In this document: positions 1 through 56,583 of the stretch, piece after piece
Layout of the letters: the number at the start of each line of letters is the position of its first letter
Position numbering within the stretch: position 1 is the first letter of the stretch
Source: Nanobdellota archaeon
Lineage (GTDB): Archaea; Nanobdellota; Nanobdellia; SCGC-AAA011-G17; JAFCDX01
DNA length: 56,583 nucleotides
Direction of reading: 5' to 3'
NCBI GenBank assembly: GCA_040753775.1
Contig: JBFMDT010000001.1
Span: 1-56,583 of the forward strand
The notes under the pieces: generated by a model
Seen by the model: the letters and a program-made list of their open reading frames with translations, nothing else
What the model was told of the DNA's origin: nothing
Databases searched by the model: none
Position numbers and translations under genes: made by a program

Positions 1-81
1 AACTAAATCATAAAGTTTATATATAACCTGAAACAAGTAGATTACTTGTACAGCCTTCATTTCTAGGGGGTTTAGAATAAA

Positions 82-1707
82 ATGACTCAACAAAACCAGC
101 AGCCAATATTTATACTTGCTGAAAACACGCAGAGAACTAAGGGGAGAGATGCGCAGAGCAACAATATAATGGCAGCCAAGCTAGTTGCAGAAACTGTAAG
201 GACAACTCTTGGGCCAAAAGGCATGGACAAGATGCTTGTTGATTCTATGGGTGATATTATTGTTACAAACGATGGTGTTACAATACTTGAGGAAATGCAT
301 ATAGAACATCCTGCTGCAAAGATGATTGTTGAGGTTGCCAAGACTCAGGAGAATGAGGTAGGAGATGGAACAACAACGGCGGTCATAATAGCAGGAGAGC
401 TTTTAAAAAATGCAGAAAGACTGCTTGAGCAGGAAATACATCCAACTGTTATAATCAGGGGCTACAGAATAGCTGCTGAAAGGGCCAATGAAACATTAGA
501 GCAGATGGCTGAAAAAATAAATGAAAATGACATTGACATGCTCAGGAAGATTGCAATTACAGCCATGACAGGAAAGGGAGCAGAAACAGCAAAAGAGATG
601 CTGTCTGACTTAATTGTAAGGGCTGTAAAACAAATAACAGAAAAAGAAAATAATAAAATAATCTTGGACACAAGCAACATAAAAATAGAGAAGAAGGTTG
701 GCGGAGGCATAGAGGATTCTGAGTTGATTCAGGGTGTTGTTCTTGACAAAGGCAAGGCCCACAGCGGAATGCCCTCATCTGTAAAAAATGCCAAGATTCT
801 TTTGATAGACTCTGCCATAGAGATAAAAAGCCCTGAAACAGACACAAAAATCTCGATAACAAGCCCTGACCAGATTCAGGCTTTTATAGACCAGGAAGAA
901 AAAATACTGAAAGAGATGGTTGAAAAAATAGCCAAAAGCGGAGCAAATGTTGTTTTCTGTCAGAAGGGCATAGATGACATTGCCCACCACTACTTGTACA
1001 AAAAGGGCATATATGCTGTAAGAAGAGTTAGCGAGTCTGATACAAGGCAACTTGCACTTGCTACAAAGGCAAAGATAGTAACTAATTTGGATGATTTGAA
1101 AAGCTCGGACTTGGGCTATGCCGGCCTTGTTGAAGAGGCCAAGATTGGGGATGAAGAAATGACCTTTGTCAGGGACTGCAAAAATGGAAGGGCTGTAACA
1201 ATTTTGATAAAGGGAGGAACAGAGCATGTAGTTGCAGAGGTTGAGAGGGCTGTGAAGGATGCAATAGGAGACATAGCAGCAGGCTTAAAAATTGGAAGGA
1301 TAGTTGCAGGGGCTGGCTCTGTTGAGGTTGAATTAAGCAGGCACATAAGAAAATTTGCAACAAGCCTTAGCGGCAGGGAGCAATTAGCTATACTAGCATT
1401 TGCAGATGCACTCGAAATTATTCCAAGAACCCTGGCTGAAAATGCAGGTCTTGACCCAATAGACATAATAGCTGAGCTAAAGGGAGAGCACGACAAGGGC
1501 AAGAAATGGGCTGGAATAAATGTTTTTTCTGGAAAAGTCATGGATGCCTGGAAATCCGGTGTTATTGAGCCATTAAAAATAAAGACACAGGCAATTGAAA
1601 GTGCATCAGAGGTGACAGAGCTTATATTAAGGATAGATGATGTAATTGCTGCTTCTGGAATAAACAAGAACGAGCAGCAAATGCCACCAAACATGCCTAT
1701 GATGTAA
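82..1707 (+). CDS. ths: Thermosome subunit (group II chaperonin)
   Basis: [24 protein letters not shown] and LRIDD motifs; TATA-like TTTATATA at 17-24. Confidence 0.97.
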
Positions 1708-1760
1708 AGTATATTATCAAGCATAAAAAAGTTTTAATAAAAGTTGTTCTTTACAATATT

Positions 1761-2063
1761 ATGTATGATGATAATGTCTATAACAATTTAATTGACTCTA
1801 TAATAAACAATAACTTAGGTTACAGTTCTCAAAATAGTTCTTCTGTGGAAAAGCTAAGATCTTATTACTCTAAAAAATTTAAGCCATTTCTGGAAGCAAT
1901 TATAAATGAACAGAATTTCAGCATAGAACACTTAATAAATTGTCTATCAAAGTCAAAGGATGAAAGGCATAAATTTATCTTGGAATCAATAAAAAGAGAT
2001 TTTGCGAAAGATATAGCTTTAGAAAAAACAATAGAAGAGATATTCAAGCCAGATAGCCCTTAG
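1761..2063 (+). CDS. Hypothetical protein
   Basis: 100-aa ORF filling the gap; no motif recognised. Confidence 0.6.
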   Translation: MYDDNVYNNLIDSIINNNLGYSSQNSSSVEKLRSYYSKKFKPFLEAIINEQNFSIEHLINCLSKSKDERHKFILESIKRDFAKDIALEKTIEEIFKPDSP

Positions 2064-2098
2064 AAAGCTTTTTATATTAAGGCATTCTTGCTTAAGTT

Positions 2099-2254
2099 AT
2101 GGCAGATGATAAAATAAGGTTGCCAAGCAGCGGTGGCGGGCTTGTAAGGTACTTTGAAGATTACAAGAGCAAGATGGAATTCAAGCCGCATTATGTTATT
2201 GCATTTATAGTTCTTGTGATAATAATAGAACTTGTGCTTTACAAGGTGTTTTAG
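2099..2254 (+). CDS. secG: Preprotein translocase subunit Sec61beta (not in ORF track)
   Basis: Hand translation MADDKIRLPSSGGGLVRYFEDYKSKMEFKPHYVIAFIVLVIIIELVLYKVF; GLVRYF motif followed by one TM helix. Confidence 0.92.
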   Translation: MADDKIRLPSSGGGLVRYFEDYKSKMEFKPHYVIAFIVLVIIIELVLYKVF

Positions 2255-2262
2255 TTTGCAAA

Positions 2263-2595
2263 ATGATGCCAAAAATCAACCCAAAGATGATTGAGCAGGC
2301 CATGAGGCGCTTTGGGGTAAAGGAAGAAAAGATAGAGGCATCAGAAGTTATAATAAAGACACCCGAAAAGGACTTGATAATAAATAACCCAAGTGTAAGC
2401 AAGGTCAACATGATGGGCCAAGAAACAATACAAATCATAGGAAATATAACAGAGGCTTCAAAAATATCTGGTGAGGACATTGAAATGGTTGCAGGACAGG
2501 CTGGTGTAAGCAAGGAGCTGGCAAAGGCTGTGCTTGAAAAGAATAATGGGGATCTTGCCAAAAGCATCTTGGAACTGAAAAATAAAAAAAGATAG
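2263..2595 (+). CDS. nac: Nascent polypeptide-associated complex protein
   Basis: NAC domain (MGQETIQIIG) plus UBA-like C-terminus (EDIEMVAGQAGVS...GDLAKSIL). Confidence 0.93.
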   Translation: MMPKINPKMIEQAMRRFGVKEEKIEASEVIIKTPEKDLIINNPSVSKVNMMGQETIQIIGNITEASKISGEDIEMVAGQAGVSKELAKAVLEKNNGDLAKSILELKNKKR

Positions 2596-2646
2596 TTATT
2601 ACTGCCAAACAACAAAATTTAAAAACTTCCATACCATATATAATTA

Positions 2647-3111
2647 ATGGAAAAATTCCAGGAGCATGCTTTATTAGCAAAAAGGGCCTTTCAAACAGCT
2701 GACCACTTGGCTTATGTAACATACCCATTATTAAAAGAGGTGAAGCTTATCATAACAATAACAGAAAACTTGTATATAGCAGCAGCTAATTTAATGGACA
2801 CTGTATTAGAGTATGACAGGCTGTACAAGAGAATTGATCCTTTGGTTAATGACTTTGAAATAAGGTTTGATGTTTTTAAGAATGACTGCGCTAAGAGACA
2901 TAACATAAACATGGAATTTGCAGGGCTTATACTTGAATTAAGGAATGTGATAAACTCCCACAAAAAAAGCCCAATGGAATTTACAAAAGGCGACAAATTT
3001 ATTATAGCATCCCAGAACTACCAACTAAAAACACTTACAATAGACAGCATCAAGAATTATGTTTCAAAAGTAAGAGATTTTTCTGCAAAAGTGGATTCTA
3101 TAACAAAATGA
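2647..3111 (+). CDS. Conserved hypothetical alpha-helical protein, paralogue of the next gene
   Basis: ADHLAYVTY motif resembles ADHLIYVSL in 3108..3563; overlapping stop/start. Confidence 0.75.
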   Translation: MEKFQEHALLAKRAFQTADHLAYVTYPLLKEVKLIITITENLYIAAANLMDTVLEYDRLYKRIDPLVNDFEIRFDVFKNDCAKRHNINMEFAGLILELRNVINSHKKSPMEFTKGDKFIIASQNYQLKTLTIDSIKNYVSKVRDFSAKVDSITK

Positions 3112-3563
3112 TAGATTACATAGACAGCCGTTATATAGAAAACAGCATTGAAGAAGAGATAAAAAGAGCGGACCACTTAATCTACGTTAGCCTGAAATAT
3201 ACAAGGACATGCGATGTTATTAAAAATGTAATTCATAGATTGTCAAACGTCTTTGATTTTGGCATAATTGAAATTCTTGAAAAGGAAAAGAAAAAAAACA
3301 AAATAAAAAGCATTCCTGGATCTCCATTGGCAAGAGTAAGCCTGTTAGAAAAATTATTAAAGGGCAAAGTAAAAAAATATATTGCGCTTTACATGATGCT
3401 CAGAAAGATTGAAAGGAGCGAATTCATAAGAAGGGACGAATACAGGAAAAATGTTGCATTGCTTGTAAAAGACGCTTCAATCGTGGTTGACATGGCAAGG
3501 CTAAAGGAGCTTTTTGAAAAAACCAAGGAATTTGTCAAGTTTGTCAGGGAATTTGAAGTATGA
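3108..3563 (+). CDS. Conserved hypothetical alpha-helical protein
   Basis: ADHLIYVSLKY motif; ATGA overlap with minD. Confidence 0.75.
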   Translation: MIDYIDSRYIENSIEEEIKRADHLIYVSLKYTRTCDVIKNVIHRLSNVFDFGIIEILEKEKKKNKIKSIPGSPLARVSLLEKLLKGKVKKYIALYMMLRKIERSEFIRRDEYRKNVALLVKDASIVVDMARLKELFEKTKEFVKFVREFEV

Positions 3564-4330
3564 CGCAGTTTTTAGGCGTATTAAGCGGGAAGGGTGGTGT
3601 TGGTAAGACAACATCGACAATAAACATAGCAGCTGCAATAAATAACTTTGGCAAGAATGTTGCTGCAATAGATGCGAACCTAACTACACCAAATATAGGC
3701 CTTCATTTAGGAGTTCCTGTTGTTCCTGTAACAATTCATGACGCACTTAAAGGCAAGGCTCATATAAGCGAAGCAATATACATGCATCCATCAGGAATGA
3801 AAGTAATACCTGGAAGCATTTCAATAGACGACTTGAAAAAAGTAGAGCCTGACAATATTGGGCAAATCTTTAGCGACATAAAGGAAATAGATTTGTGTGT
3901 TGTTGACAGTCCAGCAGGACTTGGCAACAATACTTTAGCTGTACTGAACGCTGTTGATGATGTACTTGTTGTTACAAACCCTGAGCTGCCATCAGTCACA
4001 GACTCCTTGAAAAGCATTAAGTTGGCTGAAAAATTCGGGAAGAATGTTATAGGTGTTGTTGTGACAAGAATGAGCGATAAAACAGACATGTCTATAAAAA
4101 ACATAGAAACAATGCTTGACAAAAAGGTTATAGGCGTTATTCCGGAAGACAAAAGCGTCAGGCATGCTTTAATAAAAAAAGACGCTGTTGTGCACACCCA
4201 TCCAAAAAGCAAGGCAGCAATAGCCTACAAAAGGCTTGCTGCAGAATTAATTGGCAGGCCTTACAAAGAACAGCCAAAAGAAGAGCCATTTTTCTACAGA
4301 TTATTCAAAAGCCTTGGGTTAATTAAATAA
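3560..4330 (+). CDS. minD: MinD/ParA-family ATPase
   Basis: Deviant Walker A KGGVGKTT, DSPAG, C-terminal amphipathic helix FFYRLFKSLGL. Confidence 0.92.
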   Translation: MTQFLGVLSGKGGVGKTTSTINIAAAINNFGKNVAAIDANLTTPNIGLHLGVPVVPVTIHDALKGKAHISEAIYMHPSGMKVIPGSISIDDLKKVEPDNIGQIFSDIKEIDLCVVDSPAGLGNNTLAVLNAVDDVLVVTNPELPSVTDSLKSIKLAEKFGKNVIGVVVTRMSDKTDMSIKNIETMLDKKVIGVIPEDKSVRHALIKKDAVVHTHPKSKAAIAYKRLAAELIGRPYKEQPKEEPFFYRLFKSLGLIK

Positions 4331-4491
4331 AAAGGTTTATATATAATAGATTTCTTAATTATATTATGAAAAGTGATTTTATTCATGGCGGTGCTGGAGC
4401 AGGCACAGGTTGAAGATTTATCTAGTTCTAATTATAAAAATATTTATAAACTGAACCTCAATTATATTAATAAATTCAAGGAGGTGTACAT

Positions 4492-4579
4492 GGCGGCATT
4501 AGTTTAGTGGCAGAACGTACGGCTGTGGAAAGTCAATTGCAGTTCCCGTACAACGTGGGTTCGATTCCCACATGCCGCC
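4492..4579 (+). tRNA. tRNA-His(GUG) with encoded G-1 and a 16-nt intron (4529-4544) at 37/38
   Basis: Acceptor GCGGCAT/ATGCCGC, anticodon stem TACGG/CCGTA, GTG at 4525-4527, T arm GTGGG-TTCGATT-CCCAC; BHB with central helix CUGU/GCAG and bulges GGA and UUC. Confidence 0.93.
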
Positions 4580-4590
4580 TTTTATAAAAA

Positions 4591-4746
4591 ATGAAACCTG
4601 AAATATGTGAAAATTGCTTAAGATGGAAAGAATTTAAGGGAAAATGCAGGTATTACTGGCAGAATAAAAAGGAATGCGGAAGCAAGGTTAAAACAGTAGA
4701 AGAAATGCTCAACTTAGACAGACTGAGGTTTGAGGGAAGGGTTTAG
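4591..4746 (+). CDS. Small four-Cys protein, possibly metal-binding (not in ORF track)
   Basis: MKPEICENCLRWKEFKGKCRYYWQNKKECGSKVKTVEEMLNLDRLRFEGRV; stop lies 1 nt before the hisS ATG. Confidence 0.7.
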   Translation: MKPEICENCLRWKEFKGKCRYYWQNKKECGSKVKTVEEMLNLDRLRFEGRV

Positions 4747-4747
4747 C

Positions 4748-5980
4748 ATGAACCTACAGGCATACAAAGGGATGCGAGAATTTTATCCAGAAGAAAAATT
4801 AATCCAGAACTATATTGTAAACACTTGGAGGTCTGTTGCATCAAGATATGGCTACAAGGAAGTAGAGTGCCCTGTAATTGAGCCATTGGAGTTGTTTACA
4901 GCAAAGTCAGGAGAAGAGATAAAAGAACAGCTGTACACTCTGACAGACAAGGCAGGAAGAAAACTTGCACTGATTCCAGAGATAACCCCGAGCATAGCAA
5001 GAATGGTTGTCCAAAAGAACATAATCAAGCCAATAAAGTGGTTCTCAATCCCGCAGTGCTTTAGATATGAAAGAGAGCAGCAAGGCAGGGCGAGATCCTT
5101 TTACCAATTAAATTTAGATATCTTAGGGACAGAGAATATACTTGCTGATGCAGAGTTGATAGCAACAGCAGTAAGGATAATGCAGGAATTCAAATTTACA
5201 AAAAGAGATTTCTATGTAAGAATAAGCAACAGAAAGATACTAAATAATCTGCTCAGGGCAATAGACATAAAAAATACAAAGGAAGTCTATAAAGTTATTG
5301 ACAAAAAATTAAAAATAAGCAAAGAGGAATTTGAAAAAGAGCTGAAAAGACTTAAATTAAACAACAAACAAATAGAAGAGCTAAATAAAATATTAAAAAT
5401 AAATAATGTTAAAATTCTTGGAAGTTATAATATTGATACAAGTGAATTAGAAGAGCTGTTTAACTACCTAAAATTTTATAATGTAACTGACTACTGTAAA
5501 TTAGACTTGTCCGTTGTTCGCGGCCTGGATTATTATACATCCACTGTCTTTGAGGTTTTTGACAGGTCCATGAAGTTAAGGGCAATTGCAGGCGGTGGGA
5601 GGTATGGTAATTTGGCTGATATTTTTGGCAAGGAGAAATGTCAAGGCGTTGGATTTGGAATGGGCGATGTTGTGCTTAAGCTATTCTTAAATGAGAAAAA
5701 TAAGCTGCCTATGCTAACAAGCGAGTTGGATTATTTCATTGCTATAATTGATAAGTCTTTTTTAAAGGATGCCATAAGGATTGCTGAAAAATTAAGAAAT
5801 AAATACAATGTGGAAATTAATTTTAGTAGCAAAAATTTGAGCAAGCAGTTGGACTATGCAAACAAGATTAATGCAAAAAACGTTGTAATAGTCGGTCCTA
5901 AAGAGCTCTCAAAAAAGAAGGTAAAGATAAAGGACATGAAGACTGGAAAGGAAAAATTAGTCAAAATAAATTCACTTTAA
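4748..5980 (+). CDS. hisS: Histidine--tRNA ligase
   Basis: FRYE motif 2, VRGLDYY, GGGRY, anticodon-binding domain; ATG at 4748. Confidence 0.96.
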   Translation: MNLQAYKGMREFYPEEKLIQNYIVNTWRSVASRYGYKEVECPVIEPLELFTAKSGEEIKEQLYTLTDKAGRKLALIPEITPSIARMVVQKNIIKPIKWFSIPQCFRYEREQQGRARSFYQLNLDILGTENILADAELIATAVRIMQEFKFTKRDFYVRISNRKILNNLLRAIDIKNTKEVYKVIDKKLKISKEEFEKELKRLKLNNKQIEELNKILKINNVKILGSYNIDTSELEELFNYLKFYNVTDYCKLDLSVVRGLDYYTSTVFEVFDRSMKLRAIAGGGRYGNLADIFGKEKCQGVGFGMGDVVLKLFLNEKNKLPMLTSELDYFIAIIDKSFLKDAIRIAEKLRNKYNVEINFSSKNLSKQLDYANKINAKNVVIVGPKELSKKKVKIKDMKTGKEKLVKINSL

Positions 5981-6162
5981 CGATTTTCAGGTATAATAAT
6001 GCAGCATAAAATATAGGCAATTATACCAATACCCATGCTAAGCAAAGTCCCTATAACCCAAAGAACCCTTATGGCTGTTGGATCAATATTAAGATATTCT
6101 CCAATGCCGCCACAAACCCCACACAAAATACGATTATTTTTTGATTTATACAGCCTTTTCAT
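5977..6162 (-). CDS. pspC: PspC domain membrane protein
   Basis: KRLYKS..NRILCGVCGGIGEY signature. Confidence 0.9.
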   Translation of the reverse strand: MKRLYKSKNNRILCGVCGGIGEYLNIDPTAIRVLWVIGTLLSMGIGIIAYILCCIIIPENR

Positions 6163-6404
6163 TTTTTAATTAAAACCAACAAACTAGTAATAAGCCCAAT
6201 AATCCTAAAAATATAGCCGAATATAGGTATCAGACCAAGCCCAGCACAAACCAGTTCTACAATGTAATAGTTTTTCAGTTTACTTGCCCTAGTCAATAAG
6301 ATAATTGCAATAACAAGAGCTCCAATCAAAAATATTGGACTAAGCATTGGAATCAAGCTTAGTGCAAATAATATAAGCATAATAACCTTAAGATTTTTTT
6401 CCAT
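6159..6404 (-). CDS. Small membrane protein
   Basis: Hydrophobic helices with LIP motifs; overlaps the pspC start. Confidence 0.7.
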   Translation of the reverse strand: MEKNLKVIMLILFALSLIPMLSPIFLIGALVIAIILLTRASKLKNYYIVELVCAGLGLIPIFGYIFRIIGLITSLLVLIKK

Positions 6405-6438
6405 AAATTACAAAACTAATATACCTATTTAAATCTTT

Positions 6439-6861
6439 TTATAACAAGCTTTTTTGATTTAATTCCCTAAAATAAAACTGTATATAAGGTTTTATAAGCT
6501 CGCCATCAGTTGTATAAGCTTTCCTATCGAGCATTAATATATTGAAACCATGGTAGTCATAAAGCAATAATTTAGTATCCCGGTCTAACCCAAGCACCAA
6601 GGAATCTATTGCTTCAATTAATTTAGCACTTGGGGCTAGATTTCCTATCTCTTCAAAAATAATCTTTCTATGATCTTCCAAAAGTTCTATAATCTTTTTT
6701 GTTAATTTATCGTTTTTTTCTCTTTTAATGGATTTGGCATATGGTACACACTGCCATGGAATCCAGCCCTCTTTAAACCTTTTATCATGGTGTTTACAAG
6801 AACCAATGCGAGAAATATAGTCTCTTTGGAATTGCTCAAAGGGGATATAATAAAATTTCAT
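6439..6861 (-). CDS. Hypothetical protein
   Basis: 140-aa ORF starting 4 nt after the scpA stop. Confidence 0.65.
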   Translation of the reverse strand: MKFYYIPFEQFQRDYISRIGSCKHHDKRFKEGWIPWQCVPYAKSIKREKNDKLTKKIIELLEDHRKIIFEEIGNLAPSAKLIEAIDSLVLGLDRDTKLLLYDYHGFNILMLDRKAYTTDGELIKPYIQFYFRELNQKSLL

Positions 6862-6865
6862 TTTT

Positions 6866-7585
6866 TCATATCTTTTGCAGCAGTATCTTTATCTCGCCAA
6901 AATGCTTGCTCTGGCTTAAGATTATCTTTTGCTGGCTGTCCAAATGCAACAGAGGAAGGAAAGTATAAATCTTGTCCTCTCTTCTGTCGCTGCTAACCAA
7001 CTGCGTAAATGTAAGCTCCTTCTGCTTTGTAAAAAATAACTTTATCTTGCTATAAACTTCCTTTATCAGTTCTGTTATGTCAATCTTTTTTTCCGGGATT
7101 TTTAGATTGGCAGTTGTTTCTATCTCTCTCAACCTTCTCAATGTCCTTTTTTTGTCAACTTCCAATGCCTTCTGCAAAGCGTCCATTAAATCCTTCAGGC
7201 CCACCTTTTTCCTTCTTGCTAATGGCGTTTTGATTGTCAACCTTGGGTTTTCCAGCAGCTTGATTCTTTCCATTTCTTCATTAAAATTACTTAGCTCCTC
7301 TGTCTCTCCTGTAGAGAAAAGCTGCGCATCGAAACCGGCAATATGCTCTGTCAATAATTTATTTGATTTTATTTTAAGCAATATGGCTGCTGCAAGTATG
7401 ACCTTTCCTGAAATGAAAAAATTCGCCTCCTTCATCTCCCTCAATGCCTTTAGGTACCTTCTGCTCAATAATACAATGTCTATGTCCCATGGGTCCATCT
7501 GCCCTGTTCTGACTAACTCATAAATAAGACTCTGCCATGTAACTTCATTCTTCTCCACCAGCATATTATAAAGCATATCTTGCAT
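6866..7585 (-). CDS. scpA: Segregation/condensation protein A (SMC kleisin)
   Basis: MDPWDIDIV, AAILLKIKS, FLPLLHL...Q..FGEI. Confidence 0.93.
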   Translation of the reverse strand: MQDMLYNMLVEKNEVTWQSLIYELVRTGQMDPWDIDIVLLSRRYLKALREMKEANFFISGKVILAAAILLKIKSNKLLTEHIAGFDAQLFSTGETEELSNFNEEMERIKLLENPRLTIKTPLARRKKVGLKDLMDALQKALEVDKKRTLRRLREIETTANLKIPEKKIDITELIKEVYSKIKLFFTKQKELTFTQLVSSDRREDKIYTFLPLLHLDSQQKIILSQSKHFGEIKILLQKI

Positions 7586-7658
7586 ATTTAACCAAAATAA
7601 AGCTTACTTAAATAATTTTCTCAGTAAACTATTTAAATAATAACTACTAAAGAATTGT

Positions 7659-9545
7659 ATGAAAAAAAGGGTGTATATGCTTCTCCTGTTGCTGATATTG
7701 CCTGTTGTTTCTGCTGAGCTGTCTGTTACTTCTCAATTAAGGGACACCTACAACATAGGCGACAAACTGATCCTGGAGGGCAGTGTAATTTCGGATGCAA
7801 CAGATGGAACTTTAAGCTTTATTTTACACTGCGAAAATACAAGCATACAAATAGCAGCGCAAACAATACAAATAAACCAAGAGACAGCCTTTTCCCAGCA
7901 GGTTCAGATTCCGGGCTTAATGAACGGCACTTGTAACATATATATTAACCTTATAACTAATACAACAGAAACAGTATCAACTTTCCAGTTTCTTATAACA
8001 AAAAGACTTGAAGGAAATTTTGAAATAAATAAAAATGAATTTCAGTTGGGCGATGATATAACAATAACAGGAAACATACAGAAGCTTGATGGTTCTGGGA
8101 CAACAGGCTCTGCTACAATATACCTAAAAAAGGATGGCATGAATTATAAAATAGAAAATGCTGATTTAAACAATAATTTTACTTACAATACCAAGGCTGT
8201 TGCAATACCCTCCGGGCAATACAGTGTAGATGCATCAATAGTAGACCAAAGTGGGAATGAAATGTACTTCACAGATGTACTAGCCTTTGCTGTTTACAAT
8301 GAACTTTATGTTAATGCCATTCTATCAAAAGACTCATATTTACCAGAAGAGACAATTAACATAAATGGGACTGTAACAAAAAAACTTGGATCAACCCCAA
8401 CTACAATAAATATAAAATTAACTATAGACAATAAGACTTACATCCTTAACAGCACCTCTTTTTCATTTAGCCTGAAACTTGATAAAAATATTAAATCAAA
8501 CCAGCATGAAATAAGTATCTATGCAGAGGATGAGTTTAGGAATATAGGAACAAAGAGCATTGGTTTTAATGTTATACCTGTTCCGACAAAACTGGAGTTA
8601 TTGACAGAAAAACAGGAATACCTGCCATCAGAAACAGCAGTGATAACAGTCAATCTTTATGACCAGGCTAATGACTTACTTGAAAAAGAAGCTTTCCTTA
8701 GGGTGATTAATCCAAAATACAAAACAATAACCAAGGAAAACATAACCACAAAGAGCCCATTTAACCTTAAGCTTGCAGAATCAGCATCCCCTGGAGAATG
8801 GACTATACTAGCAACGTCCGAGGGCTTAAATGCAAACCTTGATTTCACAGTTAAGAAATTTGAGGCAATACAAGCAGCAGTAAATGGCCAGATTGCAAAA
8901 ATAAAAAACATAGGCAATGTGAAATACCTCAACAGCGTAGACATTATCGGCAATGGAAAAACAGCAACCAAATGGGTCTCGCTTGATATAGGTGAAGAAA
9001 CAGAATTTGATCTGGCAAAATATTTTGATACAGGGACTTACAGCATAAACATAGCAGGCAACCAATTTGAGAATATAGCTGTAACAAATGATAAAAATCT
9101 TGTTGAAAAGGCTTTTGACAGGGTTTATGATGTAACTGGAAATGCTGTCTTAAAAAGCGAGGACTTTCTTATAAAAAATAACATTCCTGGAATTTTCTTT
9201 ATTTTTATACTTGCTGGGCTTCTTACTTACACAATATACAGGGGAGGCCTGATAATAAGGCAAAGGAGCAAGCTAGGCAGTGTAAAAAAAGAGATTAAAT
9301 ACAGCCCAAGAAGAGAGCCCGAAATTGAAATAAGGAATTACGGGCAGATACCATCTCCGAAGTATAGTTTTGGCCATGCAACAGAAGATGACATAAAGGA
9401 CTTCAAAAAGATAATGTTTAAGAAAGTAATGCCTGAAGAGGAAATCAAAAAGTCCTATTACTTTGAAAAGCCGCGAGAGCGCAGAGAATATAAAATAAAA
9501 GAAAGTTCGGAAGAAAACAAGGGTCTCTTCAGCATGTTTGACTAA
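7659..9545 (+). CDS. Exported, membrane-anchored beta-sandwich repeat surface protein with cytoplasmic tail
   Basis: Signal peptide; repeated K..Y.P/G(D/E)..I.G modules (MG2/Ig-like); TM helix near residue 510-530. Confidence 0.75.
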   Translation: MKKRVYMLLLLLILPVVSAELSVTSQLRDTYNIGDKLILEGSVISDATDGTLSFILHCENTSIQIAAQTIQINQETAFSQQVQIPGLMNGTCNIYINLITNTTETVSTFQFLITKRLEGNFEINKNEFQLGDDITITGNIQKLDGSGTTGSATIYLKKDGMNYKIENADLNNNFTYNTKAVAIPSGQYSVDASIVDQSGNEMYFTDVLAFAVYNELYVNAILSKDSYLPEETININGTVTKKLGSTPTTINIKLTIDNKTYILNSTSFSFSLKLDKNIKSNQHEISIYAEDEFRNIGTKSIGFNVIPVPTKLELLTEKQEYLPSETAVITVNLYDQANDLLEKEAFLRVINPKYKTITKENITTKSPFNLKLAESASPGEWTILATSEGLNANLDFTVKKFEAIQAAVNGQIAKIKNIGNVKYLNSVDIIGNGKTATKWVSLDIGEETEFDLAKYFDTGTYSINIAGNQFENIAVTNDKNLVEKAFDRVYDVTGNAVLKSEDFLIKNNIPGIFFIFILAGLLTYTIYRGGLIIRQRSKLGSVKKEIKYSPRREPEIEIRNYGQIPSPKYSFGHATEDDIKDFKKIMFKKVMPEEEIKKSYYFEKPRERREYKIKESSEENKGLFSMFD

Positions 9546-9566
9546 TTCTGCGAAAGATTTAAATAC

Positions 9567-9598
9567 TTAACTATAGTTTATTTGTTAACTATGGTTAA
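9567..9598. promoter_or_regulatory. Tandem palindromic operator TTAACTAT(A/G)GTT(T/A)A
   Basis: TTAACTATAGTTTA at 9567-9580 and TTAACTATGGTTAA at 9585-9598, directly after TATA TTTAAATA and overlapping the regulator start codon. Confidence 0.7.
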
Positions 9599-9968
9599 TC
9601 CGATAAGTCCAAAGTTAGTTCATCCGCAGGAAATTGAAGTTTGGTACATTCTTCCAGCCATAAGGAGGGAATTGGCCTTATGCATGAAAAATTTAGGCTT
9701 GGAGCAGAAGGACATAGCAAAAAGACTTAGTGTAACAGAGGCTGCAGTAAGCTATTACATAAACTCCAAGAGGGCTGCAAAAATAAATTTTGATAAAAGA
9801 ACCAAGCTGAAAATAGAAAATGCAGCAAAGAACTTATCTAAAAATAAGATAGGGCTGTTCAAGGAAATGAATGACTTGCTTAATCATATATGGAACAAAA
9901 AAATGGTTTGCAAAATTCATAAGCAATACAGCCTAGTTCCGAAAAATTGCGATGTATGCCTAAAATGA
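9591..9968 (+). CDS. HTH transcriptional regulator (COG2522-like) with C-terminal Cys/His motif
   Basis: PQEIEVWYILPAIRRELA, HTH QKDIAKRLSVTEAAVSYY, CKIH...CDVC. Confidence 0.85.
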   Translation: MVNPISPKLVHPQEIEVWYILPAIRRELALCMKNLGLEQKDIAKRLSVTEAAVSYYINSKRAAKINFDKRTKLKIENAAKNLSKNKIGLFKEMNDLLNHIWNKKMVCKIHKQYSLVPKNCDVCLK

Positions 9969-10168
9969 AAGTAACCAAAAAAACCAACATAAACAAATTA
10001 ATTGAAAAATACCCAAAAGCAGCCCGAATTATGTTTAAGCATGGCCTGCATTGCGTAGGCTGCTATGTTGCTGCTTTTGAGACAATAGAGCAGGGTGCAA
10101 GGGCTCACGGTATGGATAAAAAAACAGTTGGTAAGATGCTGAGGGAGCTGAATAGGACTGTAAAATGA
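9965..10168 (+). CDS. DUF1858 / hybrid-cluster-associated redox disulfide domain protein
   Basis: GLHCVGC..A.FETIEQGARAHG. Confidence 0.85.
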   Translation: MKVTKKTNINKLIEKYPKAARIMFKHGLHCVGCYVAAFETIEQGARAHGMDKKTVGKMLRELNRTVK

Positions 10169-11349
10169 GCATCTATCTTGATTATGCTGCAGCAACTTAT
10201 GTAAGGCCTGAAGTAAAGAGGGCTATGGACAAATATTTTTCAAAGGAGTTTGGAAACCCAAGCAGCTTCAACACAATTGGCTTAAATGCAAAAAATGCTG
10301 TTGAATCGTCAAGGGAGAAAATTGCAAAGGTAGCGGGTTGTTCTCCAAAAGAGGCTATATTCACTGGAAGCGGAACTGAAAGTATAAACCTTGCCATTAA
10401 GGGTGTTGCATTTGCCATGAAAAACAAAGGTAAGCACATAATAACAAGCAAGGTCGAGCATCATGCTGTCTTGAATACATGCAAGTACCTTGAAGAAAAA
10501 GGGTTTAATATAACTTATCTTGATGTTGATAAATATGGCATGGTTAATTCTAAAGATGTTGAAAAGGCCATAAAAAAAGATACAATCTTAATAACAATAA
10601 TATATGCAAATAATGAAATTGGGACAATAAACCCGATAAGCGAAATAAGTAGAGTAGCAAGAAAGCATAATATTCTTTTTCATACAGATGCTTGCCAGGC
10701 AACAGGCTTTCTTGACATAAATGTAAATAGGCTTAATGTAGATTTGATGACAATAAATTCAGGAAAAATATATGGACCTAAAGGCATAGGCTTGCTTTAC
10801 ATAAGAAAAGGAACTATAATAGAACCTTTAATTCATGGTGGTGGCCAGGAGTTTGGCTTAAGGTCAGGCACTGAAAATGTTCCTTATATTGTTGGGTTTG
10901 CAAAGGCCTTAGAACTTGCTGATAAAGAAAAAAATAAAGAATCAAAAAGATTGCAAAGGCTTAGGGATAAGTTAATAGAAAAACTGTTGAAAATCCCGAA
11001 AACTATATTGAATGGACATCCCCAAAAAAGATTGCCTAACAATGTAAATGTAACCTTCCTTGACATAGAAGGAGAGGCTTTATTGCTTTTGCTTAATGAA
11101 CATGGCATTTATGCAGCAACAGGAAGTGCGTGTGCTTCTGAAAAACTTGAGCCAAGCCATGTTATTCTAGCTATTGGCTTGCCTTATGAAGCTGCGCATG
11201 GAAGCATAAGATTCAGCCTTGGGAAAAAGACAACAAAGGAGGACATAAATAAGGTTGCCGATGTTCTTCCGAAATTAGTTGAGAACTTAAGATGCATTTC
11301 TCCTGTTAATGTAAAAATGAGCACAATAAGGAAGTTGATGAAAAGATGA
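10165..11349 (+). CDS. iscS: Cysteine desulfurase (IscS/NifS, group I)
   Basis: YLDYAA, SGKIYGPKG PLP lysine, GSAC catalytic Cys. Confidence 0.95.
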   Translation: MSIYLDYAAATYVRPEVKRAMDKYFSKEFGNPSSFNTIGLNAKNAVESSREKIAKVAGCSPKEAIFTGSGTESINLAIKGVAFAMKNKGKHIITSKVEHHAVLNTCKYLEEKGFNITYLDVDKYGMVNSKDVEKAIKKDTILITIIYANNEIGTINPISEISRVARKHNILFHTDACQATGFLDINVNRLNVDLMTINSGKIYGPKGIGLLYIRKGTIIEPLIHGGGQEFGLRSGTENVPYIVGFAKALELADKEKNKESKRLQRLRDKLIEKLLKIPKTILNGHPQKRLPNNVNVTFLDIEGEALLLLLNEHGIYAATGSACASEKLEPSHVILAIGLPYEAAHGSIRFSLGKKTTKEDINKVADVLPKLVENLRCISPVNVKMSTIRKLMKR

Positions 11350-11978
11350 AAAAATATGATATTAAATCAGGAGCAAAAGGATGGTTTTATTCAAGAACAG
11401 TAAAGGAGCATTTTTTACATCCTAGAAACTTTTTGACCAAAGACAAAGAAAAGAAGTACAAGGCTGATGGTATTGGTTATATCGGAAGTGTGGCGTGTGG
11501 AGATGTCATGCAGGTTTGGATAAAAGTAGACAGGAAAAAGGATGTTATTAAGAATATGAAATGGAGAACTTATGGTTGTGGGAGTGCAATTTCATCTACA
11601 TCAATGCTTTCAATTATGGTCAAAGGCATGAAAATAAACAAGGCGCTTAAAATAAAGCCTCAGGATATAATAAAAAAGCTTGGTGGACTGCCTGCCAGAA
11701 AATATCATTGCTCTGTTCTTGGAGACAAAGCACTAAGAGATGCGATAAATGATTATTTCAGAAGAACAAAGCAATTTAACAGAATAATTGCAGAAGGAGC
11801 CAGAATTATTGATCCAACAACGAAAACAACAGACAAAGACATAGAAAAGGCTGTGAAAGAAGGAGCAGTTACTTTGCAGGATGTCCAGAAAAGATTGAAA
11901 GTAGGGATAGGCAATTTAAAAGTGATTCCTGAAGTAGAGCAGTTAATAAGGTTTTATAAAAGAAAGTACTCTAAGTAA
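11346..11978 (+). CDS. iscU: Fe-S scaffold IscU/NifU-N fused to a degenerate BFD-like domain
   Basis: ACGD, GCGSAI and KYHCS scaffold cysteines; C-terminal BFD-like segment has no Cys. Confidence 0.9.
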   Translation: MKKYDIKSGAKGWFYSRTVKEHFLHPRNFLTKDKEKKYKADGIGYIGSVACGDVMQVWIKVDRKKDVIKNMKWRTYGCGSAISSTSMLSIMVKGMKINKALKIKPQDIIKKLGGLPARKYHCSVLGDKALRDAINDYFRRTKQFNRIIAEGARIIDPTTKTTDKDIEKAVKEGAVTLQDVQKRLKVGIGNLKVIPEVEQLIRFYKRKYSK

Positions 11979-12873
11979 CCTTAATTTTTCTTTTTAATTC
12001 GCAGACTTTGCAAATTTCAGATGATGTTGGCTCCTTACAGAGTTTGCATGAGCCAATGTTTTCTTTATACTTTTCTTTCAGCAATAGCAAGATCTCTAAA
12101 AAAGAATTAACTATTGAATACTTTGTTCCAGGGTGCTTGCTCTCAAAATCGTTCAACAAATTTCTGACATGAGCCCTGAACGTGCTTAGGGAATATGGGC
12201 ATTCGCTGAATTTTATGGGATACTTCTTAAGCAGGGCATACAGGGCTGTTTCTTTCTCTGTCAAAAAATACAAAGGCTTTATTCTTGGAACAAATCTTTT
12301 GTCTCTTATTATACCAGTTATTGGTCCTAGCCTTGCTGAAGTTTCAAGATTGTCCCTGAAGTAATTCATAACGATGCTCTGCGCTTCATCATCCAAATTA
12401 TGACCTGTTGCAAGTTTATCAGCCTTAAGCTTCCTTGCATACTTGTTTAATATATACCTCCTGAATACTCCACAAACAGAACACGGCATGAACTTGAACT
12501 TCTTAATAAGCTTGTCCAACGTATACCCAAACTCGTCCTTGAAGCTTACTATGCTTAATTTTATCTTATTTTCCTTGCAGTATTTCTTTAAATTTTTTAA
12601 GTTTCTATAACCTTTAATCCCCTCGTCTATGGCCAATGCACTCACTTTAAAGTACCTTCTTTCTCTACTTAATTTATGCAAGATATTCAATGCAATCATA
12701 GAATCCTTTCCAGAACTTACACCAACAATAATATTGTCATTTTTTCCTATCAAATTGTATTTAGAAATTGTTTTTATAACCTTTTTTTCAAAATACTTAA
12801 TAAAACAGCTCTTGCACAGCCTTCTTCCGCTTATCAGTTCAATTACAGGCTTTGTCTTGCAAAACTTACACAT
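11971..12873 (-). CDS. ttuA: tRNA 2-thiolation protein (TtuA/Ncs6 family)
   Basis: N- and C-terminal Zn fingers, PP-loop SSGKDS, CSVCGVFRR, GHNLDD, CPY. Confidence 0.92.
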   Translation of the reverse strand: MCKFCKTKPVIELISGRRLCKSCFIKYFEKKVIKTISKYNLIGKNDNIIVGVSSGKDSMIALNILHKLSRERRYFKVSALAIDEGIKGYRNLKNLKKYCKENKIKLSIVSFKDEFGYTLDKLIKKFKFMPCSVCGVFRRYILNKYARKLKADKLATGHNLDDEAQSIVMNYFRDNLETSARLGPITGIIRDKRFVPRIKPLYFLTEKETALYALLKKYPIKFSECPYSLSTFRAHVRNLLNDFESKHPGTKYSIVNSFLEILLLLKEKYKENIGSCKLCKEPTSSEICKVCELKRKIKVT

Positions 12874-12874
12874 G

Positions 12875-13066
12875 TCAACCACCAGATATAACAGAATGGA
12901 CAGTTATTTTATCATTTCTATTTAATTTTTTGTCCTCTGTAACAATCTCACCATTAATGCTTACTAGCACAGTAGTTGGGTTTAGGTTTAGTTTCTCCAA
13001 AAGTTCTCTGATACTTCTTGCATTTGCATTAACACTTTTATTTGTTCTTTCAATATAAACCTTCAT
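12875..13066 (-). CDS. Ubiquitin-like sulfur carrier (ThiS/MoaD/SAMP family)
   Basis: 63 aa ending VISGG. Confidence 0.93.
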   Translation of the reverse strand: MKVYIERTNKSVNANARSIRELLEKLNLNPTTVLVSINGEIVTEDKKLNRNDKITVHSVISGG

Positions 13067-14013
13067 TTTAAATACCTGTCAAAAATACTCCTGGCTTCTT
13101 CTTTGCTGTTGGCCTTTACAAGTACCCTGTCATTAAAAGCAATAACGTTCTCAAAACTAACATGATAGGCTGACTTAACCACCCTACCAAGCCTAGTGAA
13201 TCTTTTTTCAAGCTCATTCAGGTTATTTCTGCATTTTATTTGGTAAGTATTTGTCCCGCAGTACTTAACAAGTTCGCTTCTTTTTTCTCCAGTTAGGTAT
13301 TCAAATTTCTTGTTGCACACAGGACAATCCTTCTGCCTGTTTACTTTGTTCTTAACCAGCTTGTTAGTCCATATGTCGTAATGAATAAGCTCTTTGCTAT
13401 AGGGTTGTTTTGTGAGGAGCTTTATTGCTTCTGTAGCCTGCATTGCTGAAATAACATTTGGAATAGTGTTTAAAATCCCTTCCGTATCACATGTTCCAAG
13501 CAGGGCTGTCGGCTCATTAAAAACACATCTAAAGCAGGCAGTTTTTCCAGGGACTATGTTCATAACCATTCCGCTGCTTCCAATAACAGCAGAGTATATC
13601 CATGGAATCCTTTTTTTTGCAGCATACTCATTAATCAAAAATCTTGTTTCGAAATTATCAGTGCAGTCCAGAAGTATATTGCCTTTGGCTAAACTGCTTA
13701 TGTTTTCGTAATCTAGATCATCAACATAAGCCTCTATGTTAATATCTTTATTTATGCTGCTAAGCCTCTCTTTAGCAACAATCGCCTTTGATTTGTTTAT
13801 ATCATGCTCTGTGAACAGTTTCTGCCTTTGCAGGTTATTCAGTTCAACAATATCCCGGTCTATTAACACTAAATTAACCCCGGCCCTTGCTAACAACTCT
13901 GCAGAAATGCTCCCTATGGCTCCAACACCAACAACAACTGCTGTGCTTTGCTCTAGTAACCTTTGTTTGCTTTCCCCAAGCTTCTCAAATATTATCTGCC
14001 TTAAGTATCTCAT
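13063..14013 (-). CDS. ThiF/MoeB/E1-like adenylyltransferase
   Basis: GVGAIG, DRD.VEL.NLQRQ, DCTDN, CFRC and CPVC zinc motifs. Confidence 0.93.
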   Translation of the reverse strand: MRYLRQIIFEKLGESKQRLLEQSTAVVVGVGAIGSISAELLARAGVNLVLIDRDIVELNNLQRQKLFTEHDINKSKAIVAKERLSSINKDINIEAYVDDLDYENISSLAKGNILLDCTDNFETRFLINEYAAKKRIPWIYSAVIGSSGMVMNIVPGKTACFRCVFNEPTALLGTCDTEGILNTIPNVISAMQATEAIKLLTKQPYSKELIHYDIWTNKLVKNKVNRQKDCPVCNKKFEYLTGEKRSELVKYCGTNTYQIKCRNNLNELEKRFTRLGRVVKSAYHVSFENVIAFNDRVLVKANSKEEARSIFDRYLK

Positions 14014-14097
14014 TTCATCTCCTAAACTATTTTACGAAAGATTTTTAAAAGGCATGTTTTAGAAAGAAATATAAATTTTTAAATCTATGCTTTGCAA

Positions 14098-15981
14098 ATG
14101 AATATACAAAAAATAATTAAAAGAGTAGAAAAGTATGATAAAAAGGCAGATTTAGCACTTATTAAAAGGGCTTATGAATTTGCCAAAGAAGTTCACAAAG
14201 GCCAGAAAAGGATCTCCAATGAGTCGTATATACAGCACCCCTTGAATGTTGCGATGATTCTTGCCAACTTAAAGCTTGATGACAAAACAATTGCTGTAGC
14301 CCTTCTTCATGATGTAATAGAAATGTCTAATCTGACAATTGATAGGATAAGAAAGGAGTTTGGGGGTGAAATAGCACTAATTGTGGATGGGGTAACAAAT
14401 ACAGAAAAAATAACATCCAATTATAGGGCTGAAAATATTAAGAAATTCCTTGTTGCTACAATAAAGGACATTCGTGTAATATTTGTAAAACTAGCTGATA
14501 GACTCCACAACATGCGCACCTTAAAATACTTAAGCAAAAGCAACCAGGAAAAGATAGCAAAAGAGGTTCTTGAAGTGTATGTTCCGTTGGCTTATCGCTT
14601 GGGGATGTGGAGCATAAAAAATGAGCTTGAGGACCTTGCACTAAAATACCTTGATCCAAAGGAGTTCAATAAATTAAAAAGGAGAATAAATGAAATAGCA
14701 AAAGATGGGAAGAAAATTATAAAGCTTAGCAAGAACATGCTTAAAAGGGAGTTAAGAAAAAATAAGATTAAAGCAGTGATTTACAGCAGAATAAAACACC
14801 CTTACAGCATATACAATAAAACAATCAGGAAAAATAATAGGCTTGAGGAGATTTATGACATCTTAGGCTTAAGGGTAATTACAAACAGCATAGAAAATTG
14901 TTACATAATTCTTGGATTAATACACAACTTATGGAAGGCTATACCGGGGACTCTAAGAGATTATATATCAACACCAAAATCCAACATGTATCAGTCCTTG
15001 CATACAACCGTAATTGGACCAGCCAACAAACCAGTAGAATTCCAGGTAAGGACAAAAGAAATGCATGAAACAGCAGAGGAGGGGGTAGCAGCTCATTGGG
15101 CGTACAAGGGAGTAACGAGCACCGAGGATTTTGATAAAAAGCTCTCCTGGATAAAACAAATACTTGAATGGAAACGCGATTCAAAAGACGACATCAAGCT
15201 TGAGTTATTCGAGGATGAGATATTTATCTTTACGCCGAAGAAGGATGTAATTGAACTGCCAAGCGGCTCATCTGTAATTGATTTTGCATACGCTGTTCAT
15301 ACCAGCGTTGGGGATAAGGCTGTTGGTGCTGAAATAAACAATAGATTCATGCCCCTAAAAACAGAGCTGAAGAACGGGGACATAGTAAGGATAATAACAT
15401 CTAAAAATAAAACTCCATCAAGGGAATGGCTTAAGTTTGTAAAAACGCAGAAGGCAAAAGAGAAAATAAAAAAGGCAATAAAATTAAAGCAGAATATACC
15501 AATCAAGAGCATATCAAAAATAGAGGAAAAAAGGCAGGAGTACAAGAACCTTATAAGCTCCTCCATTAGTATAAAGAACCTTGAAATAAAAATATCTGGG
15601 TGCTGCAAACCCCTTCCAAACGATAAGATAATTGGGATAAAAAGGGGCAATAAATTGATGGTGCATAAGCAAAATTGCGAGTTCATAAAAGACAACAGCA
15701 ACAGGATAAGCATAAGCTGGGTTCAAAATGTGCCTTCCCTAGTGGAGTTAAGCATAGAGGCTATAGAAAGGCCCGGGATAATCAAGGAAATTTTGAATAT
15801 CATAACCTCAGAAAAGATGAATGTTAAAACAACAAAAGCGAAGCCCATCGGTAAGGAGCTTATAAAATGCACACTTATCCTGGAATTAAGCAGCTTGGAA
15901 AAAATAACAAAATTAATTGAAAAGCTAAAAAAGATAAATAAGGCTAGAGATGTTTACATAGCAGAAGCAAAAGCATTATAA
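14098..15981 (+). CDS. rel: Long RelA/SpoT homologue (HD-SYNTH-TGS-ZFD-ACT)
   Basis: LHDV, KLADRLHNMRT, RIKHPYSIY, YQSLHTTV, EFQVRT, AAHWAYK, DFAYAVHT, CCKP...H..NC, C-terminal ACT. Confidence 0.95.
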   Translation: MNIQKIIKRVEKYDKKADLALIKRAYEFAKEVHKGQKRISNESYIQHPLNVAMILANLKLDDKTIAVALLHDVIEMSNLTIDRIRKEFGGEIALIVDGVTNTEKITSNYRAENIKKFLVATIKDIRVIFVKLADRLHNMRTLKYLSKSNQEKIAKEVLEVYVPLAYRLGMWSIKNELEDLALKYLDPKEFNKLKRRINEIAKDGKKIIKLSKNMLKRELRKNKIKAVIYSRIKHPYSIYNKTIRKNNRLEEIYDILGLRVITNSIENCYIILGLIHNLWKAIPGTLRDYISTPKSNMYQSLHTTVIGPANKPVEFQVRTKEMHETAEEGVAAHWAYKGVTSTEDFDKKLSWIKQILEWKRDSKDDIKLELFEDEIFIFTPKKDVIELPSGSSVIDFAYAVHTSVGDKAVGAEINNRFMPLKTELKNGDIVRIITSKNKTPSREWLKFVKTQKAKEKIKKAIKLKQNIPIKSISKIEEKRQEYKNLISSSISIKNLEIKISGCCKPLPNDKIIGIKRGNKLMVHKQNCEFIKDNSNRISISWVQNVPSLVELSIEAIERPGIIKEILNIITSEKMNVKTTKAKPIGKELIKCTLILELSSLEKITKLIEKLKKINKARDVYIAEAKAL

Positions 15982-16003
15982 ATAATTAAAATAACCTCTT
16001 CAT

Positions 16004-16627
16004 ATGTTTGACAGATTCAGCCTGCTTAAAAAGACGCTGCAAAGAAATGGATATGACACCCCTATGCTTAAGAATGATGAAGCAACATTGAATGAAGTAG
16101 AAAGCAGCTTAAAAAACAAGGGCATAAAAATACCGAAGGCAATAATAAACCCAAATATAACAAAGGCCCAGCTTTTAAATTTACTAAAAATATTTCTCTA
16201 TACCTTTTCTGTTGTGTTGTTTATTTTGATATTTATGTACATAATAAGCACAGCAGTTGAATTGACAGTGTTGAAGGAGGTGCTGCTCCTGGTTGGGATT
16301 AATCTGGACAATATCCTTTCTGCTGCAATAAAAATATTTGTGATATTGTTCTTGGTTAGTATTGTAATTGGTGCAATGATGGTTTATGTTAATCTGTACA
16401 AAAAGACAATATATTTTTACAACAATGAGATTGAGTATTATGAAAAGGGAAACTATCAGGCAATACCCTACAAGGATGTTGTTTCTGTCAATTACTCAAA
16501 AAATTTCTTTAAGGGTGATTCTCTGATACTAAAGCTTACTGGCGGGGAGCAGAAGATAGAGGTGAACTTTGTCGATGATGTAGAAGAGAAATGTAGGAGG
16601 CTTAATGAAATTGTGAAGTCAAGCTAA
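16004..16627 (+). CDS. Membrane protein with C-terminal PH-like domain
   Basis: Two TM segments followed by a beta-rich IPYKDVVSV region. Confidence 0.65.
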   Translation: MFDRFSLLKKTLQRNGYDTPMLKNDEATLNEVESSLKNKGIKIPKAIINPNITKAQLLNLLKIFLYTFSVVLFILIFMYIISTAVELTVLKEVLLLVGINLDNILSAAIKIFVILFLVSIVIGAMMVYVNLYKKTIYFYNNEIEYYEKGNYQAIPYKDVVSVNYSKNFFKGDSLILKLTGGEQKIEVNFVDDVEEKCRRLNEIVKSS

Positions 16628-17134
16628 TGCCTTTATTATTTTTTCTCCAAATTCCTTAGCAAAACCTGGGTTTGGGGCTGTTATTATTCTTCCATCCTGA
16701 ACTACCTTTTCTCCAACATAATTTGCACCCTTGCTTTTTATATAATTTATTGCTGATTCATAACAGCTTGCTTTTCTTCCTGATAACAAACCTGCATTTG
16801 CTAATACCTTGCTGGCTAAGCATATTGCAGCAACTATTTTTCCCTTATAGGATGCTGCCTTTGCAACATTCAAGTAATCCCTATTTTCGTAAACCTTAGA
16901 CTCATCCACCCCAGAGCCGCCAACAAAAACAACAGCATTATAATCGCTTACATCAACCTCGCTTATGTCAATATCGACATCTGTTTTTGCTCCAAGCATG
17001 CCTTTAGCCCTTTCAACACCATCAGAAGCAACCTCAACCTCATACTTATTCTCTAGAAACAGCCTCTTCGGGACTAGCAGCTCTTCATCCCTGAAATTCT
17101 CCCTTGCTATAACCATTAATATCCTTTTATTCAT
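16619..17134 (-). CDS. DJ-1/PfpI family protein
   Basis: FRDEEL, FVGGSG, AAICLA nucleophile, DGRIITA. Confidence 0.92.
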   Translation of the reverse strand: MNKRILMVIARENFRDEELLVPKRLFLENKYEVEVASDGVERAKGMLGAKTDVDIDISEVDVSDYNAVVFVGGSGVDESKVYENRDYLNVAKAASYKGKIVAAICLASKVLANAGLLSGRKASCYESAINYIKSKGANYVGEKVVQDGRIITAPNPGFAKEFGEKIIKALA

Positions 17135-17168
17135 GATTTATATTATTTACTTTTTATTATAAATCTTT

Positions 17169-17564
17169 CTATGCTACTGTCACTACTATGCTTCTTTCCC
17201 TTGGACCATCAAATTCAACAAGCATAATCTGCTGCCATTTCCCCAACTGCAGCTTCTTGTCCTTTATGGGGATGCTGACAGAACAGCCCAAGATTGCAGA
17301 CTTGATATGCGCAGCTGCATTATTGTCAACTGCGTCATGCTTCCATTTCTTCTTGTCAAAAAGTTCAGAGAGGCCTGCCAAAATATCATCACATACATTT
17401 GAATCGTAATTTTCATTAATAATAATGGAAGAAGTGGTATGTTGCGTATAAATACTGCATATTCCCTTAGCAATATTAGATCCTTCTATTACCCTATTAA
17501 CTTCTTTTGTTATGTCTATCATTTCCTGTTTTTTCTCTGTTTTTATGCATATTATTTTCTGCAT
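17169..17564 (-). CDS. yjbQ: YjbQ/UPF0047 family protein
   Basis: HTTSSIIINEN, NAAAHIKS, LGKWQ...EFDGPR. Confidence 0.92.
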   Translation of the reverse strand: MQKIICIKTEKKQEMIDITKEVNRVIEGSNIAKGICSIYTQHTTSSIIINENYDSNVCDDILAGLSELFDKKKWKHDAVDNNAAAHIKSAILGCSVSIPIKDKKLQLGKWQQIMLVEFDGPRERSIVVTVA

Positions 17565-17614
17565 ACCCCAAGCTTACTGCTAATATTTAAATACTTTATT
17601 AACCTTAAATTGCT

Positions 17615-17884
17615 ATGGAAAAAATAAGAAGCAGGCTTGAAAAATACATAAAACTGACAGAAAAGGCGCTTAAAAAGGTAAACAAGAAAAAAATAAGAAG
17701 CAAGGGTGCAAAGAAATTAATAGAATTAGCAAATTGTTATTACCAAGATGCCCTGTACTTCAAGCAGAAAAAAGACTACTTGAATGCCTTTGCCGCAATA
17801 AACTATGCCCATGCCTTTCTTGATTCTGCAGCTATTCTTGGACTGATAAGAATTAAGGATAATAAGCTCTTAATGTCTGATTAA
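17615..17884 (+). CDS. DUF357 family protein
   Basis: Y..DALYF...DY.NAFAAINYAHAFLD. Confidence 0.88.
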   Translation: MEKIRSRLEKYIKLTEKALKKVNKKKIRSKGAKKLIELANCYYQDALYFKQKKDYLNAFAAINYAHAFLDSAAILGLIRIKDNKLLMSD

Positions 17885-17947
17885 TTTAACTACTTATTGA
17901 TAACAAAAATAGAAAGGTTTAAATATCCCTGCATCTATTTTTAAAAC

Positions 17948-18718
17948 ATGGCAGATTCAAAAACTATGATTAGGGGACTGGATTCAATAGAGATAGTTAT
18001 TGAAGATGAGCATAAAAATATCATACCAAAACAGATTACATACCCAACAAAATTGAGGTATTATGCAACAATATTTTCTTATGATTTGCCAAAAGAAAAG
18101 GTTGAGATATTGAACAGCAAACAGCCTGACAGAACAAGGGCCTTTGTCTCAAATGACAGCTATATTTTTAGCTGCATGCTAAGATTAGAACTTAAAAATA
18201 ATTACATAATCCCGGTAAGCTATTCTTTTGATCTTCTAAAAATACTTATGGAAAAAGAAGAAAAAAGAATGTCAACAAGAGGTAATATAATCGTGGGCAG
18301 GAACAGTGAAAATGCATTCAATGATATAGACATAGCTGGCGGGATTGAAAAATTTTTGGATGATTATGAAAGAGTGAAAGGCAAAACTAATGTTGACATT
18401 GGCGATATAAAAACATTTCTTTCTTATACATCAAGAAGGCAGGCAAATATATATGTTGAAAATGATAAATTTTATATCAAAAACCTAAGCAAGAATGGCA
18501 CAACAAGAATTAGGTTTCCAAAAATAGGTTTAAAGGAAATAGAAGTAGCAGATTGCAATGCTAAAACAAAGCTTATTGAAAATGGCGAATATCAGGCATG
18601 TGTTTCGTTTGGATTGCCAATAACAGATTTTAATGGAATAAAAGGGCATAGCTTAATAATGGTTATATCAAAAAATGAATTGATTTCAGGGATAAAAAGT
18701 ATAGAATACCTGAAGTAA
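17948..18718 (+). CDS. Putative FHA-domain protein
   Basis: IVGRN...SRRQA...NLSKNGT pattern. Confidence 0.65.
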   Translation: MADSKTMIRGLDSIEIVIEDEHKNIIPKQITYPTKLRYYATIFSYDLPKEKVEILNSKQPDRTRAFVSNDSYIFSCMLRLELKNNYIIPVSYSFDLLKILMEKEEKRMSTRGNIIVGRNSENAFNDIDIAGGIEKFLDDYERVKGKTNVDIGDIKTFLSYTSRRQANIYVENDKFYIKNLSKNGTTRIRFPKIGLKEIEVADCNAKTKLIENGEYQACVSFGLPITDFNGIKGHSLIMVISKNELISGIKSIEYLK

Positions 18719-18754
18719 GAAAAATTAATATACTACTTATTCTTTTTTATTGTA

Positions 18755-19438
18755 ATGAAAGTTGTTGTAATATCCCTCGGGGGTTCTTTGATAGTTCCTA
18801 ATGAGATAGACTATAGGTTTATTAAGAGTTTCAGAAAGTTAATTGTCAGACTAAGCAATAAAACTAAGTTTGTAATTGTGGTTGGCGGGGGGAAAACAGC
18901 AAGGAATTACATAAATGCATTTGCAAATGAAAATGTAAGCGAGAAAATAAAAAGCCTCATCGGGATTGCAGTTACGAGGCTTAACGCAAGGTTCATGGAG
19001 ATGTTTATTGGTAAATATAGTACACAACACCTTCCTACAACACTAAAAGAAATAAAAAATATGCTCAAAAAAGACAACATAATTTTTGCAGGTGCATTGA
19101 GGTATGTTCCAAACAACACATCAGACGGAACAGCTGCTCAGTTAGCTGCTTACCTGAAAACTGATTTTATTAATTTAACAAATGTAAACGGCCTGTACAC
19201 AAAAAATCCAGGAGAGTTTAAGGATGCCAAGTTCATTCCGAAGATAAGTTTTAATGAATTTTACAAAAAGGCTATGAAGATAAAGTATAGAGCAGGGCAG
19301 CATTTTGTTCTTGACCAAAATGCAGCAAGGATAATAAAAAAGCATAAGGTAAAAACAGCAATCCTCAACGGAGATAAGTTAAAAAATCTGGAAAATTACA
19401 TAAAAGGGAAAAGATTTGTTGGGACTGTTATTAGTTAG
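18755..19438 (+). CDS. pyrH: UMP kinase (archaeal type)
   Basis: SLGGS, VVGGGKTARNYI, TNVNGLYTKNP. Confidence 0.93.
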   Translation: MKVVVISLGGSLIVPNEIDYRFIKSFRKLIVRLSNKTKFVIVVGGGKTARNYINAFANENVSEKIKSLIGIAVTRLNARFMEMFIGKYSTQHLPTTLKEIKNMLKKDNIIFAGALRYVPNNTSDGTAAQLAAYLKTDFINLTNVNGLYTKNPGEFKDAKFIPKISFNEFYKKAMKIKYRAGQHFVLDQNAARIIKKHKVKTAILNGDKLKNLENYIKGKRFVGTVIS

Positions 19439-19484
19439 ACTTTTGGTTAACAAAATTTTTAAATAGTTATAGGGAAGATGTTTC

Positions 19485-20474
19485 ATGAAAAAGGTATTGG
19501 TCACTGGTGGTTGTGGATTTATAGGTCACCATATTGTTGAGCATATCCTAAAAAATACAGACTGGAATGTTAAGGTTATTGATAAGCTTACTTATGCAAG
19601 CAATGGCTTTGACAGGTTGAGAGATATAAATGTCTTTGACAATAAGAGAGTCCAGATATATGTAAGTGATTTTTCAGAAAGATTTTCAGAGGGTTTGGAA
19701 AAAGAGCTAAACAATGTAAATTATATTTTGCATATTGGTGCAGAAACCCATGTTGATAATTCAATTAAAGATCCCGAACCTTTCGTTTTTTCCAACGTAG
19801 TGGGGACTCTTAGAATGTTAGAATTTGCCAAGACTCAGAAAAACTTGAAATGGTTTATCTATTTTTCTACCGATGAGGTATTCGGACCGGCTCCTGAAGG
19901 AATATTTTATAAAGAATGGGACAGATATAATTCCACCAATCCTTATTCTGCAACTAAAGCTGGCGGCGAGGAATTATGTTTGGCATATGGTAATACTTAT
20001 AAACTTCCGGTTTTTATAACTCATACGATGAATGTTTTTGGAGAGCGCCAACATCCGGAAAAATTTATTCCGAAAGTTATTAAGACGGTGCTCAAAGGCG
20101 AGACTATTCCGATTCATTCGGACTCAACCAAAACTAAACCGGGAAGCCGGCATTGGATTCATGCCCGGAATGTTGCCAATGCTATCTTGTTTTTGCTTGA
20201 GCACGCAGAATTTCGAGAAAAATATAATATAGTTGGCGAAAAAGAGGTTAATAATTTGGAAATGGCGCAGTTCATCGCTCAGGTTGTTGGCAGGCCACTA
20301 GAATATAAAATGGTGGATTTTCATTCTTCAAGACCGGGCCATGACCTCCGTTACGGCTTAGACGGCTCAAAGCTAAAGTTTATGGGTTTTGAATATCCAA
20401 AAACATTTGAGCAGTCTTTGGAAAAAACAATTAAATGGACTTTAAAAAATCAAAGATGGCTGAATTGGAAATAG
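19485..20474 (+). CDS. rfbB: dTDP-glucose 4,6-dehydratase-like extended SDR
   Basis: GGCGFIG, AETHVD, STDEV, YSATK, RPGHDLRY. Confidence 0.88.
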   Translation: MKKVLVTGGCGFIGHHIVEHILKNTDWNVKVIDKLTYASNGFDRLRDINVFDNKRVQIYVSDFSERFSEGLEKELNNVNYILHIGAETHVDNSIKDPEPFVFSNVVGTLRMLEFAKTQKNLKWFIYFSTDEVFGPAPEGIFYKEWDRYNSTNPYSATKAGGEELCLAYGNTYKLPVFITHTMNVFGERQHPEKFIPKVIKTVLKGETIPIHSDSTKTKPGSRHWIHARNVANAILFLLEHAEFREKYNIVGEKEVNNLEMAQFIAQVVGRPLEYKMVDFHSSRPGHDLRYGLDGSKLKFMGFEYPKTFEQSLEKTIKWTLKNQRWLNWK

Positions 20475-20512
20475 ATAATTAATTTTATAAGCTAGACATT
20501 CTTACATTGCAT

Positions 20513-21010
20513 ATGAAAGTAATTTGTATTACTGGCTCTGTAGCATCAGGAAAAACTACATTGGCAAAAAAACTGACCAAGAAATTAAAAGCTAATTACA
20601 TTGATATTAATAAATTAATTCCTAAATATAAGCTGCAAATAGGCTACGATAAAAAGTACAAGAGCAGGATAATAGATTTAAGAAAACTGAAAAAGGTTCT
20701 GATATCTGTAATTAAAAAAAGTAAAAACAGTTTGGTAATAGATTCTCATCTTAGCCATTACATTCCAGCAAAATATAGTGATTTATGCATTGTTACAAAA
20801 TGCAATTTAAGAGAGCTGAAAAAAAGATTAATTAAAAAAGGCTATTCAAAGGAAAAAATAAGGCTTAATCTGGATGCAGAAATATTTGATATTTGTTTGG
20901 TAGAAGCCCTGGAAAATAAGCATAAAGTTTTTGTAGTAAACACGGACAGAAAATACGACATAAATAAGATTGCAAAAATTATTAAAAGTGGCAGACGTGC
21001 CCAAAGGTAG
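20513..21010 (+). CDS. Adenylate kinase AK6/Fap7 family
   Basis: ITGSVASGKTT, IDSH, LKKRL..KGYSKEKI..N..AEIFD. Confidence 0.88.
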   Translation: MKVICITGSVASGKTTLAKKLTKKLKANYIDINKLIPKYKLQIGYDKKYKSRIIDLRKLKKVLISVIKKSKNSLVIDSHLSHYIPAKYSDLCIVTKCNLRELKKRLIKKGYSKEKIRLNLDAEIFDICLVEALENKHKVFVVNTDRKYDINKIAKIIKSGRRAQR

Positions 21011-21261
21011 ATATAAACACCAATTACCAGCTACCCCCAACTCTTTCTTAGCTTCGTTACCCTATAAACGCCAGATAATTATGATAAATGTTGCTCTGTT
21101 CCCAGCCTAACATGGTTCACATAACATTGGCTCTACAGGACAAAGCCTCATTGTACAAGCCAGGACTGATAAATAATGCCATACCGTCCAATGAGCTTCA
21201 ACCCCAACTAAAGCCCGTTGTTGGTTACAGGTCAGGGCTAGCGACCCGGTCTAAGTCTGCC
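20990..21261 (-). ncRNA. ffs: Archaeal SRP RNA (7S), about 272 nt
   Basis: Terminal helix GGCAGAC/GUCUGCC; Alu-domain UGUAA motif; helix 8 AUGUUAGGCUG-GGAA-CAGAGCAACAU; TATA TTTAAAAA about 25 nt upstream. Confidence 0.92.
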
Positions 21262-21314
21262 TTAATTTATTATAAACCGCTATTTTTAAATCTTACTAAA
21301 ATAATAAAATAATC

Positions 21315-21887
21315 ATGAAAATTAAAAGATTCACCCTCGGCCTTATACAAACAAACCTTTACTTAATAACAAAAAATAAAGAAGCAATTTTAATAGACTG
21401 CGAAGAGCCAGAAATTATCCTAAATTACTTGACAAAAAACAAGCTAAAGCTGAAAGCAATTTTATTAACACACGGCCATTTTGATCATATTGAAGGTTTA
21501 TCAACTCTAAAGCAAAAAGCAAATGCCCTCCTTTACATAAACAAAAAGGATTTACATTACCTCAGCATTAAGCCAGATAGATTCCTTAAAAATAATCAAA
21601 CCCTAAACTTTAACAGTATAAAAATTAAGGCTATTTTCACGCCAGGGCATACAAAAGGCTCAACTTCCTTCTACCTTGAAAAAGAAAACACGGTATTTAC
21701 AGGAGATACCTTATTCAAGGAAGGAGTTGGCAGGGCAGACCTTCCAGATTCTAACTTAAATGACCTCAAAAATTCATTAAAAAAATTATTTAAGCTTCCA
21801 TTAAAAACAAGAGCGCTTCCTGGCCATGGAGACGAAACAACACTAGAAAATGAAATAAGCTACTTGAAAACTAAGCTTCGAATTTAA
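21315..21887 (+). CDS. MBL-fold metallo-hydrolase (glyoxalase II-like)
   Basis: THGHFDH, PGHT, GDTLF, PGHG. Confidence 0.92.
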   Translation: MKIKRFTLGLIQTNLYLITKNKEAILIDCEEPEIILNYLTKNKLKLKAILLTHGHFDHIEGLSTLKQKANALLYINKKDLHYLSIKPDRFLKNNQTLNFNSIKIKAIFTPGHTKGSTSFYLEKENTVFTGDTLFKEGVGRADLPDSNLNDLKNSLKKLFKLPLKTRALPGHGDETTLENEISYLKTKLRI

Positions 21888-22767
21888 CAGAGCTTAATTT
21901 TATTAATTCGCTTCCTATTCCCTTGCCTAAGTAATAAAAAGAACCAGCGCTAATCCTGCTCATAAGTATGTCAATAATGTTCCTGCTTTTCTTGTATTCA
22001 ATTAATTCTGCTTCAGTGATGTTTGCCATTTTCTTTGTTATTTCTATTGCTGTTTCTTTATTTCCTAAGTAATCCACTAACCCATTTTCTTTAGCTTCTA
22101 TTCCAAGGTAAACAGAGCCATCCGCAAGCTTAAGCATTTTCTCCTTGTTTATATTTCTGTTTTTTGCCAAATCTGTAACAAAAAAATCATATATCAAATC
22201 AAGCTTTTTCTGCAGCAATGCTCTTTCATCATAAGTCAGATTTTTGTATGGGCTTCCTGCATCCTTGTACTTTCCTGCTGTAATGCTTTGGTATGTTATT
22301 CCATATTCCTCAAAAAGCCTGCTGAACTCAAGATAGCTTCCAAGAACTCCAATGCTTCCTGTTATGCTCATTGGATCAGCAACAATAACATCAGCAGCGC
22401 TTGCAACCCAATATGCTCCAGAAGCTCCAACTTCCCTTATCAATGCAACCTTCGGTTTCTTGACAGCCTTGACAGCATCAGCAACCTCCTTTGATGCAAC
22501 AACGCTTCCGCCAGGGCTGTTTATCTCAATTATAATTCCTTTTACTTTATCATTCTTATCAGCGCTTTTTATAAATCCGGTTAAAGTATTTGAGTCCATG
22601 CTATTGTCCTCAAAGTAGCTTCCACTTGCCCCTATTGGTCTGTCAACAGAGATTACAGCTATCTTGTCCTTGAAGTCAACCCTGCTAATAAGATTAAACA
22701 ATATAATTAACAGGATAAAAAATACAATTACAGAACTGATAATTACCACCTTCATCCTTTTTTTCAT
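21871..22767 (-). CDS. sppA: Signal peptide peptidase SppA (S49)
   Basis: INSPGG, ASGAYW, TGSIGV; N-terminal TM. Confidence 0.93.
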   Translation of the reverse strand: MKKRMKVVIISSVIVFFILLIILFNLISRVDFKDKIAVISVDRPIGASGSYFEDNSMDSNTLTGFIKSADKNDKVKGIIIEINSPGGSVVASKEVADAVKAVKKPKVALIREVGASGAYWVASAADVIVADPMSITGSIGVLGSYLEFSRLFEEYGITYQSITAGKYKDAGSPYKNLTYDERALLQKKLDLIYDFFVTDLAKNRNINKEKMLKLADGSVYLGIEAKENGLVDYLGNKETAIEITKKMANITEAELIEYKKSRNIIDILMSRISAGSFYYLGKGIGSELIKLSSVKFEA

Positions 22768-22791
22768 ATCACACTTACAACAGCATAGTAT

Positions 22792-22935
22792 TTAAATATT
22801 TTTATTGTTGTTTATTTTAACTGCATCAACAGGAATTTTAGATTCTCTGTCAGTAATTTGAATTTGCTGCTCTCCGCAACCGCTTACAAGCAACAGAAGG
22901 ATTGCTAATGCGATTCCAAAAATCATAAGTTTCAT
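22792..22935 (-). pseudogene. Short lipobox-bearing ORF, probably a truncated lipoprotein gene
   Basis: MKLMIFGIALAILLLLVSGC followed by only 27 aa ending in low-complexity NNNKNI. Confidence 0.45.
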
Positions 22936-23031
22936 ATTTGTTTTTGTACGGAATATGCTTATATACCTTTGTAAAATTAATGCAGAGTAATAAGAAGTTA
23001 TATTTATATAGGAATTAGGCATGCTAAATAT

Positions 23032-23652
23032 ATGCTCAAAAAGATATTAATTTTCATAATTCTTTTTTCCGCTATCTCCTACGCATCATTAAGCAACTAT
23101 CCAGAGCCATTTGTAAAAGATAACTTATTGAATAACATCATAATGGTCATAGGAAGCAGAAATGTGCAGACAAACACGCTTGTTGCAACGGACATAGCTC
23201 TTGGATTGCCAACTAACAAAGGAACTTCCAAGACATTATTTGACACAGAAATAAAAGCAATCAACGGAAATTTGATAGTAATAGGAACTCCCTGCAATAA
23301 TAAGATAACAGCAGAGCTGCTTGAAACAAACGACTGCCATTCTGGATTAAATAAAGGAGAGGCGATGCTAGAATTAATCCAGCAAGATAATAATGCAATA
23401 TTGATAGTAACTGCCTATGGAAATGAAGAGCTTAGGAATTTAGGAAAAATAGTAAGAGATTATAACAACTACAAACAGTTTTTTACCTCTGACACCCTTC
23501 TCATAAAAGGCAGTTCAATAGAGCAATATAATTACATACCAAAAAAACAGGAGCAGGCAGGGGAGCAGAAGCAAATTGAAAAGCCTTCTGTGGAGCAGCC
23601 TGAAAGCCTATGGACAAGATTCATCAACTGGCTTAAAAGTCTATTTTCATAA
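23032..23652 (+). CDS. Secreted S-layer-like protein
   Basis: Signal peptide; LSNYPEPFV and NLIVIGTPCNN motifs typical of archaeal S-layer family domains; amphipathic C-terminus. Confidence 0.7.
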   Translation: MLKKILIFIILFSAISYASLSNYPEPFVKDNLLNNIIMVIGSRNVQTNTLVATDIALGLPTNKGTSKTLFDTEIKAINGNLIVIGTPCNNKITAELLETNDCHSGLNKGEAMLELIQQDNNAILIVTAYGNEELRNLGKIVRDYNNYKQFFTSDTLLIKGSSIEQYNYIPKKQEQAGEQKQIEKPSVEQPESLWTRFINWLKSLFS

Positions 23653-23702
23653 ATTTAAAAAGGCGACGAAAGATTTTTAAACAATTGATTATCAGCTTAA
23701 TT

Positions 23703-23969
23703 ATGGAACTAGGCGGAAACATAAGCTTGCAGGGATTTGAAAGCACAGAGCCAGCAACATTGATAGTTGTAAAGAAGATTGTTGGAAATTATGCTAAAAA
23801 AATTTCTGAAATAAAAGACCTTAAAAAGCTGACAGTAAGTCGCAACAGCAGTAGCATAGAAGCGACAGCCCAGCTTAATGATAAGGAAATAAAGGAAAAA
23901 GCAAGTTCTGACAACCTCTTTTTTGCCTTGTCAGAAGTTCTTAATAATCTGCTCAAAAAGCTTGGCTGA
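23703..23969 (+). CDS. Conserved small protein, possible HPF/RaiA-like fold
   Basis: MELGGNISLQGF...KASSDNLFFALSEVLNNLLKKL; directly upstream of rpl21e. Confidence 0.6.
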   Translation: MELGGNISLQGFESTEPATLIVVKKIVGNYAKKISEIKDLKKLTVSRNSSSIEATAQLNDKEIKEKASSDNLFFALSEVLNNLLKKLG

Positions 23970-24005
23970 CAAAAGATTTATAAATAAATTACCTTTTATT
24001 TAAAA

Positions 24006-24293
24006 ATGAAAAGAATAGGCGGCTCTAGGCGCAAAACAAGGAAGAAATTAAAGAAGAACATTCGTTTAAAGGGAAAAATAAGCCTTAGAAAATACTTTCA
24101 AAACTTTAACATAGGCGATAAGGTTTGCCTTGTTGCAGAGCCATCTATACAAAAATCAATGTACCACGCAAGGTTTCATAGCCTGACAGGGACAGTTAAG
24201 GCAAAGCGAGGCAGTTGTTATGAAATCCTTGTCAAAGACAAAAACAAGGAAAAAACAATAATAACCCACCCAATACACTTAAAGAGGTTATAA
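24006..24293 (+). CDS. rpl21e: 50S ribosomal protein L21e
   Basis: GSRRKTR, HARFHSLTG, HPIHLK. Confidence 0.95.
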   Translation: MKRIGGSRRKTRKKLKKNIRLKGKISLRKYFQNFNIGDKVCLVAEPSIQKSMYHARFHSLTGTVKAKRGSCYEILVKDKNKEKTIITHPIHLKRL

Positions 24294-24329
24294 AAGAGGC
24301 TTTTAGAAAAGGCTTCAGCAAAAAACAAA

Positions 24330-24662
24330 ATGCCAGAAATAAAAATACTATCGGAAAAGTCACTTGCAATGCTTGAGGTCAAGGAAATATTAAGCAAAAA
24401 AAGAAAAGAGCTAAGCGAGAAAGGCACAAAAACACTCAACTATATTGAAGCAGTTCAGCAGAAGAAAGATAAAAAGGCAAAGGAGGCTATAGAAAAAATA
24501 ATTTCATTAAGCATTCAGAGATTAAAGGAAAAGCAAATAAAAAAAATAGTGGACATAGCCCCAAGCGACATTGATAGCTTAAGAACTATACTTTCAGGAG
24601 AAGGCACAACCTTGAAGCAGGAAGACCTCCAAAAAATATTAGAAGCGCTAAAAGCAGATTAA
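24330..24662 (+). CDS. rpoF: RNA polymerase subunit F (Rpo4)
   Basis: Position between rpl21e and DUF655; KIVDIAP...LRTIL. Confidence 0.85.
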   Translation: MPEIKILSEKSLAMLEVKEILSKKRKELSEKGTKTLNYIEAVQQKKDKKAKEAIEKIISLSIQRLKEKQIKKIVDIAPSDIDSLRTILSGEGTTLKQEDLQKILEALKAD

Positions 24663-24679
24663 AATGCCAAGTAAAGAAA

Positions 24680-25237
24680 ATGCCAAGCACAAAAGAAGAA
24701 TATGTAATTGTACTGGATTACCTTCCACATGGCCATCCCTTCGACAAAAGGCCAATGCACAGGAAGACTGCAATAGCGCAAGCCATAGGCAAAAATTATT
24801 TTATTCTGCTTGAGCTTGTACCAAAACGAGAGCAGACACTTCAGGCCCATGAAGAAGTTTACATAGGTGAAGGGAAAAGAGACAAGATACATCATATTCT
24901 AGGAAAAATTAACTCAACGGAATTAACAGAAACAGCAAAGACAGAGCTTAGTTACATAATAGAAAACCTTGTGAAGAAAAATGAGCAGCGCTTTATCAAC
25001 TTCTTTAACAATGCATCCCCTATAAACTTAAGAGTGCACCAGCTTGAGTTGCTGCCAGGAGTTGGAAAAAAACACATGCAGGAGATAATAGCAAGAAGGG
25101 AAGAAGAAAAATTCAAGAGTTTTGAGGACATAAAACAGAGAGTTAAGCTCATGCCCGACCCTGAGAAAATTGTAATAAAAAGAATTCTTAACGAGCTTGA
25201 AGGCAAAGAGAAATATAACTTGTTTGTTGGAAGCTAA
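24680..25237 (+). CDS. DUF655 family RNA-binding protein
   Basis: VLDYLPHG, HQLELLPGVGKK HhH motif. Confidence 0.92.
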   Translation: MPSTKEEYVIVLDYLPHGHPFDKRPMHRKTAIAQAIGKNYFILLELVPKREQTLQAHEEVYIGEGKRDKIHHILGKINSTELTETAKTELSYIIENLVKKNEQRFINFFNNASPINLRVHQLELLPGVGKKHMQEIIARREEEKFKSFEDIKQRVKLMPDPEKIVIKRILNELEGKEKYNLFVGS

Positions 25238-25929
25238 ATTTCATACTGCATAAGAACACAATAGCCAAGAGAAGCCTTATCAGCAGGCCTTGCATTTTCA
25301 ACTGGTCTTACTATTTTGGCTCCTAGCCCAAGATGCAAATCAATCGGATCTGGAAACTCTTTTGGCTGGCCATTGGTTTTTGTTTCCAGGTATTTTTCAA
25401 TTGAGGCACTGCCGTATTTTGTTGTGTAATCCCTATAACCAGAAGGCCTTGTGAATACAAACATTTTCTCTAATCCATTCTCTTTAAATCCTTTAGCCAT
25501 GGCCCTTGCTGCAAGAACAAGCTGCTTTGCTATCCCCTTTATCCCATACTTATGTAGCTCCTTTGATGTATTAACAGCTGGGCAAACAAGGCTTTTTCCT
25601 TTTGGATCATGCGTAACGAAGTATCCTTGTGCCGTCAATAAATTCCAGTCTCTGAATTCATAATCAGCTTCTACCCTTAGCGAGCTTATGTTGCCTATTA
25701 TTTTGTTTAAGCTAGCATGGTAAGCAGAAAGCTGCCCTTCTGGAAATATCTCGGCCCTTTTTTTAAATTGCTTTATTACAATATATTTTATCTGCTTGTC
25801 TGTCAGCATGTTAAACTCGTTTCTAAGAACATCCAGCCATGCCTCGTAATATACATTGGCAGATTCAATAAAATGCTTTTCATCAAGCCTTGCAGTATTG
25901 ATCACCTCAATGCCATTAATTTTCTGCAT
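25234..25929 (-). CDS. GNAT-like acetyltransferase (YkwB-like)
   Basis: FPEGQL, GYFVTHDPKG, RPSGY, DPI..H..LGA, S.GYCVLMQY. Confidence 0.6.
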   Translation of the reverse strand: MQKINGIEVINTARLDEKHFIESANVYYEAWLDVLRNEFNMLTDKQIKYIVIKQFKKRAEIFPEGQLSAYHASLNKIIGNISSLRVEADYEFRDWNLLTAQGYFVTHDPKGKSLVCPAVNTSKELHKYGIKGIAKQLVLAARAMAKGFKENGLEKMFVFTRPSGYRDYTTKYGSASIEKYLETKTNGQPKEFPDPIDLHLGLGAKIVRPVENARPADKASLGYCVLMQYEI

Positions 25930-26018
25930 GCAATATTCAGCTACAAAAAAGTTATAAACCTTTCTAATATTTTAACATGAATCAAAAGCTTTTTAAACAT
26001 ATGATTATGGTAAAAAAT

Positions 26019-26513
26019 ATGCCTGAGGAAAAAATAAAGCACATTGTAAGGCTGATAAATACAGACCTAGGTGGCAATAAGCAGCTTTATAATGCCTTAA
26101 CCAAGGTTAAAGGTGTAAGCTACAGCTTTGCCAATGCAGTGTGCAACGTGGTGAATATAGACAAGGCAAAAAAGATAGGCATATTGACAAAGGAGGAACT
26201 TGCAAAAATAGAGGATGCAATAAAAAATCCTTCAAAATACAGCATTCCTGCATGGCTTTTTAACAGGAGAAAGGATCTTGATACAGGCAAGGACATTCAT
26301 TTGCTTACATCAGATCTAAGCTTAAGGACAGAATTTGACATAAAAAATCTTAAAAAAATAAAGTCCTACAGGGGTATCCGCCATGCAATGGGGCTTCCTG
26401 TAAGAGGGCAAAAGACAAGGGCTCACTTCAGAAAGGGAGCTGCCCTTGGAGTACAAAGAAAGAAAGTCCTAGCAGCACAAAAGGCATCTAAAACAGAAAA
26501 GAAAGAGAAGTAA
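26019..26513 (+). CDS. rps13: 30S ribosomal protein S13
   Basis: NRRKD, SYRGIRHAMGLPVRGQKT; exact start uncertain. Confidence 0.96.
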   Translation: MPEEKIKHIVRLINTDLGGNKQLYNALTKVKGVSYSFANAVCNVVNIDKAKKIGILTKEELAKIEDAIKNPSKYSIPAWLFNRRKDLDTGKDIHLLTSDLSLRTEFDIKNLKKIKSYRGIRHAMGLPVRGQKTRAHFRKGAALGVQRKKVLAAQKASKTEKKEK

Positions 26514-26514
26514 A

Positions 26515-27069
26515 ATGGGAGATCCAAGAAAATTAAAAAAGAAATACAAAACACCGTTTCACCCATGGAAAAAGGAAAGGATAGAAAAAGAAAGGGAAAT
26601 CCTTAAGGAATACGGCTTAAAGAACAAAAAAGAGATATGGAGAGCAGAATCAAAGCTGAAAAAATATACAAGACAAGCAAAAAGGCTTATCAAGGGCATA
26701 GGAAAGCAAACAGAAATAGAGCGCAAGCAGATGATTTCAAGCTTAAACAGGTTGAACTTAATTGCTGAAAATGCGAAGCCTGAAGACGTGCTTAACTTTG
26801 GTATTAAAAACATACTTAACAGAAGGCTGCAGAGCTTTGTGTGCAGATTAGGCTTGGCAAGGTCAATGAAGCAGGCAAGGCAGTTCATAACCCATGGCCA
26901 TATTTTTGTAAATGGGAAAAAAATAAATGTTCCGTCCTACATAATTAAAAAAGACGAGGAAGATAAAATAACATTTAACCCAAGCTCTTCGCTTTCAAGC
27001 CAAGAGCATTCTGAAAGAAGCTTAAAAGAAGAAAAAAAGGAAACAGTTAAAGAGGAGCCTAAGGAATAA
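26515..27069 (+). CDS. rps4: 30S ribosomal protein S4
   Basis: [27 protein letters not shown]. Confidence 0.96.
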
Positions 27070-27070
27070 A

Positions 27071-27466
27071 ATGGCAGAAAAATTGAGATGGGGAGTAGCT
27101 CATATCTACTCAAGCTACAATAATACAATAATTCATGTGACAGACATAACTGGATCAGAAACAATTAGCAAGGGCTCTGGTGGCATGGTTACAAAGGCGC
27201 ACAGATTAGAGAGTTCGCCAACAGCAGCAATGGGGGCAGCAAAAATAGCAGCTGAAAGGGCTCTTGAAAATGGCATAAATGCTGTCCACATAAAGGTAAG
27301 AGCACCTGGCGGCCACAATGGCCCAAGCTCTACAGGCCCTGGAGCAAATGCAGCGATAAGAGCCTTGGCAAGGGCAGGTCTTAAAATAGGCTCTATAGAA
27401 GATGTTACCCCAATACCAACAGATGCTTGCAGAAAGAAGGGAGGAAAGAGAGGCAGAAGAGTATAA
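27071..27466 (+). CDS. rps11: 30S ribosomal protein S11
   Basis: [26 protein letters not shown]. Confidence 0.96.
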
Positions 27467-28254
27467 TGGAAATTGAAATTTTAAACAAAGGTAAGGAAAA
27501 ACTAAACTTTATTCTAAAAGACATAAACCCAAGTATAGCAAATACACTTAGAAGAATTATGACATCAGAAGTTCCGGTAATGGCTATAGATGATATAAGC
27601 TTCACAAAAAACAGCTCTGCGCTTTATGATGAGATATTGGCATTGCGCTTTGGCTTAATACCTTTGAAGACAGACCTTAAGTCCTATGAGCTTAAGGAAA
27701 AATGCACGTGCAAAGGCGAGGGCTGTGCAAAGTGCCAGCTTAACCTAAAGCTTAACTGCAAGGGCCCGTGCACTGTTTATGCTTCTGATCTTAAAAGCCA
27801 GGATCCAAAGGTCGAGCCTATTTTTTCAAAAATGCCTATTGTAAAGCTTTTAAAGAACCAGGAGCTTGAGCTTGAGGCTGTTGCAGTGCTTGGTAAGGGA
27901 AAGGCTCATGCAAAATTCAGCCCGGGGCTTGTTTATTACAAAGGATACCCTAAAATAAAAATAGCAAATAACCTAAAAAATCCTGAAAAATGCCTTAATA
28001 TCTGCCCTGTTAATGTATATGAAATAAAAGACAAAGTGCTTAGGGCAAAAAATATTACTAACTGCACCCTATGTAATGCTTGTGTCGAAGAGGCGGATCC
28101 TAGTGGCGCAATAGAAGTAACAGGCTCTGAAAAAGATTACATATTTTACATAGAGTCATGGGGGCAGCTCACTCCAATAGAAATATTTACAGAGGCATTA
28201 AATATGTTTGATGAAAATCTTGATGAATTTGCAGCAAAATTGAAAAAGGCTTAA
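27466..28254 (+). CDS. rpoD: RNA polymerase subunit D (Rpo3) with ferredoxin-like insert
   Basis: ANTLRR, HAKFSP, CLNICP and CTLCNAC. Confidence 0.95.
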   Translation: MEIEILNKGKEKLNFILKDINPSIANTLRRIMTSEVPVMAIDDISFTKNSSALYDEILALRFGLIPLKTDLKSYELKEKCTCKGEGCAKCQLNLKLNCKGPCTVYASDLKSQDPKVEPIFSKMPIVKLLKNQELELEAVAVLGKGKAHAKFSPGLVYYKGYPKIKIANNLKNPEKCLNICPVNVYEIKDKVLRAKNITNCTLCNACVEEADPSGAIEVTGSEKDYIFYIESWGQLTPIEIFTEALNMFDENLDEFAAKLKKA

Positions 28255-28280
28255 ATATTAGTAAAGCTCTGGCACAGTAA

Positions 28281-28375
28281 GCGGGTGTGCCGGAGTGGTC
28301 AAACGGGCATGGCTAAGGCAAAGGTAGAAACCATGTGGCTTAGTGCCTACGCAGGTTCGAATCCTGTCACCCGCA
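28281..28375 (+). tRNA. tRNA-Leu, anticodon AAG, with an 11-nt intron (28319-28329)
   Basis: Acceptor GCGGGTG/CACCCGC plus A73, long variable arm, anticodon stem CATGG/CCATG, T loop TTCGAAT; located between rpoD and rpl18e. Confidence 0.85.
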
Positions 28376-28382
28376 GTACAAA

Positions 28383-28745
28383 ATGGCAAAAAGAACAGGT
28401 CCAACAAACCCAATAACAAAAAGGATTGTAATAGCCCTAGAAAAGGCAGGCCGAAAGGAAAGGGTTAATTTATGGAAAAGAATCGCTTATGAGCTCCAAA
28501 GACCAAGGCGCCAGAGAAGAGAGGCAAACCTTTCAAAAATAAACAAATATGCAAGAGAAAATGAGATTGCTTTAGTGCCTGGAAAGGTTCTTAGCAATGG
28601 GCAGCTTACAAAAAAGATTACAGTAGCAGCATTAAGCTTTTCAAAAAGTGCAGAGGAAAAAATAAACAAAATTGGAAAGGCGATAACAATACAACAATTG
28701 CTAAGGGAAAACCCAAAGGCAAGAAGGGTAAGGATAATAGGTTAA
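28383..28745 (+). CDS. rpl18e: 50S ribosomal protein L18e
   Basis: TGPTNP, NLSKIN, VPGKVL. Confidence 0.95.
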   Translation: MAKRTGPTNPITKRIVIALEKAGRKERVNLWKRIAYELQRPRRQRREANLSKINKYARENEIALVPGKVLSNGQLTKKITVAALSFSKSAEEKINKIGKAITIQQLLRENPKARRVRIIG

Positions 28746-28746
28746 A

Positions 28747-29115
28747 ATGAGCTTGAAGGAAATATTAAAAAAATTTAAATTTAAAAAATATTATCTTGTA
28801 TTTGAAGCAGAAGGATTAATAACCTCTGAAAAAGGAATAAAGATACCTCAAGATTATGACACAGGACAGGGAAGCTATATTACTGTAGACAAAATAATAG
28901 ATAAAATAATAAATAATCAATCTTTTGAAAATACATTTTATAAAGCCAAACAAAAAAAGTTTATAAGAATAATTTATAAAAAAATAAAAATTTCCCCAGG
29001 TAGCTTTGTAGATACAACCATAATAACAAATGATAAAGATGTTTTGAAAGAAAATCAAAAGTTTGGCTGGGAAAAATCATACAAAACAACAAGGGAGCTT
29101 AAAAAATTGTTGTAA
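28747..29115 (+). CDS. Hypothetical AT-rich protein inserted in the ribosomal operon
   Basis: Starts 1 nt after the rpl18e stop; no motif recognised. Confidence 0.6.
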   Translation: MSLKEILKKFKFKKYYLVFEAEGLITSEKGIKIPQDYDTGQGSYITVDKIIDKIINNQSFENTFYKAKQKKFIRIIYKKIKISPGSFVDTTIITNDKDVLKENQKFGWEKSYKTTRELKKLL

Positions 29116-29116
29116 A

Positions 29117-29506
29117 ATGGATAAATGTAAAGAACTCATTAATTTGGTTGGTATTATAAATTCGTCAAAGGAGTTATATAAATTAGCAGAAGAAGTTAAT
29201 TCAGACAACATTAGGATTGTTTTGCCATATTGCTGCAAAAATATTTACCTTAATGATGGGGGCAGAAGCAGGACCTTAATAAACTATAACCCAGAAAAAA
29301 GATTTTTTGCAATTATAACTACGTACAAGATAGATGATTCAAAAATGAAAATTAATATAATATCAAATGACAAGAATTTTATAAACACTGACAAAACTAA
29401 AAGAAAATTGTTTGAAGACCCATGTTTTAGGGAAGTGCTTAAAGAATATCTAAATAAAATAATTTTGGAAAACTTTGAGGTTGAAGATGGTTATAGATGC
29501 AACTAA
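29117..29506 (+). CDS. Hypothetical AT-rich protein inserted in the ribosomal operon
   Basis: ATG 1 nt after the previous stop; 3' end overlaps the rpl13 start. Confidence 0.6.
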   Translation: MDKCKELINLVGIINSSKELYKLAEEVNSDNIRIVLPYCCKNIYLNDGGRSRTLINYNPEKRFFAIITTYKIDDSKMKINIISNDKNFINTDKTKRKLFEDPCFREVLKEYLNKIILENFEVEDGYRCN

Positions 29507-29903
29507 CTTGATTCTTGGAAGACTGGCTAGCTTTGCTGCTAAAAAGGCCTTGGAAGGAGAGAATATAGCAATAGTAAACTCTGAAAAGGCAATCATCTCT
29601 GGAAAAAAAGAGATTGTAATAAAAAAATACAGGGAAAGGGTAAAGAGAGGAGACCCATTAAAAGGACCTTACTTCCCAACAATGCCTGACAGGATGCTTA
29701 GAAGGGCAATACGCGGGATGCTACCTTTCAAAAATGATCGTGGCAGAAAGGCTTTTAAAAGAGTAATGTGCTACCTTGGAGTTCCCGATGAATACAAAAA
29801 TCAGAAATTAGAAACATTTAATAACATTTCAATATCAAGACTAAAAATACCCCATTTCATAACCCTTGAAGACCTATCAAAGCAGCTAAGAAATAAAAAA
29901 TGA
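29487..29903 (+). CDS. rpl13: 50S ribosomal protein L13
   Basis: IDATNLILGRLAS, RRAIRGMLP. Confidence 0.96.
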   Translation: MVIDATNLILGRLASFAAKKALEGENIAIVNSEKAIISGKKEIVIKKYRERVKRGDPLKGPYFPTMPDRMLRRAIRGMLPFKNDRGRKAFKRVMCYLGVPDEYKNQKLETFNNISISRLKIPHFITLEDLSKQLRNKK

Positions 29904-30292
29904 AAACAATTGTAGCAGCAGGAAAGAGAAAGAGAGCAATAGCAAGAGCTGTGCTTAGGGAAGGCAAGGGTTTTGTAAGGATAAACTCCATGCTTTTGGA
30001 TGCTTATGAGCCTGAATTAGCAAGAATGAAAATAATGGAGCCCTTGATTTTGGCTGGGGACATTGCAAAAGGGGTTAACATAAGTGTAAATGTTAATGGA
30101 AGCGGTTGGCAGTCCCAGGCAGAAGCATCAAGATTGGCTATTGCAAGAGCCCTGGTTATGCACAACAAAAAGCTAAAAAAAACATTTTTGGATTATGACA
30201 GGCATTTACTCATTAGTGATGTTAGATTTGCAGAGGCATCAAAACCAAATGATTCAAAGCCAAGGAAAGCCAGGCAAAAGTCTTACAGATAA
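29900..30292 (+). CDS. rps9: 30S ribosomal protein S9
   Basis: GKRKRAIARA, RQKSYR terminus. Confidence 0.96.
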   Translation: MKTIVAAGKRKRAIARAVLREGKGFVRINSMLLDAYEPELARMKIMEPLILAGDIAKGVNISVNVNGSGWQSQAEASRLAIARALVMHNKKLKKTFLDYDRHLLISDVRFAEASKPNDSKPRKARQKSYR

Positions 30293-30339
30293 ATATAAAA
30301 GGATGTCAAATAACAATAAATCAGCTGGTGGTGATTAAA

Positions 30340-30537
30340 ATGATTATTCCTATTAGATGCTGGAGTTGTGGAAAACCTGTTGCACATCTCTGGGAAACCT
30401 TCAAAGAGAGAGTAGCCAAAGGAGAGCCAAGGAAAAAGGTTTTAGATGAGCTAGGGTTAGAAAGATACTGCTGCAGGGCCTTGTTCATGGGCCATGTTGA
30501 TTTGATAGACACTGTTGCAAGGTTCAAAAAGAGCTGA
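30340..30537 (+). CDS. rpoN: RNA polymerase subunit N (Rpo10)
   Basis: IPIRCWSCGK, RYCCR. Confidence 0.96.
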   Translation: MIIPIRCWSCGKPVAHLWETFKERVAKGEPRKKVLDELGLERYCCRALFMGHVDLIDTVARFKKS

Positions 30538-30771
30538 TATGAAAAGCAAGGACGTAGTCTATCCTTATATGTTGAGCATCCTGGAACTGACTTTAAAAAA
30601 GACATGTTCTTTATAACAGAAAGTCCAAAAAGCGCTTATGAGAAAATGCTGAAATTAAAAGAAAAATACGGGCGCAATAAAATAAAAATAGAAATAACAG
30701 ATATAAGAGGAAGGTCTACTGAAATAGCTGAAAAGTCCCTTGAAGCCCTGGCAGAAAATTTATCCCATTAA
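30538..30771 (+). CDS. Small hypothetical ORF with uncertain start (not in ORF track)
   Basis: 77 open codons in frame with rpoN after its TGA; first in-frame ATG at 30604. Confidence 0.45.
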   Translation, partial: YEKQGRSLSLYVEHPGTDFKKDMFFITESPKSAYEKMLKLKEKYGRNKIKIEITDIRGRSTEIAEKSLEALAENLSH

Positions 30772-31002
30772 CTCTTCTAGCAAATCCCTCTGCTCTATTT
30801 TTAGATTTTTGGCCAATATATAAGTTCTTTCAAGCTCATCACCATACCCCATTACCAACAGACCATCCTTGTTCTTAAGCTCTTCAAGAACTTTTAATGC
30901 TTCATCCTTGCTTACCTTTGCTGCCCTTGTCAAACTACCAACAGTAACTCTTCCAGACTCATCCAAAATCTTTATCGCTCTTTTCTTTAGGTTTATATTC
31001 AT
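30760..31002 (-). CDS. Small winged-HTH-like protein
   Basis: VTVGSLTRAAKVSKDEALKVLEEL pattern; overlaps the MFS stop. Confidence 0.55.
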   Translation of the reverse strand: MNINLKKRAIKILDESGRVTVGSLTRAAKVSKDEALKVLEELKNKDGLLVMGYGDELERTYILAKNLKIEQRDLLEELMG

Positions 31003-32240
31003 AACTTTTGCACCCCATCCGTAAGCTTAGATTTTTCAAAATAAAAACTTTTGCTTGAATGTGCTATTAGGAGTAATGCTAAAAACAAAAAGGCTAAAAC
31101 TAAAAATAAAGGCTGCAGCCCGAACTTGTCAGCAAAAATGCCTGCAAACAATGGACCAAAGCCAGTTGCAATGTTCCATATACTGTTGTTTACCCCCACT
31201 AGTTCTCCAATCTCCTTTTTTGGCATGAGCTCTGTTATCCTTCCTTGTATAATTGGCAGTACAGCAGCATTGCACATGCCAAGAAGGAATAGTATAACAG
31301 CAATCGTTCTAAGATCTTTTGCAAAAAACATTGTAAATAATAAAACTATTGCAAAAAATATCCCAAGCAAAATATTTTTCCTTTTATTTTTGGCTGTTGA
31401 AAAATAAGACTCAAAGACCCATGGAACATTAAACAATGCTATGGCCAACCCTATCTGGAAAAAATCAACGTCTATGCTTCTTAAGAACAATGGCACAGTC
31501 ATTCCTATGATTGATGTTCCCAAATAAAATAGGAAAACAAACAGGGAAATCCTTACAAGCTCCTTGTTAGCCATGAAGTCGGAAAATTCCCTTTTTATAA
31601 AATGATCCCTCAACATGTCCCTTATTCCACTAAATAGCCTCTTGCCTCTTTTTGCATGCAGCCTTAAAGAAACAAAAAATGCAAGCAGTGCAAAGGCTGA
31701 AATTGCATAAAATATATTATACCCATAAAGCATAAACAAAAACGCCCCGATTATCGGCCCTATTACCAAAGAAAATGTATAAAAGGAATCATACATGCCA
31801 ATCGCCTCAGCGCCTTTTCCCTTTGAAGAATGCTCCCTTAAATAAGAATCGCTTGCTGTCCATAGGGATGTAGCAATGAATGCGTGGTACACCCTAAAAT
31901 AAACAAAGCTTATAATTGATTTCAGGCCAAGGAGCACAAAGCTGTAGGGCAGATACAGCAACAGCATTAGGCTTACTACTTTCCTCTTTGAAACCCTGTC
32001 GCACAAAGGACCGATGAACAAATAAACCAATATGGAAAACAAAGGCAATAGCCCTGTCACCAATCCAACTGCTGTATAACTTCCAAGTACTTCTTTAAGA
32101 AACAATGGGAAGTATGGAGTAGCGATCCCCCACCCAATATAGTAAATGAACATTACAAGGCTTATCAGTTTTATTGAAGTCGGCAGAGAGTACATTTCTT
32201 TTACAAATCTGAACTTCTTTCTGTAATGGCTGTGTGTCAT
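30999..32240 (-). CDS. MFS transporter
   Basis: About 12 TM segments; motif A-like GPLCDRVSKRK. Confidence 0.9.
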   Translation of the reverse strand: MTHSHYRKKFRFVKEMYSLPTSIKLISLVMFIYYIGWGIATPYFPLFLKEVLGSYTAVGLVTGLLPLFSILVYLFIGPLCDRVSKRKVVSLMLLLYLPYSFVLLGLKSIISFVYFRVYHAFIATSLWTASDSYLREHSSKGKGAEAIGMYDSFYTFSLVIGPIIGAFLFMLYGYNIFYAISAFALLAFFVSLRLHAKRGKRLFSGIRDMLRDHFIKREFSDFMANKELVRISLFVFLFYLGTSIIGMTVPLFLRSIDVDFFQIGLAIALFNVPWVFESYFSTAKNKRKNILLGIFFAIVLLFTMFFAKDLRTIAVILFLLGMCNAAVLPIIQGRITELMPKKEIGELVGVNNSIWNIATGFGPLFAGIFADKFGLQPLFLVLAFLFLALLLIAHSSKSFYFEKSKLTDGVQKL

Positions 32241-32530
32241 AATACATACCTCATATACTTCTTACAATTAAAGCAATAATAAATAACTTTCCCTTTCCTT
32301 ATTCTTACCCTTACATTGACATTTGGTTTTAAATAGGAATAGCAGTGCCTGCAGAATTTTCTTTTTAGGTCTTTTGGCAGTTTTAAATTGACCTTCATCG
32401 CTATCTTTCTTGCAAGCTGCACATATCTATCGCTTCTTTCGGGATGCTTCTTGAATTCTTTTTCTGCCTCATTGAACAGCTGCTTTACTCTCAGCAATGC
32501 AACCCTTTTTTTCTCCTCTTTTAAAGGCAT
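32237..32530 (-). CDS. rnp4: RNase P protein component 4 (Rpp21)
   Basis: RYVQLARKI, FCRHC...CFNC zinc ribbon. Confidence 0.93.
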   Translation of the reverse strand: MPLKEEKKRVALLRVKQLFNEAEKEFKKHPERSDRYVQLARKIAMKVNLKLPKDLKRKFCRHCYSYLKPNVNVRVRIRKGKVIYYCFNCKKYMRYVL

Positions 32531-32615
32531 ATTAAACTTAAATTTTTGCTGTTTATATATTTTGCCAGGACCCTTGTACAGAAGCATATAAAAATATGAG
32601 CGTTTATAATCAAGT

Positions 32616-32879
32616 ATGGCTAGAAAAAGGAAAAGCAGTGGATTCTTTAAGTTTTTTAAGATAGTAATTTATAACATAGTGAAAGCTGTTTATTGGATAT
32701 TGAAAGAGATATTTTTTGGAATTTATTGGGCAACAAAGTTTATTTTCACTTTAATAAAGAGCAAGGCAGTAAAAAGAAAAATTTCAAGGCTAAAACCGAA
32801 AATAACTCCAAAATACAAAAGGTTTCATATTCTAAATGAAAAGAACTTGATAAGCAAAAAGAGACAATATATTCAATAA
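32616..32879 (+). pseudogene. Short basic/amphipathic ORF, probably the 5' remnant of a longer gene
   Basis: 87 aa; runs into an unrelated start-less fragment. Confidence 0.4.
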
Positions 32880-33066
32880 CTATACTAACTACATCAAGAT
32901 TTTCGCCGGTAACGTTACTATAACTAACAATACGTTCAATGGTTCAGTTTCTGGAAAAATGTTGGATATAAATAATGTTGCTAGTACTTTAGGAGTTGTT
33001 GTGATAACAAACAATACCAATAACAACAATCACTCCAGAGCTTACAGAAGAAGCCTTAACACTTAG
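32854..33066 (+). pseudogene. Fragment lacking a 5' start, from a parallel beta-helix-type surface protein
   Basis: Open frame NIFNNYTNYIKIFAGNVTITNNTFNG...VVITNNT, preceded by a TAA at 32851. Confidence 0.5.
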
Positions 33067-33129
33067 CTTAGATGACAAGGCTAAACTAATATTAGAAAGA
33101 TTTATTAAGTTCTTTTTTATAAGGATATT

Positions 33130-33606
33130 ATGGCTGAAATCGATTATGTTGTAAGAGAATTAATTCTTTCACAAAAGGCTGCTGTTGATATCATTAGCTT
33201 ATATAGGGTTTTTAAGAATTGGTTCAAGAACAATAGATATGACTTATTAGAAAGGGAATATGAAAATATAAAACAAGAAGCCTTATCGACAAAAATAAAG
33301 TTTGATGCCAATAAAAGTCTTGATGAGTATACTAAAGCAAACATAAGAGTTACCTTAAGCATAAAGGACTATGAAGAAAGCGGAAGGGTCGTAAAGGGGG
33401 CAGTTGAACTAAAATTTGAAAGCTCCCTCAACATTGATTATGAGGAAAGATATGAAAATAGACCTTTAATAAAATTTTTCAGGGCCTTATATGATAAAAT
33501 AATTGCAAGGGAAAAGTTTTCTGGCTATGAGGAAGAGGTTAAAAATGATACTTATTCCTTATATAATGAAATAAAGGCATTTTTGAACCTGCACAGGCTT
33601 AAGTAA
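33130..33606 (+). CDS. Conserved hypothetical protein (family member 1 of 3)
   Basis: LY....WF..N.Y.L.E motif shared with 38492 and 38977. Confidence 0.8.
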   Translation: MAEIDYVVRELILSQKAAVDIISLYRVFKNWFKNNRYDLLEREYENIKQEALSTKIKFDANKSLDEYTKANIRVTLSIKDYEESGRVVKGAVELKFESSLNIDYEERYENRPLIKFFRALYDKIIAREKFSGYEEEVKNDTYSLYNEIKAFLNLHRLK

Positions 33607-33660
33607 ACATATTTTTTAAAAATCACAATATTTATATATAATAAGTGTTTCTTTAAATCT

Positions 33661-33838
33661 GCCTGCCACGAGAATACTCAATGGAGCACGGCAAAGCCAG
33701 GCGATGAGCTTGGGAGTTAGTGTCGCAGGCTATATACTCATAAAATTATATAGGACAGGATTATCATCGTATCAATAAATTATTGTTTATATTTTAAAAT
33801 AGTTTTATTTAGTAATCTTGTTCTATTTGATATTATGC
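33661..33838 (+). ncRNA. Candidate structured ncRNA / 5' leader of dnaG
   Basis: Begins about 25 nt after TATA TTTATATA (33631); GC-rich 70-nt domain closed by GCCUGC/GCAGGC, then a 15-bp helix with three G-U pairs. Confidence 0.6.
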
Positions 33839-33878
33839 GTTAAGATGGTAAAAGATATTTTGATAGGGGGGAATAAAA

Positions 33879-35057
33879 ATGGGAAAGATAAGTCCTGTTG
33901 TAGCCAAATATATCATTCATATTCCAATTCAGATAGATGGTGTAGTGGAAAAGCCGGATGTTATAGGAGCAATTTTTGGGCAGACTGAGGGTTTACTCGG
34001 AAGTGATCTGGAGTTAAGGGAACTGCAGAGAAGCGGAAGGATTGGAAGAATAGAAGTAAACATAGAAACAAGATCCGGGAAGAGTTCTGGATACATTATA
34101 ATACCTAGCAGCTTGGATAAGGCTGAGACTGCTATTATTGCTGCTGCTTTTGAGACCATACAGAGAATAGGGCCTTGCGATTCCAGAGTAAAGGTAGAAA
34201 AAATAGAGGATGTAAGAATAAGCAAAAGGAATTATGTTGTTGAAAGAGCAAAAGAGCTTTTAAAGAACCTTACAGAGGCTGTTCTTCCAGACAGCCAGGA
34301 AATAACAGATGAAGTTGCGCAAAGCGTTAGAATGATGGAGATTATTGAGTATGGGGGGGAAAGATTGCCTGCTGGTCCTGACATAGACTCTTCAGAAGAA
34401 ATAATACTTGTTGAAGGAAGGGCTGATGTTCTCAACCTGCTCAAGCATGGGATAAAAAATGTTATTGGCTTAAATGGAACAAGCATTCCTGAAACTGTAA
34501 AGGAATTATGCAAGCAAAAGGTGGTTACCCTTTTTGTTGATGGAGACAGGGGCGGGGATATCATAATAAAAGGACTTGTTGGAGTCACTGAACTAGATTA
34601 TGTTACAAAGGCACCGGATGGCAAGGAGGTTGAGGAGCTTACAAAAAAGGAGATACACAAGGCCTTGAGAAGCAGAATAGCAATGGAGCAGATAAAGCCT
34701 GATATTGCAAGGGCTGAAGCAAGACCTGAAGCAAGACAGGAATATTCGAGAAAGGTTGAACTGCCAAAGAAGGAAAAACTGATATTCAAGGAGATGCTGG
34801 ACAAGCTTTTAGGAACAAGGGGAGCTTACTTGCTTGATAAAGACTTAAAAATACTCGGCAAGGTTCCAATAAATGAGGTTACAAATACCATCAGGAGCCT
34901 AGGAAATGTATATGCAATTGTTTTAGATGGCGTAGTTGACTGGGAATTGGCAAAGACAGCAGAGCGCATTAACATCAAATATCTTATAGCAGCTGCTTCA
35001 AAAGTAAATTCAGATGATGTAAAAGTGGAAATTTTGACAAACAGGGAATTGCTATAG
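33879..35057 (+). CDS. dnaG: Archaeal DnaG (TOPRIM, exosome-associated)
   Basis: DVIGAIFGQTEGLLG, VEGRADV, DGDRGG. Confidence 0.95.
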   Translation: MGKISPVVAKYIIHIPIQIDGVVEKPDVIGAIFGQTEGLLGSDLELRELQRSGRIGRIEVNIETRSGKSSGYIIIPSSLDKAETAIIAAAFETIQRIGPCDSRVKVEKIEDVRISKRNYVVERAKELLKNLTEAVLPDSQEITDEVAQSVRMMEIIEYGGERLPAGPDIDSSEEIILVEGRADVLNLLKHGIKNVIGLNGTSIPETVKELCKQKVVTLFVDGDRGGDIIIKGLVGVTELDYVTKAPDGKEVEELTKKEIHKALRSRIAMEQIKPDIARAEARPEARQEYSRKVELPKKEKLIFKEMLDKLLGTRGAYLLDKDLKILGKVPINEVTNTIRSLGNVYAIVLDGVVDWELAKTAERINIKYLIAAASKVNSDDVKVEILTNRELL

Positions 35058-35092
35058 TAAAATATTTAAATAGAAAATAGGTAGTATAAATA

Positions 35093-35569
35093 ATGAAGTT
35101 TTGGTTTGATAAAAAAAAGGTGATAATATACTTAGCCATAATCTTATTTGTTTTAATAGTTCTTTATTTTTATTCATCTGAGAATTGCGGCACAGATACT
35201 AGGTGCTTTGACAAGAATGCAGTTAAATGCAAACTAACAAAATTAACAACAAGCAACCAGGGAAATACCTTTCTTTACGAGATAAGGGGCTCTAAGGGGG
35301 ATAATTGCATAATAAACGTAAAGATGCTTGATACAGAGGCTTCTTATGATGTTGCACAAAAGCTTAAGGGCAAGGCAATGGTTTGCAGTGTTCCCAAGGA
35401 AAAGCTAAATTCAGAATTTTTAAGTGATATGGACAAGACACTTAACTACTGCACCGGCCCATTAAAGGAATCAATGCTTGAGCTGGTTATAGAAAAGATG
35501 TATGGCATGATAATAAAGAATATGGGTGATATTGTACTGAAGATGCAGGATGTTTTAAAACCTACATAG
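35093..35569 (+). CDS. Membrane-anchored exported Cys-containing protein
   Basis: N-terminal TM; NCGTDTRCF and CTGPLK motifs. Confidence 0.7.
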   Translation: MKFWFDKKKVIIYLAIILFVLIVLYFYSSENCGTDTRCFDKNAVKCKLTKLTTSNQGNTFLYEIRGSKGDNCIINVKMLDTEASYDVAQKLKGKAMVCSVPKEKLNSEFLSDMDKTLNYCTGPLKESMLELVIEKMYGMIIKNMGDIVLKMQDVLKPT

Positions 35570-35611
35570 TAAGATTTAAATTTTTTTCTTATTTATAATT
35601 ACAGATTAATA

Positions 35612-36400
35612 ATGGCTAAGTATAGGGGGTTTTTAACTGACATTGACGATACTCTTTTTGCTACGTCTGATTTTTTGCCAATAGCATTAAAGGAGGCTGT
35701 ACATAAACTGATTGAGTATGGCTTGCCTGCTGAATTTGATGATGCAATGGCTAGATTGGAAAGTATTAGGGAAAACAACTCAAATGCAAGTGATCATTTT
35801 AATAGGCTTTGCGAGAGCTACGGCAAGGAGTATCATATTGAGAGGATAATAAGGCCAGCTGTAGATGCTTATCATAATGTAAAATTTTCTTTATTAAGGC
35901 CAAGGGCTCATGTAGCTGATGTGCTTAACTATCTTAGAGACAATGGTTTCAGGCTTGGTGTTGTTTCTTCTGGAAGGAGAGACAAGCAATATGAGAAGTT
36001 AGATAGGCTTAATACTTTAGACTTTTTTGTTGTAAGAGACAAGAAAGCCTATTTTGTAGTTGATGATTATATATTTATTTCTGAAGACAATAATAAAACT
36101 TATTTATACAGGGAAGCTATTAAAAAAATGTCCCTTGATATAAAGAAAACAATAGTTCTTGATGACAGGCTTGAGGGAATAGCAGCTGCGCATTCTGCTG
36201 GAATTATAAACACAATAAAACTCAAGCGCGGGAAATATAAGGGGCAAACACCCTGTTCAATACTGTTAAAACAAGGAATTAGCCCTGAAGCGCTTTCAAA
36301 TCCTGATACAAAGGCAGAGGAGCTTATTAGGGCTTATACTCCTAAATTTGAAGTTGGTGACTGGTATGATTTAATACCTCTAATCCGAAGACTTATATAA
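35612..36400 (+). CDS. HAD-superfamily hydrolase
   Basis: DIDDTL motif I, VVSS motif II, LDDR motif IV. Confidence 0.85.
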   Translation: MAKYRGFLTDIDDTLFATSDFLPIALKEAVHKLIEYGLPAEFDDAMARLESIRENNSNASDHFNRLCESYGKEYHIERIIRPAVDAYHNVKFSLLRPRAHVADVLNYLRDNGFRLGVVSSGRRDKQYEKLDRLNTLDFFVVRDKKAYFVVDDYIFISEDNNKTYLYREAIKKMSLDIKKTIVLDDRLEGIAAAHSAGIINTIKLKRGKYKGQTPCSILLKQGISPEALSNPDTKAEELIRAYTPKFEVGDWYDLIPLIRRLI

Positions 36401-37108
36401 CTATTTTCCGAATCTTCTTTCCCTATTATTGTAATCATCTATGCATTTAACCAAATCCCTTTTAGTGAATTCCGGCCATAACTTGTTTGGGAGGAATATT
36501 ATTTCAGAGTAAGCTGACTGCCATAACAAAAATCCGCTGAGCCTTTGCTCTGATGTCCTTATTATCATATCAGGCTGACTTTTTAAGTATAAACCCTTTT
36601 CAAATATACTTTCGTTTATTTTATTTATGCTTAGCTTGCCCTTTTTAACCAAGGATGCTATTTTTCTTGTTGCGTCTATAATCTCGGCTCTTCCACCATA
36701 AGCCATTGCAAAATTTATTATATACTTTTTATGCTTTTTAGTTTCTTCCATAAGCTTGTACATGGATTTTTGGACGTCTTTTGGAAACATCTTTAGCCTT
36801 CCTATGAAATTAATTCTTAAGTCCTTTATCTTTTTCTTTTCTTTTCTTAGGGCATTAAAGGCCTCTCTGAAAAGCTTCATCAGGTAATTAAACTCCTTTT
36901 TTGGTCTGTTAAAATTCTCCACAGAAAACGTATACAGGGTTAGCTCTTTTATATTAAGCTCCTTGCACCAATCCAGAAGTTTTTCAACTTTTTTGTACCC
37001 CCATTCATGCCCTTTATAAGGTTTTAACATCAATCTTTTTGCAAAACGTCGATTACCATCAAGAATTATGCCAATGTGTTTTGGGATTTTACCATTTGAT
37101 GCTTTCAT
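36401..37108 (-). CDS. uppS: cis-prenyltransferase (UppS family)
   Basis: HIGIILDGNRR, FSVENFNRP, IIRTSEQRLSGFLLWQ, RRFGK. Confidence 0.95.
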   Translation of the reverse strand: MKASNGKIPKHIGIILDGNRRFAKRLMLKPYKGHEWGYKKVEKLLDWCKELNIKELTLYTFSVENFNRPKKEFNYLMKLFREAFNALRKEKKKIKDLRINFIGRLKMFPKDVQKSMYKLMEETKKHKKYIINFAMAYGGRAEIIDATRKIASLVKKGKLSINKINESIFEKGLYLKSQPDMIIRTSEQRLSGFLLWQSAYSEIIFLPNKLWPEFTKRDLVKCIDDYNNRERRFGK

Positions 37109-37196
37109 AATAGGTTTAGGAATTTGAATTATTTATAAATTTTATGCATTTATATACAAGAAATAAGTTAATAAATAAGAAAATGCTTTCTATATC

Positions 37197-37730
37197 ATGT
37201 ACACGGACATAATATTTATAGAAAAGTCTGAAGAAATAAATAAACTTGCCAAGAGGCTTGGATTTGGGAATGTAATTTTTCTTAAAAAATCCGATGTTGT
37301 CAGTGGTATAAAAAACAATAAAAAGAAACCTATTGTATTGGGGGGCAATTCTGAATTAAATAGGAGGGCTGTAACAAGCAAAAATACAACAATCCTTTTG
37401 GACCCAGAGCCGATGGATGAGGGGAATACAGGCATGAACCATGTATTATGCAAATTGGCTAAGGAGAATAATGTCGCAATAGGCATAAGCTTCAGCAGAA
37501 TATTGAACGAAAAGAACAGAATAGTATTACTTAATAAAATCATCAAGAATATCAGGCTTTACAGAAAGTATAAGATAAGGGTTATTTTGGGAAGTTTTGC
37601 AACTGATGTTTATGAAATGAGGGATGCTCTTGACCTTATAGCCTTTGCAAGATTTATAGGAATGGACACAAAGAGCGCAAAAAACAGTTTAGTCATTGCA
37701 AGAGATATATTAGGAACTAAATTTTTATAA
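37197..37730 (+). CDS. rnp3: RNase P protein component 3 (Rpp30), shortened
   Basis: GMNHVLCKLAKENNVAI, SFA...YEMR. Confidence 0.88.
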   Translation: MYTDIIFIEKSEEINKLAKRLGFGNVIFLKKSDVVSGIKNNKKKPIVLGGNSELNRRAVTSKNTTILLDPEPMDEGNTGMNHVLCKLAKENNVAIGISFSRILNEKNRIVLLNKIIKNIRLYRKYKIRVILGSFATDVYEMRDALDLIAFARFIGMDTKSAKNSLVIARDILGTKFL

Positions 37731-38406
37731 GCATACTTAACAAGGCAATTGCCAAAGCTCCAAGGATCACAGAAATGATTGCTGCTATATTGAATTTTTT
37801 ATGAACCTCTGGAAGCAAATCCGTTGCACCTATATACAAAAATGTCCCTGCCGCAAATGCAAGGATGTGCTTAAAGAAATGGCTAGGAACAACTCCTGCA
37901 AGCAATGCACCAATTATCGTAAAGCCACCATCTATAGCCAAGGCAAATAGTATTTTATTAAAGCTGTATTTAGACACCTTCATTATTATTGTTGTTGTAA
38001 GTCCCCTTGGTAGTTCATGAATCATAACAGAAAGGGCAATTACAAGGCCGAGAATAGGGGATATAATATAACCGATTGCTATTGCTATCCCATCAGCAAG
38101 GCTTTCAGCTGCAACTCCTATAAGCGCAGCCCACCCAACTACATGAACGTCACATTTTCCTTCCTTACAGCTGTGAACTATAATAAATTTTTCAATAACA
38201 TAAATGCTGAAAAAACCCAAGGCAAAAGCTATAGTGTTTTCCGAGCTAATTTGCGGGAAGATGTCAAAAAAGGCTATTGAAAGCATGGCCCCAGCAGAAA
38301 ACCCTATCAAGTATGTAAAGTCAAGCTTTTTAAAAAATGGGAGGAACGGCAAAAACCCACCAATAAATGTTGCTATTGCTGTAAGGAGCGCATACAAGAT
38401 GTACAT
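37717..38406 (-). CDS. ZIP-family metal transporter
   Basis: GFSAGAML, DGIAI, IHELPRG, AGTFLYI...DLLPE. Confidence 0.92.
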   Translation of the reverse strand: MYILYALLTAIATFIGGFLPFLPFFKKLDFTYLIGFSAGAMLSIAFFDIFPQISSENTIAFALGFFSIYVIEKFIIVHSCKEGKCDVHVVGWAALIGVAAESLADGIAIAIGYIISPILGLVIALSVMIHELPRGLTTTIIMKVSKYSFNKILFALAIDGGFTIIGALLAGVVPSHFFKHILAFAAGTFLYIGATDLLPEVHKKFNIAAIISVILGALAIALLSMLIKI

Positions 38407-38491
38407 ATCACCCTTACATCAAAGGCTTATATAAATATTATTGTTTATCACCATAGTTAAGTTTATTAATTAGTTTCCTTATTTTTACATA

Positions 38492-38980
38492 ATGATATCT
38501 GAAAAGTATAAGGTATTTCCGAGTGCGGGCATACAGATAAGGCATACAGGAATCATAGACATCAATAATTTGTATAAAAAGATGCAGAGCTGGTTTAAGG
38601 ATAATAATTATATATTTGTGGAAAAGGAGCATACAGTAAAGGACAAGGCAAGCGGAAAAGAGATTGTGCTTAAGTGGGAGGCTACCAGGGATGTTGATGA
38701 TTATGCTAGGTTTGTCATAACTGTAAACTTCTTTTTTGAAAATTTGGCCAAGGAAGGGAATGCTATGAAGGGGTTTGCAAAGATTACATTTTGGGCTGAT
38801 GTTTTGCTTGACTATAGAAAGGCCTGGCAGAGAAGCAGGCTCTTGAAGTTCTTGTTTTTCCTGTACAACAATTATGTTATCAAGAGAAGGATTATAGAGG
38901 TGTATGATACAAAGCTTAATGCCGAGACAACAGAGCTTTACAATTTAACAAAGGATATCCTTGGAGTTATTAAAGAATGA
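38492..38980 (+). CDS. Conserved hypothetical protein (family member 2 of 3)
   Basis: GIIDINNLYKKMQSWFKDNNY...EKE. Confidence 0.8.
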   Translation: MISEKYKVFPSAGIQIRHTGIIDINNLYKKMQSWFKDNNYIFVEKEHTVKDKASGKEIVLKWEATRDVDDYARFVITVNFFFENLAKEGNAMKGFAKITFWADVLLDYRKAWQRSRLLKFLFFLYNNYVIKRRIIEVYDTKLNAETTELYNLTKDILGVIKE

Positions 38981-39483
38981 GCGAGAAGAATATTGTACTC
39001 AAGGAACTGAAGCTAAAATGGTCAGGCATATTCAATCTCGGGGATTTATACAGGAAGATGAAATGGTGGCTTGACTACAATGGCTACAGGGATGAAACAA
39101 AAAATTTCAAGGAATTAAGGTACACAGAGAAGGTAAAGCCTGAGGGAAAACAGATTGAGATAGCTTGGGAATGCAAAAAGCCAATAACTGATTATTTTGT
39201 TAATGTTATTGAAGTAACTTTTTTTATAACTGGTTTGCAGAAGACTGAGGTTATGCGCGAAGGAAAAAAGATTACAATGGACAAGGGAGATATAGAAATG
39301 AAATTTTCAGCATACCTTCTTGAAAATGCCTCTGATAAATGGCTTGACAAGAGTTTTGTTAATAAGGTCTATAAAAAATATCTTGTAAGGGACAGGATAG
39401 AGGAGTATAAGATTGACCTATACAGAAAATTATATTCCTTTCACAATGAAGTAAAGATAAACTTAGATATACACAAATTTTGA
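38977..39483 (+). CDS. Conserved hypothetical protein (family member 3 of 3)
   Basis: GIFNLGDLYRKMKWWLDYNGY; ends LDIHKF, compare LNLHRLK in 33130. Confidence 0.8.
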   Translation: MSEKNIVLKELKLKWSGIFNLGDLYRKMKWWLDYNGYRDETKNFKELRYTEKVKPEGKQIEIAWECKKPITDYFVNVIEVTFFITGLQKTEVMREGKKITMDKGDIEMKFSAYLLENASDKWLDKSFVNKVYKKYLVRDRIEEYKIDLYRKLYSFHNEVKINLDIHKF

Positions 39484-39524
39484 TTTTTAGAAAATGAGAA
39501 TAAAATGGGTACAATATAAGGAGA

Positions 39525-40325
39525 ATGGTCTTTATCAATATCCACATGGAAAATTTTAAAGAGAAACATTTTAGTATAGTTGAAAAACTTGCAAACAGAG
39601 GACCAATTGCTATTTCTATTGCTCCTTATCAAATTCCACAAATTAAAGATAATCTGCTAAAGAAAATAAAAGAGATATTATCCAAGGATGGAACTATACT
39701 AGGCCAACAAGGATTAAACCATAGATGCAAGAAATGTATAAAATATTTTAAGTATTTTGAAACTAAAGGTAAAGTATATGGCATAGACCCATGGCATGAA
39801 AATTATTGTTTGTGGTTTGGGCATATTCCAATAGAGTAGCAGGAAAAATTTATGAAAAAAGGAAAGGACTTGTTGAAAAAAGCCTTTAAAAAGGAGCCAG
39901 AATTTTATGTTCCGCCAAATCATTATTTTGACATATCATCAATAGAAATAGCAGCAAAGCTTGGATATAAATGGTTTTCTGACAATGCGATGATTCCACT
40001 TAAGCCATATTCAAATAGTAGGATTATTATCGTCCCAGAATCATACCCAAATGTTAAGGGAAGTAATTTTCTATATATCCATAATGACCAAGTTGAAAGA
40101 TTTAAAAAAGAGTTGGGGAAAATAATGGGATTAGGATTTAAGTCTTATTGCAATATAAAACCTATAGCAAAAAATAAAGAACTTATAGCAGAAAGTAGGA
40201 AACTCAAAGTGATTAGAAAAATAGCCAGAGATTTAAGAGATGGCTTTGGTATGCCAGAAGATAATGCAAAAGAAATGGGGCAGATATTGTTTGAATCAAA
40301 ATTCTCCAAAGATTTGATACTCTAA
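39525..40325 (+). pseudogene. DUF2334/polysaccharide-deacetylase-like gene interrupted by an in-frame TAG at 39837-39839
   Basis: The two track ORFs share a frame (IE*QEKFMKKG); QQGLNH, HEN, FYVPPNH and YIH motifs span the stop. Confidence 0.75.
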
Positions 40326-40457
40326 AAAAACATTCATTTTTAGTTTTATCTCTAAGGGTTCTATAATAATAAACTATTTTTAGAAAAATTTATATATAGA
40401 TGATTACACCTATTTTTGGAGAGAGAAAGAAGTGTTGAGTAGCTTTCTCATTTTAAG

Positions 40458-40796
40458 ATGAAGTTAAAGAGACTATTGCCTAGTTTAAGGGATAAAAAGA
40501 GGTATATTGTGTTTGAATTGATAGCAAAGGGAGGTTTGGACTATAATATGGCAAAAAAAGGGATAAAGGAGTCTATTTCATGGCTAATAGGAGAGCTAGG
40601 AATGGCTAAGGCTGGGTTGAGATTTTTAGATGAATGGAAAAACAATAAAGGGATAATAACTGTTAACAGAAGTTACGTTGACGAAACAAGAGTTGGAATG
40701 AGTTTGGTTAAAAATATTAGCAATATTGATGTTATTGTGAGAACTGTAGGTGTATCAGGCATATTAAAAAAAGCCAAGGCAAGATTTTTCAATTAA
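40458..40796 (+). CDS. rnp2: RNase P protein component 2 (Pop5)
   Basis: LPSLRDKKRYIVF, GVSGILKK. Confidence 0.93.
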   Translation: MKLKRLLPSLRDKKRYIVFELIAKGGLDYNMAKKGIKESISWLIGELGMAKAGLRFLDEWKNNKGIITVNRSYVDETRVGMSLVKNISNIDVIVRTVGVSGILKKAKARFFN

Positions 40797-40805
40797 GGAG
40801 GAAAA

Positions 40806-41525
40806 ATGCAACAAGATCAACAACAAATGCAGATGATGGGTTATGATAGAGCAAGCACTGTTTTTAGCCCTGATGGAAGGCTTTTGCAGGTTGAATATGC
40901 AAAAAAGACTGTAAGGCAGGGAACATCAGCCATTGGGATGGTTTGTAAAGATGGCGTTGTTTTGATGGCTGACAAGAGAGTATTGGAAAAGTTTGTTATT
41001 TCAAAATCCATTGAAAAGGTGTTTCAGGTTGATGAACATATCGGAGCAACAGCTTCTGGGCTTATAGGCGATGCAAGGGTGCTTATAGAAAGGGCACAAA
41101 TTGTATCACAACAGCATAAAATAACATATGACGAGCCTATAGATATGCAGAGCTTAGTAAAGGATGTGTGCAATGTCAAACAAGCTTATACGCAATATGG
41201 CGGTGCAAGGCCTTTTGGAGTAAGTATAATATTTGCAGGCATTGATGAAAATGAACCAAGGGTTTTCCTAACGGACATTACAGGAATATATTTTGAATAT
41301 AAGGTTGCAGTTATTGGAGAAGCGGAAGACAGGATTAAAGCAATTTTTGAAAAAGAATACAAAGATAACCTTATAATAGATGATGGTATAATGCTTGGCA
41401 TAAAGTCTTTGAAAAAGGTTCTTGGGAAGGATTTTGATTTAAGCAGGATAGAATGCATTTATATAAAGACTTCAGAAAAAAAATTTACAAGGCTTGAACA
41501 AAGTTCTTTAAAGAAGTATTTATAA
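40806..41525 (+). CDS. psmA: Proteasome alpha subunit
   Basis: GYDRASTVFSPDGRLLQVEYA, RPFGVS. Confidence 0.97.
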   Translation: MQQDQQQMQMMGYDRASTVFSPDGRLLQVEYAKKTVRQGTSAIGMVCKDGVVLMADKRVLEKFVISKSIEKVFQVDEHIGATASGLIGDARVLIERAQIVSQQHKITYDEPIDMQSLVKDVCNVKQAYTQYGGARPFGVSIIFAGIDENEPRVFLTDITGIYFEYKVAVIGEAEDRIKAIFEKEYKDNLIIDDGIMLGIKSLKKVLGKDFDLSRIECIYIKTSEKKFTRLEQSSLKKYL

Positions 41526-41526
41526 A

Positions 41527-42228
41527 ATGGTAAGTATTGATGAGGCAGTTATTAGCAGATACAAGAGGGATGGAAAGGTGTTCGAAATACTAGTTGATTG
41601 TGAAAAGGCAATGCTGTTCAGGGAGGAAAAGGAGACTGAACTGGATGATGTAGTTGTTACAAGGGATGTTTTTACTGATGTTAAAAAGGGCATGCATGCT
41701 CCAGAAAAGGATTTGCAAGCTATATTTGGAACTACAGACAAGAATGAGATCTGTAAGTTTATTGTAACACAAGGAGATGTTCAGTTGACTGCAGATTACC
41801 AAAAAAAATTAAGGGAGGAAAAAAGAAAACAAATAATAGCATTAATACACAAGAATGCCATAGATGCAAGAACAGGGTTTCCACTTCCTCCGCAAAGGAT
41901 TGAAAATGCGATGGCAGAAGCAAAGGTTAACATAGATGCATTTAAGAGCGCAGAAGCACAATCACAAGATGTAATCAAAAAATTAAGAGAGATACTGCCT
42001 TTGAAATATGAGATAAGGGAGATAGCAATAAAAATACCAATGCAATTTAGTGGAAAATCTTTTGGCTTGTTGAAACAATTTGGCAGAATATTAAAGGATG
42101 AGTGGCAGAACAATGGAGACCTTATTGCCGTTGTCGAGGTTCCTGCTGGCTTAACCCAGGATTTTTTTGACGAGCTTAACAAGATGACGCATGGAAATGT
42201 TGAAACAAAAATAGTGGCTAAAAAATGA
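41527..42228 (+). CDS. Ribosome maturation factor SBDS/Sdo1
   Basis: FEILVD, FGTTD, PPQRIENAM. Confidence 0.95.
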   Translation: MVSIDEAVISRYKRDGKVFEILVDCEKAMLFREEKETELDDVVVTRDVFTDVKKGMHAPEKDLQAIFGTTDKNEICKFIVTQGDVQLTADYQKKLREEKRKQIIALIHKNAIDARTGFPLPPQRIENAMAEAKVNIDAFKSAEAQSQDVIKKLREILPLKYEIREIAIKIPMQFSGKSFGLLKQFGRILKDEWQNNGDLIAVVEVPAGLTQDFFDELNKMTHGNVETKIVAKK

Positions 42229-42389
42229 TAATAGAAAAATTTGATTTATATGCTGGCATGGTAGTTGCAGGGGTATTTACTGGCTTAGGCGTTGCTTTGG
42301 GGAGTTACTTGGCACAAAGGCATTTGATAAAAACTATGGAAAAATTCACTAAAAAAATAAAAAATGGGATAAAAAATGGGAGAACTTAA
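42225..42389 (+). CDS. Small single-TM protein (not in ORF track)
   Basis: MIIEKFDLYAGMVVAGVFTGLGVALGSYLAQRHLIKTMEKFTKKIKNGIKNGRT; ATGA overlap with SBDS and overlap with the rrp4 start. Confidence 0.65.
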   Translation: MIIEKFDLYAGMVVAGVFTGLGVALGSYLAQRHLIKTMEKFTKKIKNGIKNGRT

Positions 42390-43068
42390 AGTAAAGGACA
42401 AGGATATTATAATTCCTGGAGAGGTATTGGCTGTTGGTATGGATTTTCTTCCTGCTAATGGGACATTCAGGGAGGAAGACAAAATTATAGCATCAGAAAT
42501 TGGTATTGTTAACGTAAGTGGAAGGCTGATAAAGTTAGTGCCTTTAACAGGGCGTTATATTCCTAAAAAAGGAGATGCTGTCATAGGAAAGGTTGTTGAT
42601 ATTGGTTTGAATGGCTGGAGGGTTGACATAAGGTGGGCTTATGAGGCAAATCTTGGATTAAAGGAAGCAAGCCCTGATTTTATTGACAGCAGAAAAACTA
42701 ATCTTGCTGACTATTATAATTTTGGAGATATAATTATGGCCCAAATATCGTTCGTAACAGGATCTAAGATAGTAGACCTAAGTATGAGGGGGCCCGGATT
42801 AAGGAAACTTATTGGAGGCAGAATAATAGAAATAATTCCATCAAAGGTTCCAAGAGTAATAGGAAAACAGGGCAGCATGATATCAATGATTAAGGAAAAA
42901 ACAGACTGCAGGATACTTGTTGGCCAGAATGGAAGAGTATGGATTTCCGGAGCTGACCCAAAAAAGGAGCTAATTGCGGCAAAAACAATAAAAAAAATAG
43001 ATGAAGAAAGCACTGTTGATGGTCTTACTGATACTATAAAGGATTTTTTGGAAAAGGAGTGCAAGTAA
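42376..43068 (+). CDS. rrp4: Exosome RNA-binding subunit Rrp4
   Basis: YIPKKGD S1 domain, KVPRVIGKQGSM KH domain, GQNGRVW. Confidence 0.95.
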   Translation: MGELKVKDKDIIIPGEVLAVGMDFLPANGTFREEDKIIASEIGIVNVSGRLIKLVPLTGRYIPKKGDAVIGKVVDIGLNGWRVDIRWAYEANLGLKEASPDFIDSRKTNLADYYNFGDIIMAQISFVTGSKIVDLSMRGPGLRKLIGGRIIEIIPSKVPRVIGKQGSMISMIKEKTDCRILVGQNGRVWISGADPKKELIAAKTIKKIDEESTVDGLTDTIKDFLEKECK

Positions 43069-43069
43069 A

Positions 43070-43774
43070 ATGATATACAACAAAAGAAGTGATGGAAGAA
43101 AATTTGATGAGTTGAGGGAAATGGAGGCAAAAGTAGGAATAGTCAAAAGGGCTGATGGAAGCGCTATGTTTAAGATAGGAAAAACTATTGCTTATGCTGC
43201 TGTTTATGGACCAAGACAAATGTACCCGGCATTTTTGCAAAATCCTGAGAAAGGGGTGTTAAGATGCAATTACAATATGATGGCTTTTTCAGGAAGCGGA
43301 GATAGGGTAAGACCTGGGCCAAGCAGAAGGTCTAAGGAAATATCGCTAGTTACGGAAAAGGCTTTAATGCCGGTGTTGGATTTGAGCAATTATGGCAATA
43401 CTGTAATTGATGTTTTTATAGAGCTTATACAAACAGACTCTGGGACAAGATGTGCTGGAATAACAGCTGCTGCAATGGCCTTGGCTGATGCAGGAATTCC
43501 GATGAAAGATATGGTTGCTGCTATTGCTGTTGGCAAGGTTGGAGACAAGATACTAGTTGATTTGACAAAAGAAGAGGAGGATTATGAAGGTGCAGTGGAT
43601 ATTGCAACTGCATTTTTAATAAGAGAGGGAAAAATAACCTTGTTGCAGATGGATGGGGAGCTAAAGAAAGAAGAGCTCTACGAGGCTTTGAAGTCTGCAA
43701 AAAAGGCATGCGAGCAAATAAATAAGCTGCAGATAAAGGCATTGAAGGAGAGGTACAAAGCAAAAAATGAATGA
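43070..43774 (+). CDS. rrp41: Exosome exonuclease Rrp41
   Basis: RSDGRKFDELR, AVYGPR, GPSRRS, DSGTRCA. Confidence 0.95.
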   Translation: MIYNKRSDGRKFDELREMEAKVGIVKRADGSAMFKIGKTIAYAAVYGPRQMYPAFLQNPEKGVLRCNYNMMAFSGSGDRVRPGPSRRSKEISLVTEKALMPVLDLSNYGNTVIDVFIELIQTDSGTRCAGITAAAMALADAGIPMKDMVAAIAVGKVGDKILVDLTKEEEDYEGAVDIATAFLIREGKITLLQMDGELKKEELYEALKSAKKACEQINKLQIKALKERYKAKNE

Positions 43775-44522
43775 GTATATAATAAATCTTGTGCAAAAGG
43801 GATTGAGGGATGATGGAAGGGATTTCAAGGAATACAGGCCTATAAAGATTGAGTATGGTATTTCCTCAAAATCTGCTGAAGGGAGTGTTATGGTGAAGAT
43901 AGGAGATACAGAAGTAATTGCTGGTGTTAAGATGGAAGTTGGCGAGCCATTTCCTGATTCTCCTGACGAAGGTGTTTTGATTGTGAATGCGGAGCTAATA
44001 CCCATGGCATCCCCTGAATTTGAATCAGGCCCGCCAAACATAGATGCAATAGAACTGTCAAGGGTTGTAGATAGATGCATCAGGGAATCTGGGTTTGTGG
44101 ATTTTGGCAAGCTTTGCATAAAGAAAGGGGAGAAGGTATGGATTGTATTTGTTGATATATATCCTATAAATGATTCTGGCAATTTATTTGATGCAGCATG
44201 CTTGGCAGCTGTAGCAGCCTTAAAAAATGCAAAGTTCCCGGCTTTGGATGGAGACAAGGTTGACTATACAAAACATGCAAAGGAATTACCACTAAAAAAG
44301 GCACCAACATCGTGTACAGTTATAAACATCAAGGATAAACTGCTTGTCGACCCTACAACTGAAGAGGAAAGGGTCGCAATGGCAAGGCTTACAGTTGCTT
44401 CTATCGGAGACACTATATGCGCCTTGCAAAAGGGCGGTGAAAAGCCACTAAGCCTAGAGGAAATTGATAAAATCATTTCCCTTGCAGTAGAAAAAAATAA
44501 GGAGCTGGTTAAATTATTGTAA
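43767..44522 (+). CDS. rrp42: Exosome subunit Rrp42
   Basis: [25 protein letters not shown]. Confidence 0.95.
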
Positions 44523-44523
44523 A

Positions 44524-44724
44524 ATGACAGAACAAAAATTCTCAAAATATGAAATAGCAAGGATAATTGGAGCAAGGGCTTTACAGATATCAATGGGGGC
44601 GCCTTTGCTTATACAGATGGGGGAAAGTGACTTTGAGAGGATAAATTACAGCCCTATAGAAATTGCAAATATAGAATTTAAGGCTGGAATACTACCAATA
44701 ACAGTTAAAAGGCCTCTACCCTAA
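44524..44724 (+). CDS. rpoK: RNA polymerase subunit K (Rpo6)
   Basis: [20 protein letters not shown]. Confidence 0.96.
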
Positions 44725-44755
44725 AACTTAAATACAAATTGTTCTTAATTAACAT

Positions 44756-46138
44756 ATGAAAAAAGGGGATATCTACTTCTTGATATTGTCTTTTCTTATT
44801 TTAGCTTCTGTACTTTATTTTAAGCCTGAATTTACTGGATATGACATTATCAATAGCCTAAACTATTCTAATTATTATTTAGGTATGAACTTTACAGAGA
44901 GCTCAAATTTTACTGTTAATATAAATGGCAGTTTAAGCAGCCTTGTGTTAAGCGGCAGCCTAAGCGGAGAAGGCAACAGTGTTGTTTATTTTGAAAACTT
45001 AATTATTGCAAATAAAAGCTCCAATTGCACAGAGGTTCTTGAATGCAACAAAATAAGGAACATAACTGTCATGTACAATGGGGATAAGATTACAAACAAT
45101 GTCAGCATATATGAAAAAGGAAAAAAGAAGATAAAATTTTTGGGCACAGAAGAGGTTATCAACAATACTTTCGTGACTGATAAGTTACCAAAAGAAAAAA
45201 AGGAGATTATTTTTGCAATAGACGACGAAAATGTCAGCCTAAGCAGAGATGAAGTAAGCTTATGCAATGCAACCAAAGGGAATTTCAGTGTTTTAGAATG
45301 CGGCAGGAAATGCTCGGCTGAATTAAACTGCAGTGAAATTATTTTTAAGGATGAGTGTGTTGAGACATGTTGGCTTAACAGAAGCTACGATAAGGGCTTG
45401 TATAATATAACGGTCATTGTAAATGATTCTGAACTGTTCTTAGATAAAATTTCTTATAGCTTATTCATTGACAACCAAAGTGAAAGCAATGAAACAAACA
45501 TAACAAACAACATCACCCTACTAGAGTTTATTCCAAACCAGACATGGAGCAAAGACAAGTTTAATTTAAATGCAATCAATTTAAGCAAGCATTTTAATGG
45601 AAGCGATGTGCACTACAATTATAGCGGAAATAATTTTATTAACATAAGCATTAATGGAAGCCTTGTTAGTTTTTACCAGCAGAATAATTGGATAGGTAAT
45701 GAAAGTGTTGTATTTACTGCATATAATAACTTTAGTAATGTAAGTAGCAACGAGGTTATATTGGAAGTTACGGATGTTCCTCCTGCTGTATCTGCACCAC
45801 CTGGGGGAGGCGGAGGAGGCGGTGGGGGCAGTAACGAAAATGAAGAAGAGGGCAAACAAACTATACAAGAAAAGACTGTTGTTAATGTTCTTGAATCGCC
45901 TGTTAAAGAAACATGCAACGATGGAATAAGAAATCAGAATGAGATTGGGATAGACTGCGGAGGTGTTTGTAGCGAATGTGTAATTGACAGAGTTAAATTC
46001 CCTACAGGCATGACTGTTTACATAGGAAATATATTTGGAAATATTGCTTACAACTTAGCTGCACTAAGCGGTTTGCTTTTATTGCTTGCATATCTGTACA
46101 GAAAATTATTTAAGATAAAATTCAAGAAGGATAAATAA
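44756..46138 (+). CDS. Cell-surface glycoprotein with poly-Gly linker and Cys-rich module
   Basis: N- and C-terminal TM segments, many NxS/T sequons, G10 linker, TCNDGIRNQNEIGIDCGGVC. Confidence 0.75.
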   Translation: MKKGDIYFLILSFLILASVLYFKPEFTGYDIINSLNYSNYYLGMNFTESSNFTVNINGSLSSLVLSGSLSGEGNSVVYFENLIIANKSSNCTEVLECNKIRNITVMYNGDKITNNVSIYEKGKKKIKFLGTEEVINNTFVTDKLPKEKKEIIFAIDDENVSLSRDEVSLCNATKGNFSVLECGRKCSAELNCSEIIFKDECVETCWLNRSYDKGLYNITVIVNDSELFLDKISYSLFIDNQSESNETNITNNITLLEFIPNQTWSKDKFNLNAINLSKHFNGSDVHYNYSGNNFINISINGSLVSFYQQNNWIGNESVVFTAYNNFSNVSSNEVILEVTDVPPAVSAPPGGGGGGGGGSNENEEEGKQTIQEKTVVNVLESPVKETCNDGIRNQNEIGIDCGGVCSECVIDRVKFPTGMTVYIGNIFGNIAYNLAALSGLLLLLAYLYRKLFKIKFKKDK

Positions 46139-47056
46139 AATATAAACAAAAAGGAGAATTAAACCCTTTTTCCATGATATTGTATTGCTCTTCCTTACCA
46201 TTAATATAAAAATTATCACTGAAAATAACATAAACAGCAAGCTTGTGAATAGAAGCATAAAATCATTTGAGATTGGATAAATCAATGCAGTTACTCCAAG
46301 GATTAATGTTGAGTTGCATATGACACTACCTATCGAATCCCCAACAGCCATCTCACCCTTTTTAGCAAGCGCGGACATAACACCAAAGGTCAGCTCTGGC
46401 AGCGTTGTTCCTATTGCAACAAGGAAAAGACCTATCAAAATGGTCGATACCCCCAAGTCTGCTGCAAGGGATGATGCATATTTAACAACATAATAGGAAC
46501 TTAAAAACAATAGCATCGCTGTCAAGATAAACAAGGCTATATTATTCATAAATTTAAAAAAATTCATTATAACATTATTTTTTTCATTTAGTATATTCGT
46601 AAATTTTCTTTTTTCCTTTATTGTACGATAAATGTACCAGATAAAAATAGATATTAATACAAGACCATCCAACCTCGAGAGGGACCTGCCAAACCATATC
46701 AGAATTATTGGGAGTGTAGACAGAATAAACATAAAAAATAAATTTTCTTTAATGCTTTCTTTTAGCGTTATATTCTTTGTTAGCAATGCTACAACACCAA
46801 TTATCAAGGTCAGGTTAAGTATATTTGCCCCTATTACATTGCCAAGGGCTAAAATAGGAATATGATTTATAGCAGAGTTTATACCTATGAAAAGTTCCGG
46901 AATGGATGTAGCAAATGCCATTAACACAAAGGATATGATAAATTCAGTTAATCCAATATACACAGCTATTCTGGACAAAAGCCTGACAATCAGCCTGCCA
47001 CTAATTACAAGGACTGTTAATGCTATAAGAAGAGATATTATATCTATGAGCAACAT
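46106..47056 (-). CDS. Na+/Ca2+ antiporter (CaCA family)
   Basis: Alpha repeats ATSIPEL and GTTLPEL; GNVIGAN. Confidence 0.93.
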   Translation of the reverse strand: MLLIDIISLLIALTVLVISGRLIVRLLSRIAVYIGLTEFIISFVLMAFATSIPELFIGINSAINHIPILALGNVIGANILNLTLIIGVVALLTKNITLKESIKENLFFMFILSTLPIILIWFGRSLSRLDGLVLISIFIWYIYRTIKEKRKFTNILNEKNNVIMNFFKFMNNIALFILTAMLLFLSSYYVVKYASSLAADLGVSTILIGLFLVAIGTTLPELTFGVMSALAKKGEMAVGDSIGSVICNSTLILGVTALIYPISNDFMLLFTSLLFMLFSVIIFILMVRKSNTISWKKGLILLFVYILFILLEFYLK

Positions 47057-47131
47057 ATAATTTTGTGTAATTTATTATATATAATCCTTTCTTTCAGCAA
47101 ATTATTTAAACCTGGAGCATTAATAGTGCAT

Positions 47132-49696
47132 ATGTTTGACTATTATACTGCTGATATAGGAGAGGCGATAAACTCCCTAAAGACTTCTGTTAATGGGCTA
47201 AGCGAAAAAGAGGCTGAAAACAGGCTAAGGGCTTATGGATTAAACAAGATAGAGAAAAGAAAGGAAGCGTCAAAGTTAACTATTTTCTTAATGCAGTTTA
47301 AGTCATTTTTAGTTTTTATCTTGATAATAGCAGTAATAATATCTTTGTTGGTTAAGGAGTATTTGGATGCTGGTGTTATAGGTGCTATACTTATTCTTAA
47401 TGCATTTCTTGGATTTTTTCAGGAGTACAGAGTTGAGAGGGCGATTGAGGCCTTAAGAAAACTTACTCCAACAAAGGCAAGGGTTGTAAGGGATTCAAAA
47501 ATTAAGGAGATAAATGCAGAGCAGCTTGTTCCAGGGGATGTGATTGTTATAGAGAGCGGGGATAATATTCCGGCTGATGCAAGGCTGATAGAAGTTAGCG
47601 CACTAGAAACAGATGAGTCTTCCTTGACTGGGGAAAGCGTTACTGTGAAGAAGGAGATAAAAAAGCTTCCAAAGGCAGAGGTGAGCGACAGGACTAACAT
47701 GATTTTTTCCGGAACAACAGCTACATATGGAAGGGCAAGGGCTGTTGTAACAGATACCGGGATGAACACAGAACTTGGGAAGATTGCAAACTTAATAAAA
47801 AAGAAAAAGGAAACTACACCATTACAAAAAAAATTAGACCAGACTGGGAAATGGATGGGGCTTTTGGTGATTATTATAGCATTGATAATATTTTTAATTG
47901 GTTTGTATGAAGATCAGCCACTGTTTGAGATGTTGCTTGTTGCTATAGCCTTGGCTGTTGCAGCTGTTCCAGAGGGATTGCCAGCTGTAGTAACAATTAC
48001 TCTTGCCCTTGGCGCACAAAGGATGGTTAAGAGGAATGCCTTAATCAGAAAGCTGAGCTCTGTTGAGACTCTTGGGAGCGTCAATGTTATATGTACGGAT
48101 AAGACAGGAACGCTTACTGTTAATGAGATGACTGTTAAGGAGATTTATACTGACAACAGAAAAATTATTGCAACTGGCGAGGGCTATAACACACTCGGGG
48201 AATTTTTTGATGGTGGTAAAAAGATTGGGCCTGAAGAAATAAAGTTAATTTTAGAAATAGCTGCAAACTGCAACAACGCGATTTTAACTGTGGGGGACCC
48301 TACTGAAAGAGCCCTGGCTGCTGTTGCAGGAAAAGGAGGTATTAAGGCAGGGCTAAAAAGAATCGGCGAAATACCATTTGACCCCGATAAGAAATATATG
48401 GTAACTATTCATGAAAAAGATGGCAAAAAAATAAATTATATTAAAGGCGCCCCGGAGGTAGTATTAAAATTTTGCAATTATATTTATGTTAATAACAGAA
48501 GAATAAAATTAACGCCGAGGCTAAGAAGAGCGATCCTAAAAGAAAATGAGTTTATGGCAAACAAGGCATTAAGGGTTCTAGGATTTGCTTATTCCAATGA
48601 CAAGCTTGAAAACAGCATCTTTGTTGGCTTGATGGGAATGATTGACCCACCAAGAAAGGAGGTTAAGGATTCTATAAAGCTTTGTGAGAAGGCTGGAATA
48701 AGGGTTGTTATGATAACAGGAGACCATAAACTAACAGCAGAGGCAATAGCTAAGGATTTGGGCATAAAGGGGCAGTGCATCATAGGAAAAGAATTGGATG
48801 AATTAAGCGATGTACAACTTATTAAAGATGTTGACGGTATAAACATATATGCAAGAGTAAATCCAGGGCATAAGGTAAGAATATTAAAGGCATTAAAAGC
48901 AAGAGGCTGTATAGTTGCCATGACAGGAGATGGCGTGAATGATGCTCCTGCTTTAAAAAAGTCAGACATAGGTGTAGCAATGGGGGTTACCGGGACTGAT
49001 GTTGCAAAAGAGGCTTCTGATATGGTTCTTGTAGATGACAACTTCACTTCAATAGTCAATGCTGTAGAAGAGGGAAGAATGATTTATGATAATATTAGGA
49101 AATTTGTTTGGTATTTACTATCAAGCAATGTTGGGGAGGTTTTGTTGATATTTATGGCCATGCTTATAGGAATGCCCCTTCCACTACTGGCATTGCAAAT
49201 ACTATGGATAAACCTGATTACAGATGGATTGCCTGCTTTGGCCTTAAGCATTGATCCTGAATCTGACAAGGTTATGGAAAGAAAGCCAAGGAATCCAAAA
49301 GAAAAAATATTGAGCAGAATGAGCCTTAACATATTCATAGTTGGCATTTTAATGGCGTTAGGAAGCTTGTTTTTGTTTAATAATTATGGTATAGGAAAGG
49401 GAAGGACTGTTGTTTTCTCTGCTTTAGTTATGTTTGAAATATTTAATGTCCTAAATGCAAGATCAGAAAAAGAGTCCATATTCAAGATAGGATTATTTTC
49501 TAACAAATACCTAATTCTGGCAATAGTTGGCTCTATCTTGCTGCAATTAGCTGTTATTTATACTCCTTTAAGTGCTTTGTTTGATACAGTCAGACTAGGT
49601 TTAACAGACTGGGTTTATATTGTTCTAGTTTCAAGCAGCGTTTTAATTGCTATTGAGATAAAGAAGTTAATATCGAGGCATTATTCAAAACAATAG
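47132..49696 (+). CDS. P-type ATPase, type IIA (Ca2+-like)
   Basis: TGES, PEGL, DKTGTLT, KGAPE, GDGVND; ATG at 47132. Confidence 0.95.

Positions 49697-56583: not shown

Follow-up and report, generated by a model that had tools for sequence, protein, structure and literature searches.

In bacterial RelA, it is through the TGS, zinc-finger and ACT domains that the enzyme recognises the CCA end of a deacylated tRNA and is held at ribosomal bridge B1a; the TGS histidine intercalates in this CCA end. An RxKD motif in the synthetase domain is the mark of the bifunctional Rel/SpoT proteins, according to Sajish 2009. Members of the family have also been described from the DPANN archaea. The available passage of Li et al. 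2021 (mSystems, PMC8407392) gives RelA/SpoT in 41.7% of the Woesearchaeota, 21.3% of the Pacearchaeota, 19.0% of the Nanoarchaeota and 69.0% of the Diapherotrites, and predicts that the DPANN genes were acquired from Bacteria. NCBI and JGI annotate such archaeal or Nanoarchaeota-labelled proteins as bifunctional (p)ppGpp synthetase/hydrolase. The presence of RelA/SpoT in DPANN, in print in that passage and annotated in the databases, is therefore not new. A preliminary description of the locus studied here had regarded a long RSH as an unexpected exception in archaea, a view that does not stand, as 136 of the 301 genomes sampled from the phylum contain one.

The present gene lies in a window of 56,583 nucleotides, which is the whole stretch of DNA analysed (contig JBFMDT010000001.1). 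The host is a tiny-genome DPANN archaeon and the enzyme is one for the starvation signal (p)ppGpp, of bacterial type. The open reading frame runs on the plus strand from an ATG at 14098, or from an in-frame TTG at 14092, to 15981, and encodes 627 or 629 aa, respectively. It is unbroken over 627 codons, which is also the recorded form of the protein, and an identical protein (P0001) is present in the database. Four Pfam domains were found above their cut-offs, all on the plus strand: HD_4 (PF13328; aa 25-171, 14170..14610, 6.9e-43), RelA_SpoT (PF04607; aa 230-338, 14785..15111, 6.6e-41), TGS (PF02824; aa 375-434, 15220..15399, 1.3e-20) and ACT_4 (PF13291; aa 549-619, 15742..15954, 3.2e-10), the last of which shows the strands and helices of an RRM-like fold in the AlphaFold2 model. 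Between the TGS and ACT domains lies the zinc-finger or ribosome-intersubunit (RIS) domain (aa 486-545, 15553..15732, plus strand), which forms the second stretch aligned with Rel of M. smegmatis (8fr8, residues 661-792) and retains the CCHC residues C502, C503, H523 and C527 in invariant columns. The protein scores 634.7 bits with TIGR00691 (spoT_relA; cut-off 499.2), whereas it stays far below the cut-offs of the SpoT equivalog NF008303 (465.4 against 947 bits) and the RelA equivalog NF008124 (369 against 728 bits). The structural comparison is in line with this assignment. The model (pLDDT 80) has RelA 5iqr, Rel 6yxa and SpoT 7qpr as its best structural matches, with 5iqr_8 as the Foldseek top match to the whole model (E 3.5e-40), and its catalytic half superimposes on S. 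aureus Rel 7oiw_A with a target-normalised TM of 0.96 and an rmsd of 1.7. The best sequence match among solved structures is B. subtilis Rel 6yxa (E 5.4e-138).

The characterised proteins closest to it come from bacteria: over the N-terminal three quarters, Rel of thermophilic Clostridia is about 50% identical, as would be seen if the gene had entered the assembly by bacterial contamination or by a chimeric join. The surroundings speak against this explanation. Archaeal markers flank the gene, the nearest within 12.4 kb on one side and 5 kb on the other: a thermosome at 82-1707, an archaeal SRP RNA at 20989..21262 on the minus strand (Rfam RF01857, 127.5 bits), the uS13/uS4/uS11/L18e genes at 25977-28745 and DnaG at 33879. 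The GC content of 14001-16000 (0.349) matches the rest of the window, and the contamination of the host assembly (G000, 82% complete) is estimated at 1.26%. Moreover, an independent assembly of the same family (G003) keeps together a PP-loop gene (68.8% identity), the RSH gene, a DUF6672 membrane protein gene (50.7%) and a DJ-1 gene (70.2%), which disposes of the chimera that the preliminary description had named as a possible refutation. In the present window the DUF6672 gene starts 23 nt after the RSH stop codon (16004..16627, plus strand). Long RSH genes of the same clade occur in the 136 of 301 genomes noted above, one-contig genomes of the phylum included, and are situated inside large contigs of complete or near-complete genomes (e.g. 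G040 C1:490810, G049 C1:991005 and G220 C1:896744). Contamination or a chimeric join is refuted for practical purposes.

The divergent neighbour on the other side (13063..14013, minus strand) is a ThiF-family E1-like gene (Pfam ThiF, 5.6e-68), and a member of this family is the neighbour at 9 of 40 archaeal RSH loci. A TATA-like box (tataaatt, 14070..14077, plus strand) is found 28 nt before the ATG; read from the sequence in this AT-rich DNA, it would be compatible with an archaeal promoter and an mRNA whose leader is short or absent. As to tRNA genes in the window, ARAGORN reported none and Rfam two.

As the preliminary description had maintained, a genuine multidomain long RSH is resident in this archaeal genome, and it is of the Rel type; its identity, domain make-up, residues, clade membership and residency in the genome are matters of observation. 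We consider it probable, as a joint explanation, that this resident gene descends from a bacterial ancestor of an archaeal clade, that it acts as a synthetase and that its hydrolase is weakened or lost.

The phylogenetic trees place all archaeal RSH copies that were fetched in one clade. In the FastTree analysis, 86 sequences with a short spacer between TGS domain and zinc finger form one branch (support 0.986), without any long form inside; this branch takes in the present protein and all 36 copies fetched from archaeal genomes. In the IQ-TREE analysis of 65 rows, a 25-row archaeal clade (SH-aLRT 98) is split by order and class following taxonomy, and the present protein groups with P0002 and the G003 protein at 100. 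Comparison with HMMs and phylogeny, the check proposed in the preliminary description, thus ended in a long RSH of the archaeal short-AH clade, and the protein does not branch with the bacterial sequences of the ExDD type. Database relatives at 44-49% identity (616-651 aa) bear archaeal or Nanoarchaeota source names where a source is named, and four clade members lie on contigs whose titles give Woesearchaeota, Nanoarchaeota or Nanoarchaeia; MAGs of the Nanoarchaeia carry labels of either Woesearchaeota or Nanoarchaeota. A search for related loci with six peptide patterns specific to this single protein, which is no census, returned 80 loci, mostly bacterial and four labelled archaeal. The trees suggest that the clade is of bacterial origin, that it would have been inherited within the class Nanoarchaeia, and that its AH core has been lost. 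The sole sister of the archaeal clade in the 65-row tree is one long-branched bacterial sequence (L051, SH-aLRT 91). No donor is named, the deep branches around the clade being supported at only 0.14-0.89 in FastTree.

Residue by residue, the alignment with 6yxa gives the same readings as the preliminary description for the motifs HDVIEM, TLRD and AVHT, and likewise finds the synthetase motifs and the TGS histidine intact. The eight synthetase residues (R231, K233, K241, D254, R259, Y298, H302 and E314) are all retained. At the RxKD/ExDD position (14950..14961, plus strand), RFKD of B. subtilis Rel is replaced by TLRD (aa 285-288), so that the first Arg is lost and the Lys has become Arg. The protein thus lacks the RxKD motif of the bifunctional (HS) enzymes, and it equally lacks the combination of ExDD and degenerate hydrolase site that distinguishes RelA (hS). 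From these residues we read the enzyme as synthetase-competent; most likely it would form (p)ppGpp by pyrophosphate transfer from ATP onto GDP or GTP.

One may still ask whether the protein is an inactive remnant of an ancient transfer, heading for loss. In the family of the host (f1) the gene was not found in six of the eight genomes searched (G001, G002 and G004-G007), and its hydrolase motif is altered, both of which would agree with decay. Such a fate is highly improbable given that the frame is intact over 627 codons, that the lineage with the EM motif retains the gene down to 59% identity, and that the residues kept here are kept throughout the relatives: among 103 clade members, the synthetase residues RKKDRYHE are complete in all 103, the TGS histidine is present in all 103 and the CCHC in 102.

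The hydrolase site behaves differently from these invariant positions in the same clade. At least two of the eight HD residues are lost in 29 of the 103 members, a count that is biased in that 18 of the rows were fetched because of their low scores, and in a tree from which the HD columns had been left out, the state of the HD site changes at least seven times. In the present protein the HDxxED motif (14308..14325, plus strand) reads HDVIEM where B. subtilis Rel has HDVVED: M76 aligns with Rel D82, the Asp of the ED diad, and the intact motif of bifunctional Rel/SpoT (HS) is absent. The remaining seven of the eight residues checked (R38, H47, H71, D72, E75, D134 and N138) are retained, and one lost hydrolase residue is all that makes this copy stand out. 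The same methionine occurs in P0002 (76% identity) and in the RSH of G003 (59%); the specific trait is that ED has become EM while the rest of the hydrolase site is intact, a change fixed across three relatives at 59-76% identity. We read this EM form as an early stage of a hydrolase decay that recurred at least seven times in the clade, and it may stand at the beginning of a course leading to the RelA-like pseudo-hydrolase forms of other families of the clade.

The consequences of losing this residue can be judged from A. baumannii SpoT. In the available part of that work (PMC11554896) the Asp is described as a ligand of the second metal and the ED diad is called invariant among RSH hydrolases; the mutant D83N, altered at the same Asp, performs poorly with Mg2+ and is substantially activated by Mn2+, the rescue by millimolar Mn2+ being only partial. 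Since the ED Asp has become Met while the other metal and substrate residues are kept, hydrolysis is probably weak, more Mn2+-dependent, or lost. Weak hydrolase activity, as proposed in the preliminary description, is accordingly a reasonable suggestion by analogy with D83N and in view of the broken diad, but it has to be squared with an HD domain that is not relaxed. Indeed, when identity to the clade was used to detect a relaxation of constraint on this domain in the EM lineage, none was seen: the mean identity of the three EM proteins is 0.51-0.53, against 0.524 +/- 0.045. As the domain is no more diverged in the EM proteins than in their relatives, it is still under constraint and may still hydrolyse.

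This conservation, which equals that of the relatives with ED, and the seven retained site residues lend some weight to the idea that the protein is an ordinary bifunctional Rel, in which the hydrolase is sufficiently active, with E75 and Mn2+ making up for the lost Asp, and the alarmone is both made and removed. The return of activity in D83N with millimolar Mn2+ points in the same direction, although Met is unable to ligate a hard metal as Asn partly can, and although the SpoT study referred to above reports the diad as invariant among RSH hydrolases. The gene content of the genomes can be read both ways. In the 82%-complete assembly of the host, neither a second HD_4 or RelA_SpoT domain nor Ppx/GppA was found, and only two NUDIX genes were; with no other RSH-type domain found, a dead hydrolase would leave no RSH-type alarmone removal in this assembly, which favours a working one. 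On the other hand, the G003 genome, whose RSH also has the EM form, carries a separate 222-aa HD-only protein (SAH) with the motif HDAVED, and the repeated loss of the hydrolase site in the same clade indicates that the loss is tolerated there. On balance, we consider an ordinary bifunctional Rel unlikely and prefer a synthetase with weakened or lost hydrolysis.

The C-terminal half is shortened in its helical region. From the end of the TGS domain to the zinc finger, the protein has 66 aa where six aligned bacterial Rel proteins have 138-144 aa, so that the shortening of the helical region to give about 627 aa overall, noted earlier, is real; against M. smegmatis Rel (8fr8), the unaligned stretch measures 36 residues instead of 114. 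What is left of the AH region (15400..15552, plus strand) is a remnant of about 50-66 aa. Pfam gives no match to PF19296 (RelA_AH_RIS), a domain carried by the bacterial relatives of at least 700 aa among those listed, and the full AH domain that long RSH enzymes have between TGS and RIS is missing. The AlphaFold2 model predicts short helices only (442-446, 451-465 and 475-479) and has no AH core. The spacer is 61-67 aa long in 45 aligned archaeal rows, with which the present 66 aa agrees; the whole archaeal clade shares this short AH, from which about 75 residues are lost, and it is not peculiar to the present gene. L051, the sister of the clade, is a Rel encoded on a bacterial contig with SecD, SecF and DprA as flanking genes, and has a spacer of 76 aa; because of this similar shortening in a bacterial Rel the short AH alone is not evidence of adaptation to an archaeal ribosome, which the preliminary description had suggested.

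The AVHT motif of the TGS domain (15292-15303, plus strand) is kept, with H401 aligning with Rel H420 in an invariant column. Control of (p)ppGpp synthesis would fall to the TGS, zinc-finger and ACT domains, all of which are retained. Archaeal and bacterial ribosomes are not alike, and this general difference, together with the missing AH core, may be taken to mean that the C-terminal region no longer reads the ribosome or deacylated tRNA; TGS, ZFD and ACT would then act only as a switch within the protein, or would have a metabolite or a different protein as ligand, and activation would be independent of the ribosome. This alternative concerns the trigger and is compatible with the preferred explanation of the catalytic half. 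We give it minor but real weight; the elements through which RelA makes direct contact, i.e. the TGS histidine and the CCHC fold of the RIS domain, are invariant across the clade apart from the one CCHC exception, and a comparably short spacer is also found in a bacterial Rel.

Taken further, the Nanoarchaeia may possess an alarmone system freed from bacterial rules, in which RSH would sense starvation on the archaeal ribosome through a minimal TGS-linker-zinc finger-ACT arrangement, and in which the hydrolase would have been discarded in lineage after lineage without an RSH-type replacement, the EM change being a first step of decay. We regard this extended picture as distinctly unlikely. If it were true, (p)ppGpp or another product would be removed by a non-RSH enzyme, or would have a role other than that of a reversible internal alarm. 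The clade in any case provides a concrete, clonable candidate for testing alarmone production by some archaea, and allows a bacterial ribosome-sensing factor to be tested on an archaeal ribosome with most of the AH removed, while the present copy, in which nature has altered one residue of the ED diad, lends itself to testing the role of that Asp.

With respect to the systems described so far, the protein belongs to the same gene family and the same organisms as the DPANN RelA/SpoT of Li et al. (PMC8407392), in the available passage of which only presence counts are given, with no word on the AH deletion, on motif variants or on the EM change. Neither the AH deletion nor the hydrolase decay was found described in the literature searched; an archaeal long-RSH subgroup may be named in the table of 13 long-RSH subfamilies by Jimmy et al. 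(10.1101/575399) or in Fig. S34 of Li et al. The likeness to A. baumannii SpoT D83N, as far as the available part of PMC11554896 describes it, lies in the identical ED-diad position, with the difference that D83N is a laboratory mutant to Asn whereas the archaeal protein has a natural Met fixed in a lineage. The Bacillota Rel proteins (B. subtilis 6yxa and 6htq, S. equisimilis RelSeq 1vj7 and S. aureus 7oiw) display the identical order HD, SYNTH, TGS, ZFD and ACT and have the synthetase residues, the HD metal ligands and the TGS histidine in common with the archaeal protein, which differs from them by EM for ED, TLRD for RFKD, about 75 missing AH residues and its archaeal host. Finally, the outcome may resemble that of the monofunctional (hS) E. 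coli RelA (5iqr, 5kpv), i.e. synthesis without effective hydrolysis. The two proteins are nevertheless built differently: RelA combines a thoroughly degenerate HD site with ExDD and a full AH, whereas the present protein has seven of the eight HD residues and TLRD, and it is other families of the archaeal clade, with at least two HD residues lost, that are clearly RelA-like.

The RSH (RelA/SpoT homologue) gene is an uninterrupted frame on the forward strand (window 14092/14098..15981, 629/627 codons). Its product contains HD_4 (aa 25-171), RelA_SpoT (aa 230-338), TGS (aa 375-434) and ACT_4 (aa 549-619) domains, all far above the Pfam cut-offs, and matches the NCBIfam model TIGR00691 (spoT_relA) with 634.7 bits against a cut-off of 499.2, in line with the multidomain RelA/SpoT protein proposed in the preliminary description. 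It falls below the NCBIfam equivalog cut-offs of SpoT (465 versus 947 bits) and RelA (369 versus 728 bits), and among solved structures it is closest to B. subtilis Rel (6yxa, E 5.4e-138). In a 48-row alignment, with sites mapped by alignment with solved Rel structures, the synthetase residues R231, K233, K241, D254, R259, Y298, H302 and E314 are invariant, as are TGS H401 and the zinc-finger residues C502, C503, H523 and C527. The roles assigned to the conserved residues follow in part those described for RelSeq and for Rel of B. subtilis. The gene encodes a constrained, resident Rel-type enzyme of a DPANN archaeon, for which (p)ppGpp synthesis is the predicted function best supported by conservation.

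Archaeal markers lie on both sides of the gene on the same contig and thus bracket it: a thermosome gene (window 82-1707) on one side and, on the other, an archaeal SRP RNA (20989-21262), archaeal-type uS13, uS4, uS11 and L18e (25977-28745) and archaeal DnaG (33879), which bears out the archaeal flanks described earlier. GC content is even throughout the window, which makes up the initial 56.6 kb of a contig of 128.9 kb; the genome comprises 698 kb in 28 contigs (estimated 82% complete, 1.26% contaminated). An independent assembly from the same family, G003, likewise groups a PP-loop ATPase (68.8% identity), RSH, DUF6672 (50.7%) and DJ-1 (70.2%). Given the flanking markers, the even GC content and these conserved neighbours, an assembly chimera is very unlikely.

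A sulfur-relay-like cluster adjoins the RSH gene (window 10165-14013). It comprises a cysteine desulfurase (10165-11349), NifU (11346-11978), a PP-loop ATPase with CxxC pairs (11971-12882, - strand) and a ThiF-type E1 (13063-14013, - strand), which lies next to RSH in divergent orientation; such a ThiF-type neighbour is found at 9 of 40 archaeal RSH loci. The cluster may serve tRNA thiolation, and a link to tRNA sensing by RSH is speculation. Elsewhere in the window, two tRNAs were found by Rfam and not reported by ARAGORN (4493-4579, 87 nt; 28281-28375, 95 nt). Both probably contain introns; tRNA introns are common in archaea. Pfam gave no match for a 256-aa ORF (17948-18718) and, for a 628-aa ORF (7659-9545), only a sub-threshold one to MG2.

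Long RSHs had been regarded as a bacterial and plastid hallmark, a view that does not hold for this phylum: TIGR00691 matches at E <= 1e-50 in 136 of the 301 sampled genomes, above the cut-off in 132; within the query's order, 13 of 41 genomes score above it. Carriers include the one-contig genomes G049, G210 and G220, and some matches sit deep within large contigs. Database relatives (44-49% identity, 616-651 aa) are, where named, annotated as bifunctional (p)ppGpp synthetase/hydrolase or GTP diphosphokinase, and are labelled archaeon, Nanoarchaeota archaeon or with a partial Candidatus name; contig titles of four clade members read Candidatus Woesearchaeota archaeon, Nanoarchaeota archaeon or Candidatus Nanoarchaeia archaeon. 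The presence of long RSHs in these archaea is already known from print and databases. The consulted part of Atkinson et al. 2011 (PMC3153485) characterised archaea by their lack of long RSHs; that of Li et al. 2021 (PMC8407392) gives RelA/SpoT shares of 69.0% in Diapherotrites, 41.7% in Woesearchaeota, 21.3% in Pacearchaeota and 19.0% in Nanoarchaeota, and predicts acquisition from Bacteria. In the literature searched, supplements (with possible archaeal subgroup names) aside, we found no report of the deletion of the alpha-helical (AH) core, the repeated hydrolase decay or the HDxxEM intermediate described below.

The spacer between the TGS end and the zinc finger measures 61-67 aa in 45 archaeal rows versus 138-144 aa in 6 bacterial rows, and is bimodal over 231 sequences (78 at 60-69 aa, 133 at 120-159 aa). 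In a FastTree phylogeny the query, all 36 copies from archaeal genomes and further short-spacer sequences, 86 in total, share a single branch (support 0.986) that contains no long form; 11 sequences with 48-98-aa spacers are scattered among bacterial forms outside it. A quick IQ-TREE (LG+G4, 65 rows including named bacteria) likewise puts the query within an archaeal long RSH clade (25 rows, SH-aLRT 98), whose internal split matches "same order" versus "same class". This pattern is consistent with a single ancient acquisition, with later inheritance and loss. The sole sister of the clade is L051 (SH-aLRT 91), a long-branched 654-aa Rel (L051:3992-5956) on a contig labelled Marinifilum sp. with bacterial SecD, SecF and DprA; it may be a donor-like lineage, or its position may reflect long-branch attraction. 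The 76-aa spacer of L051 means that AH shortening is not exclusive to archaea, and it may be older than the transfer. The RSH of L048, labelled only 'MAG: bacterium', nests among Woesearchaeota copies; that bin is probably mislabelled.

Alignment with 6yxa confirmed the altered motifs and retained TGS His of the preliminary description: Rel HDVVED reads HDVIEM, with M76 at Rel D82, RFKD reads TLRD (aa 285-288), and H401 lies at Rel H420. The HD columns R38, H47, H71, D134 and N138 are invariant and D72 and E75 nearly so; M76 is the sole departure among the checked catalytic residues of the query. The Met is shared by P0002 (76% identity; HDTIEM, GLKD) and the G003 copy (59%; HDTLEM, TLKD), with which the query groups in the IQ-TREE (support 100), so it is a fixed trait of a small lineage and not an error. 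The available portion of PMC11554896 calls the ED diad invariant and proposes that it holds the second metal; there SpoT(Ab) E82Q is dead, and D83N performs poorly with Mg2+, needing millimolar Mn2+ for an activation that does not saturate. By this analogy we infer that the query hydrolase would be weak, Mn-dependent or lost; it is probably impaired. Two observations speak against this reading: the HD domains of the three proteins are no more diverged than those of other clade members, and no other HD_4 or RelA_SpoT domain was found in the 82% complete genome. Two NUDIX genes are present there, and no Ppx/GppA was found. G003, the closest genome with this Met, encodes a separate 222-aa HD-only protein of the small alarmone hydrolase type (HDAVED; L016, G003:C1, - strand 10-678) and G026 a similar 191-aa one (L018); no counterpart was found in the query's genome.

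Hydrolase decay recurs across the clade. Among 18 extra copies chosen for low TIGR00691 scores (families f40, f22, f54, f12, f39 and f43), all lost at least 2 of 8 HD residues and kept all 8 synthetase residues. In the 103 clade sequences of at least 560 aa, a set biased by these low scorers, the synthetase set and TGS His are intact in 103 and CCHC in 102, whereas of the HD sets 66 are complete, 8 lack one residue and 29 lack at least two. A tree built without HD columns requires a minimum of 7 changes between an intact HD set and one lacking two or more residues, or a minimum of 10 when any loss is counted. No other HD_4 match above cut-off was found in five of five pseudo-HD genomes (G183, G121, G187, G279 and G285; 94-100% complete). 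These genomes are predicted to encode the synthetase but no RSH-type hydrolase. G167, of the same class, has two long RSH matches (C13:2889-4289 and C49:5689-7026; 625 and 501 bits) and may hold intact and pseudo-hydrolase copies side by side. Among the clade rows (loci L005-L045 and L128-L145; proteins P0002-P0268), an acidic ExDD-type motif is paired with an intact HD set in 23 of 27 and pseudo-HD forms retain a basic RxKD-type motif in 22 of 29, the rows being kin and the independent events few. With that limit, the pairing inverts the Rel/RelA rule as given in the consulted part of Sajish et al. 2009 (PMC2666561).

The shortened helical region between TGS and zinc finger is also real: in M. 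smegmatis Rel (8fr8) the second aligned stretch pairs query 497-621 with 661-792, covering zinc finger and ACT, and is preceded by 36 unaligned residues in the query versus 114. In an AF2 model (48-row alignment, pLDDT 80.0, pTM 0.58) only the helices 442-446, 451-465 and 475-479 lie between TGS and the zinc-finger strands. For E. coli RelA, the sections consulted of Loveland et al. 2016 (PMC4974054) place the AH domain at residues 485-580, with two linker helices joining it to TGS and the zinc-finger domain (RIS); RIS and ACT anchor the protein at bridge B1a (A-site finger, S19, L16), and TGS H432 intercalates in the CCA end. Compared with that layout the query is without the AH core, so the missing element would be the tRNA-body contact, whereas the CCA sensor and the ribosomal anchor appear to be kept.
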